DNA of 64,000 nt from an uncultured virus (IMG/VR IMGVR_UViG_3300001605_000028). Taxonomy: Duplodnaviria > Heunggongvirae > Uroviricota > Caudoviricetes. This document shows, in pieces, positions 1 through 64,000 of the stretch. The position numbers and the translations under genes were made by a program. The stretch's first letter is position 1, and every line of letters starts with the position of its first letter. The stretch lies in IMG/VR virus record IMGVR_UViG_3300001605_000028; one strand, 5' to 3'. A model generated the notes under the pieces. It worked only from the letters and a program-made list of their open reading frames with translations. It was not told the origin of the DNA and ran no database searches.

Positions 1-1
1 A

Positions 2-316
2 CTGTGGCTAGCAGCAACCCATAGCTATGACAGTATTTTTATCATAGGCTTTGATTATCAAGGTATTGAAGGGCGTTTTAACAATGTGTACGCTGACACA
101 AAAAATTATAAACAAAGTAGAGATTTGCCCACATATTTCGGTAATTGGGCCAATCAAACAGAAAATGTAATTCGAAGTTTTAAAAAGATAAATTTTACTA
201 GAGTGATCGAAAAAGACTGGTTCATTCCGCCCAACATATCGAGTCTAACTGAAAATTTTTCTCATATGACTTTTGAGGATCTCGACGAAAAATTTCCGGG
301 GATACTATTTAAATAG
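2..316 (+). CDS. 3' end of a conserved phage protein (MptE-like/DUF115-type C-terminus); 5'-truncated by the window
   Basis: Frame is open from base 2: LWLAATHSYDSIFIIGFDYQGIEGRFNNVYADTKNY...; the 'LWLA...I(F/Y)I(I/L)GFD' motif is typical of this group. Confidence 0.45.
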   Translation: MWLAATHSYDSIFIIGFDYQGIEGRFNNVYADTKNYKQSRDLPTYFGNWANQTENVIRSFKKINFTRVIEKDWFIPPNISSLTENFSHMTFEDLDEKFPGILFK

Positions 317-410
317 GCAAAACTGTTCAAAAAAGTACCATTTTATACCGGATTATAATATTAGTATTAAATACAAAAGACAGCCAAATACAATCTATGG
401 AGGAAATATC

Positions 411-1279
411 ATGGCAGAGAACAAACAAATTTCAGATATGCTAGAGCATCTTCTGAATAACGAACAAGATAAAGCTGAAGAGCTTTTTCATGAATATGTA
501 GTAGCGAAGTCTCGTGAAATCTACGAAGGCCTAATTGAAAGCGAACTTTCTGAAGAAGACAAGGACGACGAAGAGGACGACGAAGTAGAAGAATCATCTG
601 AAGACGATTCCGAAGACACAGTTGAAGAAAATTTCGGCGAAGCTGACGATCAAACTGACGACTTAATTGGCGATATCGAAGCCGATGACGAAGAAGGCGG
701 TGAGGACGATGAAATGGGCGACGACGAAGAAGGCAGTGATGAGCCAGCTTCTAAAGACGACATTCAAGATTTAGCTTCAGCAATTGACGAACTTCAAGCA
801 GCATTTGACCAGTTTGTAGCCGGCGACGAAGGCGACGAAATGGGGGCTGATGATGACATGGGTGCCGATGATGACATGGGCATGAAGGATGATTTTGGTA
901 TGGGCGGTATGGATCAAGTTGAAGATCTAGAAACCGTTCGTGAATATGTAGAAAAAGTTGCTCCAGCAAAAATGGGCGACAACGGCGCAAACGCTAAGTC
1001 TATCGTAGCCGGCAAGAATGATATGGGCGANTAGNTGCTGCTAATATCGTTAAAAGCGGCACAGCCAATGACGGCGAAGTTGGTAAAGCAGGCGGTCAGT
1101 TAAAAGGCAGCAGCTTGTTTAAAGGTAAGCCAACAGAAGACAACGCAGGTAACATTAATGTACCAGGCGGAAAAGCAGGAAGTGCGTTTTCTACAAAAGA
1201 ACCCGGGCACGGCGCTGAAAAAGCAGGTGCTAAAGAAAGTGGCGTAAGCGCTACTAGTATTATTCGTGGTAGCAGGTAA
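411..1279 (+). CDS. highly acidic prohead core/scaffold-associated protein (gp67/68-like); apparent frameshift at about 1031-1035 where N bases occur
   Basis: GGAGG then ATG at 411 (MAENKQISDMLEHLLNNEQDKAEELFHEYVV); Asp/Glu-rich middle; continues in another frame as AANIVKSG...IIRGSR* to 1279; lies directly upstream of the prohead protease. Confidence 0.6.
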
Positions 1280-1292
1280 TTGGAGCCTATAG

Positions 1293-1925
1293 GTGAATAA
1301 TTATCTAAGAGAACATTTGAGTTTCGACCAAGCCGGTCTAGTTCTTGAAAGTACCGAGGTAGATGGCAAAAAGACTCTTCATTTGAACGGTATTTGTATC
1401 CAAGGCGATATACGTAACGCAAATCAAAGAGTCTATCCATCCTCCGAGATTGGCAAGGCTGTCAAAACCGTCAACGAACAGATTGCTGGTGGATACTCGG
1501 TTCTTGGAGAAGTTGATCACCCTGCTGATCTACGCATTAATTTGGATCGTGTCAGCCACATGATAGTTAAAATGTGGATGGACGGTCCAAATGGTTACGG
1601 AAAGTTAAAACTCTTGCCAACACCAATGGGATTATTAATTCAAACCATGTTAGAGTCAGGAGTTAAATTAGGCGTATCAAGTAGAGGTTCCGGTAACGTG
1701 TCTGAAGACGGCAGCGGTCGTGTTAGTGATTTTGAAATCATCACAGTCGATGTTGTTGCTCAGCCAAGTGCTCCGGGTGCTTACCCAACACCAGTATATG
1801 AACACATCATGAATAATCGTGGTGGTTACCAGGCATTTAATATAGCAAAAGAAGTTCAAGGCGATCCAAAGGCACAGAAGTACATAGCAGAAAGTCTCAA
1901 GAAAATCATCTTGGGTCTCAAATAA
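1293..1925 (+). CDS. gp21: prohead core protease (T4 gp21 family)
   Basis: Motifs GICIQGDIRNANQRVYP, LGEVDHP, LGVSSRGSG and DVVAQPSAPGAYP; located before the scaffold and capsid genes. Confidence 0.93.
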   Translation: MNNYLREHLSFDQAGLVLESTEVDGKKTLHLNGICIQGDIRNANQRVYPSSEIGKAVKTVNEQIAGGYSVLGEVDHPADLRINLDRVSHMIVKMWMDGPNGYGKLKLLPTPMGLLIQTMLESGVKLGVSSRGSGNVSEDGSGRVSDFEIITVDVVAQPSAPGAYPTPVYEHIMNNRGGYQAFNIAKEVQGDPKAQKYIAESLKKIILGLK

Positions 1926-1939
1926 CGTAGGAGAATCAC

Positions 1940-3034
1940 ATGCTAGATTTTGTAAAACAGTTATTCGAAAACAATGTGATTTCCGAGGAAATGAAATCGG
2001 AGATTGAAACTGCTTGGAATGGCAGAATTCAAGAAAACCGTGATCAGGTTACAGCAGAGCTGCGTGAAGAATTTGCTCACAAGTATGAGCATGACAAGCA
2101 AGCAATGGTTGAAGCAGTTGATCAAATGATCCACGATCGTCTAAGCGCAGAAATTTCTGAGCTAGCAGAAGACCGTAATCAATTGATCGAAGCTAAAGCC
2201 AAGTACGCTAAGAAAATGAAAGATGATTCTAAAAAAATGGAATCATTCGTGCTACAAAAACTAGCATCAGAACTTTCAGAACTTCACGAAGATCGCAAAT
2301 CAGTTGCTAATAATTTCGCTAAGTTAGAGTCATTTGTAGTAGAAGCTCTAGCTAAAGAAATCGCAGAATTCCACACCGACAAGAAAGACCTAGTAGATAC
2401 AAAAGTTAAACTTGTACGTGAAAGTAAAGCGAAATTTGAACAACTTAAGTCAAACTTTGTTAAGAAAGCTTCAACAGTTGTAGAAGGTGTAGTTACACAA
2501 AAACTAACATCAGAAATGACACAACTGAAAGAAGATATCGAAGCAGCTCGTAAGAATGACTTTGGTCGNAGGATTTTTGAATCATTCGCAAGCGAATACG
2601 CATCTACTCACCTAAATGAGAAGAGTGAAACTGCTAAACTATTAAAAGTAGTTAAGCAGGCTCAAANTCAACTAGAAGAAGCTAAGGCCAAACTAGAAGA
2701 GAAAGATCGCATTGTTGAAAGCAAGGAACGTGAAATCCGTGTCGCTAAAGACATGGCACATCGTAAAGAAGTAATGAGCGAGTTGTTAAATCCGCTAACC
2801 GGAGATAAGAAAACGGTTATGAACGAATTACTTGAATCTGTTCAAACAGACAAGTTAAGAGGCGCATTTGACAAATATCTCCCAGCAGTTATAGCTGGCG
2901 AGGCTCCTAAAAAGAAGGCATTAACCGAAGGCACAGAAGTTACAGGCGATAAAGTACAGGCCCAACAGATTGGCAGTGAAGACAAAACTGCTGAAATCTT
3001 TACCATCCGCAAGCTCGCGGGACTAAAAGTTTAA
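1940..3034 (+). CDS. gp22: prohead core scaffolding protein (T4 gp22-like)
   Basis: Long Glu/Lys-rich coiled coil with the 'G(R)RIFESFASEY' motif, between gp21 and gp23. Confidence 0.8.
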   Translation: MLDFVKQLFENNVISEEMKSEIETAWNGRIQENRDQVTAELREEFAHKYEHDKQAMVEAVDQMIHDRLSAEISELAEDRNQLIEAKAKYAKKMKDDSKKMESFVLQKLASELSELHEDRKSVANNFAKLESFVVEALAKEIAEFHTDKKDLVDTKVKLVRESKAKFEQLKSNFVKKASTVVEGVVTQKLTSEMTQLKEDIEAARKNDFGXRIFESFASEYASTHLNEKSETAKLLKVVKQAQXQLEEAKAKLEEKDRIVESKEREIRVAKDMAHRKEVMSELLNPLTGDKKTVMNELLESVQTDKLRGAFDKYLPAVIAGEAPKKKALTEGTEVTGDKVQAQQIGSEDKTAEIFTIRKLAGLKV

Positions 3035-3046
3035 GGAGAACTACAA

Positions 3047-4217
3047 ATGTCAGAACTACTCGAGTCACGCTGGCAGGAAACCAAAGAGGCACTATTAGAA
3101 GGCCTTCAAGGAACTCGTCGTACAGTAATGGCTTCGACTTTAGAAAATACTCGCAAGTATTTGTCTGAGTCTGCCAGTGCTGGTGCTACATCTGCCGGTA
3201 ACGTTGCAACACTAAATCGTGTGATCCTTCCAGTGATCAGACGTGTAATGCCAACAGTCATTGCTAATGAACTAGTTGGTGTACAACCAATGACTGGTCC
3301 AGTTGGTCAAATTCACACTCTACGTGTGCGTTATGCCGACAACTTCTCGGCTTCTGCTGGCGATTCTGCCACAGCAGGTGAAGAAGCACTAAGCCCATTC
3401 AAGATCGCTGAAGGCTATTCTGGTAACGCCAATGGTAAAGCTGATTCTACAGCTGCCAAAGAAGGTGTTGCTGGTAACAGACTAAGCATTCAAATCTTGA
3501 AGCAAACAGTCGAAGCTAAATCCAGAAAGCTAAGTGCTCGCTGGACATTTGAAGCTGCTCAAGATGCACAAGCCCAACAAGGTATTGACATCGAAGCAGA
3601 AATCATGGCTGCACTTGCTCAAGAAATTACTGCTGAAATCGATCGCGAAGTATTAACTTCTCTACGTTCGTTAGCTGGTACACAAAACCAAGTAGCTTTC
3701 AACCAAGCTGCTGTTTCTGGTACTGCTACATTCGTTGGTGACGAACACGCTGCTCTAGCTGTTGCTATCAACCGTGTTTCGAACACAATCGCTCAACGCA
3801 CACGTCGTGGTGCTGGTAACTGGGCAGTTGTTTCTCCAACAGCATTGACAATTCTACAGTCTGCTACTACAAGCGCTTTTGCTCGTACAACAGAAAGGTA
3901 CATTCGAAGCACCTACAAACACTAAGTTTGTTGGCACATTGAACAATGCTATGAGAGTGTTTGTTGATACATACGCAGCAAATGACACTGTGTTAGTTGG
4001 TTACAAAGGTTCTAGCGAATCTGACGCAGCCGCTTTCTACTGCCCATACATTCCATTGATGAGCAGTGGTGTTGTTCTAGACCCAAGCACATTCGAACCA
4101 GTCGTAAGCTTTATGACTCGTTATGGATATGTTGAGTTGACAAACACAGCATCTTCTCTAGGTAACGCAGCTGACTACCTAGGAACTGTAACTGTTGCTA
4201 ACGCATCGTTCACCTAA
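3047..4217 (+). CDS. gp23: major capsid protein (T4 gp23 family); one-base frameshift near 3895
   Basis: RRVMPTVIANELVGVQPMTGPVGQIHTLR, SRKLSARWTFEAAQD, LAQEITAEIDRE, then in the second frame AAFYCPYIPL and MTRYG; ORFs 3047-3925 and 3879-4217 join at ACAGAAAGGT. Confidence 0.95.
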
Positions 4218-4244
4218 TCATAGGTAAAACATTTTAAATGTTTC

Positions 4245-4268
4245 AAAAAGGCTCTTCGGAGCCTTTTT
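4245..4268 (+). terminator. rho-independent terminator after the capsid gene
   Basis: AAAAAGGCTC-TTCG-GAGCCTTTTT: perfect stem with a C(UUCG)G tetraloop and U tract. Confidence 0.9.
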
Positions 4269-4290
4269 GTTTGGCTTAAATATCTGTGTC

Positions 4291-4560
4291 ATGTTAATAG
4301 AATCAGAAGAAGATTTCAAACAACTACGAGAACAGTTCAATGTTTGGCGAAAACGTTTTCCTATGTTCAAACATGATGTTTATCAGATAGAACAGATTAC
4401 TGAGCAGCACATCCAAAACTACAGTAAAATTATGGTGTTATATAGACAAACACATAATAGAAGCTATATCGAAAAAGCCCAGAAAGAAATAGACGAAATT
4501 AACAGGGTTATTAATACCGTAGAAAAAATCGAGTTGATGTCAATGTTGAGCCGTGGATAA
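4291..4560 (+). CDS. hypothetical phage protein (89 aa)
   Basis: ORF with ATG at 4291, just after a TAAATA element. Confidence 0.6.
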   Translation: MLIESEEDFKQLREQFNVWRKRFPMFKHDVYQIEQITEQHIQNYSKIMVLYRQTHNRSYIEKAQKEIDEINRVINTVEKIELMSMLSRG

Positions 4561-4625
4561 ATAAAGTATCTAAGTAATTTATGCGGTACCCACCGCGTAG
4601 ACCTAGAACGTCATTCATAAGGAGA
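4558..4625 (+). promoter_or_regulatory. late promoter followed by a structured 5' leader (two hairpins) and SD
   Basis: TAAATA 4558-4563; stem TATGCGGT-ACCC-ACCGCGTA 4580-4599; GAC-CTAGAAC-GTC 4600-4612; AAGGAG before the ATG at 4631. Confidence 0.55.
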
Positions 4626-4630
4626 AACAA

Positions 4631-5077
4631 ATGGGACGTCCATTAAAGAAAGATGTAAACGGTGTCAGTGTTATTCGTTCGTTTAATTCAACAGAAGCCG
4701 GTATTAAAGTCCAAGGATATTTTACATTAGACAGCGGGCTACAAGCTGACTATCATATCATCAAGCAACGCGGCGCAAAAACATTTGTTGTTGCTAGACA
4801 ATCATTAACTGATTTTGCTGAAGGTGAGTCGATTACCAACGCATCAGCAGTTGATCCAACAAAATTTAGAACAGGTAAATTAGTCTCTGGACAGCCTGCC
4901 GAAGACGGTGAAATTAGGATGTTTGGATTTACCGCTCAAGGTCAAGCTGCTGATAACGGAGCAGTTGCTATTGCTAAAATTACCAAACGTGTTGCTACAG
5001 ACTTCAGCGGCACTCGTTATAATTGGTATTTAGAAAACGATTCTTCAGAAGACTATATCGTTCTAACAGCTATCTAA
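4631..5077 (+). CDS. putative virion (head-associated) protein, MGRPL N-terminus
   Basis: Strong SD; MGRPLKK start, I-I-K-Q-R-G motif and 'KITKR' motif; immediately after the capsid operon. Confidence 0.5.
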   Translation: MGRPLKKDVNGVSVIRSFNSTEAGIKVQGYFTLDSGLQADYHIIKQRGAKTFVVARQSLTDFAEGESITNASAVDPTKFRTGKLVSGQPAEDGEIRMFGFTAQGQAADNGAVAIAKITKRVATDFSGTRYNWYLENDSSEDYIVLTAI

Positions 5078-5090
5078 TCGAGATTAATAA

Positions 5091-6635
5091 ATGAGTCAGG
5101 TCTTACAAACTAGTTGCGATTATAAAATAAAAACACAACCTGCGGGTACTATTACATTAGATACCAGTCAGGTTGTGGTTACCGGAAACTTACGGGTAGA
5201 CGGTGAGCAGGTAGTGATGGACGTGACTAATTTAGCAATCGAAGACAATCTAATCAGATTAAACAAAGGTGAAACNGGCAACGGAGTCACNGAAGTTTAT
5301 TCTGGTNTAGAAGTAGACNGNGGNTTTATCAGCGGAACTGATCGAAATCTCCTAGCTACTGTTTGGTTTAACGAAAANAGTGACACATGGGAAATTGTAG
5401 AGCAGCTNGGTTCNGTAATTTCATTNAATAATAGTAATCTAAGACTTCGAAGAGTACTTACTGATTCTGGTACTGATAATGGAAATTTAACACTAATCGG
5501 TACGGGAGTCGGAGTAGTTAATGTTGATGGCACAACTGATTATGAAGATCAAGTACAGGCCGATGACGATATTCCGAATAAAAGATTTGTTGATCGAGCA
5601 ATTCAAAATAGAGAACCTAACAACAGAATCCAGCGAGATAACAGTTATGTAATCGTTCAAGATATCGACGGTGGAGCATCAGCTAGAGCAGTTATGGCTG
5701 TCGACGATGTAACTGTGAATTTAGGCGGATTAAATTATGTCGTAGGCGACATTCTCATATTGTCGGGCGGAAACTCTAAAACACAATTTAGAGCAGAAGT
5801 GTTAACAACAAGCCCTGGTGGTGTTGTGACTGCGGTAACAGTATTACAGGCAGGTGAATATGTTGACCTGCCTCCTTCAAATAACAACGTAGCTACAATT
5901 ACTAATAGTTTACTAGGCAGCGGAGCAACATTAAATGTTTCGTGGTTAGTAGCAGACGTAGATATTATTGCGCCGGGTAATGATTATCAAACAGCTACTA
6001 TAACATTCAGCGACGGATTTTCACCAGACCCGTTAACAATTCCGCCAGCAACAGCATCTGGATCAGTAGACATTGATTTAAATCCGTCATCGGAAACTTT
6101 TAGACAGATAATCAATGTTAATATTTTAGATGCCGGGGTGTATTTTAGTATTCCAACAATTACATTCTCGTCAGGATTAAACCCATCACTGACAGAAAGC
6201 CAAGTGTCAGTAGTAATTGAAAATCAACCAATTGCTGTGTTTTACAGTAATAGAGTAGATATCGGCAATTTAGAAATATTAAACAATATTATTTCAAATA
6301 ACAATACTAATGATAATATTGTATTAAACACTAACGGCACAGCAACAGTAGAAATTACTAACGCACTACAGCTCGATAAGACAAATAGAGTTGTTCCATT
6401 TATAACTAACACTTCAGTATTGTATGCTGACCCCGCAGCTTCATCCAGTCAACCAACAGTTGGCGGTACGGGAATTTATTATAATAACGAAAAACAAACA
6501 CTAGCATGGCAGCAATGGGTTACAAACAATTCTAATAGTCAGTTTACATCAGCGACATTAGATCCGGGTAATTACCCTGCCAAGAATGAATTAATAAGTA
6601 AGAATAAAGCACTTGTAATGAGTATGCTTTTCTAA
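5091..6635 (+). CDS. virion structural/fibre-like protein
   Basis: Beta-rich, Gly/Thr/Val-rich; motifs NLAIEDNLIRLNKGE, DIPNKRFVD and G-x-x-Y repeats. Confidence 0.65.
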   Translation: MSQVLQTSCDYKIKTQPAGTITLDTSQVVVTGNLRVDGEQVVMDVTNLAIEDNLIRLNKGEXGNGVXEVYSGXEVDXXFISGTDRNLLATVWFNEXSDTWEIVEQXGXVISXNNSNLRLRRVLTDSGTDNGNLTLIGTGVGVVNVDGTTDYEDQVQADDDIPNKRFVDRAIQNREPNNRIQRDNSYVIVQDIDGGASARAVMAVDDVTVNLGGLNYVVGDILILSGGNSKTQFRAEVLTTSPGGVVTAVTVLQAGEYVDLPPSNNNVATITNSLLGSGATLNVSWLVADVDIIAPGNDYQTATITFSDGFSPDPLTIPPATASGSVDIDLNPSSETFRQIINVNILDAGVYFSIPTITFSSGLNPSLTESQVSVVIENQPIAVFYSNRVDIGNLEILNNIISNNNTNDNIVLNTNGTATVEITNALQLDKTNRVVPFITNTSVLYADPAASSSQPTVGGTGIYYNNEKQTLAWQQWVTNNSNSQFTSATLDPGNYPAKNELISKNKALVMSMLF

Positions 6636-6644
6636 GGATTAAAG

Positions 6645-7010
6645 ATGATAGAGAACAAATTATTAACAACAGACATTGAATCAATTTTTACATCACCGGG
6701 TACTCCGGGAGATATCAACGTTCAAAGTGCTGTAACTACTATGATATTTTGTAATGTATCAGACGTTGAAGATTCAACACTAGCACCGTTAGAAACTGCA
6801 GGATCAGCATCAGTAGATGTTTACATTGCCAAATACGGCCAAACTCCGGACCCGCTAGTAAACGCAATTATTAAAAATTTAGTAATACCAGCAGGAGAAA
6901 CGCTGTTTTTTGATACAGAACGTGTAGTGTTGAGCGCAGGAGATGTGATTTATGCTAGAGCAAATAACGCCAATATGGTAGTAGCAACCGTGAGTGTATT
7001 GCCTGTATGA
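6645..7010 (+). CDS. small virion/fibre-associated beta-sandwich protein (paralogue of 17995 and 31224)
   Basis: Shared pattern T-x-x-F-C-N ... I-P-x-x-(E/Q)-(T/S)-L ... (R/K)-(V/L)-V-(L/M); follows a large structural gene. Confidence 0.6.
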   Translation: MIENKLLTTDIESIFTSPGTPGDINVQSAVTTMIFCNVSDVEDSTLAPLETAGSASVDVYIAKYGQTPDPLVNAIIKNLVIPAGETLFFDTERVVLSAGDVIYARANNANMVVATVSVLPV

Positions 7011-7852
7011 AATTTCTTAAAACAAAAAATATTTCAAAACATAGTGTTTCAGATAGGACGTTTATTGTTCAACATCCAACTGGTCGTGCCACAATTAATT
7101 CCAAGAACAGTCTAAGATTGCCTATTGGATCAATAGCATTTAGACCAGAACAAGAAACAGACGGCATGGTTCGATTTACAACCAACGACACTGCTGATCA
7201 TGAAATCAATGATACCGCAGTTTATTGGCCGACAAGAGCAGTTGGCCTAGAAGTGTACTACGAAGGCAAATGGTACCCAATAAGATTACAAGGCCCATCA
7301 CAGATACAAAAGAAAAACTTAGGGGCCGGTGTTTGGGACAACGGACCTGAAGCAGGGAATTATACAGCACAGATCAGTAGATACTTTCCGATTAGTGGAG
7401 AACCATTAGATCTAGTTCCTGGCCTTGATCAAGGTCTTGATCCTCAAGACTATGTTNACAACATGATTGTTATTGTTGAAAACGTCTTCCAGGTATCCGG
7501 NACAAACTTTGAGCTTGTAGAATCAGACGGCATTGTNGTCGGAGTTGAAATAGTAGNAGGCGGCACAGGATTAACTCCGTCGTCTACAGCAGTCGCAACG
7601 TTTACAACACCNTCCGGTGGTNTTGCTGCTACTGGTACAGCAACTATCGATAANACAGGCGCAGTNGAATANATTTCTATAGATACACCCGGTTCTGGGT
7701 ATACTGGTTTAGAATCATACACTGTGTCTGTAGCAGGCGAAACTGGTGGTTCTTATACTGTAAAAATCGCAAAACCGGGTTGGCATATTAAATTTTTAAG
7801 TGCTGTGCCTACTACAAAACCCGTAATAGTCTACTACGGCTACGATCAATAA
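7007..7852 (+). CDS. virion structural protein
   Basis: LRLPIGSIAFRP...GMVRF motif, IVIVENVFQ and IKFLSAVP (baseplate-wedge-like repeat); overlaps the upstream stop (ATGA). Confidence 0.6.
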   Translation: MKFLKTKNISKHSVSDRTFIVQHPTGRATINSKNSLRLPIGSIAFRPEQETDGMVRFTTNDTADHEINDTAVYWPTRAVGLEVYYEGKWYPIRLQGPSQIQKKNLGAGVWDNGPEAGNYTAQISRYFPISGEPLDLVPGLDQGLDPQDYVXNMIVIVENVFQVSXTNFELVESDGIXVGVEIVXGGTGLTPSSTAVATFTTXSGGXAATGTATIDXTGAXEXISIDTPGSGYTGLESYTVSVAGETGGSYTVKIAKPGWHIKFLSAVPTTKPVIVYYGYDQ

Positions 7853-7906
7853 TTGCTACTTTAACCAAAAAAGCAGTTTCAATAAATACCTAGTAAGGAG
7901 TGAATC

Positions 7907-10900
7907 TTGGCTGATCTAGGTAGAATTTCCGGTCCAATGCTCAAAGACAACCTCGTAAGAAACGGGGTTGATTTAGTCTTTGAAAATGAATTTGGCGACA
8001 ATAATTTATTTTTAGATGTTAATACCAAACGCATAGGTATTAACACCGATTCGCTTCCTCGCGAATTTATAATCAATGATTCAGCCAAAACAACGAATCT
8101 AATCGTAGACAATTCTGCTCTAATTGACCTTTTAGAGATCGACGGCATCAACAACACTATATCAAATATGATCGGTGATGTGGTATTAGGAACTGACCTA
8201 GATACTGTGTTCCTTCCTAGATTGGAAACTGATTCTTTGATATTTGATGATAATTTTATAGCGTCAAAATTATCAAACTCAGCAATCGAACTTAGACCAA
8301 TCGGCACTGGTCGAGTNACTGTTGAATCAAANCTATCTGTGTTCGGTAATTTACATACANTAGGCGATATCACCCTTGGCGGTAATATCATTCTAGGTAA
8401 TGATGATTCTGATTCTGTAACNTTTAACACTGATGTTAACACTAACCTAATACCTGATCAAAGCGATCTCTACGATCTAGGTAAAGTTGATAGACAATGG
8501 AAAGAAGTTAGATCAAAACAAGTCAACGGTATATTTCTTGTAGCTGGAAATTTTGCTGTTGAAGACGTTAATAATATAGCACTTCGTCCAGGCAACACAT
8601 GGTTTGTGGCTAAAAACGGCAGTGATACAAACGTTGGTAATCACGAAAACGGCCCGTATGCTTCTATTAGAAAAGCATTAAGTGTTGCCCAGTCTGGCGA
8701 TAGTATTAAGATATATCCAGGAGAATACGAAGAAATATTTCCGTTAGTAGTCCCGCAAGGAGTTAGTGTCAACGGTTCGGGAATAAGAGCTGTAACAGTG
8801 AAGCCAACAGCAGGAACTAAAGATCTTGACGCATTTCTTTTAAATGGCGAAACTACAGTTAGTGATCTAACTGTAACAGATTATTTCTACAACAACACAA
8901 ATAATACCGGTTATGCTTTTAGATTTGCTAATAACTTTGAAGTAACTTCAAGAAGCCCTTACATACAAAATATTACAGTTATTACTCGAGAAAGCACCGG
9001 GGCAGCACAACCAGTCAACATATATGTTGATCCTCTTGGTCTAGCTGGTAGTTACAGTTCAAACAGTGTAGCTGTAGATCAAATAAATTATACCCAGGCA
9101 CAAGTTGAAAGTTGGATTGGTAAACTTTTAGTAACATGGAACGGAGAAACTGTACCTGTTACCTTTTACGAAGTAGTTAATGTTATAGATGAACCGTTAG
9201 ATCCGGGATTTGTCTGGAGGGTAGTTCTTAATAGAGATCTTGAAGATCCGGGAGAAGGGACTTATCAATTTTCTATATACCCTAACACTGGCGAAACAAT
9301 AATTGTAGGTACAGCAGGTTATACTGCCGCTACAGATTATTCTAGATCGTTTCTTAAAACTAGTTTACCTCTGTTATTTGATACTACTGTAACAGAATTT
9401 TGGACTTGCCAAATTGGAGAAGGCGTAAACATTGTTGATTCTGTAGAAGAAGATCCTGCGAACAGCGATCAGTGGCGAATTAATTTTAAAGATATAGTAC
9501 TGCCCACTACCGGACTACCGATTTTTACATCACCTTCCGGTTCGGCATTAATCCCAGCAGGTAGAGGCGCACTAGTTGACGGTAGTGTAGCCACTGCTGC
9601 GAGTAAAGAAGCATCGATGTTATTCCATTCTATGACAATGATCATACCTAACAGCATTGGGGTATACATGACCAATGCTGTTAGAGTAGAGTGGTTAAAT
9701 TCTTTCACATATTTCGCATCAAAGGGACTGTATGCCACTAACGGTAGCCTAGGTCGCTTTGACGGAACTACTACAAAATACGGAGTAGAACTTAGATCAA
9801 TAGGATCGGCTAATGTCTATGGTACTGTAGGGGCAGAAGTCGATGGCGATCAAACACTGATGTATTTGATCAATCATAATTTTGCCTATATCGGCACAGG
9901 TATTAACCCAGTAAACGATCCAACAGCGGTCATTCAAGATAACGAAGCAGTAACATTAAACAACGGTAGAATATATTGGCAGAGTCTNGATCAACAAGGC
10001 GACTTTAGAGTCGGAGAAGCGTTTGTTGTTGATCAAAAAACAGGATTTGTAACACTNAATGGATTTGGACAAGGNCCTGGCGGAATTAATAATATTACAC
10101 TATCTGATGGGACNAGTGTTACTGANNTAACNGCNCTTAAAGTAGAAACAGGAAATATAAGATTTTCCGGCAACACTATTTCTAGTACTGACGGTCCTGT
10201 GACATTTGATTCTTTTACTACTAACATAGAATTAGATCAAGATGTTACTATTTCGCAAAATTTAGATATATCTGGAGAATTTGTAATTAAAGGCACAGCA
10301 ACTATCGGTAATGCGATCGTTGACCGTGTGGCATTTGCCGCCGATATATCCAGCAACATTATTCCGATCGATGATAAAACATATAATCTTGGCTCAGACT
10401 CTTTACAGTGGAACAATTTATTTGTTAAAGATGTTCTATTATTAGATATCAAAGTTGATGATAATCGTATTTTTACAACTGACTCTAATTCCGATTTACA
10501 GCTAGCAGCATCGGGCACAGGGTCTGTAGAATTTATTTCTAACGCAGAAATAACTAACGATTTAACAGTTAACGGCACAACTAATTTATTAGATACTACA
10601 GTATTTGGATCTTTCAATCACGCCGGATCCACTACACAGATCGGTGACACTGTGCTTAATGGTAGTTTTGATGTTGATGGATTAATACAATTAAACAATC
10701 CTACTATTAGTTTTAGTAACATACAGATATCAGAAAACAGAGTTTTAACAACTGACTCAAACAGCGATCTAGAATTAAAAGCTGCCGGTACTGCTAGAAT
10801 CTTAATACCTAAAAATAATGTATTAATAGAAAATAATCTAACAGTCGACACAATTAATTCTAACGATATTACAGTAGTTGACACATTAACTGTTGGATCG

Positions 10901-12720
10901 TTGTTTAATGAAAATATAAAAATCCAAGGTAACTTGATTGAAACTACACAAAGTAACAGTGATCTAGAATTAGATGCTGCCGGAAGTGGTAGTGTTGTTT
11001 TCAAATCAAATTTAACAGTAGATACTAATCTAACAGCCGANTCAGAGGTATTTTTAACACGCTCGTCGNTGCTAGACCCTGCGTTAGATATTAACACCGA
11101 TGTTGAAGTACAAAATTNGTTCAANCAACCTATTACACAGGNCGGTGATCGAANTCAAACAGGAAACTTTGTTTTAGATGGNGAGTTAATCAACGATTCA
11201 GTATCTATAGTAAATTTTGAAAATATTAGAATCCAAAGTAATCAAATTACTACTACAGATTCTAACAGTGATCTAGAACTACGAGCAGCAGGTAGCGGAG
11301 TAGTACGTATACCGACTGAAGTTAACTTACTAGAAGATTTATCGGTTGTTGATACTATCTATCTTGACAATGTATCAGCTGATCGAATTATCGGTAACCT
11401 ACTGTCAAACGGTAATATTGTAGTAGCCGGTAATGTAATTAAAACTACAATCTCTAACAGCGATCTAGAACTACGTGCTAACGGAGCAGGAATTTGTTTT
11501 TAATTCCGTCTAATGACGCACAGATCACTAACGACCTATCTGTATTAGGCACGGTTACTGTTAAGGGCACAAATTTAGGTAATGTTGATCAGATAGGACC
11601 GTTAACTAGAACAGGAACAAGCCAACAGACTGGCACTTATTCTATTATCGGAAACTTATCAGCAAGTTCGGAAGCTAGATTCGATAACATTAACTTTGTT
11701 GGTAACAGAATATCTACAACTAACTCCCAGTCAAATCTAGATCTAGTAGCAGCCGGTATAGGTAATGTTGTCTTTGACGAAGAGCTGAGAATCACTGAAG
11801 ATTTATCAGTGGGTCAAACATTAACAGTCAATAGGATCGATGTTCAAACAACTACTGATGCTGATTCTTTGTTTAATGATGTTATTAGAATAAAAGACAA
11901 TTTCATCGAAACCACAGTCAGCAACGCCAATCTAAATCTAGTAGGAAACAACAACGGCGGAGTATTGTTTGAAACTCTGTTGTTTAAAGACAACATTATA
12001 TCGCCTTCGACAACAAACACCAATATAAATTTAAGTTTAATAAACAACAATATTTTAATTAACGGTTCAGCAGCAGTTAAAATTCCTGTAGGAACTACAG
12101 TTCAGCGTTCTACAGGGCTACAAGGCGATCTTCGATTTAACACAACTAGCGGGTTCTTTGAAGGATGGAATGTCGGACGAAAGCCACTAGGCGGCATTTT
12201 TTCGACTAATCTACAAACTAGTGTTAGAGTAACAGATACTAGTAATATTATTAATTTTGTTACTAACGGCATACCGTCGATGGAAATAACCGCAACAAAA
12301 TTAAGAACTAACGGTCTTCGAATTGATAACAATTTATTAATTGACGGAAATACGTTTAGTACAATCAGTAACACCAACATTAATATAACCCCCAGCGGTA
12401 CCGGAACAGTAATACTGGGGGACACTACAGTTACTGGTAATGAATTTTTAAATCTCAGTACCACTTTGCCAATGTCCTTTGCCCACACAGGGTTTGGATA
12501 TTTAAAATTTAACGCAACGACCGCTGTGGTAATACCTGTGGGCAATAATTCTAATAGACCCACATCGCCAGAAATTGGTGATCTGCGGTTTAACACTGAT
12601 TTGTCGATTCCTGAAGTTTTTAACGGAATCGCATATTCAACACTAGCCGGTGATTCGGTCACAGCAACCCTAGAGCAGATACAGGAATTAAACGAAATCT
12701 ACGCTATCCTGCTAGGGTAA
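7907..12720 (+). CDS. large tail-fibre/baseplate protein (about 1600 aa); frameshift in a T-run near 11490; paralogue of 12860
   Basis: TTG start after AAGGAG; LGRISGPMLKDNL N-terminus; pectin-lyase-like segment (IYPGEYEEIFPL, SRSPYIQN); many N-x-I-x-T-x-x-SNSDLEL-x-A-x-G-x-G repeats continue across ORFs 7907-11503 and 11494-12720. Confidence 0.75.
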
Positions 12721-12735
12721 TATTTCCAAAACGAA

Positions 12736-12859
12736 TAAATACTTGTGATTACAAGAGTGACCAACTTTTGTATGGCTAAACTGTGGTAAACCAGCAAAGA
12801 GCCTAGAAATAGGATGAAAATTTGGTTAACCGTGAAACACGGGGTCAAAAGGAGAGCGA
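12736..12859 (+). ncRNA. candidate structured cis-regulatory 5' leader RNA behind a late promoter
   Basis: TAAATA 12736-12741; four hairpins; loop TGACC (12758-12762) is complementary to GGTCA (12843-12847) just before the SD. Confidence 0.55.
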
Positions 12860-15800
12860 ATGAGCCAGCTTGGTCGTATTAGCGGTCCGCTCTTAAAGGC
12901 AAATCTTCTACGCCAAGGTGTAGATCTAGCCTTTGAGACAGACCTACTTTATCTTGATGTTAACAATCTCCGAGTTGGTATAAAAACAACTTCTCCTACA
13001 CACGACCTCCAAGTAGTTGGTACTACACGCACAACAAATTTAGAAGTTACTGACAGATTAGATGTTGGTAATTTTACAATTGAAAATAACACAATAACAA
13101 ATCGTCAAGGTGATATTACAGTACAGGTTCCCGACGGGTCTGCTGTTGTATCTTCAAAGTTTGTAATTGACAGCCTGGATATTTTTGACAATGTCATAGC
13201 CACAAATACATCCAATGCTAATCTAGAATTTCGTCCTAACGGAACAGGCCGTGTTGAAATTTACTCCGATGCTCGAGTTGAAGGAAATCTACATGTTACT
13301 GGCAACATTACCGCAGACGGAGATATTCAACTTGGGGATGCTAATACTGATTCTGTAAGTTTTAACGCCGATATAGCCAGCGATATTGTCCCCGATATCA
13401 CCGAAGAATACAGTCTAGGTATTGACGGCAAACGCTGGAATGATGTCTGGGCAAAAACTTTAATTGCTGATGCGATTTTAACTGAAAACGTAATCGTAGA
13501 CGGGGTTAATTTAGGCCTAAGACAGGGCAACATCTACTACGTAGCAGTAAATGGTAACGACTCATACTCGGGCACCCATCAAAATGATCCGTACCGAACT
13601 GTAAATTTTGCTCTAAGTCAAGCAACAGCCGGTGATACTGTTTACATCTACCCAGGCGAATATCAGGAACAATTTCCGTTAACTGTACCAGTCGGTGTCA
13701 CGGTCAAAGGCACCGGTATTAGATCAGTGGCAATCGTTCCAACTACTGCTACTAGATATAACGATGCGTTTTTGTTAAACGGAGAAACTACTGTAGAAGA
13801 TCTAACTGTAAAGGATTTCTTTTATGATAGTATAAACGATACTGGTCACGCTTTTAGTTTTGCTAGTAATTTTACAGTAACTTCAAGAAGCCCCTACATT
13901 AGAAATGTATCAGTACTGACTAAAGGAAGTGTAACCAGCTCCGGCGACCCATTAGGTTTTGATCAGGGCGATGCTGGTCGCGGAGCAAAGGCAGACGGCA
14001 GTTTAGTAAATGCTGCCAGCAAAGAAGCTTCAATGCTGTTCCATTCCGTAACATTTATTACTCCGGGTGCAGATGCGCTTAGATGTACCAACGGTGTTCG
14101 AATTGAGTGGTTAAATTCTTTCACATACTTTGCTAACAGGGGCATGTACCTCTATGACAGCAACGATGGTTTTGCCGGCGACGGTAAAACTCGAATTAAA
14201 ATTACCGATACTTCCGGAACATGGCAAGTTGGTGATACTATTACCTATTATGATGTTGACGGCACATCAGTATTAGCGTCGGGAGTTGTTGAAAGCATAG
14301 ACGGTGATTTTTATATCATCGATGGAAAAAGTTCTGGCTGGGAAACGCTAGAAAATCGAGCAGGTAAAACAGCAACCGTTTCGGGTAATGCTAGTTTAAG
14401 CACAGTTGAAAAGAAATTTGGCACAGCAAGTTTAGCATTAGACGGCAATGGTGATTATATAACCTATGCTAGCCAACCGGACTTTGCCTATGGCACTGAC
14501 GATTTTACCATCGAAGGTTGGTTTTATAGATTAGGTGATGCGTTAACACAGATCATTTATGATCAGAGGACAGCAACTCCACAGATTGCTCCGTTAATTT
14601 TTATCAACACATCTAACCAGTTGATCTACAATGTCAACGGAAATGCCAGGATAACAGGAACAACGGTTACTGCCAATGCTTGGAATCACTTTGCAGTATC
14701 TAAAAGCGGCACTAGTACAAGATTATTTTTAAATGGCACACAGATAGGCAGTACCTACACTGATGCTAATGATTATATCCAAGGTCCTGCTAGAATCGGA
14801 GCAAGGTGGGACGGTGTCAGCGGGTTCAATGGCTACATTGACGAAATCCGTGTAACAAAAGGCCTAGCNAGATATACTTCAAACTTTACAGCGCCGACNG
14901 CGGCGTTTACCAGCGATACTTCAACAGTATTACTACTACACTTTAACGGCNCTAACGGATCGACAGTTATNGTNGATGACGGAATCACCACTCAAGACAT
15001 ACGAACAAGTTCCGGTGGAACAGCATCAGTTATTGACCTAGCAGACTATTCCGACTTTGGAGCAGAACTTCGCAGTATCGGTTCAGCCTGCGTCTACGGT
15101 AACTTTGGCGCTGTTGGTGATGGCCCGGGAGTTATAGCCTATCTTATAGGACAGAATTTAGCATATATCGGTAACGGTAAATCGTCAACTAATGACCCTA
15201 ACACAGTTATACAAGCCAACGAAGTTGTTGAATTAAATTCAGCAAATCTTTACTATCAAAGTGTAGACCATAAGGGCGATTTTAGGATTGGCGATCAATT
15301 TTACGTCAACCAACAGACTGGTGAAGTTGTATTCAGTAATTCAGATATTTCCGTTCTTGGAAATATCACACTGACTGACGGCGCAAATACCACATTCATT
15401 GATGCTACAAAAATAGAAACTGGTAATTTTAGAATATCCGGAAACACTATTGAAACACTGTCAGGCGGAATAACTGTTTCAGCATTTAATAATCAAATTA
15501 ATCTGTTGAATAATGTAAGCATCGCAGGCGATTTAGAAGTCGTCGGAAATGTCACAGTTGGCGGCAATATCACTATTGGTGATCAAGATACTGATTCGTT
15601 AGATATCATTGCTAGAGTTAACAGCGACATTGTTCCGGATGCTACAGAAACTTATAATCTAGGCAGCGAGTCAAAATACTGGGACACTGTTTTTACAACT
15701 AAAGTAACCACAGACTCTATCGTAATTGATGACAACAGAATCTACACACGAAATTCAAACAGTAATTTAGAATTGTCAGCAGCCGGTACTGGTATTATTG

Positions 15801-17986
15801 CTATCGAACAAAACGATGTGATTGCCGATCAGGATCTAACAGTCAACGGCACAACTAATTTATCAAACACAGTAATTACAGGCTCACTAACACATACTGG
15901 TAATTTAACAGTTATAGGAAATACCACACAGACTGGAAATATCACAGTCAACGGTGACCTAACAGTCAGTGCTCTGGTTTTAGAAAGCATTTCTATCTTC
16001 CAGAACAACATTACCACGACGAATTCCAACGATGATCTACAACTAGAAGCCAGCGGCACTGGTAGAATTTATGTTCCAGAGAACGATGTGTTAATCGAAC
16101 GTAATTTAACAGTTAACGGTGTACTAACAGCCGCTCATATTGAAACTGAAGATACGCTGATAGCTCCTACAATTTCTAACGGTGACATTGAAATTGCTGG
16201 CAATTTAATTAGAACCACAGCATCTAACAGTGACCTAGAACTTTCTGTGAACGGTTCAGGAATTATTCGATTAGTCGACAGTGATGTATTAGTTGAACAA
16301 GACCTAACTGTTACAGGAACTACTACAGTTAATTCAACTGTTACAGTAACGGGCGTAATTAATCAAACCGGAGACTTTATACAGTCTGGTGACTTTACTC
16401 AAACTGGTGATTTCACCCTAGACGGCACCTTAACAGTTACTGAACAGGCACAGTTTGAAGACATTCGAATTGATCAAAATGTAATTACAACGACCTTAGG
16501 CAATAACGACCTAATACTACAGGCCGCAGGCACAGGTAATGTAATTGTTCCGCAAAATGATGTTGTAATAGAACAAAACTTAACCGTTGAAGGGGATGTA
16601 ATTGCTGGATCAATTGTAGTTGATCAATCTTTTTCTGCTCCGGTGTTAGGTACTGATGACATCATCATTGAAAATAATGTAATTAGGACCACTCTGTCCA
16701 ACAGCAATTTAGAATTGCGAGCCAATGGCACTGGTATAGTTTTAGTAACTGATGATAATGTAAGATTCGAACAGGATCTAACAGTCAACGGAGTTACTAC
16801 GATTGACAATTTATCAATCACAGGCCCAATAATTCAAACAGGCAATACTACTCATGTTGGAAATGTTAATCAAACAGGTAATTTTACATTAACGGGATTA
16901 TTTAATCTTGACGGAGTCGCTCAATACAGCGATATACGTGTCGAAACTAACATAATCAAAACCACAATCGGAAACAACGATTTAATATTACAGGCTGCTG
17001 GTTCGGGATTGATTACAATCCCGTTCAACGATGTTCAAGCAGCTAAAAATATGCTGGTTTCAGAAACAGTTACAGCTACTAGATTAGTAGTTAATTCAGA
17101 AATTTCATCACCGACATTCAGAACCAGTGCGATTAGAATCAATGGTAATCTAATAGAAACTACAGTATCTAACAGCAATTTAGAATTAAGAGCTAGCGGC
17201 ACTGGTGCTATAGAAATAGAACAGATAACAGTAAATCAAAATGTNATNGGAACTGTTAGCGGCCAAGACGTAGTGCTAGCGCCTACTGGTACAGGAATNG
17301 TTAACATTAATTCCACACAGTCAGTCAAACTTCCAGTAGGTTCGACCGCAGAACGTCCTGCGGGTCAAACTGGAATGATTCGATTCAACAACACTTTCAA
17401 CGGCTATGAAGGGTTCGATGGTGTTAATTGGAGAAGATTAGACGGAGTCTATGACCTAGATCAAAACACATACATCACAGCGGAATTAACACCGGGCGCA
17501 AACGACAACATAATTAGATTTTATGCCGACGGAGTTCAAATAGCTGAATTAAATTCTGCTAGATTAGATGTAGGTAACATAGATGTTGATTCGATTAATA
17601 TTGACGGTAACACGATTTCGTCAATTACTACAAACAGCAACATAGTATTTGCCCCAAACGGCGCAGGATCTACAGTTATCGGCAATTTTGCCTTCAGACA
17701 AAACACGATAACTAATATAGTACCAGACAGTGTTACATTGTTTAACCAAACAGGACCAAACGGATATTTTAAGTTTGCTGGTCCTACAGGATTTGTAATC
17801 CCATCAGGATTAGACTCTCAGCGGGGAGCATTTTTTGAGACAGGGATGCTACGTTATAACACCACAGATAATCGTGTTGAAGTGTTTAACGGAACAATAT
17901 GGATATCGGTAGCTGGCGCAGGTGGCGGTATCACGATTACAGAAGCTGAAGATCTGTCAATTAGAAACGCATTAATATTTGGATAA
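12860..17986 (+). CDS. large tail-fibre/baseplate protein with inserted LamG/ConA-like domain (1708 aa)
   Basis: LGRISGPLLKANL N-terminus; LamG motifs KFGTASL, DFTIEGWF, WNHFAVS, GYIDEIRVTKG; SNSNLEL repeats; PVGSTAERP...GMIRFN. Confidence 0.8.
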   Translation: MSQLGRISGPLLKANLLRQGVDLAFETDLLYLDVNNLRVGIKTTSPTHDLQVVGTTRTTNLEVTDRLDVGNFTIENNTITNRQGDITVQVPDGSAVVSSKFVIDSLDIFDNVIATNTSNANLEFRPNGTGRVEIYSDARVEGNLHVTGNITADGDIQLGDANTDSVSFNADIASDIVPDITEEYSLGIDGKRWNDVWAKTLIADAILTENVIVDGVNLGLRQGNIYYVAVNGNDSYSGTHQNDPYRTVNFALSQATAGDTVYIYPGEYQEQFPLTVPVGVTVKGTGIRSVAIVPTTATRYNDAFLLNGETTVEDLTVKDFFYDSINDTGHAFSFASNFTVTSRSPYIRNVSVLTKGSVTSSGDPLGFDQGDAGRGAKADGSLVNAASKEASMLFHSVTFITPGADALRCTNGVRIEWLNSFTYFANRGMYLYDSNDGFAGDGKTRIKITDTSGTWQVGDTITYYDVDGTSVLASGVVESIDGDFYIIDGKSSGWETLENRAGKTATVSGNASLSTVEKKFGTASLALDGNGDYITYASQPDFAYGTDDFTIEGWFYRLGDALTQIIYDQRTATPQIAPLIFINTSNQLIYNVNGNARITGTTVTANAWNHFAVSKSGTSTRLFLNGTQIGSTYTDANDYIQGPARIGARWDGVSGFNGYIDEIRVTKGLXRYTSNFTAPXAAFTSDTSTVLLLHFNGXNGSTVXXDDGITTQDIRTSSGGTASVIDLADYSDFGAELRSIGSACVYGNFGAVGDGPGVIAYLIGQNLAYIGNGKSSTNDPNTVIQANEVVELNSANLYYQSVDHKGDFRIGDQFYVNQQTGEVVFSNSDISVLGNITLTDGANTTFIDATKIETGNFRISGNTIETLSGGITVSAFNNQINLLNNVSIAGDLEVVGNVTVGGNITIGDQDTDSLDIIARVNSDIVPDATETYNLGSESKYWDTVFTTKVTTDSIVIDDNRIYTRNSNSNLELSAAGTGIIAIEQNDVIADQDLTVNGTTNLSNTVITGSLTHTGNLTVIGNTTQTGNITVNGDLTVSALVLESISIFQNNITTTNSNDDLQLEASGTGRIYVPENDVLIERNLTVNGVLTAAHIETEDTLIAPTISNGDIEIAGNLIRTTASNSDLELSVNGSGIIRLVDSDVLVEQDLTVTGTTTVNSTVTVTGVINQTGDFIQSGDFTQTGDFTLDGTLTVTEQAQFEDIRIDQNVITTTLGNNDLILQAAGTGNVIVPQNDVVIEQNLTVEGDVIAGSIVVDQSFSAPVLGTDDIIIENNVIRTTLSNSNLELRANGTGIVLVTDDNVRFEQDLTVNGVTTIDNLSITGPIIQTGNTTHVGNVNQTGNFTLTGLFNLDGVAQYSDIRVETNIIKTTIGNNDLILQAAGSGLITIPFNDVQAAKNMLVSETVTATRLVVNSEISSPTFRTSAIRINGNLIETTVSNSNLELRASGTGAIEIEQITVNQNXXGTVSGQDVVLAPTGTGXVNINSTQSVKLPVGSTAERPAGQTGMIRFNNTFNGYEGFDGVNWRRLDGVYDLDQNTYITAELTPGANDNIIRFYADGVQIAELNSARLDVGNIDVDSINIDGNTISSITTNSNIVFAPNGAGSTVIGNFAFRQNTITNIVPDSVTLFNQTGPNGYFKFAGPTGFVIPSGLDSQRGAFFETGMLRYNTTDNRVEVFNGTIWISVAGAGGGITITEAEDLSIRNALIFG

Positions 17987-17994
17987 GGTGAGAA

Positions 17995-18324
17995 ATGGCA
18001 ACGTTTTTTAAAAATAAAGTAGTTAACGAATTAGGAACAGCAGAACAGACGCTGATATCAACAACTCCAGCAAGTAGAGTTACTGTTATTGGAATGAGTT
18101 TCTGTAACCTAACTACCGCAGTGGTTAAAGCTAGCATTAAGCTAACGGACGCTACCAGCACATCGGGATTTTTCATAAAAGATGTAACGATTCCGCCCTA
18201 TCAAAGCCTGCGAGTCGTCAACGGGGGCGAAAAATTAGTAATGGCAGAAAGCAACAGCTTATCAGCATTTGCTGACGTTGCTAATTCGTTAGATGTAGTT
18301 GTTAGTTACGTTGAGATCGTTTAA
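17995..18324 (+). CDS. small fibre-associated protein (paralogue of 6645 and 31224)
   Basis: TVIGMSFCN...IPPYQSL...GGEKLVM...LDVVVSYVEI. Confidence 0.6.
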   Translation: MATFFKNKVVNELGTAEQTLISTTPASRVTVIGMSFCNLTTAVVKASIKLTDATSTSGFFIKDVTIPPYQSLRVVNGGEKLVMAESNSLSAFADVANSLDVVVSYVEIV

Positions 18325-18334
18325 GGGTTAGATC

Positions 18335-18694
18335 ATGACATATTATATTGGTGATTTAAGTATACAAGATTTGTTAGGAGAAGGTGTTCCTAGATATTTT
18401 TACGGACTCAGGAGAACTGACAACGGAGAGTTATACCTTGCTAAAGTAGATCAGATTAGAGCCGACGACACAATTACTATCAATAACTCTGGTACAGTAG
18501 ATGAAAACTATGAGAATTTTGAAACAGGTGTAGATTTTTTTGAAGGCAGGGATGTTAATCACAACCTAGTCTATGAAAACCTCAATTATGAACAGTATCG
18601 TTGGGATGGAAGAGCTTTGTTTTATTACATAGATGAAGATGGGCAGCTTGTGGTTAGAATTAACGAAAACTACGTGTATCCTACTGGTATATAA
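18335..18694 (+). CDS. conserved hypothetical phage protein
   Basis: Clean 119-aa ORF (YFYGLRRTDNGELY...YEQYRWD...YYIDEDGQLVVRIN) in the structural operon. Confidence 0.65.
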   Translation: MTYYIGDLSIQDLLGEGVPRYFYGLRRTDNGELYLAKVDQIRADDTITINNSGTVDENYENFETGVDFFEGRDVNHNLVYENLNYEQYRWDGRALFYYIDEDGQLVVRINENYVYPTGI

Positions 18695-18717
18695 ATATTA
18701 GAAATTAAGAGATTATA

Positions 18718-21700
18718 ATGGCAGAATTTAAATTAAGTAGACTAAAATTTACATGGAAAGGCGCATGGTCGCCGGTGACTCAGTATGTCAAAGATGATGT
18801 AGTAAGTTACGGAGCAAAAACTTATGTCTGCTTAGAAGGACACACCTCTTCGTCAAACTTTTACAACGAACTTAATAAGATAGAAACAGCTACTGAACCG
18901 GACACACCGGATCCGCAGTGGGAATTAATGTTCGATGGTTACGAATGGAGGGGCGATTGGTTACCTTCTACGTTTTACAAGCTAGGAGACATTGTAAAAT
19001 ACAACGGCATTGTTTACATATGCGTAGATCCTCACACATCGGATCCTTCGCTAGGCTTAGAATTTAATCAACTAGATTGGGTTTCTTATGCCAGGGGAGA
19101 CAAATGGAAAAACGATTGGGCACCATCAACAAAATATTCTGTAAATGATATTGTAAAATACTTTGGAATTTTATACAGATGTGTACAGCCGCATTTATCC
19201 GACAACACATTTTTGGGCGGGCTCGAATCAAACGAATTAAGTTGGGAAATATTAACTCCGGCTCAGGCATGGCGCACAAACTGGACTGTGGCAACTAGAT
19301 ATAGAAAAAATGATATTGTAAAATACGGTGCTTTTGTATATCGATGTGTGCTTGCTCACGTATCAGCAAACACCTTGGAAGACGGACTAGAAGTTGATCT
19401 TAATCAATTAGACAGCACACTATCCAAGTGGGAGATAGTTCATCAAGGCATCGATTATAAGTCTAGCTGGCTACCCGGAATCAAATATAAGTTAAACGAT
19501 GTTGTAAAATATGGTGCGTCTACATGGATCTGTACAGATTATCATGTATCTTTGGCTGCGTTTGATGACACTAAGTTCCAGGTATTTTTACCGGGATTTG
19601 AATACGACGAAGAATGGCAAGCGTCAGTAGTCTATCAAAAGGGCGATATTGTTAAGTACGGCGGCTACGCATATACCGCATTAGTTAATAGTGTCGGGGC
19701 GAATCCTAGAAGCAGTCCGATTGAATGGGAACTGTTGACCAAAGGTTTCAAAATTATGGGAGAATGGCAACCGGCTGTTACCTATAATATCGGTGATGTA
19801 CTAAGAAGAAGCGGACAAATATATGTTGCTCTAACAGATGCTTCGTCTGATCCTAACAATCCTGCTGCCGCTGCTGACTGGGAATTAGTTGTTCCCGGTG
19901 AAAAATGGTATAAAAAGTGGGCTGCTGTTCAGGACTACGCTATAGGTGACACGGTTGTTTATGTTGCGAATACCTATAGATGTGTAAAAGCACACGCATC
20001 TACAACACTAAATCGACCAGATGTTGATGTTAATGAAGAATTCTGGACTACTTTAATTGCTGGTGATCCTAATAACAGCTTACAGGATCAGGGAGATCTA
20101 AAAATGTTTGGAGTAACAGCTCCAGACAGGATCGCAATAGGAGTCAACGGACAGACCCTTTCAGTAACCAGTACTACTAGCGCTAGTTGGGATAATTTTG
20201 GTCAAACACAACAGGTATATTTTGTCGGCCCAGACGGTATAGATTCAGCAGATCAGGGAATATCGTTAGAAGCACCGTTTGCTTCTATAAGATATGCCTG
20301 TACTATCGCTATAGGCCCGGCAACAATTTTTGTTAAAGCAGGACTATATAGAGAAGAACTGCCTATTAGAATCCCCGCAGGGGTTGTTCTAGTAGGAGAA
20401 GAACTGAGAAGTACTGTAGTAGAACCATTGCTGGGATTTGAAACTGCTGACATGTTCTATGTCAGAAACGGCACAGGTATTAGAAACTTAACAGTCCGGG
20501 GATTAAACGGCACACTGGGCCCGCTCAATCAATATATAACACGTAGACCCACTGCCGGTGCGTATGTTTCGTTAGATCCGGGCAACGGGTCAAATGATAC
20601 TTCAGCATGGATTACTTCGAAGTCTCCGTACATTCAAAACGTGACCACATTCGGTAACGGGTGTGTGGGTCTTAAAATTGACGGCAGTTTACATGCCGGA
20701 GGCAACAGATCTATCGTTGCCAACGACTTTACACAGATCTTGTCAGATGGCATCGGTGTTTGGTGTACTAACAAAGGGTTGACTGAACTTGTTTCAGTGT
20801 TCTCATACTACGCTCACATAGGTTATCTAGCAGAAAATGGCGGTAAGATACGTGCCACCAACGGTAATAGTTCATACGGTACTTATGGAACAGTAGCCGA
20901 AGGAGTTGACGATGAAGAAATACCTTTAGAAGGTGTGATTAACAACCGGACACGTCAGGCACAAATTGCTACAGCGTTTTCTGGAGAAGCAAACGACGAA
21001 ATTTTAAAATTAGAATTTACTAACGCAGGCGAGAACTACACAACAGCAACATATACATTTGTTGGATCCGGTATCAATGCTGCGGTAATCGGTGACGAAT
21101 TCAGAGATGGCAGCATCTTTGAAACTAGGATATTAGACCCAATTGACGGATCAATACCGTTGGGCGGCGGTGGTTATATTAATACCGGTAACAATGCTCA
21201 GGCCGGCAATCCCTTTACAGTAACGCTGGCCACAAACGATCCTAACGATATTAGCATTTACCGAGGTCTGCGAGTTATTATACAGAGCGGGTCTGGGACC
21301 GGACAATACGGTTACATTGTCGGATATGATTCAGCAACGTCTAAAATTGCTAATGTTGCTAACGAATACTTTCAAGCATTAACAACCAACCAAACTAGCA
21401 GCACGAATGATATCATAACTGTAGCTAACACTGAAACTCTCTATGTAGATATGCCAGTTTATATAGATTTCAATCCGGTAAATCTAACAACAGTATCAAC
21501 AAGTGTTGATACAGATAGGATTACAGTGAGCAGTACCGCCGGTCTAGTGATAGGAATGCCTATAGTTTTTGTAAATCCTGTAGGAAATATTGCCGGAGCT
21601 ACGGTTTATTATATTAAGACTATACCTACGAGCAACACTATTCAAATTAGCGAAACAAACAACGGCAGTGTCTACAGTTTAATTAATTCAACGATAGCGA

Positions 21701-24700
21701 TAAGAGCTACGGCTGGCGGAACATTTGGAGGCTTATCTACCCAGACATTATACTATGTGATTGCTGATAATTTCACAAGCACTACATTTAGTCTCAGCAC
21801 ATCAATTGGCGGGTCGCCGGTGACATTAACTAGCGAAATTGGTGAGATGACCATACATCAAGCAGGATGGAGCCATGTAAATTCAGGAACTCCGCCACTG
21901 CCGTTACTAGATACTACATCTGTGTATAGAATAGAATCTAGACCAATATACTCTGATCCACAATTCTCCGCTCAAACTTCATCTCTAGGAGCAAGTAGTA
22001 CATGGGTTGATGCCGCCTACGGCGATGATAAATTTGTAATAATTTCTTCTACTGGTTCTACAGCATACGGTACTATAGGAGCCTTTAATTCTGGAAGTCT
22101 TCCTAGTACATCAGCCACATGGAACGCAATCACATATGCTAACGGACTATTCGTAGCGGTCGCTAGTAATGGTCAAGATGTTGCTGTGTCTGATGACGGA
22201 ATAGTATGGAGTGGCTATTCTTTACCAGACGGAGTTCAAAATTGGGCTTCAGTAGCAGGCGGGAACGGAATTTTTATTGCTGTATCGGCAACTTCCGGAA
22301 CAACAGCAGCACTAGCAAGTTCAACAGCAACGTCTTGGGTATCATCAACATTACCGTCTTCAGGAATTTGGACAGCAGTCGCCTACGGAGCTCAAAGATT
22401 TGTGGCGCTAAGAGCAGTTAGTGATCAAGCAGCAGTCAGCACCGATGGTGTAACATGGACCGCTGTGACTTTACCTTATTCTGCGACATGGACCACAATA
22501 TCCTACGGTAATGGTAGATTTGTAGCAATGTCAGCCGGTGATCAAGCAATATATAGCTTCGATGGATCTGTTTGGTATACATCAATATTACCGATTAGCT
22601 CTAGTTGGAGGAAAGTAACCTACGGACAAGGATTATTTGTAGCGGTTAGCTCATCTAGCACTAACAAATTTTTAACATCATCAGACGGTGCGTATTGGTC
22701 TATCAAAACCGCAGGTCAGACTTCAACAAGGTGGTCTGTGGTATTTGGTAATCCGGCATCTGAAGGAGACTGGTTATTATTACCACCGTCTGGAAGTACG
22801 ATTGATCGAATTAAAACTGGAGCGACCACAAGAGGAAGATTACAAATATCTGGCGGAAAAATAACAGGAGTTCGTTTATGGGAGCCAGGAAGTGGCTATC
22901 AATCAGCCACACTTACAATAGTTGATCCAAACAATACCTCCGAAGTTAATTTAGAAAATAGGATAGGTAACGGAGTATTAGGAAATCCATCATTTTTAAA
23001 TCGAGGAATTGGATACAAAACATCTACTACCCGAGTTACAGTATCCGGTGACGGTTATTCAGACATATATCCAGTTGACGGAAATATTATTTTAGATAAT
23101 GTTTCTAGGGTACCAAGAACTGGTGCTAATCTTATTTTAGACGAAATTAATTGGACTGAAACAACACTCCCAGCATACACATGGACACCAACTACAGAAA
23201 ATGATTGGTCAATAGCATTCGGCTCGATTACTGATGGTTCTACAGTAGGTGGAGTCGGTCAGTTTGTAGCAGTTGCCGCATATGGCACAGGTGGCGCCCA
23301 GACAACAGTTGCCGCGTATTCTACAGATGGGGTTGTGTGGACGCCAACATCGTTACCAGCATCGGCGCTATGGAAAGAAGTAATCTACGGTGAAAACTCA
23401 TTCTTAGCAATAGCAGCTAATAAAAACTTTGTAGCTAGAAGTCTGGATGGAGTAACATGGACGCAGATCTCGTTACCGGTAATTGCTAATTGGTCGGCAG
23501 TCGGATACGGAAATGGAACTTATGTTATTGTAGCCAACGGTGATCGCAATGCGCTATACAGTACAGACCAAGGTCTAACTTGGGAGCAAACATTATTGCC
23601 TATTTCCGCAAATTATGTTGACGTTAAATTCGGTGGCGCACAATTTTTAGCTATTGCTTCTGGTTCTACTATATCAGCGACATCGTCAAATGGCATAACC
23701 TGGCAGTCAAGGACGTTACCTCAAAATACCACCTGGTCAAATATTTCCTACGGAAAAGATCGTTTTGTGTTAACAGCTACAAACAGCGATATTATAGCGA
23801 CCAGCTCAGATTTTGGAATATCGTGGAGCGAATATTCTTTACCGTCAGTGGGAGACTGGACTTCTTTGGTATTTACAGGCGGAAGATTCGTTGCTGCTAG
23901 GTCAGATCTAAATGAAGCGGCGACTAGCATCAACGGTGAAGTGTGGAAAACAAGAACAACACCTAAACCAACTGCGGCATTAACTCTTGGTAATGACCTG
24001 TTAGTAGCATGGCATTCTGTTCAATTATCTCCTTCAACAGGCCAGGTAAGTGTTAGCACAGCTAGCGACGGCACAACAGATATAATTTACAGAGTATTAA
24101 CTGTAGAAATCGTCAGCGGAATCGCACCTAACTATAGACTAGCACTAAGAGTTAGCCCCACTTTCAACAGAACAACTACACCACTTCATGGTACAGGAGT
24201 AGAAATTAGAGAAAAATATAGTCAGGTTCGATTAACTGGCCATGACTTTTTAGATATAGGATCAGGAAATTTTACCGAAACTAATTATCCAAATGTGAAT
24301 GTTACAAATTTACAGCCTGATAAAGAGACTTATGCTAGAGCAGGCGGTCGCGTGTTTTACACGTCAACCGACCAGGACGGTAACTTCCGAGTTGGGGAAT
24401 TATTTGCGGTTGAACAGGCCACTGGTGTAGTTACAATTAGTGCTGATTTCTTTGATTTGAGCGGTCTAACAGAACTTAGATTAGGCGGAATTAGGGTAGG
24501 AGGAACGGGCGTAGTAATTAGAGAATTTAGCACCGACGCTACGTTTACAGCAGATAGCAACAACATCGTTCCTACACAGCGAGCGATTAAGGCATTTATT
24601 GCTAGGCGTATTTCGGGCGGTGGATCTGACGCAGCTACTGGTAGATTAATTGCTGGTACGGTATCAATTGGACCACAATCCATAGGAAATACCACAGGGA

Positions 24701-24831
24701 TACAAAATATAATACCAGTAGTAATGAACTTTAAACGGGGTATAGACGGAGTGATGTTAGCACAAACTTTCTTCTCTGACAGTTTTAACTCCGGATTAGA
24801 GTTCCAAGATGTAGGTAGAGATTTGGGCTAA
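18718..24831 (+). CDS. giant virion fibre/adhesin protein (2037 aa): CBM5/12-like repeats, beta-helix and two beta-propeller regions
   Basis: N-terminal tandem W-x5-Y-x3-D-x-V-x-Y-x-G-x2-Y-x-C repeats; MFYVRNGTGIRN and SIVANDFTQ; W-x2-(V/I)-x-YG-x-G-x-FVA repeats; C-terminal RLTGHDFLDIG...GGRVFYTSTDQDGNFRVG. Confidence 0.8.
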   Translation: MAEFKLSRLKFTWKGAWSPVTQYVKDDVVSYGAKTYVCLEGHTSSSNFYNELNKIETATEPDTPDPQWELMFDGYEWRGDWLPSTFYKLGDIVKYNGIVYICVDPHTSDPSLGLEFNQLDWVSYARGDKWKNDWAPSTKYSVNDIVKYFGILYRCVQPHLSDNTFLGGLESNELSWEILTPAQAWRTNWTVATRYRKNDIVKYGAFVYRCVLAHVSANTLEDGLEVDLNQLDSTLSKWEIVHQGIDYKSSWLPGIKYKLNDVVKYGASTWICTDYHVSLAAFDDTKFQVFLPGFEYDEEWQASVVYQKGDIVKYGGYAYTALVNSVGANPRSSPIEWELLTKGFKIMGEWQPAVTYNIGDVLRRSGQIYVALTDASSDPNNPAAAADWELVVPGEKWYKKWAAVQDYAIGDTVVYVANTYRCVKAHASTTLNRPDVDVNEEFWTTLIAGDPNNSLQDQGDLKMFGVTAPDRIAIGVNGQTLSVTSTTSASWDNFGQTQQVYFVGPDGIDSADQGISLEAPFASIRYACTIAIGPATIFVKAGLYREELPIRIPAGVVLVGEELRSTVVEPLLGFETADMFYVRNGTGIRNLTVRGLNGTLGPLNQYITRRPTAGAYVSLDPGNGSNDTSAWITSKSPYIQNVTTFGNGCVGLKIDGSLHAGGNRSIVANDFTQILSDGIGVWCTNKGLTELVSVFSYYAHIGYLAENGGKIRATNGNSSYGTYGTVAEGVDDEEIPLEGVINNRTRQAQIATAFSGEANDEILKLEFTNAGENYTTATYTFVGSGINAAVIGDEFRDGSIFETRILDPIDGSIPLGGGGYINTGNNAQAGNPFTVTLATNDPNDISIYRGLRVIIQSGSGTGQYGYIVGYDSATSKIANVANEYFQALTTNQTSSTNDIITVANTETLYVDMPVYIDFNPVNLTTVSTSVDTDRITVSSTAGLVIGMPIVFVNPVGNIAGATVYYIKTIPTSNTIQISETNNGSVYSLINSTIAIRATAGGTFGGLSTQTLYYVIADNFTSTTFSLSTSIGGSPVTLTSEIGEMTIHQAGWSHVNSGTPPLPLLDTTSVYRIESRPIYSDPQFSAQTSSLGASSTWVDAAYGDDKFVIISSTGSTAYGTIGAFNSGSLPSTSATWNAITYANGLFVAVASNGQDVAVSDDGIVWSGYSLPDGVQNWASVAGGNGIFIAVSATSGTTAALASSTATSWVSSTLPSSGIWTAVAYGAQRFVALRAVSDQAAVSTDGVTWTAVTLPYSATWTTISYGNGRFVAMSAGDQAIYSFDGSVWYTSILPISSSWRKVTYGQGLFVAVSSSSTNKFLTSSDGAYWSIKTAGQTSTRWSVVFGNPASEGDWLLLPPSGSTIDRIKTGATTRGRLQISGGKITGVRLWEPGSGYQSATLTIVDPNNTSEVNLENRIGNGVLGNPSFLNRGIGYKTSTTRVTVSGDGYSDIYPVDGNIILDNVSRVPRTGANLILDEINWTETTLPAYTWTPTTENDWSIAFGSITDGSTVGGVGQFVAVAAYGTGGAQTTVAAYSTDGVVWTPTSLPASALWKEVIYGENSFLAIAANKNFVARSLDGVTWTQISLPVIANWSAVGYGNGTYVIVANGDRNALYSTDQGLTWEQTLLPISANYVDVKFGGAQFLAIASGSTISATSSNGITWQSRTLPQNTTWSNISYGKDRFVLTATNSDIIATSSDFGISWSEYSLPSVGDWTSLVFTGGRFVAARSDLNEAATSINGEVWKTRTTPKPTAALTLGNDLLVAWHSVQLSPSTGQVSVSTASDGTTDIIYRVLTVEIVSGIAPNYRLALRVSPTFNRTTTPLHGTGVEIREKYSQVRLTGHDFLDIGSGNFTETNYPNVNVTNLQPDKETYARAGGRVFYTSTDQDGNFRVGELFAVEQATGVVTISADFFDLSGLTELRLGGIRVGGTGVVIREFSTDATFTADSNNIVPTQRAIKAFIARRISGGGSDAATGRLIAGTVSIGPQSIGNTTGIQNIIPVVMNFKRGIDGVMLAQTFFSDSFNSGLEFQDVGRDLG

Positions 24832-24885
24832 TCATGGCTTACAAACTATTAGATAAATACATTATCATCATAAGCGGAGTGATTG

Positions 24886-27800
24886 ATGGCAGAGTTTAAA
24901 TTAGGTAGAATACGGTTCGTATGGAAAAACGAGTGGCAATCGGGTACCACATACGTTAGAGACGATGTTGTTCGAAAGAACGGTAAAGTTTTTATATGTA
25001 CGGTAGGGCACGTTGCTGACGTCGATTTTTATGTAGATGCTAACAACGTTCCAGCACGTTGGAACCAAGCTAGTGACGGCCAAGCATGGAGAGGCGATTG
25101 GGCTCCTGGTGAAATATACTATGTCAACGACATTGTAAAATACGGCGGCCAAGTCTACATCTGTACACAAGGCCATGAATCAGCCGCAACTTTCGATATC
25201 GGTCTAGAAGCCGATTTAGATCTAGGCGATAGCACACTATCAAAGTGGGATTCATTTGCCGAGAGCTTTGATTGGAAAGACGAATGGGTTCCTTCTACTC
25301 GATACAAACTAAATGACATTGTAAAATACGGCGGAAATCTATATCTCTGTAATGTAGGCCACATGGCCGCATCGACTGAAACACAGGGCCTCGAAGGCCT
25401 AGGACGCACAACTCCCGGCGTCGCAGACGACATTGCTAAATGGGACATCTACTCCGAGTCATTTGATTGGAAAACTAATTGGCAACCAAATGAGCGCTAT
25501 AAATTAAATGATGTTGTTAAATTTGGTGGCACAACATATGTGTGTAACCAAGGACACACTTCAGGCGCAGATTTTACAGCGGGTCTAGAAGCTGATCAAA
25601 GCAAGTGGGATTATTTTAATCAAGGATTCGAATACAAAGGCGACTGGAACAACAACGCTGTTAATTATAAAATCAACGATGTTGTAAAGTACGGAGCAAG
25701 TATATGGATCTGTGTAGGTAAACATACCTCAGACCTTTCAACAACATTCGAACAAGACGAAGATTCTGGCTACTGGCAGGTACTAGTTGAAGGTCTAGAA
25801 TTTGAAAACAGCTGGAACGATACAACTATATATCAACCAGGTGATGTTGTAACCTACGGCGGTTATGCTTTCATAGCAACTACAAATCACTCAAATATTA
25901 AACCAACTGATCCTACAGTCGGTTCATCTAATTGGGATTTGTTCACAACAGGATTTAAACTACAGAACGATTGGAACCCAACTCTAGAATACAAGGTGGG
26001 AGATGTTGTACGGCTTAACGGTTACACATATATTGCGATCGAAGACACTCCGGTTATTACAACAACAGCTACAGCTACTACTGGATCTAGTGAAATCATT
26101 ACAGTAACATCTACCGCTAATTTCGAAGTGGGCATGGCTGTTAGATTTAGCGGAAGTGTATTTGGTAACTTACAAACTAATTTCACATATTATGTTGAAG
26201 ACATAGTTTCTCTAACAGAATTTAAAGTTTCTCAATTAGTAAACGGACTTGAAGTTAATATACAAACAGCAACTGGCTCAATGTCGGTGTCTGTTACTCC
26301 TCAACCGCCTAAAGAAAATTATTGGTCTAGGCTAAACTCTGGAATTCGATGGCTCGGACAATGGAGAGACGATTACGATTATGTATTCGGTGACGCAGTT
26401 AAATTCGGTGTAAACAGCTACATTTGTATCCAAGCACACCATTCAGAAGGCGACGATGGGTCATCTCTCCAAGCTGGTAGTTTACTAAGCAGGCCCGACC
26501 AGGATGTCACAGGAACTTTTTGGAATATTTTAGCTAATGGTTCGGAAGAAAGTGTATTAACAACCCCAGGTGACCTAGTCTATTATGCCGGTGCTGGTCC
26601 AGCTAGATTGCCTATCGGCCAAACAGGTCAAGTACTAGTCGTTAATAATATCCAGCAGCCTAGCTGGGCATACTGGGGAACAATTGATCAACTGTACTAT
26701 GTTTCCTTAGAAGGTGTAGACGAACCTGCTCCTTCATACGGTATAAGTTTAGACAGACCGTGGAAAACTATAAAATATGCCGCCGACCAAATAGAAAAAG
26801 GCGCTCGAAATCCAAACGCAGCTCACTTAATAGCAATCAACAGATTGTTTATCCAGCGTGAAACTGTAGAATGGATCGATTATCAAATAGCTAATAACAT
26901 TGCTCCTTTTGTAACTGGATTTACTTACGATCAAACAAAATGTGAAAGAGACATGGGCTTCATTATTGACGCATTAGTGTGGGATTTAACACACGGCGGA
27001 AATGTGAGATCTAGAAAAGCAGCATTAGAGTATGTTACTAATGCTCCAGCAATATATTCTCTAGGACAAAAAGAAGAAACAGTAGCAGCAATTACCTATG
27101 CGGTACAAGATGTAATTCTCGGAGCTATACTATCAAATACAAACCCAGCAGCAAATTATCAAATTTTAAATGCTGTTCCGGTTGGTGACAGGATATCACA
27201 GGTTATTGATCTTTCTAAAAATACTGAAGATGAAGCCGACGAAGAAATTATTTTCTTAGCTACAGCAATTGTCACAGCAATCAACGACGGAACAACAGCA
27301 GGTGTACCAGCAGAAATAAAACCTCAAAGAACGATATTAGTTAAGACCGGTGTGTTCTATGAAACATTGCCAATTATTGTTCCGGTTGATACTGCTGTAG
27401 TTGGAGACGAACTACGCTCTACGATNNTCATCTAGACCAGCTACATCTCAGATTAGTTCGGGAGATAGTTCCTTACAGTCTAGATGCTCTTTAACTAGTA
27501 AATCAAAGACTATAGTATACGGATATTGTCCGAGGAATTACAGTAAGCTAAAACTACTACAGGCAGTAACCCAAATACAGAAATCCAGAGTCAAAATAAA
27601 CCGTTTAGCCAGCGCCACTGAGGGAACTCTTGTAGAAAATCTCGCACAAAATGCCTACGATTATATAGACTTTTATATTAATTCGACAGGTTTGGCACCA
27701 GCTATGACTGGCTCTAATAATCCATCAGAGACCTACAATGTTTATGCTGCGATCGGCCAATTGGAATTAAACAGAGAATTTATAGTAGCCGAGGTCCATG

Positions 27801-30800
27801 CCTATATATCATTAACATACCCGATGTATACGTATCCTATAGGAGCGTGTTCTAGAGATGTTAACGAATACATCGATGCGTTTAAACATGATTTAGCCTA
27901 TCCCGGAAACTACAGAACACTGATGACAGCCAAGTGGTACGTTAACGGAGTAACTGGATCGCTGACAGAAAATATGTTCTTGGTTCGAAATGCTACAGGT
28001 GTTAGAAACTGTACAGTCCAAGGATTAACCGGAACATTAGTTGGACCAAATAGTTACGGAACATTCAGACCCACTGCTGGTGCGTATGTTTCGTTAGATC
28101 CGGGCTGGGGACCAAACGACCAGCGAGTATGGATTACTACTAGATCTTGCTATGTTCAAAACGTGACCACATTTGGTACTGCCTGTGTGGGATGTAAGAT
28201 TGACGGTAGCCTACACAACGGCGGCAACAGATCTATCGTTGCCAACGACTTTACACAGATCTTGTCGGATGGTATAGGTGTATGGTGTACTAATTTAGGA
28301 TTAACTGAGCTAGTTTCTGTGTTCTCCTATTACGGACACATTGGATATCTAGCAGAAAATGGTGGTAAGATCCGTGCTACCAACGGCAACAGCTCATACG
28401 GTACTTACGGAACGGTGTCTGAAGGAGTTGATTCAACTGAAGTTCCGATCGTAGGTGAAACTAACAATCGATTCGAACAGGCACTAGTCGGACTAGTTAC
28501 TACTAACAACAACAATATCCTAAGAATAGAATACATTAATGCCGGTAGCTTCTACACTTCAGCATCTTATACATTCAATGGTCCGGGTGTTAACGCCGAA
28601 GTAGTCGGCAATGAAACTAGAGACGACGGTGTATTTGAAGTTAGATTACTTGAATTAGACGACAGTTCGGGTCAATTCGGCGGCTCGGATTATGTTAACG
28701 TAGAAAACGTTGCCCAAAGCGGAACACTGACATCGATCACACTTGCGGCTACTGATTCCGCTACTAGCGCATCCTATATTGGTATCCGTGTTGTTATCAT
28801 CTCGGGCACAGGCATGGGACAATACGGTTATATCAACGCTTATAATTCTGGAACAAAATTAGCCCAGATCTACAAAGAATCGACCGGAACACCGGGCTGG
28901 GATCACGTAGTTCCAGGATGGCCAATTATTGCCCCTGACGCATCGACTCAATACAGTCTTGAACCTAGACTAACACTGAGTGCTCCGCCATTCACCCAGG
29001 CCGCTGAAGGTCCGATTATCACCGATGGTAACTCAGCGGCTGGCTATGTTGAAGCGGCGATCGTAGCAAGAAGAGGCACGTATACCGCAGTAGCATCAAC
29101 AAATACAACCGGTCTAGGTGCCGGAGCAACATTTAATATCGTTTACTCTGGATTAAAGTATACCAGTGTAACAGTAAACGCTGTCGGGCTAGGATATAAT
29201 GTCAATGACATTTTACAAGTTGAACCAGTCAGCGGAAGTATTGTCACAATCAAAGTAACACGAGTAACTAGTCCAGCGGGAGCCATTGCTACTTTTGAAT
29301 TTAACGGTATTCCAACTAATGCGTATGCTGCTTGGGCTATCCCGAATACCGGCAATCAATTCATGTTATCCACTGACATATCGTCTTGGGAAACCAGCAC
29401 ACAATCTTCAGTACCGACCGGTGTAACGTGGACATGTATAGCGTCTGCTTCGTTAACTAGCAATGATTATTTTGTAGTATTACCAACAGGATCTGATACC
29501 GCATTATATACCACCGGTGTAGATGATTGGTCAACTGCAGTGCTACCACAAACTGGTAATTACACCGGTGTAGCATTCGGAGAAGGCAGATTTGTTGGGG
29601 TTAGAAGCGATTCAGCTACTCCGGTTGTATCATTGAATGGCAATACTTGGGCAAATGGTGGATCAAATCTTCCAGGATCAACTAGCTGGTCAGCAATTAC
29701 CTACGGTGCTGGTAAGTTTGTAGCAGTAGCTACCGGTGGCACAGCCGCAGCCTACAGTCTAGAGGGCAGTACTTGGTTAGGCACAACATTACCAGCGAGC
29801 ACTACTTGGAATAGCGTAGTCTATGGAAACGGCCGATTTGTTGCTGTAAACAGCGACGGCACAGCCGCAGCCTACAGTCTAGACGGTATTACATGGACCG
29901 CTATAACACTACCGGGGGGATTTAGCGGAAATAAAGTTTCATACGGTCAGGGAGTATTTGTAGCAACTAATTCAACAGTCGCAGGCACAACTATCTGGAC
30001 CTCAGATTACGGCATTATTTGGACAGCTAGAACAGTAGACAGCGGCAAGTGGTCTAGAGCAGTATTTGGCAACGCAGGATTTAACCCAGTCTGGGCAGCA
30101 TTTTCTACAGACACTGCTGGTACAGGCCCAACAGATACTACAATTTTAGTATTTGAAACAGGCGCAACGGCTCAGGTTAGAGCTAGAGTTACTGACGGTA
30201 GGATCACATTGATCCGTGTTAGTGAACCGGGATCAAATTATACGACCGCACCTACTTTAACGATAACAGATCCGAATAATATTTTTGAAGCACCGGTACA
30301 AGTTAGAATAGGCAAAGGTGCGTTGGCAAATCCGTCATTTGTTAATCGCGGAATTTCCTACGCAACGGCAACAGCATCCGTAACTGGAGATGGGTTCGCT
30401 GATGTATTCCAATACCTCGGGTTTGTTGACGTTAAAAATATGCTGGCAGTTCCTGTAGCTGGCTCGAATATCGAGTTCGCTAGCTTGCCAGGGCAGTTCT
30501 TTAAATTAGTTACTGTAACCCGACTAGTAGCAACTGGACCATCTTCAACTGGACCGTTCTCAGCTAGACTACAAGTTAGTCCGGCGATAAACATCCAGGA
30601 TGCGTTAGGACACGAAGTATCCTTCGAAGCTAGAATCAAATACAGTCAAGTTCGTTTAACAGGACACGACTTTTTGGACATCGGAACCGGAAACTTTACC
30701 AGCACAAATTATCCTGGATTACCGTTTATTGATCCAGTACCTGAATCCGAAACTGTTGAAAGCGGTGGCGGTCGTGTGTTCTTTACAAGTACCGACCAAG

Positions 30801-31210
30801 ACGGTAACTTCCGAGTTGGCGATCTATTCACTATCGAGCAGGCAACTGGTACAGCTACACTAAATGCTGATGCGTTTAATATTGCCGGTCTTCAGGAATT
30901 ATCTTTAGGATCTGTAGAGTTAGGCACCGGCGGCGCAGCAATTACTGAATTCAGTACAGATCAGTTCTTTACAGCAGACTCGGACGCAGTAATCCCAACA
31001 CAGCGAGCAATTAAAGCGTATATTTCTTCACAAATTGGCTCAGGAGCCAGTACTTTGAATGTAAATACACTTACCGCTGGTTCTATATTCGTAGCTAACA
31101 ATGTTATCACAACTACCACAAATCTTAAGATTGATGTAACAACTAAGATGAACTTTATTGGTGGAGTAGATGGATACCCTGTAGCAATGAACTTATTTTT
31201 ACACGGTTAA
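24886..31210 (+). CDS. giant virion fibre/adhesin protein, paralogue of 18718, with two phycobiliprotein-like helical repeats; garbled frameshift region at about 27420-27600
   Basis: MAEFKLGRIRFVWK start; same domain order as 18718; ORFs 24883-27435 and 27401-31210 join after VGDELRST, where N bases occur. Confidence 0.75.
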
Positions 31211-31223
31211 TGGAGATTTATAA

Positions 31224-31544
31224 ATGGCAACAGGAAGATTAGGCGCACAAGATCTAGCAGCAGCAGCAAACACAACGTTGTACACCGTACCGGTTGACAC
31301 TTTTGCTGTAGTTTCCGTTAGTTTGTGTAACAGAAGTAACCAAGCATGTAACGTGCGAATGGCAGTATCTAATACAGCAACCCCTACAAACGCAGAATGG
31401 ATCGAATACGATACTGAACTGTTAGGCAAAGGAGTGCTAGAAAGAACTGGTATTGTTATGGATGCTGGAAAATTTTTAGTGGTTTATTCTAACGCAGCAG
31501 GTGTTACTGCCGTGGCGTTCGGAATTGAAACCTCTACAGTTTAA
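31224..31544 (+). CDS. small fibre-associated protein (paralogue of 6645 and 17995)
   Basis: NTTLYTVP...VSLCNRS...EWIEYD...VLERTGIVM. Confidence 0.65.
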   Translation: MATGRLGAQDLAAAANTTLYTVPVDTFAVVSVSLCNRSNQACNVRMAVSNTATPTNAEWIEYDTELLGKGVLERTGIVMDAGKFLVVYSNAAGVTAVAFGIETSTV

Positions 31545-31571
31545 GATAAATACTAGGTACAGGGGAATTAA

Positions 31572-31904
31572 ATGGGAAGATATATTACAACTACAGGCAC
31601 TGCTGGTAACACTATTAGAGAAATCAGCGCTGCCTATAACGCACAGGTAAATGACAGGATTTTAGTTAATACGGCTAGTACCGCTATTACTATTACCCTG
31701 CCTGCTCCGTCGGTGCTTTTTCTTAATGATACAATACAAATTATTGACATTTCAGGAAACGCTTCAACAAATAACATTACTGTTGCTAGAAACGGATCTA
31801 AAATTCAAAATATCACAGACGATCTAACTATCGACATTAATGGAGCTATTATTACTCTAATTTATAGTGGTGCTAGTTTTGGTTGGATCGTGGCTTCAGC
31901 TTAA
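31572..31904 (+). CDS. tail-fibre-related protein (single T4 gp34-like beta-repeat domain)
   Basis: DRILVNT...ITITLPA...DTIQIID...TNNITVARNGSKI...LIY...GW. Confidence 0.6.
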   Translation: MGRYITTTGTAGNTIREISAAYNAQVNDRILVNTASTAITITLPAPSVLFLNDTIQIIDISGNASTNNITVARNGSKIQNITDDLTIDINGAIITLIYSGASFGWIVASA

Positions 31905-31925
31905 CAGCTTTTAGGATAATGAAAC

Positions 31926-32900
31926 ATGCCAACATCATTTAGAAATTTAGTAGGAACCAAATCTCAAAGTTTTTTTGCCGGTAGCGGCAATGAAACTAAC
32001 CTTGAACGAGGTAGAGTTTGGTCCTACACACCCGGCAACGATTTTTCAAATTACGGTATCTGTTGGACTGCCCCTGCTGACGGAACTGCGATTGTTGAAA
32101 TTTGGGGTGCCGGTGGCTCAGGAGCACGTATGTGCTGCTGTGGTGGTGGCGTTCCTGGAAACGCCGGAGCTTATTCAAGACGAACTGTAAAAGTTAGGGC
32201 CGGCTGCTTCTTTACAGGATCTGTGGGATTTAGTTGTGGTAACGGTGACGCACTATGTTTTAGAGGCTGTTCAGACCCAACTGGCTTGTGTTGGAGGGGT
32301 CTAGAAGGAACTGGCTGTATGTGTGCCCAAGGTGGCCGTGGTGGCTTATCTTTCTGTACCACAGGCACTTCTATGTTCTGCTGCTTTGGCGGAAACGGAT
32401 TTTGTAGAACCGGTCCTTTCAATGATAACTGTGGTATCGTTTGTAATTTCTTCCCAGGAATGTGGATCGCTAATGCATTTGGCGGGGATATAAATCGTTG
32501 CGGACATTTTTCATGTACGGCATTTTTTGGCTGTCAAGGACCTTGTATCTGTTCATATATCCAACACGTAGCTGTGCCGGCTGGACAACACTCTCGCTGC
32601 GGCGGCGTGGTTTCATTCGCTACTGAAAACAACAACGATTTCTCCAACTGGAGCGGTCAAGGAGCACATCAACACCAGGCTGCGCTCAATGGTCTTTCTA
32701 GAGCACCAAACGCTGGTATTCCTTGGGCTTACGGCTGGGGAGCAGGTGTCGGTTGCGGCTGTTATGACAACGAAGGTTGTTCACCTCATGTACCACCTGG
32801 TCATCCAGGCACAGCACCATTTCCTTGCGGAGATGTTAGAGACAACGGACGTAGAGGCGGCCATGGTCTAATAAGAATTAAATTTATAGAGGGACAATAA
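31926..32900 (+). CDS. Cys/Gly-rich putative fibre-tip protein 1
   Basis: EIWGAGGSG Gly-rich domain; 27 Cys in 324 aa by hand count; MCCC motif. Confidence 0.6.
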   Translation: MPTSFRNLVGTKSQSFFAGSGNETNLERGRVWSYTPGNDFSNYGICWTAPADGTAIVEIWGAGGSGARMCCCGGGVPGNAGAYSRRTVKVRAGCFFTGSVGFSCGNGDALCFRGCSDPTGLCWRGLEGTGCMCAQGGRGGLSFCTTGTSMFCCFGGNGFCRTGPFNDNCGIVCNFFPGMWIANAFGGDINRCGHFSCTAFFGCQGPCICSYIQHVAVPAGQHSRCGGVVSFATENNNDFSNWSGQGAHQHQAALNGLSRAPNAGIPWAYGWGAGVGCGCYDNEGCSPHVPPGHPGTAPFPCGDVRDNGRRGGHGLIRIKFIEGQ

Positions 32901-32901
32901 C

Positions 32902-33897
32902 ATGCCGACCTCATTTAGAGATTTAGCAAGAGCAAAACAAAATTTTATCGCAGCTGAAGAAGAAAATTTAGAACAAGGAATGATCTGGGCATTTACACCC
33001 AGCAACGTTAGAACTAACTTTTGTACTGGGTTTTGTTGGTTAGCTCCCGGACCCGGGCAAGCGGTTATCGAAGTGTGGGGTGCCGGTGGTTCAGGCGGCC
33101 GTATGTGCTGCTGCGGGTTTGGAGTTCCTGGCAATCCGGGGGCCTACGCCAAACGAACAATTACTGTCGCCACTGGCTGTAGGATCTGTGGATCAGTTGG
33201 TATGAGCTGCGGCAACGCAGACGCATTATGTTTTAGAGGCTGTTCAGAGCCAACTCAGGTCTGCTGGTTTAGCGATACCGCTAACGGTTGTATCTGCGCA
33301 CAAGGCGGCAGAGGTGGTACTAGCTATTGCTCAACAGGCTCATCTGGATACTGCTGCTTTACCGCAGGTAACTTCTGTACAACTAAATTAAACAATGAAA
33401 ACTGTGGTCTTGTCTGTAACTATGGACCTGGAACTGCCAGCTGCTGTGCTCAGGCATTCGGCGGCGATGTAAACTGCTTTGGAGGCTTTTCTTGTGTTAG
33501 TTTCTTAGGCTGTACACCTAGTTGTCCTTGTGCTACACAATATCACGTGGCAACTCCCCCTGGCAAGTTTTCTACTAACGGGGCTGTAATTACATTCACA
33601 ACTGAGGGAGATTCGGGATTTGCTAGCTGGACTGGAGCTGCTATTGACCCATACTTACATGGTCTATCAGTTGCTGGAAAAAATCCAACACACGGTATTA
33701 TGCCCGAACACAAGTGCTGGACAGGCGGAAGATCCTGCGGTTGTTATGAAGGACAGGCATGTATACCATTTGCTCCACCGGGATTTCCAGGAACACCAGC
33801 AACACCGTGTCCAGACCATCGAGACAGTGCTGGTCGTGGCGGCCACGGATTAGTTAGAATCAAATTCATTGCCGCTAACACATTAAGATATTTCTAA
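32902..33897 (+). CDS. Cys/Gly-rich putative fibre-tip protein 2
   Basis: Paralogue of 31926; 31 Cys in 331 aa by hand count. Confidence 0.6.
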   Translation: MPTSFRDLARAKQNFIAAEEENLEQGMIWAFTPSNVRTNFCTGFCWLAPGPGQAVIEVWGAGGSGGRMCCCGFGVPGNPGAYAKRTITVATGCRICGSVGMSCGNADALCFRGCSEPTQVCWFSDTANGCICAQGGRGGTSYCSTGSSGYCCFTAGNFCTTKLNNENCGLVCNYGPGTASCCAQAFGGDVNCFGGFSCVSFLGCTPSCPCATQYHVATPPGKFSTNGAVITFTTEGDSGFASWTGAAIDPYLHGLSVAGKNPTHGIMPEHKCWTGGRSCGCYEGQACIPFAPPGFPGTPATPCPDHRDSAGRGGHGLVRIKFIAANTLRYF

Positions 33898-33909
33898 GAG
33901 AAACGATAC

Positions 33910-34869
33910 ATGCCAACATCATTACAAACATTAGTTAGATCAAGGGCTCAGGGATTTGATGAAGAAAATCTTGAACAGGGCCGAGTTTGGGTCTACAGCC
34001 CAGGCACCATGTATACAGGATTCTGTACAGGATTCTGCTGGAAAGCACCAGATAACGGAACAGCAGTCATTGAAGTATGGGGTGCTGGCGGGTCAGGGGC
34101 ACAGATGTGCTGCTGCGGCGGTGGGACTTCTGGAAACGCCGGAGCATATGCTAAACGAACAATATCAGTAGCTGTTGGTTGTCCAATATCTGGAACTGTC
34201 GGATTTAGCTGCGGAAATTCCAGCGCACTGTGTTTTAGAGGTTGTTCAGAACCGTCACAGGTTTGTTGGACTAGTACCACAGGTAATGGCTGTATCTGCG
34301 CACAAGGTGGCGCAGGTGGACGGGGTATGTGCTCAACTGGAACATCGCTGTTCTGTTGTTTTGTAAACCAAAGCCACTGCTTTACTGGACCATTTAACGA
34401 TAACTGTGGTTTGATCTGTAATTACTTTTCAGGAATTTGGATTGCCTGTGCCTACGGTGGCGATGTAAACTGCTGCGGACCTTTCTCATGTACTACATTT
34501 AACGGATGCCTTCCATCCTGTCACTGCTGTACACAATTCCACGTTGCTGTACCAGCCGGATATTTCTCCTGTCAAGGTACTGTAGTAACACACGGAGCCG
34601 AAGAAGATAGTAGATCTTCTAACATGGCGGGTCAAAATATTCACAGATTCTTCAGCGCTATGAGCGGTGCAAGCAGAACTCCGGTTAAAGGAGTTCCTAT
34701 GTCCTACTGCTGGAGATCTGATAGATCATGTGGATGTTACGAAATGCAGGGATGTATGCCATATCTTCCACCAGGCGTAGGAGGCATGGCAACAACACCA
34801 TGTCCTGGCGTAAGAGATCACGCTATTCGAGGCGGCATGGGCGCTGTTAGAATTAGGTTTTTCAGCTAA
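33910..34869 (+). CDS. Cys/Gly-rich putative fibre-tip protein 3
   Basis: Paralogue of 31926; 32 Cys in 319 aa by hand count. Confidence 0.6.
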   Translation: MPTSLQTLVRSRAQGFDEENLEQGRVWVYSPGTMYTGFCTGFCWKAPDNGTAVIEVWGAGGSGAQMCCCGGGTSGNAGAYAKRTISVAVGCPISGTVGFSCGNSSALCFRGCSEPSQVCWTSTTGNGCICAQGGAGGRGMCSTGTSLFCCFVNQSHCFTGPFNDNCGLICNYFSGIWIACAYGGDVNCCGPFSCTTFNGCLPSCHCCTQFHVAVPAGYFSCQGTVVTHGAEEDSRSSNMAGQNIHRFFSAMSGASRTPVKGVPMSYCWRSDRSCGCYEMQGCMPYLPPGVGGMATTPCPGVRDHAIRGGMGAVRIRFFS

Positions 34870-34888
34870 ATAGCTTAGAGGATAAAAA

Positions 34889-35527
34889 ATGAATAAGAAT
34901 TTTACAGTTACATTACCAGACGAACCATATAAAACTACTACCGCTTTGAATAAAACGGTTGAGTGTGTTTACACAGGTCCGAGATATTTGGCCATTTGTG
35001 TTATTCAAGAAACAGGAGAAATCAAATATATTGCTCGACGTGGTGAAACACTAGCTGATATCGACATGCCAACATTAGTTGACGACGATCCTGCCACAGA
35101 ATTTTATGCCATCGACGCTAAAGATCATCCGTTTGAAGCAGCATATCTTACTGGCCAATATACACACAACAATATTCCCGATTTTACAGTTGAACATCCT
35201 GGCGACCTAGGCTCATGGAGCTATCACTACGATGAAGGAACTGGAGCAATCGGACAGTGCTTCTACGGCCAAGATATGAAATATGTTAATTCTCAGTTTG
35301 TTGCTCCACGCTATCGTGAACACGCAGCAACTCGACAAGACGTCATGGATAGCTGTATAAGCATAGCAAACTTAGTCGAACGATCTATCCAAAATAATGA
35401 CTATTCGGACGAAGATAGACAAAAGTTAGAAGATTACATTGATTGGTTACGAGCAGTTCCTACTGCCTACGAAGGTATCGATCATTGGAAAATCCCATTC
35501 CCGTCAGATATTCCAACTTATTACTAA
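34889..35527 (+). CDS. putative tail-fibre assembly chaperone
   Basis: C-terminal KLEDYIDWLRAVPTAY...WKIPFP resembles the Y-R-x-x-L-R-D-x-P...W-P end of tail assembly chaperones; follows the fibre-tip genes. Confidence 0.45.
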   Translation: MNKNFTVTLPDEPYKTTTALNKTVECVYTGPRYLAICVIQETGEIKYIARRGETLADIDMPTLVDDDPATEFYAIDAKDHPFEAAYLTGQYTHNNIPDFTVEHPGDLGSWSYHYDEGTGAIGQCFYGQDMKYVNSQFVAPRYREHAATRQDVMDSCISIANLVERSIQNNDYSDEDRQKLEDYIDWLRAVPTAYEGIDHWKIPFPSDIPTYY

Positions 35528-35539
35528 AAAACACTTGAA

Positions 35540-35604
35540 CCAAGATTAGGTCGTGTGCTATCATGTAGGTGATATATAATAGCACTCGACCTATATTCTT
35601 GGAG
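35540..35604 (+). promoter_or_regulatory. long hairpin overlapping the SD of the glycosyltransferase gene, with a promoter-like sequence in its loop
   Basis: CCAAGATTAGGTCGTGTGCTAT (35540-35561) pairs with ATAGCACTCGACCTATATTCTTGG (35579-35602); the loop contains GATATATAAT; GGAG at 35601-35604. Confidence 0.6.
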
Positions 35605-35609
35605 TATTA

Positions 35610-36554
35610 ATGGAACAACAACGATCAAAAGTATTTTTTCTCAATGGCGGCACAGGCCGGATGCTTTCAGCAGTACCGGCATTTGAAAATTATGAAAAAG
35701 AATCCGGAGACAAGGATTTTATTATTATCTGCGAAGGCGGAACAGACGTATTCAAAGGACATCCTACTCTAGATTCTAGAGCCTATGATGTTTGGCATAA
35801 AAATCTTTTTCAGGAAAAAATCAAAGATAAAGATATCGTTTCTCCCGAACCTTATAGAGTTTGGGAATATTATAATCAAAAATGTTCGATAGCGCAGGCC
35901 TTTGATATCGAAATCAATAAAAAAGGAATTCGTGATCTACCAAAGCCTACACTAAGGCTAAGCAAAGATGAGCTGTTGTCTGGCAGACAAATGATCACAG
36001 AAATAAAGAAAAAATTAAAGAAAGAAAAAGTTGTAATATTCCAACCCTTTGGTCGGGGCATTGAGTATATTGACGAATCCTTTGTAGATCGTACTTCTAG
36101 AAGTTTTGAATACAAGGACGTTAAGAAGATCATAAAACGTCTCCAAGATCACAATTATGCTGTGGTTATGATGTCAGAAATTAAACTAGACCTAACAGAA
36201 GAAAAACTCAAAGACGAAATAGCAATACCAGAAAACGCTGGAATACGACAATGGGCTGCTATCATTAAATACGCTGATCATTTTTTAGGCTGCGATAGCG
36301 TGGGGCAACATCTTGCTTTTGCGGTCGACAAGCCATCAACTGTAGTGTTCGGATCAACATACCCGATAAACGTTTCGTATCCAAATTGTAAGTTTTTTAA
36401 TATCTTAGATATGGGCGAAGAATTAAGAGAATATAGTCCGATTCGTATTACCATGGACGAGCGTATTGACAGAAAACACGAGGGTCTAATGTCCATGACT
36501 CCCGATATCGTTGAGTATATTGTTGACACAGTAATAGGAAAAAAACATAAATGA
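35610..36554 (+). CDS. GT-B glycosyltransferase, GT9 (ADP-heptose transferase)-like
   Basis: N-terminal NGGTGRML; C-terminal AAIIKYADHFLGCDSVGQHLAFAVDKPSTVVFGST matches the GT9 pattern AD-x-F-x-G-x-DS-x-x-x-HLA-x-A-x-x-x-P-x-V-x-x-FG-x-T. Confidence 0.7.
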   Translation: MEQQRSKVFFLNGGTGRMLSAVPAFENYEKESGDKDFIIICEGGTDVFKGHPTLDSRAYDVWHKNLFQEKIKDKDIVSPEPYRVWEYYNQKCSIAQAFDIEINKKGIRDLPKPTLRLSKDELLSGRQMITEIKKKLKKEKVVIFQPFGRGIEYIDESFVDRTSRSFEYKDVKKIIKRLQDHNYAVVMMSEIKLDLTEEKLKDEIAIPENAGIRQWAAIIKYADHFLGCDSVGQHLAFAVDKPSTVVFGSTYPINVSYPNCKFFNILDMGEELREYSPIRITMDERIDRKHEGLMSMTPDIVEYIVDTVIGKKHK

Positions 36555-38374
36555 GCAAAGAAACTTTTGAAACACCAAAACTAAGTACCGGCTGGGTCGC
36601 AGCAATTGCTAGGGGACACAACGCAGGATTGTGCCTACTCAAAGACGGCAAGGTAGTTGTGTCTATTGAGGAAGAACGACTAACAAGACAGAAATACGAC
36701 GGCGGACCTTATGCGTCCATGATGCTGATCAAAGAATACACAGATAAGATCGATTATCTAGTAATCGCTCATACACAAAAACTAAATGAAACTGCTGGTC
36801 GAGTTGACTATAGTGGTGATGATGTCTACACGGGCCTCGCAAGAAAAATGGGGCTTATCAGCAGAAAAGAAGATAACTTTAATCATCCTCAGGTTGTAGA
36901 TCTTAGTTTCATGCATCACAAACTACACGCTGCCTGTGCTTTTTATCGCAGCGGATGGGATGATGCTGTATCCTTAATTGTTGACGGCGCTGGAACATTT
37001 GTAACTGTAGGCTACGGCGATAGACCTATGGTAGTTTGGGAAGTTGAAACTATCGTAGACTGTAGTTACCCAGCAAACTTTAAAACCCTGTATAAGCATT
37101 ACGGCACACTAGATCCTGTACCAGCATCTTATTATCCTAAGTGCCCTTCGGACCAGTTCGGAGAACACGGTGATACACACGAAGCATGGATCTCTGATCG
37201 AGCAGGTATCGTTAAAGTCTATGAAGGCATTACTGAATACTGCGGATTTAGTGCAATTGAAGCAGGAAAGACTATGGGGTTATTTCCATACGGAAAACCC
37301 AATGACAAAATTCCGCGATTGTTTGAATCTAATTCAAAAGTTCCGTTGTCTAACAGAAACTTGATAGTGCCAAAGTATCCGATGAGCGGAATCGTTAATC
37401 GAGAGTTATTTGATTTTCTAGATCAAGAACCGCAAGATGATGAAGATCCTACACTGTTAGAAAATCGTAGAGATCTAGCCTATGCTTGTCAAACACAGAC
37501 ACAAGAGCAGGTTCTTCGATTGATCCGCAAAGCCGTTGAAATGAGCGGTAAAAAGAGGGTAGTGATCAGCGGTGGTTATGGTTTAAACTGTGTTGCCAAC
37601 TACTATTATCTCGAACAATTAAAAGACGAGGGAATTGAAATATACGTCGAACCGATCAGCAATGACGCTGGAACAGCCATGGGAGCAGCTATGATGTTCT
37701 GGAACGCAATGACTGATACTGTAGAAAAACAGCCATTAGATACGCTGTATCTTGGTCCGGAAAGAAAGTATACGGTTACAGAAATAGAAGAAAAAACCAA
37801 GTTTGCCAGCGGTACTATATCGGACGCAACTAACGCAGATGTTGTTAAGTTATTGCGAGAAAAGAATATCGTAACTATCTTCCAAGGTAGGTCAGAAAAC
37901 GGACCAAGAGCACTGGGTAATAGATCTGTGCTATTTGATCCAACGTTTGCCGATGGTAAAGATTTTGTAAATTCTGTAAAAAGACGCGAATATTTCCGTC
38001 CATTTGCCGGAAGCATTTTACACGATCATGTACACGAGTGGTTTGATCTGCGTGGCATGGACGAAACTCCGCATATGATGTATGCTGTAAATTGCCAACC
38101 AGGGATCGCTGAAAAAATCCCTAGTATTATCCACGTAGACGGTACCTGCCGTATTCAAACAGTTAAGCGTGAACAAAACCCTCACTACTACGATTTGATT
38201 AAAGAATTTCATAAACAGACAGGAATCCCAATAGTGTTTAATACCAGCTTCAATCTTGGCGGCGATCCGTTAGTTGAAACGCTAGATGACGCAATTGACA
38301 CTCTAGTACGCAGTGATATCGAATACCTATTCCTACCAGAATATGGAAAATTGATTAAAATCGCCAATGTATAA
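36551..38374 (+). CDS. O-carbamoyltransferase, NodU/CmcH/TobZ family
   Basis: SIEEERLTRQKYD, HHKLHAACAFY, DGAG, AGKTMGL, SGGYGLNCVAN, DAGTAMGAA, GRSENGPRALGNRS, VKRREYFRPFA, HVDGTCRIQTV, NTSFN. Confidence 0.93.
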   Translation: MSKETFETPKLSTGWVAAIARGHNAGLCLLKDGKVVVSIEEERLTRQKYDGGPYASMMLIKEYTDKIDYLVIAHTQKLNETAGRVDYSGDDVYTGLARKMGLISRKEDNFNHPQVVDLSFMHHKLHAACAFYRSGWDDAVSLIVDGAGTFVTVGYGDRPMVVWEVETIVDCSYPANFKTLYKHYGTLDPVPASYYPKCPSDQFGEHGDTHEAWISDRAGIVKVYEGITEYCGFSAIEAGKTMGLFPYGKPNDKIPRLFESNSKVPLSNRNLIVPKYPMSGIVNRELFDFLDQEPQDDEDPTLLENRRDLAYACQTQTQEQVLRLIRKAVEMSGKKRVVISGGYGLNCVANYYYLEQLKDEGIEIYVEPISNDAGTAMGAAMMFWNAMTDTVEKQPLDTLYLGPERKYTVTEIEEKTKFASGTISDATNADVVKLLREKNIVTIFQGRSENGPRALGNRSVLFDPTFADGKDFVNSVKRREYFRPFAGSILHDHVHEWFDLRGMDETPHMMYAVNCQPGIAEKIPSIIHVDGTCRIQTVKREQNPHYYDLIKEFHKQTGIPIVFNTSFNLGGDPLVETLDDAIDTLVRSDIEYLFLPEYGKLIKIANV

Positions 38375-38398
38375 AAAAGCCCCCGAAAGGGGCTTTTT
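38374..38398 (+). terminator. rho-independent (probably bidirectional) terminator
   Basis: AAAAAGCCCC-CGAAA-GGGGCTTTTT. Confidence 0.9.
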
Positions 38399-38444
38399 GT
38401 TATCTGCTAATTTAGTTAAATATATGATAAACTAGAGCGGACAT

Positions 38445-40001
38445 ATGGCAGATATTTCTAAATATTTCGGACAAGGCGTTAAAAATACACTGTACCTAAA
38501 AAACGGTGTTAATTTTTATCACAAAGGGCCTTGGGTTCAGGTCTTCGAAGATACTGAAGTAGATCGTTGGTACGTAGGCGACTTTTCCAGCGCCAGTTAT
38601 CAGGTGTCTGCTGAGTTTGGTTCTAATAAAAAAGAGACACTACAGATCTTAGTAGTAGCAAGACCTGATCAAGCAAACTATACTATATATGGTAGAGCAT
38701 CTATAGATGATGCGTTAGTTGATGTTAGTGTATCTGTAAACAACGGATACCTTTCGTTAAAAATGTCAGCAACAGATCCTGCGTATCGAGGAACTAAAGT
38801 AATATACATCGCTTCCTATGCCGGAACAGTTAACACACTAATACCTGCTACTACGCTATCTTTTTTAATTCCTGACAATCTAGGAACACCTGGTACCGGC
38901 GGACAGACCCCTGGTTCGGGATCAGGTAGTAGCATCGATTTATCATCGATAAATCAAAGCATAGTTCCCGATAATACAAATCAATATAACATAGGTACTA
39001 ACAACAAACGCTGGAAAAATTTATTTGTAAATTCTAGTATAGACATCGGCGGAGTTACATTATCAAAATCTACAACTGGTGCTGGTCTTGATTTTCCTAC
39101 AGGTTCGACGATAGGAGGATTGCCGCTAGGAATTTTTTCTAAAATTTCAGTTGCGGGTGCCGATGACGTAATAGCAGACACTGAAAATACTGCTCTGAAT
39201 CTAATTGCTGGCCCAAATATTATTATTACAACTGATGCGTTATCTAATTCAGTAACAATAACTGGAACAGGTGGCGGAGGCGGCGGTGCTGTAGTATCTG
39301 GTGGAAATTCTTTCCAAACAATCACTATCGCTGGGCAGGCGAATGTAGTAGCAGATAGACCTAGCGATGTTTTGACACTAGTAGCAGGCTCTGGTATAGT
39401 GTTAACCACTAACGCAGGCAACGATTCGATTACTATTAGTTCAACAGGCGGTGGCGGAAGTGGAGGAACTTCGAATCAAATTATTGTTGCTCCAGTTACA
39501 ACAGGCGAATATCCGTTAGTCGTTGCTGCTGGATTAGATAATGTTTCTCCACAGTCGTTGTACGGTAAGTCATCTATTACTGTCGATATTGCCAATGATG
39601 TATTAAATGCTACAGCAGTTTCTAGTAGGTGGGCCGACTTAGCAGAAAAATATCAAGCAGACGATTACTACGAACCAGGAACCGTTTTAGAATTTGGTGG
39701 TAATTATGAAGTTACTATCGCAACAGCCGAAACTCGTCGAGTAGCCGGTGTTGTATCAACCGATCCTGGGTTCATTATGAATCGAGATCTAAAAGATATA
39801 AACACCGTTCTAGTAGCACTTCAGGGCCGAGTTCCTTGTAAGGTACAGGGTCCTATACAAAAAGGCGATCTAATAGTCAGTGCCGGCAACGGTTACGCTA
39901 AGGCCTGCGCTGATCCAAAAATAGGGTCAGTGATAGGAAAATCTTTAGAAGATTTCAACGGTAGCACAGGAATAATTGAAGTTGCTGTAGGCCGTTTATA
40001 A
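38445..40001 (+). CDS. tail fibre/spike protein with C-terminal intramolecular-chaperone autocleavage domain
   Basis: C-terminal WADLAEKY...EPGTVL...VAGVVSTDPG...VALQGRVPCKV-x-GPI-x-KGDL...IGKSLE; Gly-rich linkers; two F-x-x-I-x-x-AG...VAD repeats. Confidence 0.75.
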   Translation: MADISKYFGQGVKNTLYLKNGVNFYHKGPWVQVFEDTEVDRWYVGDFSSASYQVSAEFGSNKKETLQILVVARPDQANYTIYGRASIDDALVDVSVSVNNGYLSLKMSATDPAYRGTKVIYIASYAGTVNTLIPATTLSFLIPDNLGTPGTGGQTPGSGSGSSIDLSSINQSIVPDNTNQYNIGTNNKRWKNLFVNSSIDIGGVTLSKSTTGAGLDFPTGSTIGGLPLGIFSKISVAGADDVIADTENTALNLIAGPNIIITTDALSNSVTITGTGGGGGGAVVSGGNSFQTITIAGQANVVADRPSDVLTLVAGSGIVLTTNAGNDSITISSTGGGGSGGTSNQIIVAPVTTGEYPLVVAAGLDNVSPQSLYGKSSITVDIANDVLNATAVSSRWADLAEKYQADDYYEPGTVLEFGGNYEVTIATAETRRVAGVVSTDPGFIMNRDLKDINTVLVALQGRVPCKVQGPIQKGDLIVSAGNGYAKACADPKIGSVIGKSLEDFNGSTGIIEVAVGRL

Positions 40002-40034
40002 CTTAAAATAAATAGTTAATATGGAAGTTAAACA

Positions 40035-40580
40035 ATGCCGGTAAATCAAAAACAACTAACATCAGATTTTGGATTTAAAAGTCCGGGATTTCTGGTCAGT
40101 GATACTGGGTCGATAGTTGCTGCTTCAGTAAACGCTAGTTCATTGTTAATAAATGGCAATGTTGTACTATCAGCCGGCGGCGATACTTTATCTCCATTGG
40201 TTGTAAACAGCAGCTTAGAAACTCTTGGTACATTAACTGGACTTACAGTTAACGGTAACATTAATCTACGTCAAGGAAGTGCTCAACGCATTTCGATAAT
40301 CGACGGTAGGGTTAGAATAAACAGCGGGTTATTAGGATCAATAGACAATGTCGACATAGGCACAAATACCCCTGCTAGAGTAACAGCAACCAGACTTGAT
40401 GTAACTACATCAATCACCGCAAACAATGTAACAATGTCAATGAATAATTCGTCAATATCGGGAGCAGTTGCTTTCGTAGATGGAATAACTATCCCATCAC
40501 CAACAACAGCAGGGCAAGCAGCTTCAAAAGGGTATGTTGATAACTCGCTAATAGCGTTTTCAGTAGCGTTTGGAGCCTAA
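40035..40580 (+). CDS. short fibre-like structural protein
   Basis: VVNSSLETLGTLTGLTV, GSIDNVDIG and AASKGYVD motifs; ends LIAFSVAFGA. Confidence 0.65.
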   Translation: MPVNQKQLTSDFGFKSPGFLVSDTGSIVAASVNASSLLINGNVVLSAGGDTLSPLVVNSSLETLGTLTGLTVNGNINLRQGSAQRISIIDGRVRINSGLLGSIDNVDIGTNTPARVTATRLDVTTSITANNVTMSMNNSSISGAVAFVDGITIPSPTTAGQAASKGYVDNSLIAFSVAFGA

Positions 40581-40589
40581 AGGAAAAAA

Positions 40590-43500
40590 ATGGCAAAGAA
40601 AAAAATTAATAATTATGTGTTTAGACCGGGTATAAGTTTTAACGGAAGCTTTGCTCCTAGCGCATATACTTCTATCGAAAATAATAAAGATTTTCTAAAA
40701 AAGGAAGCAGCAGGATATATTAATAGGCGTGTGGCTGTAGATACACCGTTAAACTTTTTTCCAAATGCTGTACGGTTATTAACTGATAATAAAGAGTTTT
40801 TAATCAACGAAATATCTGCCTATATCGCAGAACAAGTTGCTCTAGATGCTCCGCCGTTCAATGGTTATACCTATGATAATGCTAAATGTCTAAGAGATTC
40901 TGGATATATCGTCGATGCCCTTATACACGATATTCGATATGGTGGTAACGAGGAAATTAGAACTGTAGTAGCTAACTATTGGATTAATGATATTCCTCAA
41001 ATTGACGGAAATCGATTAGCTGAGGTAGCCGCATACACATTCTTAAAAGATCTAGTTGTTAATTATGTGTTACCAGGCAATCCCGCCACTGCAAAGCAAG
41101 ATCCGATTGTTTACGCTCAGACAATCATTGGACCTTTCGCAGAGTTTTACACTGACACTAAAGCTGGGGAACTTATAGACATTGCTATAGATGTTATAGA
41201 AAATGGTTTATCAGCAATTCCCCCTATCCAGTATAAAGCAGCTACATTTGAAAATTATACCTATAACTCTTCCAAGTGCGAACGAGACCTAGGCTATGTT
41301 CTAGATGCGTATCTACATGATCTTCGCTACGATGGAAACGAGCAGACTAGAATTGTTGTTTCAAAATACTACGATCAAGATACACTTCAAGTTGACGGTA
41401 GTGGTCAAGCAGAAGTAGAGACTCATAGATTTATCCGAACTAGAATAAACGATAATATTATCACTAACGTATTAGGAACAGAACAATTTCCAGAAGCAGT
41501 AAGACTGCTGACTGCCAATAAATCGTTTTTACAAAACGAAGTTACCGCGTTTATTGATAACGAAGTTAATGATGCTGCTAAATGCGAACGCGATATCGGG
41601 TATCTACTCGATGGAGTTCAATATGATGTGGTATTAGGCACAAACTACAATGCTATATTTTTAGGACTTGCCGAGTATAATTCTTTAGATATTTCTGATC
41701 TAGTAGTTTATACGATAGAAAACACCAAGGCAGAAGTTGGAGAATTAAGTGCTGTAGCATCTAATCCTACAGCGCTGAATAGATCGAATGCGTTTTTTGA
41801 CGAAGTAATTGATATCGCTACCAATGGTAGATCTGCAGCCAACGTGCTGTCTTTTCCTAATCCTACTTCGGGAACGGCGTTAGCTAGTAGAATAGCAGCG
41901 AAAGATCTGTTAATCGCTAACAAGAATTTTATCACAACTGAGATCAATGCGTGGGTTGATCAAATATATCCAGACCATGACCATGACGAATCAAAATGTA
42001 CTAGAGACATCAACTATGCTATAGATTCTCTGTGCTACGATATTCTATACGGCGGCAACTCAGCTACGTATGATAATGCTAGATTCTTCTTCTACTTTGA
42101 TGAAGCAAATAATCCCGGCATTGATCCGACACACAAAGATCAGACAGTTGCTGCATATGGAAGATTAAAATTAATTGTTGGACAGATTGTTCAAAATCAA
42201 ACAGTATTAAAAAGCAGCGGAAATCAATTACAACAGATAGTCGGTTCAACAGCAGCCGACGCAACAGAAGCCACAGTATTACAAACTCTCTGCCAAATTT
42301 TTGCTGACGTTGTTGATCAAGGCGAATCAGCCTTGCCCGGAACAAAAATATTTCCTTCATTAACATGGCCTAGCGTGTCTTTGTTAAATGCTCGGTCGTC
42401 AATAGTAGCAAATAAAAATGATATTATAGACTCTGTGGTAATTTTTAAAAATTACACGTTTAATTCCGATAAGTGTCAACGAGATGCTGGATATATTATT
42501 GATTCATATATCTACGATTTGAGGTTCGGCGGCAACGAAGAAACTGTACAGACCGTTACAAAATATTTTGTTGACGGTATCGCACAAGTTGACGGTAATC
42601 GTAGAGCTGAAGTAGCAGCCCACCGATTTATAAGAGATCATATTATTGATTACGTACTGACAAGATTACCAGCTAGGGTNGAACAATCACCAGTAGCATT
42701 TGTCCAGAATACCGCAGCTCCAAGCAGCGAAGCAGGAGCATTTGACAGAATTTTAGAATTAACAAATATTGTAATTTCAGTTATCGANAACGGATTANNA
42801 GCAGTNCCTGNNCTCAAATACAGAGCTGCTCCTTANCAGTCAATTGCTAGTCAANTNGTTGATNCTACNCTCCANCCAGAAACNTATGCTTTTGATAAAA
42901 TTGAGGAGCTGTCAGAAATTTTATTTGACGTAGTCCTNGGCGGGTTATCGGCATTGCCAGCTGAACAACCAGCATCCTACGGTAAAATNAAATTTCAAGG
43001 TAGGGCAGATAGCACTGACCTGTTATTGATTACTAATACCACATCAAATCGAATAATCTACAATTTTACTAACCCCGACACAGGCGGTGAGGTTACTGTC
43101 AGTGACGACGATGACAGCGATTTTGTTACATTCCTACAAACTTCAGACGGTGTAACAACTATTCACTTATTCTCCGATACATCGACAATGTCGGCAGATG
43201 ACAATGTTCAAATATTTGTAGAAACTCCGGAATTAGCAGTCCGGCCATATGACTTTGGTACAGATGCTATTGAACGTATGCGTGTAGCTCAACCTCAGGC
43301 CATGCTTGATGCTGACTTTGAATACGGTCTTCAACCAACTAAGTGGCAGGCAATAGCTACCTTGCGAGGGTATCCTAGTATATTTGAGATTCCAGGAACT
43401 GACTTAGACGTAGTAACCGTAGTTACAGATGCGTCTATAGGAACAGAAGGCATTGGTGGATCGTTAATAACGGTAACTGCGGCATCGCCCCATGGATATA

Positions 43501-46500
43501 CCATAGGTACTCCGATAACTATCAGGGGACTTGATCCAGCAATTCCAGGCGCAAGAGCCGAAGGTTCATTTGTAGTTGTGTCAATTCCAACAAATAGATC
43601 TTTCACATATTATGCTAAAGCAAAAACAGGTTCGACACCTGGAACTCAAATACAAACAACATATACACAGGTAAGACAAGGCGGCTTTTATACCGGAGCT
43701 GAGATTGGAACTCCTACATTTTCTCTGTTAAGTAACGGTAGTAGCGGATCTTTTACAACAGTGTTTACTGCTCCGGTATCAACTAATCGATTAGCTTTTA
43801 CTGGAATTGCGCCTGAAATCGGAGCTCCGATAACAGGAACTGGAATAAATCCAGGAACACAGATTACCGCAGTAGTGGGGTCAGGAGGCATAGTTACAAC
43901 TCCTGTAGTTGTGGGCGACTTTACAGTTGGTCAATCGTTAATCACGTTACAGAGCACATCAGGAGTAGTAGCTGGCCTTACTCTAGATTCTGGTAATGGT
44001 ACAGTAACAGCGATTAATTCAATAACTGATTCAAACATTAATCTTACTAGACCGTTAACAGCAACTATACGCGGTAATATAGCATCATACGCATCTCTTT
44101 CAGGAACAAGTTTAACCGGGCAAGGCACTGGCGCTACGCTAACAGTGGTCAAAGCCGATACTACTACATATATTAGTGCTACAGTTACGTTAGCAGGTTA
44201 CGGATATGTCGTCGGGGACAGCCTAAGGGTGTTAGGATCAAATCTCGGCGGAGCATCACCGGCGAACGATTTGATTGTAACAGTAACCGGTGTTCAATCT
44301 GGTTCTGTGTTAGTATTAGACGATTATGCAGTAAACGGCGGCTCCGGTTCGGGACTAATTGTGGATGTCACTCGTAACAACACTAACGGAGAATATACGG
44401 TAACTATTGTCAACGGCGGAATCGACTATCAGTTAACTGATACATTTACTATTCTTGGAACATTGCTAGGGGGCACAAGTCCGTTACACAATATATCGTT
44501 GAGCGTGACTGCTAGAACAGATCCAGGAGGAACCATTACAGGCATCGATGCTATCGGTGTTGGTATTTCCGGACTACTGTCAACAGTTGATATCACATCG
44601 GGCGTAGCTAATCCCACAGCTAATCAAACAATTACCAATGTTAACAATACCGTGTATTCTACTAATACTGTGTCTGGTATTGGTGCTGTGTTTACTGTGG
44701 CACGTATTGGCTCAGTTTATAATGCCACAGTGACCAATGCTGGCAGCGATTACCTTGCTGGCGAAATATTTACAGTATTAGGAACAGCATTTACTAATGG
44801 ATCAACACCAACCAATGATCTAACCATTACTGTTAGCACAGTAGCTAAATCCTATACTGGAGTGACTCAGAGCTCTACATCTGGAAGCGGAGCCGGAGCA
44901 ACATTTAATATAACTCGAACAGGCAGTGTTTATTCGATCACAATGACTGACCCGGGCGTTAATTATGCCGCAGCAGGAACTATCACAATTTTAGGTAGCA
45001 TATTAGGCGGTAGCGATAGCACTAATGATTTAACAATCACTATAGGAACTGTCGGCAGTATTGGAGAAATTTTAACCTTTACATTTAGTGGTACAGCAGC
45101 TGGAGCGGGCAGTATAGCAACGGTGTCAGTTTCGGGCACTGGAAATAATCTACAAACTTATACCGGCTTAATACCGCTCAACGTAGCAGCACCGGGCACA
45201 GGAGCAATATTTTCAGTGACTAGAAGTCTAGGTACGTATTCGTCAGTGATAATTTCTAATGGCGGTATAAATTATCGTTCAGGAAATAGGTTATCGATTG
45301 CTGGAACATTATTAGGAGGCACAACACCAACTAATAATCTAATTCTTACTGTTAACAGCGTAGCAGCACTAACCGGCGAAATAACCGGGGTTACAGTATC
45401 ACCTAGCTCTGTAGCAACTAGCGGAGTCACACTTGATCTGTATTCAGCAGTAACTCTAGGTGAAGTTACAGTCGCTACCGTTCCAAATAGTACAACAGTA
45501 ACTTACTCGTCTTTGGCAACGCTTAGAATTGATTTTTCAGCGCCACACGGTATTCTGCCAGGTAGTAGTTTTATAGTAACTCCAACATCTGATAATGGAG
45601 TAAACAATCATGTACTAGCTGGAGGATCATATTCTGCTACCTCAGTTCCTACTGAAACTTCGTTAACATATCAAGCGAGAGCACCTGGAGTGATTAGTGG
45701 AACAATATCAGGTAAAGTCTATGCAAGACCAGACAGCTTCTTCAGTCATAGACCATTCGACGGTGGTGTTCAGCTAGGTACAGGCGGTCCACAGCATGGC
45801 GCTCAGGCGATTCGCCAGAGTAAAAAGTATATTCGGTACCAATCTGGTAAGGGTGCTATGTATACAACCGGAGCGTTATTTGCTCCAAGTTACGACATAC
45901 AATACATCGAATCAACTGGTATCGAAGTTGGGTCGACGATAACTATCACTCTTGATGAAAATGATCATGGACTACAAGTTGACGCTGAAATCAGAATCAC
46001 TGGTGTTAGCACAGCCGGTTATAACGGCGACTATGTTGTTGATGAAATTATAACCGAACGGATATTTACAGTTATTGCCACAAGACGTTTAGGATCTAAG
46101 ATACCAATTTTAGACTTTAGTTGCCAAGTGTCTACGCTAAGATGGCAAGGAGCCGTTGTGCGGGCAGGAGTATTTGACGATCAAAACGGAATTTTTTGGG
46201 AGTACGACGGTAACGAATTAGCTGTGGTACAACGGACTTCTACACGCCAATTAGCTGGAACTATTTCCATTAATCCCGGCAGTACTATAGTAACCGGCGC
46301 TAACACTAGATTTAGAGATCAAGTCAAAGCTGGAGATGCTGTTGTGATACGTGGAATGACCCACGTGATTACTAAGGTTACTAGTCAAACAACAATGAAT
46401 GTAGCCCCAGATTTTAGGGGAGTTAACCCGGTAGTGGGGGCAAAAATCTGTCTTGTATTTGATAAGAGAGTCCCCCAGAGTCAGTTCAATCTTGATCGAT

Positions 46501-48677
46501 TAGACGGAACCGGCAATAGTGGATACGAGCTTGATATTACAAAAATGCAGATGATCGGTATTCAATTTAGCTGGTATGGTGCTGGCTTTATTGATTTTAT
46601 GTTAAGGGGAGCCAACGGTAACTTTGTGTTTGCTCATAGAATGAGGAACTCAAACATTAACTCCGAAGCTTACATGAGAACCGGTAACTTACCTGTTCGA
46701 TATGAAGTATCAAACTATGGTGCTACTGCTAGGTTAATGAGTGATGCTACGAATATCGCAACAACATTGATGCTAGACGATGCATCGACATTTCCTAATT
46801 CTGGAATTGTTTATGTTGATAATGAATTAATAGCATATTCTGGAAAAACAGCAACTAGCCTAACAGGCTGTACTAGAAGTGCTACACTAACAAACTTCCA
46901 GTCAGGAGCAGCTAGATCATATACAGCAGGGATAGCCGAAGCCCACTCAGAAAGAACTGGAGTTATTCTAGTATCTAACACATGTACACCGTTGATCAGT
47001 CACTGGGGTTCAGCGTTCTTGATTGATGGGTTGTTTGATGAAGACCGAGGTTATATTTTCAGTTATACTTCGACTGGTAACAGTATCACGACAACTAAGA
47101 AAACGGTATTCTTAATTCGACTGGCTCCAAGTGTATCGAACGCTGTAGTTGGTGATCTAGGCGATCGAGAATTGCTAAACAGAGCGCAATTACTTTTGAA
47201 TCAAATATCAATTACGTCCGACACAGGAACAGGCGGTATCGTTATTGAGGGAGTGATTAATCCTCAGAATTATCCTGCTAATCCTGGAGATATTTCTTGG
47301 GGTAAACTAAGCGGACTTGCTCAGGGTGGTCAGCCAAGCTTTGCGCAGATTGCTCCGGGTGGTTCTGTAAACTGGAACGGAGGAGCGTCTACAACTACAA
47401 GTACTGCTACTACACTGGCAACACTGAGTGGTACTGTTTCGGTCCCAACAGGAACTGCTTTTAATAGAGCATCAGGAACAACAATTTTTTATTCAACAAG
47501 AACCAGCTGGGATACTCTTGGTGCTGAGGTTGGACAGATAATCGCCGATGCTAAATTTCCGTCAGGTACTACAATAACGGCTAGAGCAGATAGCCCTGCC
47601 CCAACTGCCATAGCATTACCAACATTAAGCGGCACTGCTGTTGTACCAAATAGTAATGATTTTAGACGTTTTGTTCCGACTAACGTATTATATATTTTAA
47701 GATCTAGTTGGGAAGCACTAGCAGGGTCAACTACAGTAACTGATATCAGGATCAATGATTTTAGATACCCTGCCGACACCACAGTGTTAGCAGTCACTGG
47801 TCCAGCAAGTTTCGGAGGATTTCAATACTATACACTAACATTGAGTCAAAACAACATTCAGTTTGTAGATAGAAACGTCTCTATAGGTTTTGAGTTTGCT
47901 GGTCAAAGACCATTAGGATCTACTAAAGTTTGGTTTACACAATCATCTTGGACTGCCCTACCAGTTGACATAGTGGCTGGTCAGACAACTAATGATCCTA
48001 AGTTTACCACAGGTACACAGGTATCATCAATCTCCGCTCTAAGATCTTTTGCCGGCCAGGGGTATTACGAAGTAAACTTCAATCAGGGTAGCACTGCGCT
48101 GATCTCGGCCGGCGGCACAGTAACATTTAATACTACATTGTATTATACGATTACAGTTAATAGAGCGTCAACGGCTGCGGTTAACGGTGGAGCCACAGTA
48201 ACATTAAGCCTTCCTGCTCCAACAACCACTACCAGCTTCTTATACTTTGGCAGAACAAGTTGGGACAACTCCGGTGCTGCAGCCAACACTGAAGTGTCGC
48301 CAACTGATGTTAAGTTTCCGGCAAACACTCGCGTATTATCTGTAAGCGGTATTAAAACGTTTGCTGGGACACAATACTATCAAGTGTCATTTACTCAGTC
48401 TTCGACTACAACTATTAGCGGCGGCTCAACAGTAACATTCCAGTTTGGACAACCAGCATATGCTCTACCAGGGGAAACAGTATTCTCGTTCATTACTAAT
48501 CCAGGTGCTAGTGATTCGTTGGTACTAACTGAGTTGAAAGAGTTAACAACTACTTCGCTAGGTGGCCGCGGCACATTTCCAAATGGTCCTGACGTTTTGG
48601 CTATTAACGTTTATAAGGTCGCAGGTGCGGCGGTTAACGCCAATATTATCCTACGCTGGTCAGAAGCGCAAGCCTAA
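40590..48677 (+). CDS. giant virion structural protein (2695 aa): five phycobiliprotein/globin-like helical repeats, Gly/Thr beta repeats and a lectin-like C-terminal region
   Basis: K-C-x-R-D-x-x-Y repeats; DADFEYGLQPTKW; G-x-x-Y...LGG-x-x-P-x-N-D-L repeats; RYQSGKG...GVFDDQNG...SWYGAG. Confidence 0.8.
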   Translation: MAKKKINNYVFRPGISFNGSFAPSAYTSIENNKDFLKKEAAGYINRRVAVDTPLNFFPNAVRLLTDNKEFLINEISAYIAEQVALDAPPFNGYTYDNAKCLRDSGYIVDALIHDIRYGGNEEIRTVVANYWINDIPQIDGNRLAEVAAYTFLKDLVVNYVLPGNPATAKQDPIVYAQTIIGPFAEFYTDTKAGELIDIAIDVIENGLSAIPPIQYKAATFENYTYNSSKCERDLGYVLDAYLHDLRYDGNEQTRIVVSKYYDQDTLQVDGSGQAEVETHRFIRTRINDNIITNVLGTEQFPEAVRLLTANKSFLQNEVTAFIDNEVNDAAKCERDIGYLLDGVQYDVVLGTNYNAIFLGLAEYNSLDISDLVVYTIENTKAEVGELSAVASNPTALNRSNAFFDEVIDIATNGRSAANVLSFPNPTSGTALASRIAAKDLLIANKNFITTEINAWVDQIYPDHDHDESKCTRDINYAIDSLCYDILYGGNSATYDNARFFFYFDEANNPGIDPTHKDQTVAAYGRLKLIVGQIVQNQTVLKSSGNQLQQIVGSTAADATEATVLQTLCQIFADVVDQGESALPGTKIFPSLTWPSVSLLNARSSIVANKNDIIDSVVIFKNYTFNSDKCQRDAGYIIDSYIYDLRFGGNEETVQTVTKYFVDGIAQVDGNRRAEVAAHRFIRDHIIDYVLTRLPARXEQSPVAFVQNTAAPSSEAGAFDRILELTNIVISVIXNGLXAXPXLKYRAAPXQSIASQXVDXXLXPEXYAFDKIEELSEILFDVVXGGLSALPAEQPASYGKXKFQGRADSTDLLLITNTTSNRIIYNFTNPDTGGEVTVSDDDDSDFVTFLQTSDGVTTIHLFSDTSTMSADDNVQIFVETPELAVRPYDFGTDAIERMRVAQPQAMLDADFEYGLQPTKWQAIATLRGYPSIFEIPGTDLDVVTVVTDASIGTEGIGGSLITVTAASPHGYTIGTPITIRGLDPAIPGARAEGSFVVVSIPTNRSFTYYAKAKTGSTPGTQIQTTYTQVRQGGFYTGAEIGTPTFSLLSNGSSGSFTTVFTAPVSTNRLAFTGIAPEIGAPITGTGINPGTQITAVVGSGGIVTTPVVVGDFTVGQSLITLQSTSGVVAGLTLDSGNGTVTAINSITDSNINLTRPLTATIRGNIASYASLSGTSLTGQGTGATLTVVKADTTTYISATVTLAGYGYVVGDSLRVLGSNLGGASPANDLIVTVTGVQSGSVLVLDDYAVNGGSGSGLIVDVTRNNTNGEYTVTIVNGGIDYQLTDTFTILGTLLGGTSPLHNISLSVTARTDPGGTITGIDAIGVGISGLLSTVDITSGVANPTANQTITNVNNTVYSTNTVSGIGAVFTVARIGSVYNATVTNAGSDYLAGEIFTVLGTAFTNGSTPTNDLTITVSTVAKSYTGVTQSSTSGSGAGATFNITRTGSVYSITMTDPGVNYAAAGTITILGSILGGSDSTNDLTITIGTVGSIGEILTFTFSGTAAGAGSIATVSVSGTGNNLQTYTGLIPLNVAAPGTGAIFSVTRSLGTYSSVIISNGGINYRSGNRLSIAGTLLGGTTPTNNLILTVNSVAALTGEITGVTVSPSSVATSGVTLDLYSAVTLGEVTVATVPNSTTVTYSSLATLRIDFSAPHGILPGSSFIVTPTSDNGVNNHVLAGGSYSATSVPTETSLTYQARAPGVISGTISGKVYARPDSFFSHRPFDGGVQLGTGGPQHGAQAIRQSKKYIRYQSGKGAMYTTGALFAPSYDIQYIESTGIEVGSTITITLDENDHGLQVDAEIRITGVSTAGYNGDYVVDEIITERIFTVIATRRLGSKIPILDFSCQVSTLRWQGAVVRAGVFDDQNGIFWEYDGNELAVVQRTSTRQLAGTISINPGSTIVTGANTRFRDQVKAGDAVVIRGMTHVITKVTSQTTMNVAPDFRGVNPVVGAKICLVFDKRVPQSQFNLDRLDGTGNSGYELDITKMQMIGIQFSWYGAGFIDFMLRGANGNFVFAHRMRNSNINSEAYMRTGNLPVRYEVSNYGATARLMSDATNIATTLMLDDASTFPNSGIVYVDNELIAYSGKTATSLTGCTRSATLTNFQSGAARSYTAGIAEAHSERTGVILVSNTCTPLISHWGSAFLIDGLFDEDRGYIFSYTSTGNSITTTKKTVFLIRLAPSVSNAVVGDLGDRELLNRAQLLLNQISITSDTGTGGIVIEGVINPQNYPANPGDISWGKLSGLAQGGQPSFAQIAPGGSVNWNGGASTTTSTATTLATLSGTVSVPTGTAFNRASGTTIFYSTRTSWDTLGAEVGQIIADAKFPSGTTITARADSPAPTAIALPTLSGTAVVPNSNDFRRFVPTNVLYILRSSWEALAGSTTVTDIRINDFRYPADTTVLAVTGPASFGGFQYYTLTLSQNNIQFVDRNVSIGFEFAGQRPLGSTKVWFTQSSWTALPVDIVAGQTTNDPKFTTGTQVSSISALRSFAGQGYYEVNFNQGSTALISAGGTVTFNTTLYYTITVNRASTAAVNGGATVTLSLPAPTTTTSFLYFGRTSWDNSGAAANTEVSPTDVKFPANTRVLSVSGIKTFAGTQYYQVSFTQSSTTTISGGSTVTFQFGQPAYALPGETVFSFITNPGASDSLVLTELKELTTTSLGGRGTFPNGPDVLAINVYKVAGAAVNANIILRWSEAQA

Positions 48678-48681
48678 ACCG

Positions 48682-48716
48682 TTGACAAATTTTGGTTGTA
48701 CTGTATAATTACAGTA
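48682..48716 (+). promoter_or_regulatory. sigma70-type promoter with an overlapping palindrome, driving the ADP-heptose operon
   Basis: TTGACA 48682-48687, 16-nt spacer, TATAAT 48704-48709; palindrome TACTGTA-TAAT-TACAGTA 48699-48716; ATG at 48716. Confidence 0.75.
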
Positions 48717-49108
48717 TGATCAAAGTTTTTGTCAACGGCACTTTTGATATAATCCACTTCGGACATCTACAACTCCTAAACTATGCTCGCAGTTTAGGTG
48801 ACTCTCTCACGGTCGGTATAGACTCTGACGAGAGAGTCCGAGAGAAAAAAGGAGTATCACGGCCTATAAACAATGTTTGCGAACGGCAAGAATTACTGTT
48901 AAATCTCAAAGCAGTTGACCATGTCTACGTTTTCAATACTGATAGTGAATTGATTGATTTGATCAAGGATTGTGATATCATGGTAAAAGGTTCCGACTAT
49001 CGAGGAAAAAGTGTCATAGGCGAAACATATTGTAAAAATGTAATTTATTTTGACAGGTTAAATGAATACTCAAGCACAAAAAAAATACAAGATATTATTA
49101 ATCGGTGA
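48716..49108 (+). CDS. rfaE2: heptose-1-phosphate nucleotidyltransferase (RfaE domain II/HldC-like)
   Basis: VFVNGTFDIIHFGH, VGIDSD, KGVSRPIN, VKGSDY, YSSTKKI. Confidence 0.88.
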   Translation: MIKVFVNGTFDIIHFGHLQLLNYARSLGDSLTVGIDSDERVREKKGVSRPINNVCERQELLLNLKAVDHVYVFNTDSELIDLIKDCDIMVKGSDYRGKSVIGETYCKNVIYFDRLNEYSSTKKIQDIINR

Positions 49109-49811
49109 TGACTGTGTTGATGTTTATCGATACGGAACTGTTGAAAGAATCAGTCCCGAAGCGCCGGTGCCTGTATTCAAGTTTAGCTATGAAGAACATC
49201 GTCCAGGAATGGCTGGAAATGTAGCTAAGAATTTAGAAGCATTGGGTTGCGATGTAAATTATCTTCACGGCGAAACTACGACTAAGACCCGTCTTATTGA
49301 TCTTCACAGCAAGCAACATATCGTTAGAATAGACAATGATATAATTTCGCCACCGATTGAATTTGCGACATCGATACCTAAGATATACGATGCGATAGTG
49401 ATCAGCGACTACAATAAAGGATCAGTTAACTATGAGTTGATACGTGAAGCTATAGAAACACGAATTCCAGTTTTTGTTGATACTAAAAAAACAGATCTAG
49501 AACAGTTACAGGGTGCGTGGGTTAAGATAAATGATCTAGAATATAGTAAAATAAAAAGCGAGTGTTCTGGACTGATAGTAACACAGGGTGAGCGTGGTGC
49601 TAAGGTCGTACATCATGACATCGAAATTGCTGCCCCTAAAGTTGAAGTAGCAGACGTCACCGGAGCAGGTGATACATTTTTGGCTGCGTTGACTGTAGAA
49701 TATCTAAACACAAATAACATCGAACACGCTGTAAAGTTTGCTATCAAGGCAGCAAGCATTACAGTACAACATCTAGGAGTATATGCTCCTTCTATAGAGG
49801 AAATAATATGA
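49062..49811 (+). CDS. rfaE1: heptose-7-phosphate kinase (RfaE domain I/HldA-like, PfkB family)
   Basis: LIGD...RISPEAPVPV, GMAGNVAKNL, ISDYNKG, DVTGAGDTFLA. Confidence 0.88.
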   Translation: MNTQAQKKYKILLIGDDCVDVYRYGTVERISPEAPVPVFKFSYEEHRPGMAGNVAKNLEALGCDVNYLHGETTTKTRLIDLHSKQHIVRIDNDIISPPIEFATSIPKIYDAIVISDYNKGSVNYELIREAIETRIPVFVDTKKTDLEQLQGAWVKINDLEYSKIKSECSGLIVTQGERGAKVVHHDIEIAAPKVEVADVTGAGDTFLAALTVEYLNTNNIEHAVKFAIKAASITVQHLGVYAPSIEEII

Positions 49812-50183
49812 CACAGCTAACAGGCAAAGTAGACAAAGGTTGGGGCTATGAATTAATTTTCGCAACCACTGATCAATATTGTGGTAAGATTATGGTATTT
49901 GAAAAAGTCGGTGCTAAATTTAGCATGCACTTCCATAAAGAAAAAGATGAAACCNGGTTTTATAAATGACTGGAAAATTTAAAGTTACGATGGAATTGAC
50001 ACCAAAGACGACAACACTAGTACGTAAAAAGAACTTAAAGAAGGAGATGTATGGCATAACCCACCACTACAACCTCATCAGTTAGAAGCTATGGTTCCTA
50101 ACTCTATGATATTCGAAGTCAGCACAGCTGACTCAGTTGAAGACAATTATAGAATTATACCCGGAGATAGTCAAAAGAAATGA
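49808..50183 (+). CDS. cupin (mannose-6-phosphate isomerase-like), broken by indels at about 49955-50030; absent from the ORF track
   Basis: Manual translation: MTQLTGKVDKGWGYELIFATTDQYCGKIMVFEKVGAKFSMHFHKEKDET...LKEGDVWHNPPLQPHQLEAMVPNSMIFEVSTADSVEDNYRIIPGDSQKK*. Confidence 0.8.
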
Positions 50184-51055
50184 TTGTAGTCACAGGCGCC
50201 GCAGGCTTTATCGGATCAAATTTAGTAAAAGAACTTAATCGACAAGGCATTGATGATATTATTTTAGTTGATGATCTAATCGAGTCAAAGGTAAAAAATA
50301 TTTCAACCCTTAGGTATAGTAGACTGCTGTCTATTAACTATTTCTTTAATACGTTCGATCAGTGGTCAGATGTAACTGTGATCTTTCATGAAGGTGCGAT
50401 ATCATCAACTACTGAGCAAAACTTAGCATTAATTCAATCTAGGAATCAAACACCCACTCGGTACTTAATTGAAAAATCTCTACAATACGGATTTTTATTG
50501 TCCTATGCTAGCTCAGCATCAGTGTACGGTGATTCGACTACATTTAAAGAAAGCGACGCATTAAACCCGCAGTCGTTGTACGCCAAAAGCAAAGCTGACA
50601 TTGATCAATATGTTAATACTATCAGTGGAAATATCCAAGGGTGGCGATATTTTAATGTCTATGGCCATAACGAAGAACACAAATTAGACCAAGCCAGCCC
50701 TGTTTCTAAATTTATTCAACAGGCTGTAGATCACAGAGAAATTTTATTATTTGAAGGCAGTGAAAACTACCTTAGAGATTTTATTTCGGTAGATGATGTT
50801 GTTAAAATAAAAATTAAAGCTTCATCGATGAATGTTACTGGAATCTATAATCTTGGAACCGGTGTCGAACATTCTTTTAGTCATATAGCAGAGTGTGTTG
50901 CCGATAAGTTTAATTGTAAAATTACTGAAATACCCTTTCCGGCTAGGTTAGTAGGGCAGTATCAGAAGTTTACCAAAGCAAATACTGATAAACTAAAAAC
51001 TCTAGTTGACGACTATAGCTTTATCTCGCCATCTGCTTATATTCGTGAACTTTAA
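50180..51055 (+). CDS. rfaD: ADP-L-glycero-D-manno-heptose 6-epimerase
   Basis: MIVVTGAAGFIGSNLVKELN, IFHEGAISSTTE, YASSASVYG, YAKSK, RYFNVYG, YQKFTKA. Confidence 0.9.
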   Translation: MIVVTGAAGFIGSNLVKELNRQGIDDIILVDDLIESKVKNISTLRYSRLLSINYFFNTFDQWSDVTVIFHEGAISSTTEQNLALIQSRNQTPTRYLIEKSLQYGFLLSYASSASVYGDSTTFKESDALNPQSLYAKSKADIDQYVNTISGNIQGWRYFNVYGHNEEHKLDQASPVSKFIQQAVDHREILLFEGSENYLRDFISVDDVVKIKIKASSMNVTGIYNLGTGVEHSFSHIAECVADKFNCKITEIPFPARLVGQYQKFTKANTDKLKTLVDDYSFISPSAYIREL

Positions 51056-51290
51056 TATCTAATTCTTTTTTTACTTTAGATATCTGCGATTTAAGTTCTT
51101 GATGTAGAGTATAGTTAAGAGAATTAGTAGTTAGCTCAAACAAGCTGGCATCGATCTTATCGGCTAACTCTAAAAATTTTTTATATAATCGTTGAACGTG
51201 TTCTTTTTCGGAACCGCTTAACGAAGCAAGATATTGTTCAATTTCTTGACAATCCTTTTTAAAATTTTTATGATTTTTAATGCTGATCAT
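51021..51290 (-). CDS. hypothetical protein
   Basis: 89-aa helical ORF, last gene of the minus-strand block. Confidence 0.5.
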   Translation of the reverse strand: MISIKNHKNFKKDCQEIEQYLASLSGSEKEHVQRLYKKFLELADKIDASLFELTTNSLNYTLHQELKSQISKVKKELDIKVHEYKQMAR

Positions 51291-51672
51291 CTGAGTTCCC
51301 CATTAGTAAAATAGTATCAATTTTAGTTTTTACGATTTTATCAGTTAATGTAGATTTTAGACCTGTATGTATGTTCTTTGGTAGATCGTCTAACACTGCC
51401 CAACAATATGTTTCGTTAGTAGTCAGTGTAAATTCATTATCAACTAAGCAGATAAAAGTTCCAAATTCAAATCCCTGATCTTGACTAGTGTACAATTCGA
51501 TAGGTATTAATCGATATTCGTTTCGATAATATGAATTGATCAGTTGTTTAGAATCGTCAAATACTGTACCGCTTCGTGGAAAGAAGGGCACAGTCCATTT
51601 ACCGTCTTTTAGGGTCATTAGAATCTTTGAAGATTTTTTAGAAATGAAAAGGATCCCGGCATGTTTCTGCAT
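51277..51672 (-). CDS. degenerate NUDIX-fold protein
   Basis: AGILF...KIL...KWTVP...F-x-F-x-TF-x-C-x-V-x-x-EF...Y-x-W...LP-x-x-x-H-x-GL layout; the Nudix box is not intact; ATG at 51672. Confidence 0.45.
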   Translation of the reverse strand: MQKHAGILFISKKSSKILMTLKDGKWTVPFFPRSGTVFDDSKQLINSYYRNEYRLIPIELYTSQDQGFEFGTFICLVDNEFTLTTNETYCWAVLDDLPKNIHTGLKSTLTDKIVKTKIDTILLMGNSDDQH

Positions 51673-51683
51673 GCTAGTATGTA

Positions 51684-53111
51684 TCATCCTTCTAGATCAA
51701 AGTTCCAATATCCGGCTGTGTATTCACCTTCGAACGACTTAAGCCACTGTTGACCTTCCCATTTATACTGAACGCCAGTTCTTAGATTTTTAACATAGTA
51801 AACATCGGTTCGTTCGTCGGCAGGATCAAAAATAACATTCCATGTTGTTCCGTTCCATTCGACGATAGAGTTAGCCGCAGCAACAAAGTCGCTGTTATTT
51901 GAATTTTTCCAAGCATCGGCTCCGTCGGTGTTGTTAACGTTACCTATGTCATCTAATATCAAATATCGTACACTGGCTGTTAGACTATCTCTAGGATCAA
52001 AGGTTTGGGGATTGATGATAGCAGTAATTAATAAATCGTTTCTTGGAGCAGTCTCGTTGTCAAAACTCACTACTAGAAAACTACTGTCTAACTCATTGAT
52101 AGAAAAAGTTCCAACTAGATCGTATCCGTTAGGCTGTGTAAATCGTATTCTACTAATACCTGGTTTATATTTTCCATACTGAGGAATAATCCTATTCCAA
52201 TCGATGATTAGGCCGCCCTTCTTAGGAACATCGAGGCCAGATTCTATGATTGCTTCGTGCGGATCTAGTGCGCTGACATAATAAACACCAGTATCGACTC
52301 CGGTAACAGTTTTCGAAGAAAGTAATAGTACTCCAAAATTTCCAGGAGTTGTTATAATTGATGTTTTCTTAATATCGGGAGTATCTGGATCTTCATTATA
52401 TGCTAGCTCACTGAGTGATTTTAGCTGTCCACTATCATCAAAAATATTCATGATAATGTTCTGTACCACACCTAGTTTCTTGACCTTAACAGGAGGTGAA
52501 ATATAAATCGGTATTTCAAAGTCCATACTACAGACATCGATATCGGTTTCTGTGCCCTGTGGTATTGTTCTATTAGAAAATTGAAGACCAGTTAATTCAA
52601 CTACGCTTAAACTAGTCCAGTCAATATAATTGTCGGTGGTTTGAATTTCTAAGCTAGGTTTGAACAGCATAGTGATCTGTTCGATAATTTGTAATTTTTG
52701 ATCCGTGTTTGATGACCATATGTCTGCTCGCATGGTCAAGGTATACGGAGTAGGCATTAATCTTTCTACAGTATATCCTGGCCCTTGTGTATTGAGATAG
52801 ATCGGATTGCCATCTTCGTCAAATTCTTCGTAGTCTCGTTCTCTAACATGGACCTTAGAAACAAAACTAGGGTCAGCTAGTCTGTTTCGGTCTAATTCAA
52901 GACCAGTGATATAGCATGATATCTTAGGAACTGACATCATTTTATTTTCTGAATTTTCTTTGATGATGTTAGCGACCTGTCTAGTCATGTCTCCGTAGAC
53001 CACAGGAATAGTTTTTAATGTGCCATCGCTAGCTTGCCATTTAAAACCGATAAAAATCCGCATAAACTGCGTTACATATCGGCGTATTTGTCCGTCATAA
53101 AACCAATCCAT
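51684..53111 (-). CDS. gp15: tail sheath stabiliser/tail terminator (T4 gp15-like) with C-terminal extension
   Basis: FYDGQIRRY...IPVVYGD...MPTPYTL...DQKLQIIEQI-x-x-LF-x-P; next to the neck genes. Confidence 0.8.
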   Translation of the reverse strand: MDWFYDGQIRRYVTQFMRIFIGFKWQASDGTLKTIPVVYGDMTRQVANIIKENSENKMMSVPKISCYITGLELDRNRLADPSFVSKVHVRERDYEEFDEDGNPIYLNTQGPGYTVERLMPTPYTLTMRADIWSSNTDQKLQIIEQITMLFKPSLEIQTTDNYIDWTSLSVVELTGLQFSNRTIPQGTETDIDVCSMDFEIPIYISPPVKVKKLGVVQNIIMNIFDDSGQLKSLSELAYNEDPDTPDIKKTSIITTPGNFGVLLLSSKTVTGVDTGVYYVSALDPHEAIIESGLDVPKKGGLIIDWNRIIPQYGKYKPGISRIRFTQPNGYDLVGTFSINELDSSFLVVSFDNETAPRNDLLITAIINPQTFDPRDSLTASVRYLILDDIGNVNNTDGADAWKNSNNSDFVAAANSIVEWNGTTWNVIFDPADERTDVYYVKNLRTGVQYKWEGQQWLKSFEGEYTAGYWNFDLEG

Positions 53112-54412
53112 TATTCATCCGCCTTTGGTCTTAGTGCTTTTGATAAGCTTTGTTTCTCTGGAACTTGTTTGCCACCAATTGTATTAACTTTGGTGTTGTT
53201 AACAAATGTACCGGTCTGATTTAATCTTGGATCTGAATCGTCAGTCCCGTTTTGACTCATAGTCATTCTAACATTGTCCTCATATTTGACCCATCGTTTT
53301 CCATCGTATCGAAATAGTCTCTTAGGAAAATAGTCAGTACGGAGGCAGAATTGCCCCTCGACCGGTCTTCCCGGAAATGTAATACCACTAGTAAATGGAG
53401 CTCCGTTCGGTGTAACTCCGTCTTCGTGATAATTTTGATACCCATCCTTGGTAGGAGTGGCAAATATCATCGACGCACTCGCCGGAGTTCTAACTCCTAA
53501 CACTTCTAAATTAGTTTTAGTAGTTTGTACAGGATGCGGATCGTCGGGATTTTGTATCCGAGCCCCGCTCTGATCTATATAGAATCCATCTTGGTCTGTA
53601 ACATAATCTATAGAAGCATCAAGTGTAGAACCGTCAGCAGTTATTAATTTAACTTTTCCTAGTTCGTCTAACGGCACGGTATAGAACATCGACGTATTAT
53701 ACCCGCTCAACGGAGAATCTGCTTCAGCTTGATCTAATACTGCCTGTGTGATCTGCATTTCTGTTTCGTAGGTACTCATGATCTGTCGCAGAGTAGTGCT
53801 GTTGTCTTCGCCTGAGTCGTCAGCAAGACCATCTAGTATCTGTTTAAATTCTTGACTATCGACTAACGGAGAGCACTTGGCACGATACAGGTGTGGGTAC
53901 CATGTTACAGAAAATCCTTCTGCCGCCCTGTTGACTTCTTCGATAACATAAAATCTTTTTAGAGCAAATTTGAGATCGTTTAGGGCATGATCGTCTTTCA
54001 AGTGAGGTAACTCAATTACATCACCTGCGATAATTTTCCTGCCGATTTTTTCCACAGTATCGTTGATATGGAATGTAATAAACACTGTATCATTCTGTAA
54101 AAATAACCCGAATTGACTCAGATTAAAATCGATATCTTGTACGTTATATACACCTCGTAACAGATAGACGTCTGGATCGTATTTTCTATCTCTATTTTCT
54201 AAAAATAACAGATCCTGTATCTGTAGTTCGGGTGTTCCGCCAGTATATTCTGGTTGTGCGGGAGAACTGTCACCGACGGTTCGATCTCCGGGTCCAATGT
54301 ATTTGTGTACAAGCACATCTACACCACCAATTTGGAACATCTCCCAAATAGTTTTGTCGATAAACTTGTAATCTTTGCCCTTTTCTGGGCGGTAGAGGCT
54401 TAATCTTGGCAT
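53111..54412 (-). CDS. gp14: neck protein (T4 gp14-like)
   Basis: Start MPRLSLYRP at 54412; IQDLLFLENRDR, LSQFGLF, GDVIELPHL; between gp13 and gp15. Confidence 0.7.
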   Translation of the reverse strand: MPRLSLYRPEKGKDYKFIDKTIWEMFQIGGVDVLVHKYIGPGDRTVGDSSPAQPEYTGGTPELQIQDLLFLENRDRKYDPDVYLLRGVYNVQDIDFNLSQFGLFLQNDTVFITFHINDTVEKIGRKIIAGDVIELPHLKDDHALNDLKFALKRFYVIEEVNRAAEGFSVTWYPHLYRAKCSPLVDSQEFKQILDGLADDSGEDNSTTLRQIMSTYETEMQITQAVLDQAEADSPLSGYNTSMFYTVPLDELGKVKLITADGSTLDASIDYVTDQDGFYIDQSGARIQNPDDPHPVQTTKTNLEVLGVRTPASASMIFATPTKDGYQNYHEDGVTPNGAPFTSGITFPGRPVEGQFCLRTDYFPKRLFRYDGKRWVKYEDNVRMTMSQNGTDDSDPRLNQTGTFVNNTKVNTIGGKQVPEKQSLSKALRPKADE

Positions 54413-54446
54413 AGTTATATATTTACCCGCTACGATAAATACTAGC
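54413..54446. promoter_or_regulatory. back-to-back late promoters for gp14 (-) and gp13 (+)
   Basis: TATTTA 54420-54425 (TAAATA on the minus strand) and TAAATA 54436-54441 in a 34-bp intergenic gap. Confidence 0.65.
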
Positions 54447-55208
54447 ATGAACCAACTCGAACAAGAAAAACAAAAAGTCTACGATTTTTGCCGTACAATG
54501 TTAGGTGACGGCATGATCGATGTTGAACTCGACCCAAAACACTACGAAACTGCTCTAGAACGAGCTTTAGCTGTTTTTCGGCAACGCAGTGAAAACTCAG
54601 TTGAGGAGAGCTTCGCTTTTCTTCAGTTAGAAATTGACAAAAATGAGTATATACTGCCCAAGGAAATCCAGGTAGTTCGGGAAATTTACAGACGAAGCAT
54701 CGGATCTAGAAGCGGCGGCGGTGATGGCGGTACAGTATTTGAACCGTTTAACTTAGCCTATACAAATACCTACTTGTTAAGCTCAACTAACATGGGCGGA
54801 TTGTTAACCTACGAATTATTCGCAGCCTACCAAGAACGAGTTGGTAAAATGTTTGGTAGTTTTATACAGTTTACTTGGCACGCTCAGACTAGGAAATTAA
54901 CTATCCATCAGCGTCCGAGATCTAACGAAGAAATCATGCTGTGGGTCTACAACACTAGACCGGATCATGCTATACTTTCTGATACATATGCTGGCATCTG
55001 GATCAAAGACTATACGCTGGCTAATTGTAAAATGATGCTAGGTCAAGCTCGTGAAAAATTTGCTTCGATCGCTGGACCACAAGGCGGCACTGCGCTAAAT
55101 GGTAGTTCGATGAAACAAGAAGCGCTGGCAGATATCGAACGACTAACGCAAGAATTAGTCAACTTTGTTCCCGGAACTACCACCGGATACTCATTCGTAA
55201 TAGGATAA
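54447..55208 (+). CDS. gp13: neck protein (T4 gp13-like)
   Basis: LGDGMIDVELD, WIKDYTLA-x-CK-x-x-LGQAREKF-x-x-IAGPQGG-x-x-LNG. Confidence 0.85.
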   Translation: MNQLEQEKQKVYDFCRTMLGDGMIDVELDPKHYETALERALAVFRQRSENSVEESFAFLQLEIDKNEYILPKEIQVVREIYRRSIGSRSGGGDGGTVFEPFNLAYTNTYLLSSTNMGGLLTYELFAAYQERVGKMFGSFIQFTWHAQTRKLTIHQRPRSNEEIMLWVYNTRPDHAILSDTYAGIWIKDYTLANCKMMLGQAREKFASIAGPQGGTALNGSSMKQEALADIERLTQELVNFVPGTTTGYSFVIG

Positions 55209-55210
55209 TC

Positions 55211-55546
55211 ATGAGAGCTTGCGAATTTATCACAGAAGAAGAAGAGGCCCTATACGATGCTAAAATGGTTTGGGGCATGGGCAAGCACAGCAATCGAGGC
55301 GGCCAAGATAAATTAAAATTTAGATGTACATCGGGTCCTAGGAAAAGTAGACAGGTCAGTCATCCTAGTAAATGTCACGACCATCCCAACGTTGCTGCGG
55401 CTCAACGTATGAAAACTACTAGAGCTAGAACAGAAAAACAAGCAGCTCGCAGAACACAGCGTACAAAATCAATCAATACTGCCAGTGTATTGGCTAACAG
55501 GTTAAACAACCCCGGAAAAGCAAAAACACCAAAACCTTATTATTAA
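55211..55546 (+). CDS. small basic protein, possible internal head protein
   Basis: MRACEFITE N-terminus; Arg/Lys-rich body (KFRCTSGPRKSRQV). Confidence 0.55.
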   Translation: MRACEFITEEEEALYDAKMVWGMGKHSNRGGQDKLKFRCTSGPRKSRQVSHPSKCHDHPNVAAAQRMKTTRARTEKQAARRTQRTKSINTASVLANRLNNPGKAKTPKPYY

Positions 55547-55596
55547 TTTGAGTTTCACATAATAGTATGCTATACTGTCTATACTTGGAGGACGGT

Positions 55597-56208
55597 ATGA
55601 TTATAGGGATATGCGGATTCATAGGCAGCGGCAAAGACACTGTTGCTGATTATTTGGTTAACTTTCACGAGTTTCGTAGAGAATCATTTGCTAGCACTCT
55701 CAAAGATGCTGTAAGCGCGGTGTTTGGATGGGACCGGACGCTGTTAGAAGGGCGTACTAAGGAAGCCCGAGAGTGGCGAGAACAAGTAGATCCGTGGTGG
55801 GCAGAGCGCCTTGACATGCCTACACTTACTCCTAGATGGGTCCTTCAATATTGGGGCACAGAAGTTTGCCGTAGAGGCTTTCATGACGACACATGGATCG
55901 CTAGTTTAGAAAATAAACTGCGAAACTCCAAAGATAATGTTGTAATTTCAGACTGCCGTTTTCCGAACGAAATCAAAAGTATTAAAGAAGCGGGCGGAAT
56001 TATTGTATGGGTTAAACGCGGCGAGTTACCCGAATGGTACAATATTGCTGTTGAAGCCAATCAAGGCAACAGTATAGCAGCCAACGATCTAAAGATGAAG
56101 AAAATACACGCTTCTGAAACTGCTTGGGTAGGAACCCAGTTTGATTTTGTAATAGACAACAGTGGGTCTATAGAGGATCTGTTTAACAAAGTTAAAAATC
56201 TGCTATAA
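55597..56208 (+). CDS. deoxynucleoside monophosphate kinase (T4 gp1-like)
   Basis: IIGICGFIGSGKDT P-loop, SFASTLKD, TPRWVLQYWGTE, VISDCRFPNE, HASE. Confidence 0.92.
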   Translation: MIIGICGFIGSGKDTVADYLVNFHEFRRESFASTLKDAVSAVFGWDRTLLEGRTKEAREWREQVDPWWAERLDMPTLTPRWVLQYWGTEVCRRGFHDDTWIASLENKLRNSKDNVVISDCRFPNEIKSIKEAGGIIVWVKRGELPEWYNIAVEANQGNSIAANDLKMKKIHASETAWVGTQFDFVIDNSGSIEDLFNKVKNLL

Positions 56209-56529
56209 GATCGCCCTGCTTCCACTTAATGCCTTCTTTGGCAAGAACCCGTTGACAGTTAGCGCAAACTGTTTTTAGATTGCTGTGTTTACAGTTATCT
56301 AGATTCTCATCTACATGATAGACCGCAAATATTTCTGTATGTGACGATTTAAATCCGCAGCGGTCGCATTGGCTTTTCTTAACATACCCTGCTCTCTGCC
56401 ATCTCGGTATTCCGTAATATTTTCCGTTTCGTAGACATTTTTCGCTAAAGAGACCTATAGAAGGTCTTGCCTTCTTTGCGATAATTTACTGCTGCTGGTC
56501 TTTGACCGTCACTTACATAGTGGTCTCAT
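56192..56529 (-). CDS. Zn-finger HNH-family protein with indel frameshifts near its 5' end; absent from the ORF track
   Basis: Manual translation: MRPLCK(C)GQRPAAVNYRKEGKTFYRSL(C)EKCL...CDRCGFKS...VYHVDENLDNCKHSNLKTVCANCQR...GDLIADF*. Confidence 0.7.
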
Positions 56530-56644
56530 AGTATTATTTAAGAGATCTGGACCTTTTTGTCCCCTTTTATCACGACAATAACGGAGTATTTTTTTCCAAA
56601 CACACTAAATATTATACAAGTTTCAAACATTAGGAGATATTGGA

Positions 56645-59600
56645 ATGGCTCTACAATCCCCAGGCGTAGAAGTTACAGTCATAGACGAGAGGTTTTTATA
56701 CTAACCGGCAGAAGCTGGTACTACTCCGTTAGTTGTGGTAGCTACAGCGCAAGACAAAACAAATGCTAGCGGTACAGGTATCGCTCAAGGAACGCTTGCC
56801 GCTAACGCTGGCAGGGTATACAGGGTTTCTAGCCAAAGAGAATTGGTTGATTTCTTTGGTACACCAGTTTTTAAGAAAACTATCACAGGCGCACCACTTC
56901 ACGGTGATGAACAAAACGAGTACGGTTTACAGGCTGCGTATAGTCTGTTAGGAGTATCTAATTCTGCTTTTATTCTTAGAGCAGATGTAAATTTAAATGA
57001 TCTAACAGCACAGGCTTCTGTGCCAGGTTCGGAAGCAACCGACGGACAATGGTGGTTAGATACACAAAGTACAAGATGGGGAATTTTTCAGTGGGATGCT
57101 AGTCCGGCTAGAGTTGGCGGACAACGATTTGTTAACGTAACACCTATCGTAATCACACAAGACGAGCCTGAAAAACTAAGCGGTGATGCTCCAGCTACTG
57201 GAGTTGGACGTATTGGCGACTATGCTGTAGTAGTATCTACCGACGTAATTAGAATGTATGTTAAAGGAATATCTCCAAACGGAACAGTTAGCTGGCAAAT
57301 TCTCGGAAACGATGAGTGGAGAGCGTTTAATCCTACAGTGCTATCATTGAATAATGGTGTTAACGCAACCGTTGGACAGAACTTCGTTATTAACGGAACA
57401 TTAGTCACAGTTAATTCAACAGTGCTTTCAACTGTAGTCACAGATATTAACAATCTATCTATTCCAGGAGTAACCGCAGGTATCGTTGACGAAAGTCTTG
57501 CGCTATATGTTAGCGGTGTAACTGACTCAGCAGTAGTTGACTCCACAGAAAGCAAAGCAATCCATCTAGAAGACGGAACTGCTACTATCGCTGATGTGTT
57601 TGGTCAGCCAGCTGGCAGATATTATGCTCCAGATCTAGCTGTACAACCACACACTAGCGTACCTCAGTGGAGGTCTGATGCTTCATTACCGAGACCAGGT
57701 GGATCAGTCTGGGTTAAGACTACAGAACCAAACTTAGGTGCTCGCTGGAGAATGAAGCAGTGGAACGCACAAACTAAAGTATGGGCAGAAGTTGATGCTC
57801 CAGTATATGCGAATGGTCACAGCGCTGTTTACAATTTAGACAGAACAGCAGGTGGCGCTAGAATCGCTAGAGAAGCCTTATATGTTCAGTCAAACTACAC
57901 TGAAGATAGTGGATATGATAACACTCCGCAGACAGCTAGTTTTAGAATATTTGCTAGAAGAGCATCTGGGGCAGTATCGATTACTTCAAACGCAATTACT
58001 GCGATTTCAGCAGGATTGAAGTCCTTTTCGATAAGAGAAAGCAGACTAGGAACATCCTTGCTGTCAGCAGCGGCATCCATAAGTTTTACAGCCACAGGCA
58101 GTACTGCTGATGCTAACGCATTAGCACAGGCAATTAATAATTCTCAAGATTTAGAAAATATCGAAGCAACTGTTCTCAGCAACAACCGCGTTACAATCAC
58201 ACATAGATTAGGTGGCGAATTTAGAATATTAGATACCAGTGGTGTATTTGCTAATATCTTCGAAGGCGCATTTGATATCAGTGACGGTTCCGGTACCGCT
58301 AACCTATACGAAGCTCCAGTTGGTGAAACATATGACTATGTTGTAAGCGGCTGGTTACCGTTGGCAGGAACACCGACAGGGTATGTAGCATCATTAGATG
58401 CTCCTACAAACGACCCAGTTAACGGTCAGCGTTGGTATTCTAGTTTGATTGATCAAGTCGATATCATGATCCATAACGGAAGTACATGGGTCGGATATTT
58501 GAGTTCAGGCAGTCCATATTTCAACAACAGCAATGATCTAAAAACAGATCCAAATGGTCCAATAATCAGTGCTACAAGACCATCAGCCCAGAGCGACGGA
58601 ACACCGTTAAGAACTGGGGATCTATGGATCGACACTAGTGACTTGGAAAATTACCCAATGATCTACAAGTACAATGCGCAGCTAACTGACACAGCAGCGC
58701 CAAATCGTTGGATTCCTGTTGATAAGAACGACACTACTAGCGAAAATGGTGTTGTTTTTGGAGATGCTCGTTGGAGTACTTCTGGTAGTAACAGCGAAGC
58801 TGCGGACATTGACGTGTTATTAACTAATGACTTTCTAGACCCAGATGCTCCTGATCCAGCAATGTATCCTCGAGGAATCTTGTTATTCAATACTCGCAGA
58901 TCTGGCTTCAATGTAAAAGTCTATAGAGAAAACTATATCGATATTACTGCCGACAATGAAAGATTCAACAACGGCGAAGCTATGCTCAACTACGATAGAA
59001 ATCGCTGGGTTACTGATTCTGGCGCATTGTTTAGGAAGAAAAGCCCAACGAAGTGTTGTAGTATCGAGACTAAGAGCAGCGATAGCTACTAGCCAAGAGG
59101 TAAGAGAAAGCGAAGTTCGTAACTTTAATTTAATGTCTTGTCCAGGTTATCCTGAACTAATTCAAAATCTAATTAGAACTAAACGTAGATCGCGGATCGA
59201 CAGCATTTGTTGTAGGCGACACACCATTGAGATTGCCTGCCGATACAAATACAATCAGCAATTGGGGTAATAACCTAAACGGCGCAACCGATAACGGAGA
59301 TCAAGGTATNGTTAGCTTTGANGAGTACACTGGAGTTTTCTATCCAAGCGGCTTAACTACTGATAAATACTGGTAGTACTGTTATGGTTCCAGCAAGCCA
59401 CATGATGCTTAAGACAATCGCATTTAAGCGATCAAGTCAGTTATCCATGGTTTGCTCCAGCTGGTATCAGAAGAGGTGCTATCACTAACGCAACATCAGT
59501 AGGATATCTAGAAAGTAGAACAGGCGAATTTAGATCAGTTAACTTAACTGATTCACAGCGCGATGCCCTGTACAATGTCAAAGTAAACCCGATTACATTC

Positions 59601-59991
59601 TTTAATCGGTGTTGGTCTAGTTAACTACGGACAGCGCACACGAGCTGCTGGTTCATCTGCGCTTGATAGAATTAACGTAGCAAGACTGGTAATCTACCTA
59701 CGCAGCCAGCTAAACAGATTAGCAAAACCGTTTGTATTTGAACCTAACGACAAGATCACTAGGGACGAAATTAAACAAGTGGTAGAAAGTTTACTTTTAG
59801 AATTGGTCGGTTTACGAGCATTGTATGACTATGCTGTTGTCTGCGACGAAACAAACAACACACCGTCACGCATTGACAGAAACGAGCTCTATTTAGATAT
59901 CGCTATCGAACCAGTTAAATCGATCGAATTTATCTACATACCACTAAGACTTAAGAATACAGGAGAAATACAGGGAGCGAGATCGGCGTAA
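56645..59991 (+). CDS. gp18: contractile tail sheath protein (T4 gp18 family) with large insertion domains; several indel frameshifts
   Basis: MALQSPGVEVTVIDE at 56645; SQRELVDFFGTP, NEYGL; later fragments CPGYPEL, VPASHMM, YPWFAPAG-x-RRG, SALDRINVARL, VVCDETNNTPSRIDRNEL-x-x-DIAIEPVKSIEFIYIP. Confidence 0.9.
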
Positions 59992-60053
59992 TGGCTGGGG
60001 GCTAATCACCCCCATCTCATTATGATAAATAAAATTACCCGGAGCATACTAAT

Positions 60054-60683
60054 ATGGCAATTTCAACACTATCAAAATTAACAGTACCTTTAGCTACTGA
60101 TTCATCAGCGTCCAATCAAGGACTGTTGATGCCAAAGCTAAAGTATCGATTTAGAGTCATACTTCAAGGCTTCGGAGCGAATGGTACAGTATCAACTGAG
60201 CTTACAAAGCAGGTTATGGATATTACTCGTCCGAAGATTAACTTCGAAGAAATCGAAGTCCCAGTATACAACAGCAGAATTTATCTTGCTGGACGTCACA
60301 ACTGGGAACCGTTGACTCTGAATATGAGAGACGACGCTACAGGCGCTATTCAACGCCTATGCGGAGAACAGATTCAGAAACAATTTGACTTCTTTGAACA
60401 AGCAGGTGCCGCATCTGGCCAAGATTATAAGTTTTCAACTATGATCGAAGTATTAGACGGTGGCAACGGAGCACAAACACCAAATGTACTAGAAACATTT
60501 GAATGTTATGGTTGTTTTGTTCAGAACATCGATTACGGTGATCTAAACTACACCTCAAACGAACCAGCACAGATTACCCTTGCTATTCGTTACGATAACG
60601 CTATCCAATACAAAGGTGGCGGCATCGAAGGTATCGGCCGTAATATCGGAGCTAGAACTATTGGTTCTCTAACAACTGGCTAA
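60054..60683 (+). CDS. gp19: tail tube protein (T4 gp19 family)
   Basis: LMPKLKYRFRV, YNSRIYLAGRHNWEP, LNYTSNEP...IRYDNA; follows the sheath gene. Confidence 0.85.
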   Translation: MAISTLSKLTVPLATDSSASNQGLLMPKLKYRFRVILQGFGANGTVSTELTKQVMDITRPKINFEEIEVPVYNSRIYLAGRHNWEPLTLNMRDDATGAIQRLCGEQIQKQFDFFEQAGAASGQDYKFSTMIEVLDGGNGAQTPNVLETFECYGCFVQNIDYGDLNYTSNEPAQITLAIRYDNAIQYKGGGIEGIGRNIGARTIGSLTTG

Positions 60684-60699
60684 TAGCAGTTAACACATC

Positions 60700-60729
60700 A
60701 AAAGCTCAGTTAATAACTGGGCTTTTTTT
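60700..60729 (+). terminator. rho-independent terminator after the tail tube gene
   Basis: AAAAGCTCAGTTA-A-TAACTGGGCTTTTTTT. Confidence 0.8.
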
Positions 60730-60745
60730 GTGACTAAATAATTAT

Positions 60746-61795
60746 ATGGCAGATAAATTTACACGATTCCTCGGCGGAGCCGCTAGTGGTATTACTAATC
60801 CCAAAGGCAATCTTGGCGATTGGAGACACGCCTCGCGGGTGTTTGCAGAAAATGCGTTCGCTCTAGCCCCAAAGACAAAGTTTTCGTATCATGTGTTTTT
60901 TGAATTTGACAAAAACGCAATCGCTATGGCACCACAGTTTGCGGAAAAACATAGGCTCGAAGCTGGACTATTAGTTAAGAATGTCGATCTTCCTAAAGTT
61001 ACTATCGAAACTGATATAAAAAATCAATACAACAGAAAAAAAATCGTTTATAAAAACGTTAATTACGAGCCAGTTAACCTCACTATGCATGACGATAACG
61101 TCGGTGTGACTAATGCGTTGTTCGCGTTGTATAACGGTTATTATTCTAACGATCGTTTTAATACACCCGCAGCTTATTCGGAGTCAAGAGGCCCCTACAG
61201 ACCAATTAACGAATCAAACGCATTTAGATACGGATTGGACGTTGATACAGGTACCGAGCAGGCACCGTTTTTTAAGTCTATAACAATCTATACAATGGGT
61301 CGAAAAAGATTTGTTAGTTATAAGCTAATTAATCCCCATATCGCTAACTGGTCACATGGAAATGTCAGCTATGCTGAAAGTAACGGAACGATGGAAAGCG
61401 TAATGACTTTAAATTATGAAGCTGTAATTTATGGTGCTGGTAGTGTCACAAAGGGTGCTCAAGGAGAGCCTAAAGGATTTGGTTCTTTCAAGTACGATAT
61501 TACCCCAAGTCCATTGAGCTTATTCGGCGGAACCACTACAACTTTATTCGGTCCCGGCGGATTATTAGCCGGCGCAACTAATGTTTTGTCTGATGCTTCA
61601 GTGATTTTCGGAGACAACTATACTGACCCGCTGGCAGGTGGTGTAGATTTCTTATCAACAGCTATCGGAGCAATAAATGTAGCAAAGAGTCTCGGGGCGA
61701 TCAACTCAAGGACACTGGCAGCAGAAGCACAGTCTATATTGTTGAACCCGGGTTCGAGCATTTCGGGTCTCCGGGGAATTAATATCAGTAAGTAA
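60746..61795 (+). CDS. tube-fold baseplate protein (gp54/gp48-like tail tube initiator)
   Basis: LVKNVDLPK...NQYNRK...YEPVNLTMHDD...MTLNYE resembles the tube fold. Confidence 0.6.
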   Translation: MADKFTRFLGGAASGITNPKGNLGDWRHASRVFAENAFALAPKTKFSYHVFFEFDKNAIAMAPQFAEKHRLEAGLLVKNVDLPKVTIETDIKNQYNRKKIVYKNVNYEPVNLTMHDDNVGVTNALFALYNGYYSNDRFNTPAAYSESRGPYRPINESNAFRYGLDVDTGTEQAPFFKSITIYTMGRKRFVSYKLINPHIANWSHGNVSYAESNGTMESVMTLNYEAVIYGAGSVTKGAQGEPKGFGSFKYDITPSPLSLFGGTTTTLFGPGGLLAGATNVLSDASVIFGDNYTDPLAGGVDFLSTAIGAINVAKSLGAINSRTLAAEAQSILLNPGSSISGLRGINISK

Positions 61796-61798
61796 TCT

Positions 61799-62191
61799 AT
61801 GACCACAAAACCAATATTATCTAATTTACCGATCGCAGCGTCGGGTCAAGCAACAGACAGTGCCGCCCGAACAAAACTGACTCTCAATCAATACGGAGAT
61901 CCTGGATTTGAATTTAATTCCAGCGATGTGTCTTCTGCTATAGGATTCCTAGAAAGCAAAGGGTTCCAAGGACAGGCAGCTATAGTTACTGCTTCAGTTC
62001 TACTAAATCAAGCAAAAATAGACAATATTCCTGTCTATCAATTACTAGAAACCCTTAAAGGATTTGAGGGCCTAGAACTCAGTGCCCTAGTCGGAAAAGT
62101 ATTAAACAACAATAGAACGCCAACATCTGTACTTGGTTACAGAGTTTCCCAACCGGTAAATTCGTTACAGAGTAGAAATATTCTAGCATAA
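61799..62191 (+). CDS. hypothetical phage protein
   Basis: Clean 130-aa ORF within the operon. Confidence 0.6.
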   Translation: MTTKPILSNLPIAASGQATDSAARTKLTLNQYGDPGFEFNSSDVSSAIGFLESKGFQGQAAIVTASVLLNQAKIDNIPVYQLLETLKGFEGLELSALVGKVLNNNRTPTSVLGYRVSQPVNSLQSRNILA

Positions 62192-62631
62192 TGGCAAAGT
62201 TTGCGCAGGGTCATTTTCAAATGAAAAATCCCAGTAAGTACATTGGGAAGAAAACACCATTGGCTCGCAGCAGTTGGGAATTTGTTTTTATGCGGATGCT
62301 CGATGAACACCAGGGTGTGGAAAAATGGGCCAGCGAAAGCATACAAATACCATATCAAGATCCGTTAACGGGCAGACACACCATATACGTTCCTGATTTT
62401 TTCATAGTGTACGTAGATAAAAATAAGAAAAAACACGCAGAGTTAATCGAAGTTAAACCAGCAAGTCAAACACTACGAGAAAAAGTAGGAAAAAGCCTGT
62501 ACAATCAAGAACAATATATAAAAAATCTGGCAAAATGGGAAGCAGCGTCTGCTTGGTGTAAGCAACAGGGCATTAAGTTTAGGGTCGTAAACGAAGGCGA
62601 TATTTTTCACCAAGGATCGAAAAAAAGATAA
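62191..62631 (+). CDS. gp4: head completion nuclease (T4 gp4, TnsA-like)
   Basis: KNPSKYIG, RSSWE, WASE-x-I-x-IPY, YVPDF, IEVKP, NLAKWEAA-x-x-WC. Confidence 0.9.
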   Translation: MAKFAQGHFQMKNPSKYIGKKTPLARSSWEFVFMRMLDEHQGVEKWASESIQIPYQDPLTGRHTIYVPDFFIVYVDKNKKKHAELIEVKPASQTLREKVGKSLYNQEQYIKNLAKWEAASAWCKQQGIKFRVVNEGDIFHQGSKKR

Positions 62632-62639
62632 GTATTGCT

Positions 62640-63113
62640 ATGACTAAAAAACTCGAAGAGCTATTTAATTTAGACGAATCTGAAAAAATCAAAGCACAGG
62701 CTGACGAAGATCGAGAAGAAGTACGGAGTCTTGAACGCAGCTTTAAAGAAATTGATAATATCTCAGTTGATTTACCAGGTATAACTGATCTAGAAAATCT
62801 AGGCGAACATGAATTAGACAATTTAGCTAAAAAAGCCGAAGATGCCTACGACGATCTAATGGATCTAGGCATGAATGTCGAAGTTAGATATTCGGGCAGA
62901 ATCTTTGAAGTCGCTGGCGGAATGCTAAAAAACGCCATAGATGCTAAATCAGCAAAGATTGATAAAAAACTAAAAGCTGTGGAGTTGAAGCTTAAGAAAC
63001 TTAAAATAGATCGAGATGCTGGAGACGATGATCCTAATAATGTTCTCAACGGACAAGGGTATGTAATAACAGATCGCAACGAACTATTGAAAAAACTTCA
63101 GGGAAAGGAATAA
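62640..63113 (+). CDS. probable terminase small subunit (gp16-like)
   Basis: Helical protein with RIFEVA-x-x-ML-x-x-A-x-x-AK and C-terminal DRNELLK; located after gp4. Confidence 0.5.
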   Translation: MTKKLEELFNLDESEKIKAQADEDREEVRSLERSFKEIDNISVDLPGITDLENLGEHELDNLAKKAEDAYDDLMDLGMNVEVRYSGRIFEVAGGMLKNAIDAKSAKIDKKLKAVELKLKKLKIDRDAGDDDPNNVLNGQGYVITDRNELLKKLQGKE

Positions 63114-63121
63114 ATACTACT

Positions 63122-63685
63122 ATGAAAACCCTTAAAGATTATCTAACAGAAAGTAAAAAAACCTATAGCTTCCGTATCAAGGTAGCGGGTCCTCTTTCTG
63201 AAGGTTTTGCTGATAAAGTAAAATCATGCTTGGGCAAATACGATTGCGTAAAGTTTGATAAATCAGCAGAAACACCAATTACCAAAGCTGCCTTCGAATT
63301 TCCAGAATTAGAAAACATCGAAATTACAGTTTTTGAAGCAGAATGTAACTATCCAGTTACGCCACAAGAAATTACATCGATGATCAAAACATCAACAGGC
63401 ATTAACGACTCACATCTTCGTGTAAGAAACGTGAACGAGCCGTTTGAATTTGACCAATCGTTACTAGCAGCTACAACTAAAAAATCTACAGCATTGCTTT
63501 CTGACAGTGAGTATAAAGAAGCCGGAAAAATCAAAGCAAAAGATTACTTTGGTGACGAATTTAATAAATCGTTTTTAAAAGATCTAGATAAAACAGCCAA
63601 AGAACGTAAAAAAACGCAAGGCGACTATAAAATGCCAAAGCAAAAAGAAGATAAAGCCGGCACTAAAAGTGCTCTAGGGAGTTAA
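63122..63685 (+). CDS. hypothetical protein, possible internal head protein
   Basis: MKTLKDYLTES N-terminus; TAAATA-N5-ATG upstream. Confidence 0.55.
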   Translation: MKTLKDYLTESKKTYSFRIKVAGPLSEGFADKVKSCLGKYDCVKFDKSAETPITKAAFEFPELENIEITVFEAECNYPVTPQEITSMIKTSTGINDSHLRVRNVNEPFEFDQSLLAATTKKSTALLSDSEYKEAGKIKAKDYFGDEFNKSFLKDLDKTAKERKKTQGDYKMPKQKEDKAGTKSALGS

Positions 63686-63686
63686 T

Positions 63687-64000
63687 ATGGATTTTCAAAG
63701 ATTACTAGCAAGAATGGCTGAATTAGATCAGCCAACATCAGAAGCATGTGGTGACCCGATAGGCATGCCACCGGGACCAATTGTTGCGCCGACACCGGAT
63801 GTAGCAAAAGCTCCCGAAGCACCACCTCCATCAATGAGTGTAAATTTAAATGCTCAGGGCATGGATAATATCGAACAGATGATGAAGCTGTTCCAGAAAG
63901 TAAATCCAGACATGATGCCAAAGGTTGACTTACCTATGCCTTCGTTGTCTAGTCCAGACATCAAACCGATGCCTAAACCAGATATGCCATCTATGGCAAG
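63687..64000 (+). CDS. Pro/Met-rich hypothetical protein, 3'-truncated, with an apparent frameshift
   Basis: ATG at 63687: MDFQRLLARMAELDQP...; a later frame reads PSMSVNLNAQGMDNIEQMMKLFQKVNPDMMP. Confidence 0.5.
   Translation, partial: MDFQRLLARMAELDQPTSEACGDPIGMPPGPIVAPTPDVAKAPEAPPPSMSVNLNAQGMDNIEQMMKLFQKVNPDMMPKVDLPMPSLSSPDIKPMPKPDMPSMA

What the first reader, a model, noticed from the sequence alone, without database searches (positions are those of the whole stretch)
12736..12862. Multi-stem, probably pseudoknotted leader RNA upstream of the 1708-aa fibre gene
Seen: one of the longest non-coding gaps in the structural region (139 bp) is densely structured. After TAAATA come P1 TACAAGAGT-(GACCA)-ACTTTTGTA (12750-12772), TGTGG-TAAA-CCA(G)CA (12782-12796), CCTA-GAAA-TAGG (12802-12813) and CCGTG-AAA-CACGG (12830-12842). 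GGCTAAA (12774-12780) can pair with TTTGGTT (12821-12827) to close a junction. The P1 loop TGACC is complementary to GGTCA (12843-12847), 3 nt before the GGAG SD. G-U pairs and GNRA-type loops point to RNA-level structure. Inference: a riboswitch-like or protein-binding translational operator, or a ribozyme-like element, controlling a virion gene. I do not recognise it as a named family.
Basis: partly seen in the sequence, partly recalled or inferred. Interest (0 to 1): 0.7.

Follow-up and report, generated by a model that had tools for sequence, protein, structure and literature searches.

The report
Conserved pseudoknotted leader of phage baseplate gene
The gap in front of a giant baseplate or fibre gene of an uncultured jumbo phage encodes a strongly conserved, pseudoknotted RNA leader, absent from the RNA family catalogue, that probably limits how often that one virion gene is translated.

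Summary
The four hairpins are in the window as described, and the 139-nt gap is real. On its own the sequence folds only weakly better than shuffles (z -1.47). Comparison settles it. 128 distinct homologous leaders from uncultured viral contigs keep the same architecture, always directly after a T4-type late promoter (TAAATA) and always before a gene starting M..GRI(S/T)GPLLK. There is one copy per genome.

P1, P3 and P4 covary strongly. On the model-fitted alignment 88% of cells pair against 63% in shuffles, and 19 of 24 pairs change on both sides.

- S1 is 12782-84 with 12794-96.
- S2 is 12787-92 with 12824-29.

The P1 loop GACCA instead matches UGGUC in codons 4-5 (12871-75). Leaders that lost one partner lost the other, and one clade carries a swapped pair. 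This pairing is plausible but unproven.

Rfam 15 has no match, and cultured phages lack the element.

Best reading: a cis-acting translational operator of a late mRNA. Whether it senses a factor is open. Nothing supports a ribozyme.

The parts
12735..12741 (+). T4-type late promoter core ATAAATA. The predicted transcript start is about 12747 (inferred).
   Evidence: ATAAATA occurs 11 times in the window, all on the + strand, against 21.9 expected. Nine copies lie 12-30 nt before an ATG or TTG start. TAAATA lies upstream of the leader in all 128 homologous leaders. The same motif was predicted as the late promoter in related jumbo phages CBB and GAP32 (PMC5259590, passages). RNA contigs give a weak hint of a start here.
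12750..12772 (+). P1: 5'-terminal hairpin, 12750-58 paired with 12764-72, with apical loop GACCA at 12759-63.
   Evidence: 117 of 119 parsed leaders have this region, and all fold into a hairpin of 6 or more bp. GACC is present in 101 of 117. All 9 modelled pairs change on both sides (helices 1 and 2).
12778..12781 (+). AAAC, a nearly invariant unpaired segment just 5' of the pseudoknot.
   Evidence: Invariant or nearly invariant columns in A1, A2 and A5.
12782..12796 (+). Pseudoknot 5' half. S1 is TGT (12782-84) with GCA (12794-96). Loop 1 is GG (12785-86). The S2 5' strand is TAAACC (12787-92). Loop 2 is A12793.
   Evidence: S1 is paired in 120 of 120 sequences: UA 91 / CG 29, GC 116 / CG 4, UG 113 / UA 6 / CG 1.
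12797..12823 (+). Pseudoknot loop 3: AAGAG, then the optional hairpin P3 (12802-05 with 12810-13, GAAA loop), then ATGAAAATTT.
   Evidence: P3 is 97% paired and all 4 pairs change on both sides. It is absent in 42 of 119 leaders, single in 62 and double in 14. GNRA loops make up 32 of 90.
12824..12829 (+). S2 3' strand GGTTAA, pairing with 12787-92.
   Evidence: S2 is 87.8% paired. The second pair is CG 39 / UA 22 / A.A 59 with no discordant case. One sequence has a compensated AACC>ACCC with GGTT>GGGT.
12830..12842 (+). P4 hairpin CCGTG-AAA-CACGG, directly abutting S2.
   Evidence: 58 leaders carry this type and 61 carry GGGA-CAGGA-UCCC at the same place. Variants GGCA/UGCC (11) and GCGA/UCGC (2) covary. 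4 of 5 modelled pairs change on both sides.
12850..12862 (+). Shine-Dalgarno AGGAG (12850-54), a 5-nt spacer, and the start codon ATG (12860-62).
   Evidence: Read directly. AGGAG is nearly invariant in A5.
12871..12875 (+). TGGTC in codons 4-5 (cTT GGT Cgt), the candidate partner of the P1 loop GACCA.
   Evidence: The codons are GGT CGN in 113 of 119 leaders, although the window's large ORFs use GGT for 34% of Gly and CGN for 38% of Arg. All 14 leaders without GGTC also lack the loop motif. One clade has a swapped pair, UUGGUC loop with GGCCAA in the CDS. The column covariation score is not above shuffles.

Best explanation
The gap encodes the roughly 113-nt 5' leader of a late mRNA for a giant gp7-like baseplate or fibre protein of an uncultured jumbo myovirus.

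Transcription should start a few bases after the late promoter ATAAATA. The RNA then folds as follows:
- a 5'-terminal hairpin P1;
- an H-type pseudoknot (3-bp S1 and 6-bp S2) whose third loop carries an optional hairpin P3;
- a hairpin P4 that abuts S2.

The Shine-Dalgarno sequence follows 8 nt later in the window. The apical loop of P1 (GACCA) is complementary to UGGUC in codons 4-5. I propose that this long-range pairing, held in place by the pseudoknot and P4, closes the ribosome-binding region into a loop. That would restrict initiation, so a low-copy virion protein is made sparingly or only in a short window after transcription.

Shown: the conservation, the covarying stems, the pseudoknot, the exclusive link to one gene and one promoter, and absence from Rfam.

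Inferred: the transcript start, the loop-to-codon pairing, the direction of control (repression), and whether any factor modulates it.
For: - Conservation and context. 80 loci encode relatives of the protein. 120 of 120 pattern matches in viral contigs lie directly upstream of a gene starting M..GRI(S/T)GPLLK. There are 128 distinct leaders.
- Copy number. The window has one copy (110 bits; the next best match has E = 0.33). Each of five contigs of 188-358 kb also has one.
- Late promoter. All 11 ATAAATA in the window are on the + strand. Nine of them lie 12-30 nt before a start codon, but this one lies 125 nt before it.
- Stems. On A4, 88.2% of cells pair against 63.3% in shuffles, 19 of 24 pairs change on both sides, and slid controls give 31-50%.
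- Strand. G-U pairs are frequent in the stems and would be A.C mismatches on the other strand.
- Pseudoknot. S1 pairs in 100% of cells and S2 in 87.8%. 0 of 500 shuffles reach the covariation score, and slid controls give 23-49%. The N-R pair of S2 is CG 38 / UA 21 with none discordant.
- Loop-to-codon pairing, complementarity. The loop and the initiation region form a contiguous helix of 5 or more bp in 96 of 125 leaders, against 17 of 374 control windows.
- Loop-to-codon pairing, synonymous sites. The site is GGT CGN in 113 of 119 leaders, against 34% and 38% codon usage. The paralogous GRISGP gene at 7907 has a short leader and uses GGT AGA.
- Loop-to-codon pairing, joint loss. 0 leaders keep the loop motif without the site, and 14 lack both.
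- Loop-to-codon pairing, swapped clade. One clade carries a UUGGUC or UUGGCC loop with GGCCAA at its start codon.
- Expression hint. RNA contigs from three metatranscriptome runs in three studies cover 12769-13005 and stop inside P1, while a DNA contig runs on upstream.
Against: - The single-sequence fold is not significant (z = -1.47).
- The loop-to-codon helix shows no column covariation above shuffles (score 0.107 against 0.111; 412 of 500 shuffles reach it).
- The joint loss rests on about 4 changes on a weak tree. Only 2 independent pairs sit on supported branches (sign test p = 1), so the Fisher p of 9.5e-14 is inflated by relatedness.
- The invariant UGGU inside the pseudoknot (12783-87), and GGU after P4 in one clade, are alternative partners for the loop that cannot be excluded.
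- Three leader types lack P1 altogether yet keep the core and the GGT CGT site (L112, L196, L182/L016). L305 in a MAG also lacks P1. P1 is therefore dispensable in some phages.
- S1 is only 3 bp, and its main covariation traces to about 2 changes on the tree.
- No conserved anti-Shine-Dalgarno sequence was seen by eye in the printed leaders. Nested-fold accessibility of the SD (0.37) and of the site (0.44) decides nothing.
- A4 was fitted to the model, which favours the modelled pairs.
- No transcript start was mapped.
Confidence: 0.5

Rival explanations
1. Sensor RNA. The pseudoknot core with its invariant unpaired bases (AAAC, GG, A..UG..AA) is an aptamer for a small molecule or a phage or host protein, for example an assembly factor or the gene's own product. 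Binding decides whether the P1 loop closes the initiation region.
For: - The invariant nucleotides sit in junctions and loops rather than in stems.
- There is an optional variable hairpin P3 and a compact pseudoknot.
- This layout is typical of pseudoknot riboswitches and of protein operators such as the T4 gene 32 pseudoknot (PMC3014915, passages).
- Conservation is far stronger than a simple attenuator would seem to need.
Against: - The only associated gene is a structural gene, with no metabolic or transport link.
- No ligand or protein can be named.
- No alternative, mutually exclusive conserved fold was demonstrated.
- No Rfam riboswitch matches.
Confidence: 0.2
2. mRNA stabiliser or processing element. 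The 5'-terminal hairpin and compact leader protect a long late mRNA from 5'-end-dependent decay, or mark a processing site, without gating translation.
For: - P1 starts 2-3 nt after the predicted transcript start and is kept by covariation.
- 5'-terminal hairpins are known stabilisers (recalled knowledge, from no call).
Against: - This does not explain the invariant pseudoknot core or the near-invariant GACCA loop.
- It does not explain the constraint on the synonymous sites of codons 4-5.
- Other giant late genes in the window (2037 aa, 2695 aa) have leaders of about 27 nt.
- Some leaders lack P1.
Confidence: 0.12
3. Promoter-proximal RNA that acts on the transcribing polymerase, as a processive antiterminator like the put RNAs of phage HK022, so that the 5-kb gene is transcribed to its end.
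For: - It lies immediately after a promoter and before a very long gene.
- Put-type RNAs sit in the same place (recalled knowledge, from no call).
Against: - Other equally long late genes lack it.
- The complementarity to the first codons and the fixed short distance to the Shine-Dalgarno sequence point to translation.
- No terminator-like site was found downstream nearby beyond chance (3 found, 2.0 expected).
Confidence: 0.05
4. One reading: a junction closed by GGCTAAA/TTTGGTT and a pseudoknot between the P1 loop TGACC and GGTCA at 12843-47, next to the Shine-Dalgarno sequence.
For: - Both complementarities exist in the window.
- GGU follows P4 in most leaders of the window's P4 type.
Against: - Junction helix: positions 5-7 pair in 40 to 74 of 117 leaders, and GGTT is taken by S2, which covaries.
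- Pseudoknot: 5 of 5 pairs in 7 of 101 leaders; in leaders with the other P4 type mostly 2 of 5. The 3' partner varies (GGTAT, GGTTA, CGTGC and others) while the loop stays the same.
Confidence: 0.03
5. Self-cleaving ribozyme, or a free-standing small RNA made from the late promoter.
For: It is a compact multi-stem pseudoknotted fold, and phage metagenomes are rich in small ribozymes (recalled knowledge, from no call).
Against: - No match to any ribozyme or sRNA family in Rfam 15, in the window or in 20 diverse leaders.
- No terminator separates the element from the gene.
- It is always fused to the same Shine-Dalgarno sequence and ORF at a short, fixed distance.
- RNA contigs run from the leader into the coding region.
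Confidence: 0.03

Closest known systems
5' UTR of the maturation (A-protein) gene of Levivirus (MS2)
   Same: It has a 5'-terminal hairpin followed by several arms and a long-distance interaction. That interaction closes the ribosome-binding region of a gene for a low-copy virion protein, so translation is possible only before the final fold forms (PMC4615214, abstract and passages).
   Different: In MS2 the upstream sequence pairs with the Shine-Dalgarno sequence itself. Here the candidate partner is codons 4-5, or the start codon in one clade, and the upstream partner is a hairpin loop. The core here is an H-type pseudoknot, not a cloverleaf. This is a DNA phage mRNA made from a late promoter, not a genomic RNA. 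There is no sequence similarity, and no kinetic trap was shown.
Bacteriophage T4 gene 32 mRNA pseudoknot operator
   Same: It is an H-type pseudoknot with coaxial stems near the 5' end of a T4-type phage leader and is used to control translation (PMC3014915, passages).
   Different: [quoted passage not shown] Here the tail between P4 and the SD is too short for such a run (7 nt in the window), the gene encodes a virion protein, the promoter is a late one, and no binding protein is known.
T4 initiation-region hairpins (genes e, I-TevI, soc; genes 25 and 38)
   Same: Intramolecular RNA structure at or near the start of T4-type phage genes sets translation, including that of a baseplate gene (gene 25), and interacts with the position of late promoters (PMC3014915, passages).
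   Different: Those are single local hairpins. In gene e the late promoter lies inside the hairpin, so late transcripts escape. Here the whole structure lies downstream of the late promoter, is about 100 nt long and is pseudoknotted.
Pseudoknot riboswitches (preQ1-II, SAM-II/SAM-V, fluoride)
   Same: Both have a compact H-type pseudoknot with invariant unpaired nucleotides and an optional hairpin, placed just upstream of a Shine-Dalgarno sequence (the features of these classes are recalled, from no call).
   Different: No Rfam model of any riboswitch matches. The Shine-Dalgarno sequence is not part of the pseudoknot. The regulated gene is structural, not metabolic. No ligand is known.

Membership tests
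Any Rfam 15 family (riboswitches, ribozymes, phage cis-regulatory elements, sRNAs) | Match to the family covariance model | tested here: not met
   cmscan of window 12000-13600 at E <= 10 found nothing overlapping 12721-12880. cmscan of 20 diverse homologous leaders at E <= 1 gave 0 matches.
H-type RNA pseudoknot | Two helices in which the loop of the first pairs with sequence 3' of it, each supported by covariation | tested here: met
   S1 (12782-84 with 12794-96) is 100% paired, with 2 of 3 pairs changed on both sides. S2 (12787-92 with 12824-29) is 87.8% paired, with 2 of 6 pairs changed on both sides. 0 of 500 shuffles reach the covariation score. This is computational only. S1 is short and rests on few independent changes.
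T4-type late transcription unit | Late promoter TATAAATA-like motif just upstream of the transcript; gp55-type sigma factor | tested here: inconclusive
   The motif criterion is met. All 11 ATAAATA are on the + strand before genes, and TAAATA precedes all 128 leaders. Related phages CBB and GAP32 have the same motif and a gp55-like factor (PMC5259590, passages). The sigma factor was not sought in this phage and the start was not mapped. RNA contig ends give only a weak hint.
Riboswitch | Direct, selective binding of a small ligand that changes the fold | not testable with these tools
   Needs in-line probing or ITC. No candidate ligand follows from the gene context.
Riboswitch | Association with genes for the metabolism or transport of the ligand | tested here: not met
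   120 of 120 pattern matches precede the same virion gene family. That gene matches PHROG baseplate wedge or tail fibre families and carries a Laminin_G_3 domain.
T4 gene 32-type autogenous operator | A 5' pseudoknot followed by an unstructured A+U-rich run (UUAAA repeats) over the ribosome-binding site; the gene encodes the RNA-binding protein | tested here: not met
   A pseudoknot is present. P4 follows it directly, and in the window the tail to the SD is 7 nt without such repeats; the other parsed leaders show similarly short tails. The product is a 1708-aa virion protein.
Levivirus maturation-gene 5' UTR | A 5' hairpin plus arms, with a long-distance interaction that sequesters the Shine-Dalgarno sequence | tested here: inconclusive
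   A 5' hairpin and several arms are present. The long-range complementarity is to codons 4-5, not to the SD. It is supported by synonymous-site constraint, joint loss and a swapped clade, but not by column covariation. There is no homology, so this is an analogy, not membership.
Self-cleaving ribozyme | Match to a known ribozyme core, or demonstrated cleavage | tested here: not met
   No ribozyme family matches.

The most novel reading that the evidence does not exclude
The pseudoknot core is a new sensor RNA class of jumbo phages, either a riboswitch or an assembly-factor operator. It would gate synthesis of the protein that initiates baseplate wedge assembly by toggling the P1 loop between the identical UGGU(C) site inside the pseudoknot and the UGGUC site in codons 4-5. 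Virion assembly would then be coupled to a cellular or assembly-state signal.
Probability: 0.2. Interest if true: 0.85.

Novelty: new member of a known kind. Interest (0 to 1): 0.62.

Why it matters
Structured cis-regulatory RNAs in front of virion genes of DNA phages are rare. [quoted passage not shown]

This element is a new RNA family candidate:
- It is single-copy in jumbo phage genomes of up to 358 kb.
- It has clear covariation and a defined pseudoknot.
- It is tied to one gene, a giant gp7-like baseplate or fibre protein.

It offers a concrete, testable case of how a phage with uniform late promoters sets the output of a single low-copy structural gene. If it senses a factor, it would be a new regulatory class.

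It is also a ready seed alignment for Rfam and a marker for this uncultured freshwater and marine jumbo phage lineage.

Tried and rejected
- Single-sequence thermodynamics: z = -1.47, not informative.
- RNAalifold on MAFFT alignments recovers only P1 and the second hairpin, or nothing on sub-blocks of A2, because MAFFT does not align the variable stems. I built model R1 from 11 close leaders instead.
- blastn of 12000-14000 and of the leader alone against cultured phages gave no match, or only chance hits with E = 5 inside Staphylococcus phage terminase genes.
- tblastn of the N-terminal 300 aa gave only weak partial hits: cyanophage gp7 at 33-47% identity, and Methylophilales phage Melnitz.
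- No genome is held for the window.
- Phylogeny-aware tests had no power. There were only 2 supported independent pairs for loop against site, 2 for the S2 N-R pair and 1 for S1.
- Column covariation of the loop-to-codon helix is not above shuffles.
- Extension of the loop pairing into the Arg codon's third base was checked by eye on a few leaders. It was inconsistent, so I dropped it.
- Nested-fold accessibility of the SD and of the site is undecided.
- The genome-contig scan gave 44 matches, about what my own estimate gives for chance (roughly 50). Only 2 are real leaders, both in Bacteroidota MAG bins. That is too weak to name a host, and the phage uses strong Shine-Dalgarno sequences.
- Sequencing runs: the RNA runs hold only a 0.04 share and are contigs, so no start, strand or level can be read from them. 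No RNA cover of 12300-12741 was seen.
- The literature searches found no description of this element. One search was rejected for its term format and was not repeated.
Full report
**What is in the window.** The stretch 12721-12859 is a 139-nt gap between a 408-aa ORF and the ATG (12860) of a 1708-aa ORF. As a single sequence the region is not remarkable. RNAfold of 12721-12880 gives -34.8 kcal/mol and z = -1.47, and 13 of 200 shuffles fold as well. Rfam 15 has no match here even at E <= 10.

**Genomic setting.**
- The window is the structural module of a myovirus. PHROG matches include major head protein, sheath, tube, and baseplate wedge or tail fibre families. The 1708-aa protein matches 'baseplate wedge subunit' families (E = 3e-203) and carries a Laminin_G_3 domain.
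- The major capsid protein is 66-68% identical to those of jumbo phages: Sinorhizobium Phosso, Vibrio 2.275.O, Cronobacter GAP32 and Pectobacterium CBB.
- No cultured phage has a close relative of the 1708-aa protein's N-terminus. The only hits are weak and partial, to cyanophage gp7 'baseplate wedge initiator' and to Methylophilales phage Melnitz.
- No genome is held for the window.

**Late promoter.**
- ATAAATA occurs 11 times in the window against 21.9 expected. All copies are on the + strand, and nine lie 12-30 nt before a start codon.
- The copy at 12735-41 lies 125 nt before the ATG, so this gene has an exceptionally long leader.
- The same motif was predicted as the late promoter of structural genes in CBB and GAP32, which also encode a gp55-like sigma factor (PMC5259590, passages). 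It resembles the T4 late promoter TATAAATA (PMC3014915, passages).
- By analogy with T4 the transcript should start near 12747, 2-3 nt before P1. This is inferred.
- A weak hint supports it. Contigs from three freshwater metatranscriptome runs in three studies, all from relatives, cover 12769-13005 and end 4-9 nt further 5', inside P1. None covers 12300-12741, while a DNA contig runs through 12300-12840.

**Homologous leaders.**
- A search with the first 300 residues found 152 relatives in viral contigs, of which 80 were kept. Every locus with upstream sequence shows a recognisably homologous gap of 89-176 nt.
All 120 lie directly upstream of a gene starting M..GRI(S/T)GPLLK, and all have TAAATA upstream.
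- With 13 more from a third scan there are 128 distinct leaders.
- A covariance model built from 11 close leaders finds one copy in the window (110 bits, E = 7e-26; the next best has E = 0.33). It also finds one significant copy in each of five contigs of 188-358 kb, one of which is rated 100% complete.
- Twenty diverse leaders have no Rfam match at E <= 1.
- The leader is absent from cultured phages.
- In 596 Gb of bacterial genomes the pattern matched 44 times, about what my own estimate gives for chance (roughly 50). Only 2 are real leaders, both on contigs binned with Bacteroidota MAGs.

**Structure: hairpins.** On the model-fitted alignment of 97 leaders:
- 88.2% of cells form standard pairs, against 63.3% in shuffles.
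- 19 of 24 pairs change on both sides.
- The covariation score is 0.505 against 0.151, and 0 of 500 shuffles reach it.
- Sliding the partners gives 31-50% paired.
- The fit to the model favours these numbers, but the by-eye variation is unmistakable. P1 examples are tacaagagt/acttttgta, tacgaaaaa/tttttcgta and gaggggtt/aaaccccc.

The individual hairpins behave as follows.
- P1 is present in 117 of 119 parsed leaders and always has 6 or more bp.
- P3 is optional. It is absent in 42 of 119, single in 62 and double in 14. 32 of 90 loops are GNRA.
- P4 comes in two forms at the same place: CCGUG-AAA-CACGG (58 leaders) and GGGA-CAGGA-UCCC (61 leaders). GGCA/UGCC and GCGA/UCGC variants covary.
- G-U pairs are frequent in the stems and would be A.C mismatches on the other strand, so the + strand RNA is the folded species.

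**Structure: the pseudoknot.**
- Its outer pairs are real. I call them S1: 12782-84 TGT with 12794-96 GCA. S1 is paired in 120 of 120 sequences, with UA 91 / CG 29, GC 116 / CG 4, and UG 113 / UA 6 / CG 1.
- The inner CC (12791-92) belongs to TAAACC (12787-92), which pairs with GGTTAA (12824-29). I call this S2.
- In S2 the second pair is CG in 39 leaders, UA in 22 and A.A in 59, with no discordant combination. One leader compensates AACC>ACCC with GGTT>GGGT. Twelve leaders have an A.C mismatch.
- S1 and S2 cross, giving an H-type pseudoknot. Loop 1 is GG, loop 2 is one base, and loop 3 has at least 9 nt and carries P3.
- 0 of 500 shuffles reach the covariation score, and slid controls drop to 23-49% paired.
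- Caveats: on a weakly resolved tree from 120 nt of coding sequence, the S2 N-R change happens 12 times in lockstep, but only 2 pairs sit on supported branches. The main S1 covariation traces to about 2 changes. The invariant GG/CC cannot tell a local hairpin from S2, so an alternation between the two folds is not excluded.

- The junction helix GGCTAAA/TTTGGTT is not conserved. Positions 5-7 pair in only 40 to 74 of 117 leaders, and its GGTT is used by S2.
- The pseudoknot TGACC:GGTCA (12843-47) has 5 of 5 pairs in only 7 of 101 leaders. The sequence after P4 varies (GGTAT, GGTTA, CGTGC and others) while the loop stays GACCA.

**A better partner for the P1 loop.** GACCA (12759-63) is exactly complementary to TGGTC at 12871-75, codons 4-5 (cTT GGT Cgt). 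The evidence for this pairing:
- The longest contiguous helix between the loop and the initiation region is 5 or more bp in 96 of 125 leaders, against 17 of 374 control windows further downstream.
- The codons are GGT CGN in 113 of 119 leaders. The window's large ORFs use GGT for 34% of Gly and CGN for 38% of Arg. The paralogous GRISGP gene at 7907, which has a 25-nt leader, uses GGT AGA.
- 104 leaders have both the loop motif and the site, 14 lack both, 7 lack only the loop motif, and none keeps the loop motif without the site.
- One clade (L133, L161, L212, L215, L270) carries UUGGUC or UUGGCC in the loop and GGCCAA(C) at its GUG start codon. This is a swapped complementary pair of 5-7 bp.
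- The loop variants GGCCA and GACU still pair with UGGUC through G-U.

The evidence against it:
- The column covariation score is not above shuffles (0.107 against 0.111; 412 of 500 shuffles reach it).
- The joint loss amounts to about 4 changes on a weak tree, with 2 supported independent pairs (sign test p = 1).
- UGGU inside the pseudoknot is an equally complementary, invariant alternative.
- A few leaders lack P1 altogether.

I put this pairing at roughly even odds.

**How it most likely works.** All late promoters here look alike, so the output of single virion genes must be set after transcription. This leader is unique to one gene, ends 7 nt before a strong Shine-Dalgarno sequence in the window, and has a 5' hairpin loop complementary to the first codons, which lie inside the ribosome's footprint. 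The simplest reading is a translational operator. The pseudoknot and P4 scaffold brings P1 to the initiation region and closes it, which limits initiation.

The closest functional analogue is the 5' UTR of the Levivirus maturation gene. It has a 5' hairpin, several arms, and a long-distance interaction that shuts the ribosome-binding site of a one-per-virion protein, leaving a short kinetic window (PMC4615214, abstract and passages). T4 offers related precedents: the gene 32 pseudoknot operator, the inhibitory hairpins of genes e and I-TevI, and the enhancing hairpins of baseplate gene 25 and gene 38 (PMC3014915, passages).

The invariant unpaired bases of the core (AAAC, GG, A..UG..AA) are more than a passive attenuator would need. 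A bound protein or ligand therefore remains a serious alternative. A stabiliser role for P1 may coexist. An antitermination role, a ribozyme and a free small RNA are unlikely, for the reasons given under the rivals.

**Novelty.** No Rfam family matches. The two literature searches that ran returned nothing describing such a leader (listings and abstracts seen). The kind of element, a cis-acting structured leader that controls translation in a phage, is known. This family, its pseudoknot architecture and its link to a baseplate or fibre gene of uncultured jumbo phages appear to be new.

Noticed in passing
window 7882-7960: The 1198-aa ORF at 7907 (TTG start) begins M-A-D-L-G-R-I-S-G-P, the same N-terminal motif as the 1708-aa protein. 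It has an ordinary 25-nt late leader and uses GGT AGA for Gly-Arg. It serves as a natural control for the synonymous-site constraint at 12872-77.
   Followed up: partly
window, 11 sites (4557, 7882, 12735, 18691, 24853, 31546, 40008, 54435, 59363, 60025, 63110): ATAAATA is depleted (11 found, about 22 expected) and occurs only on the + strand, mostly 12-30 nt before start codons. This gives a late-promoter map of the structural module. The sites at 4557 (74 nt before the next ORF) and 59363 (no ORF of 90 aa or more nearby) also have unusual spacing.
   Followed up: partly
window 12726-12734 and the same place in L001-L080: A CCAAA(A)C motif sits 3-12 nt upstream of the promoter of this leader in most homologues, for example ttCCAAAACgaATAAATA and taCCCAAACgATAAATA. 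It is not seen at most other late promoters in the window. Its meaning is unknown.
   Followed up: no
L133 (and L210): In this clade the P1 loop (AAACUUGGUCGA) is complementary to its own start region (GGCCAA) and also to the P3 loop (UAACCAAG, 6 bp). This may be an alternative kissing partner.
   Followed up: no
L305 and L315 (genome contigs): Two genuine leaders lie on contigs binned with Bacteroidota MAGs: Chitinophagales (5.9-kb contig) and Crocinitomicaceae (72.8-kb contig). This is a weak host hint at best. The phage uses strong GGAG Shine-Dalgarno sequences, which is not what I recall as typical for Bacteroidota.
   Followed up: no
window 18718 and 24883: The 2037-aa and 850-aa tail-fibre-like ORFs both start M-A-E-F-K-L and each has its own late promoter 27-30 nt upstream. 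The 2037-aa protein carries four CBM_5_12 carbohydrate-binding modules.
   Followed up: no
window 49811-50180, 56208-56735, 59270-60054: These are longer gaps without ORFs of 90 aa or more in the second half of the window. They were not examined.
   Followed up: no
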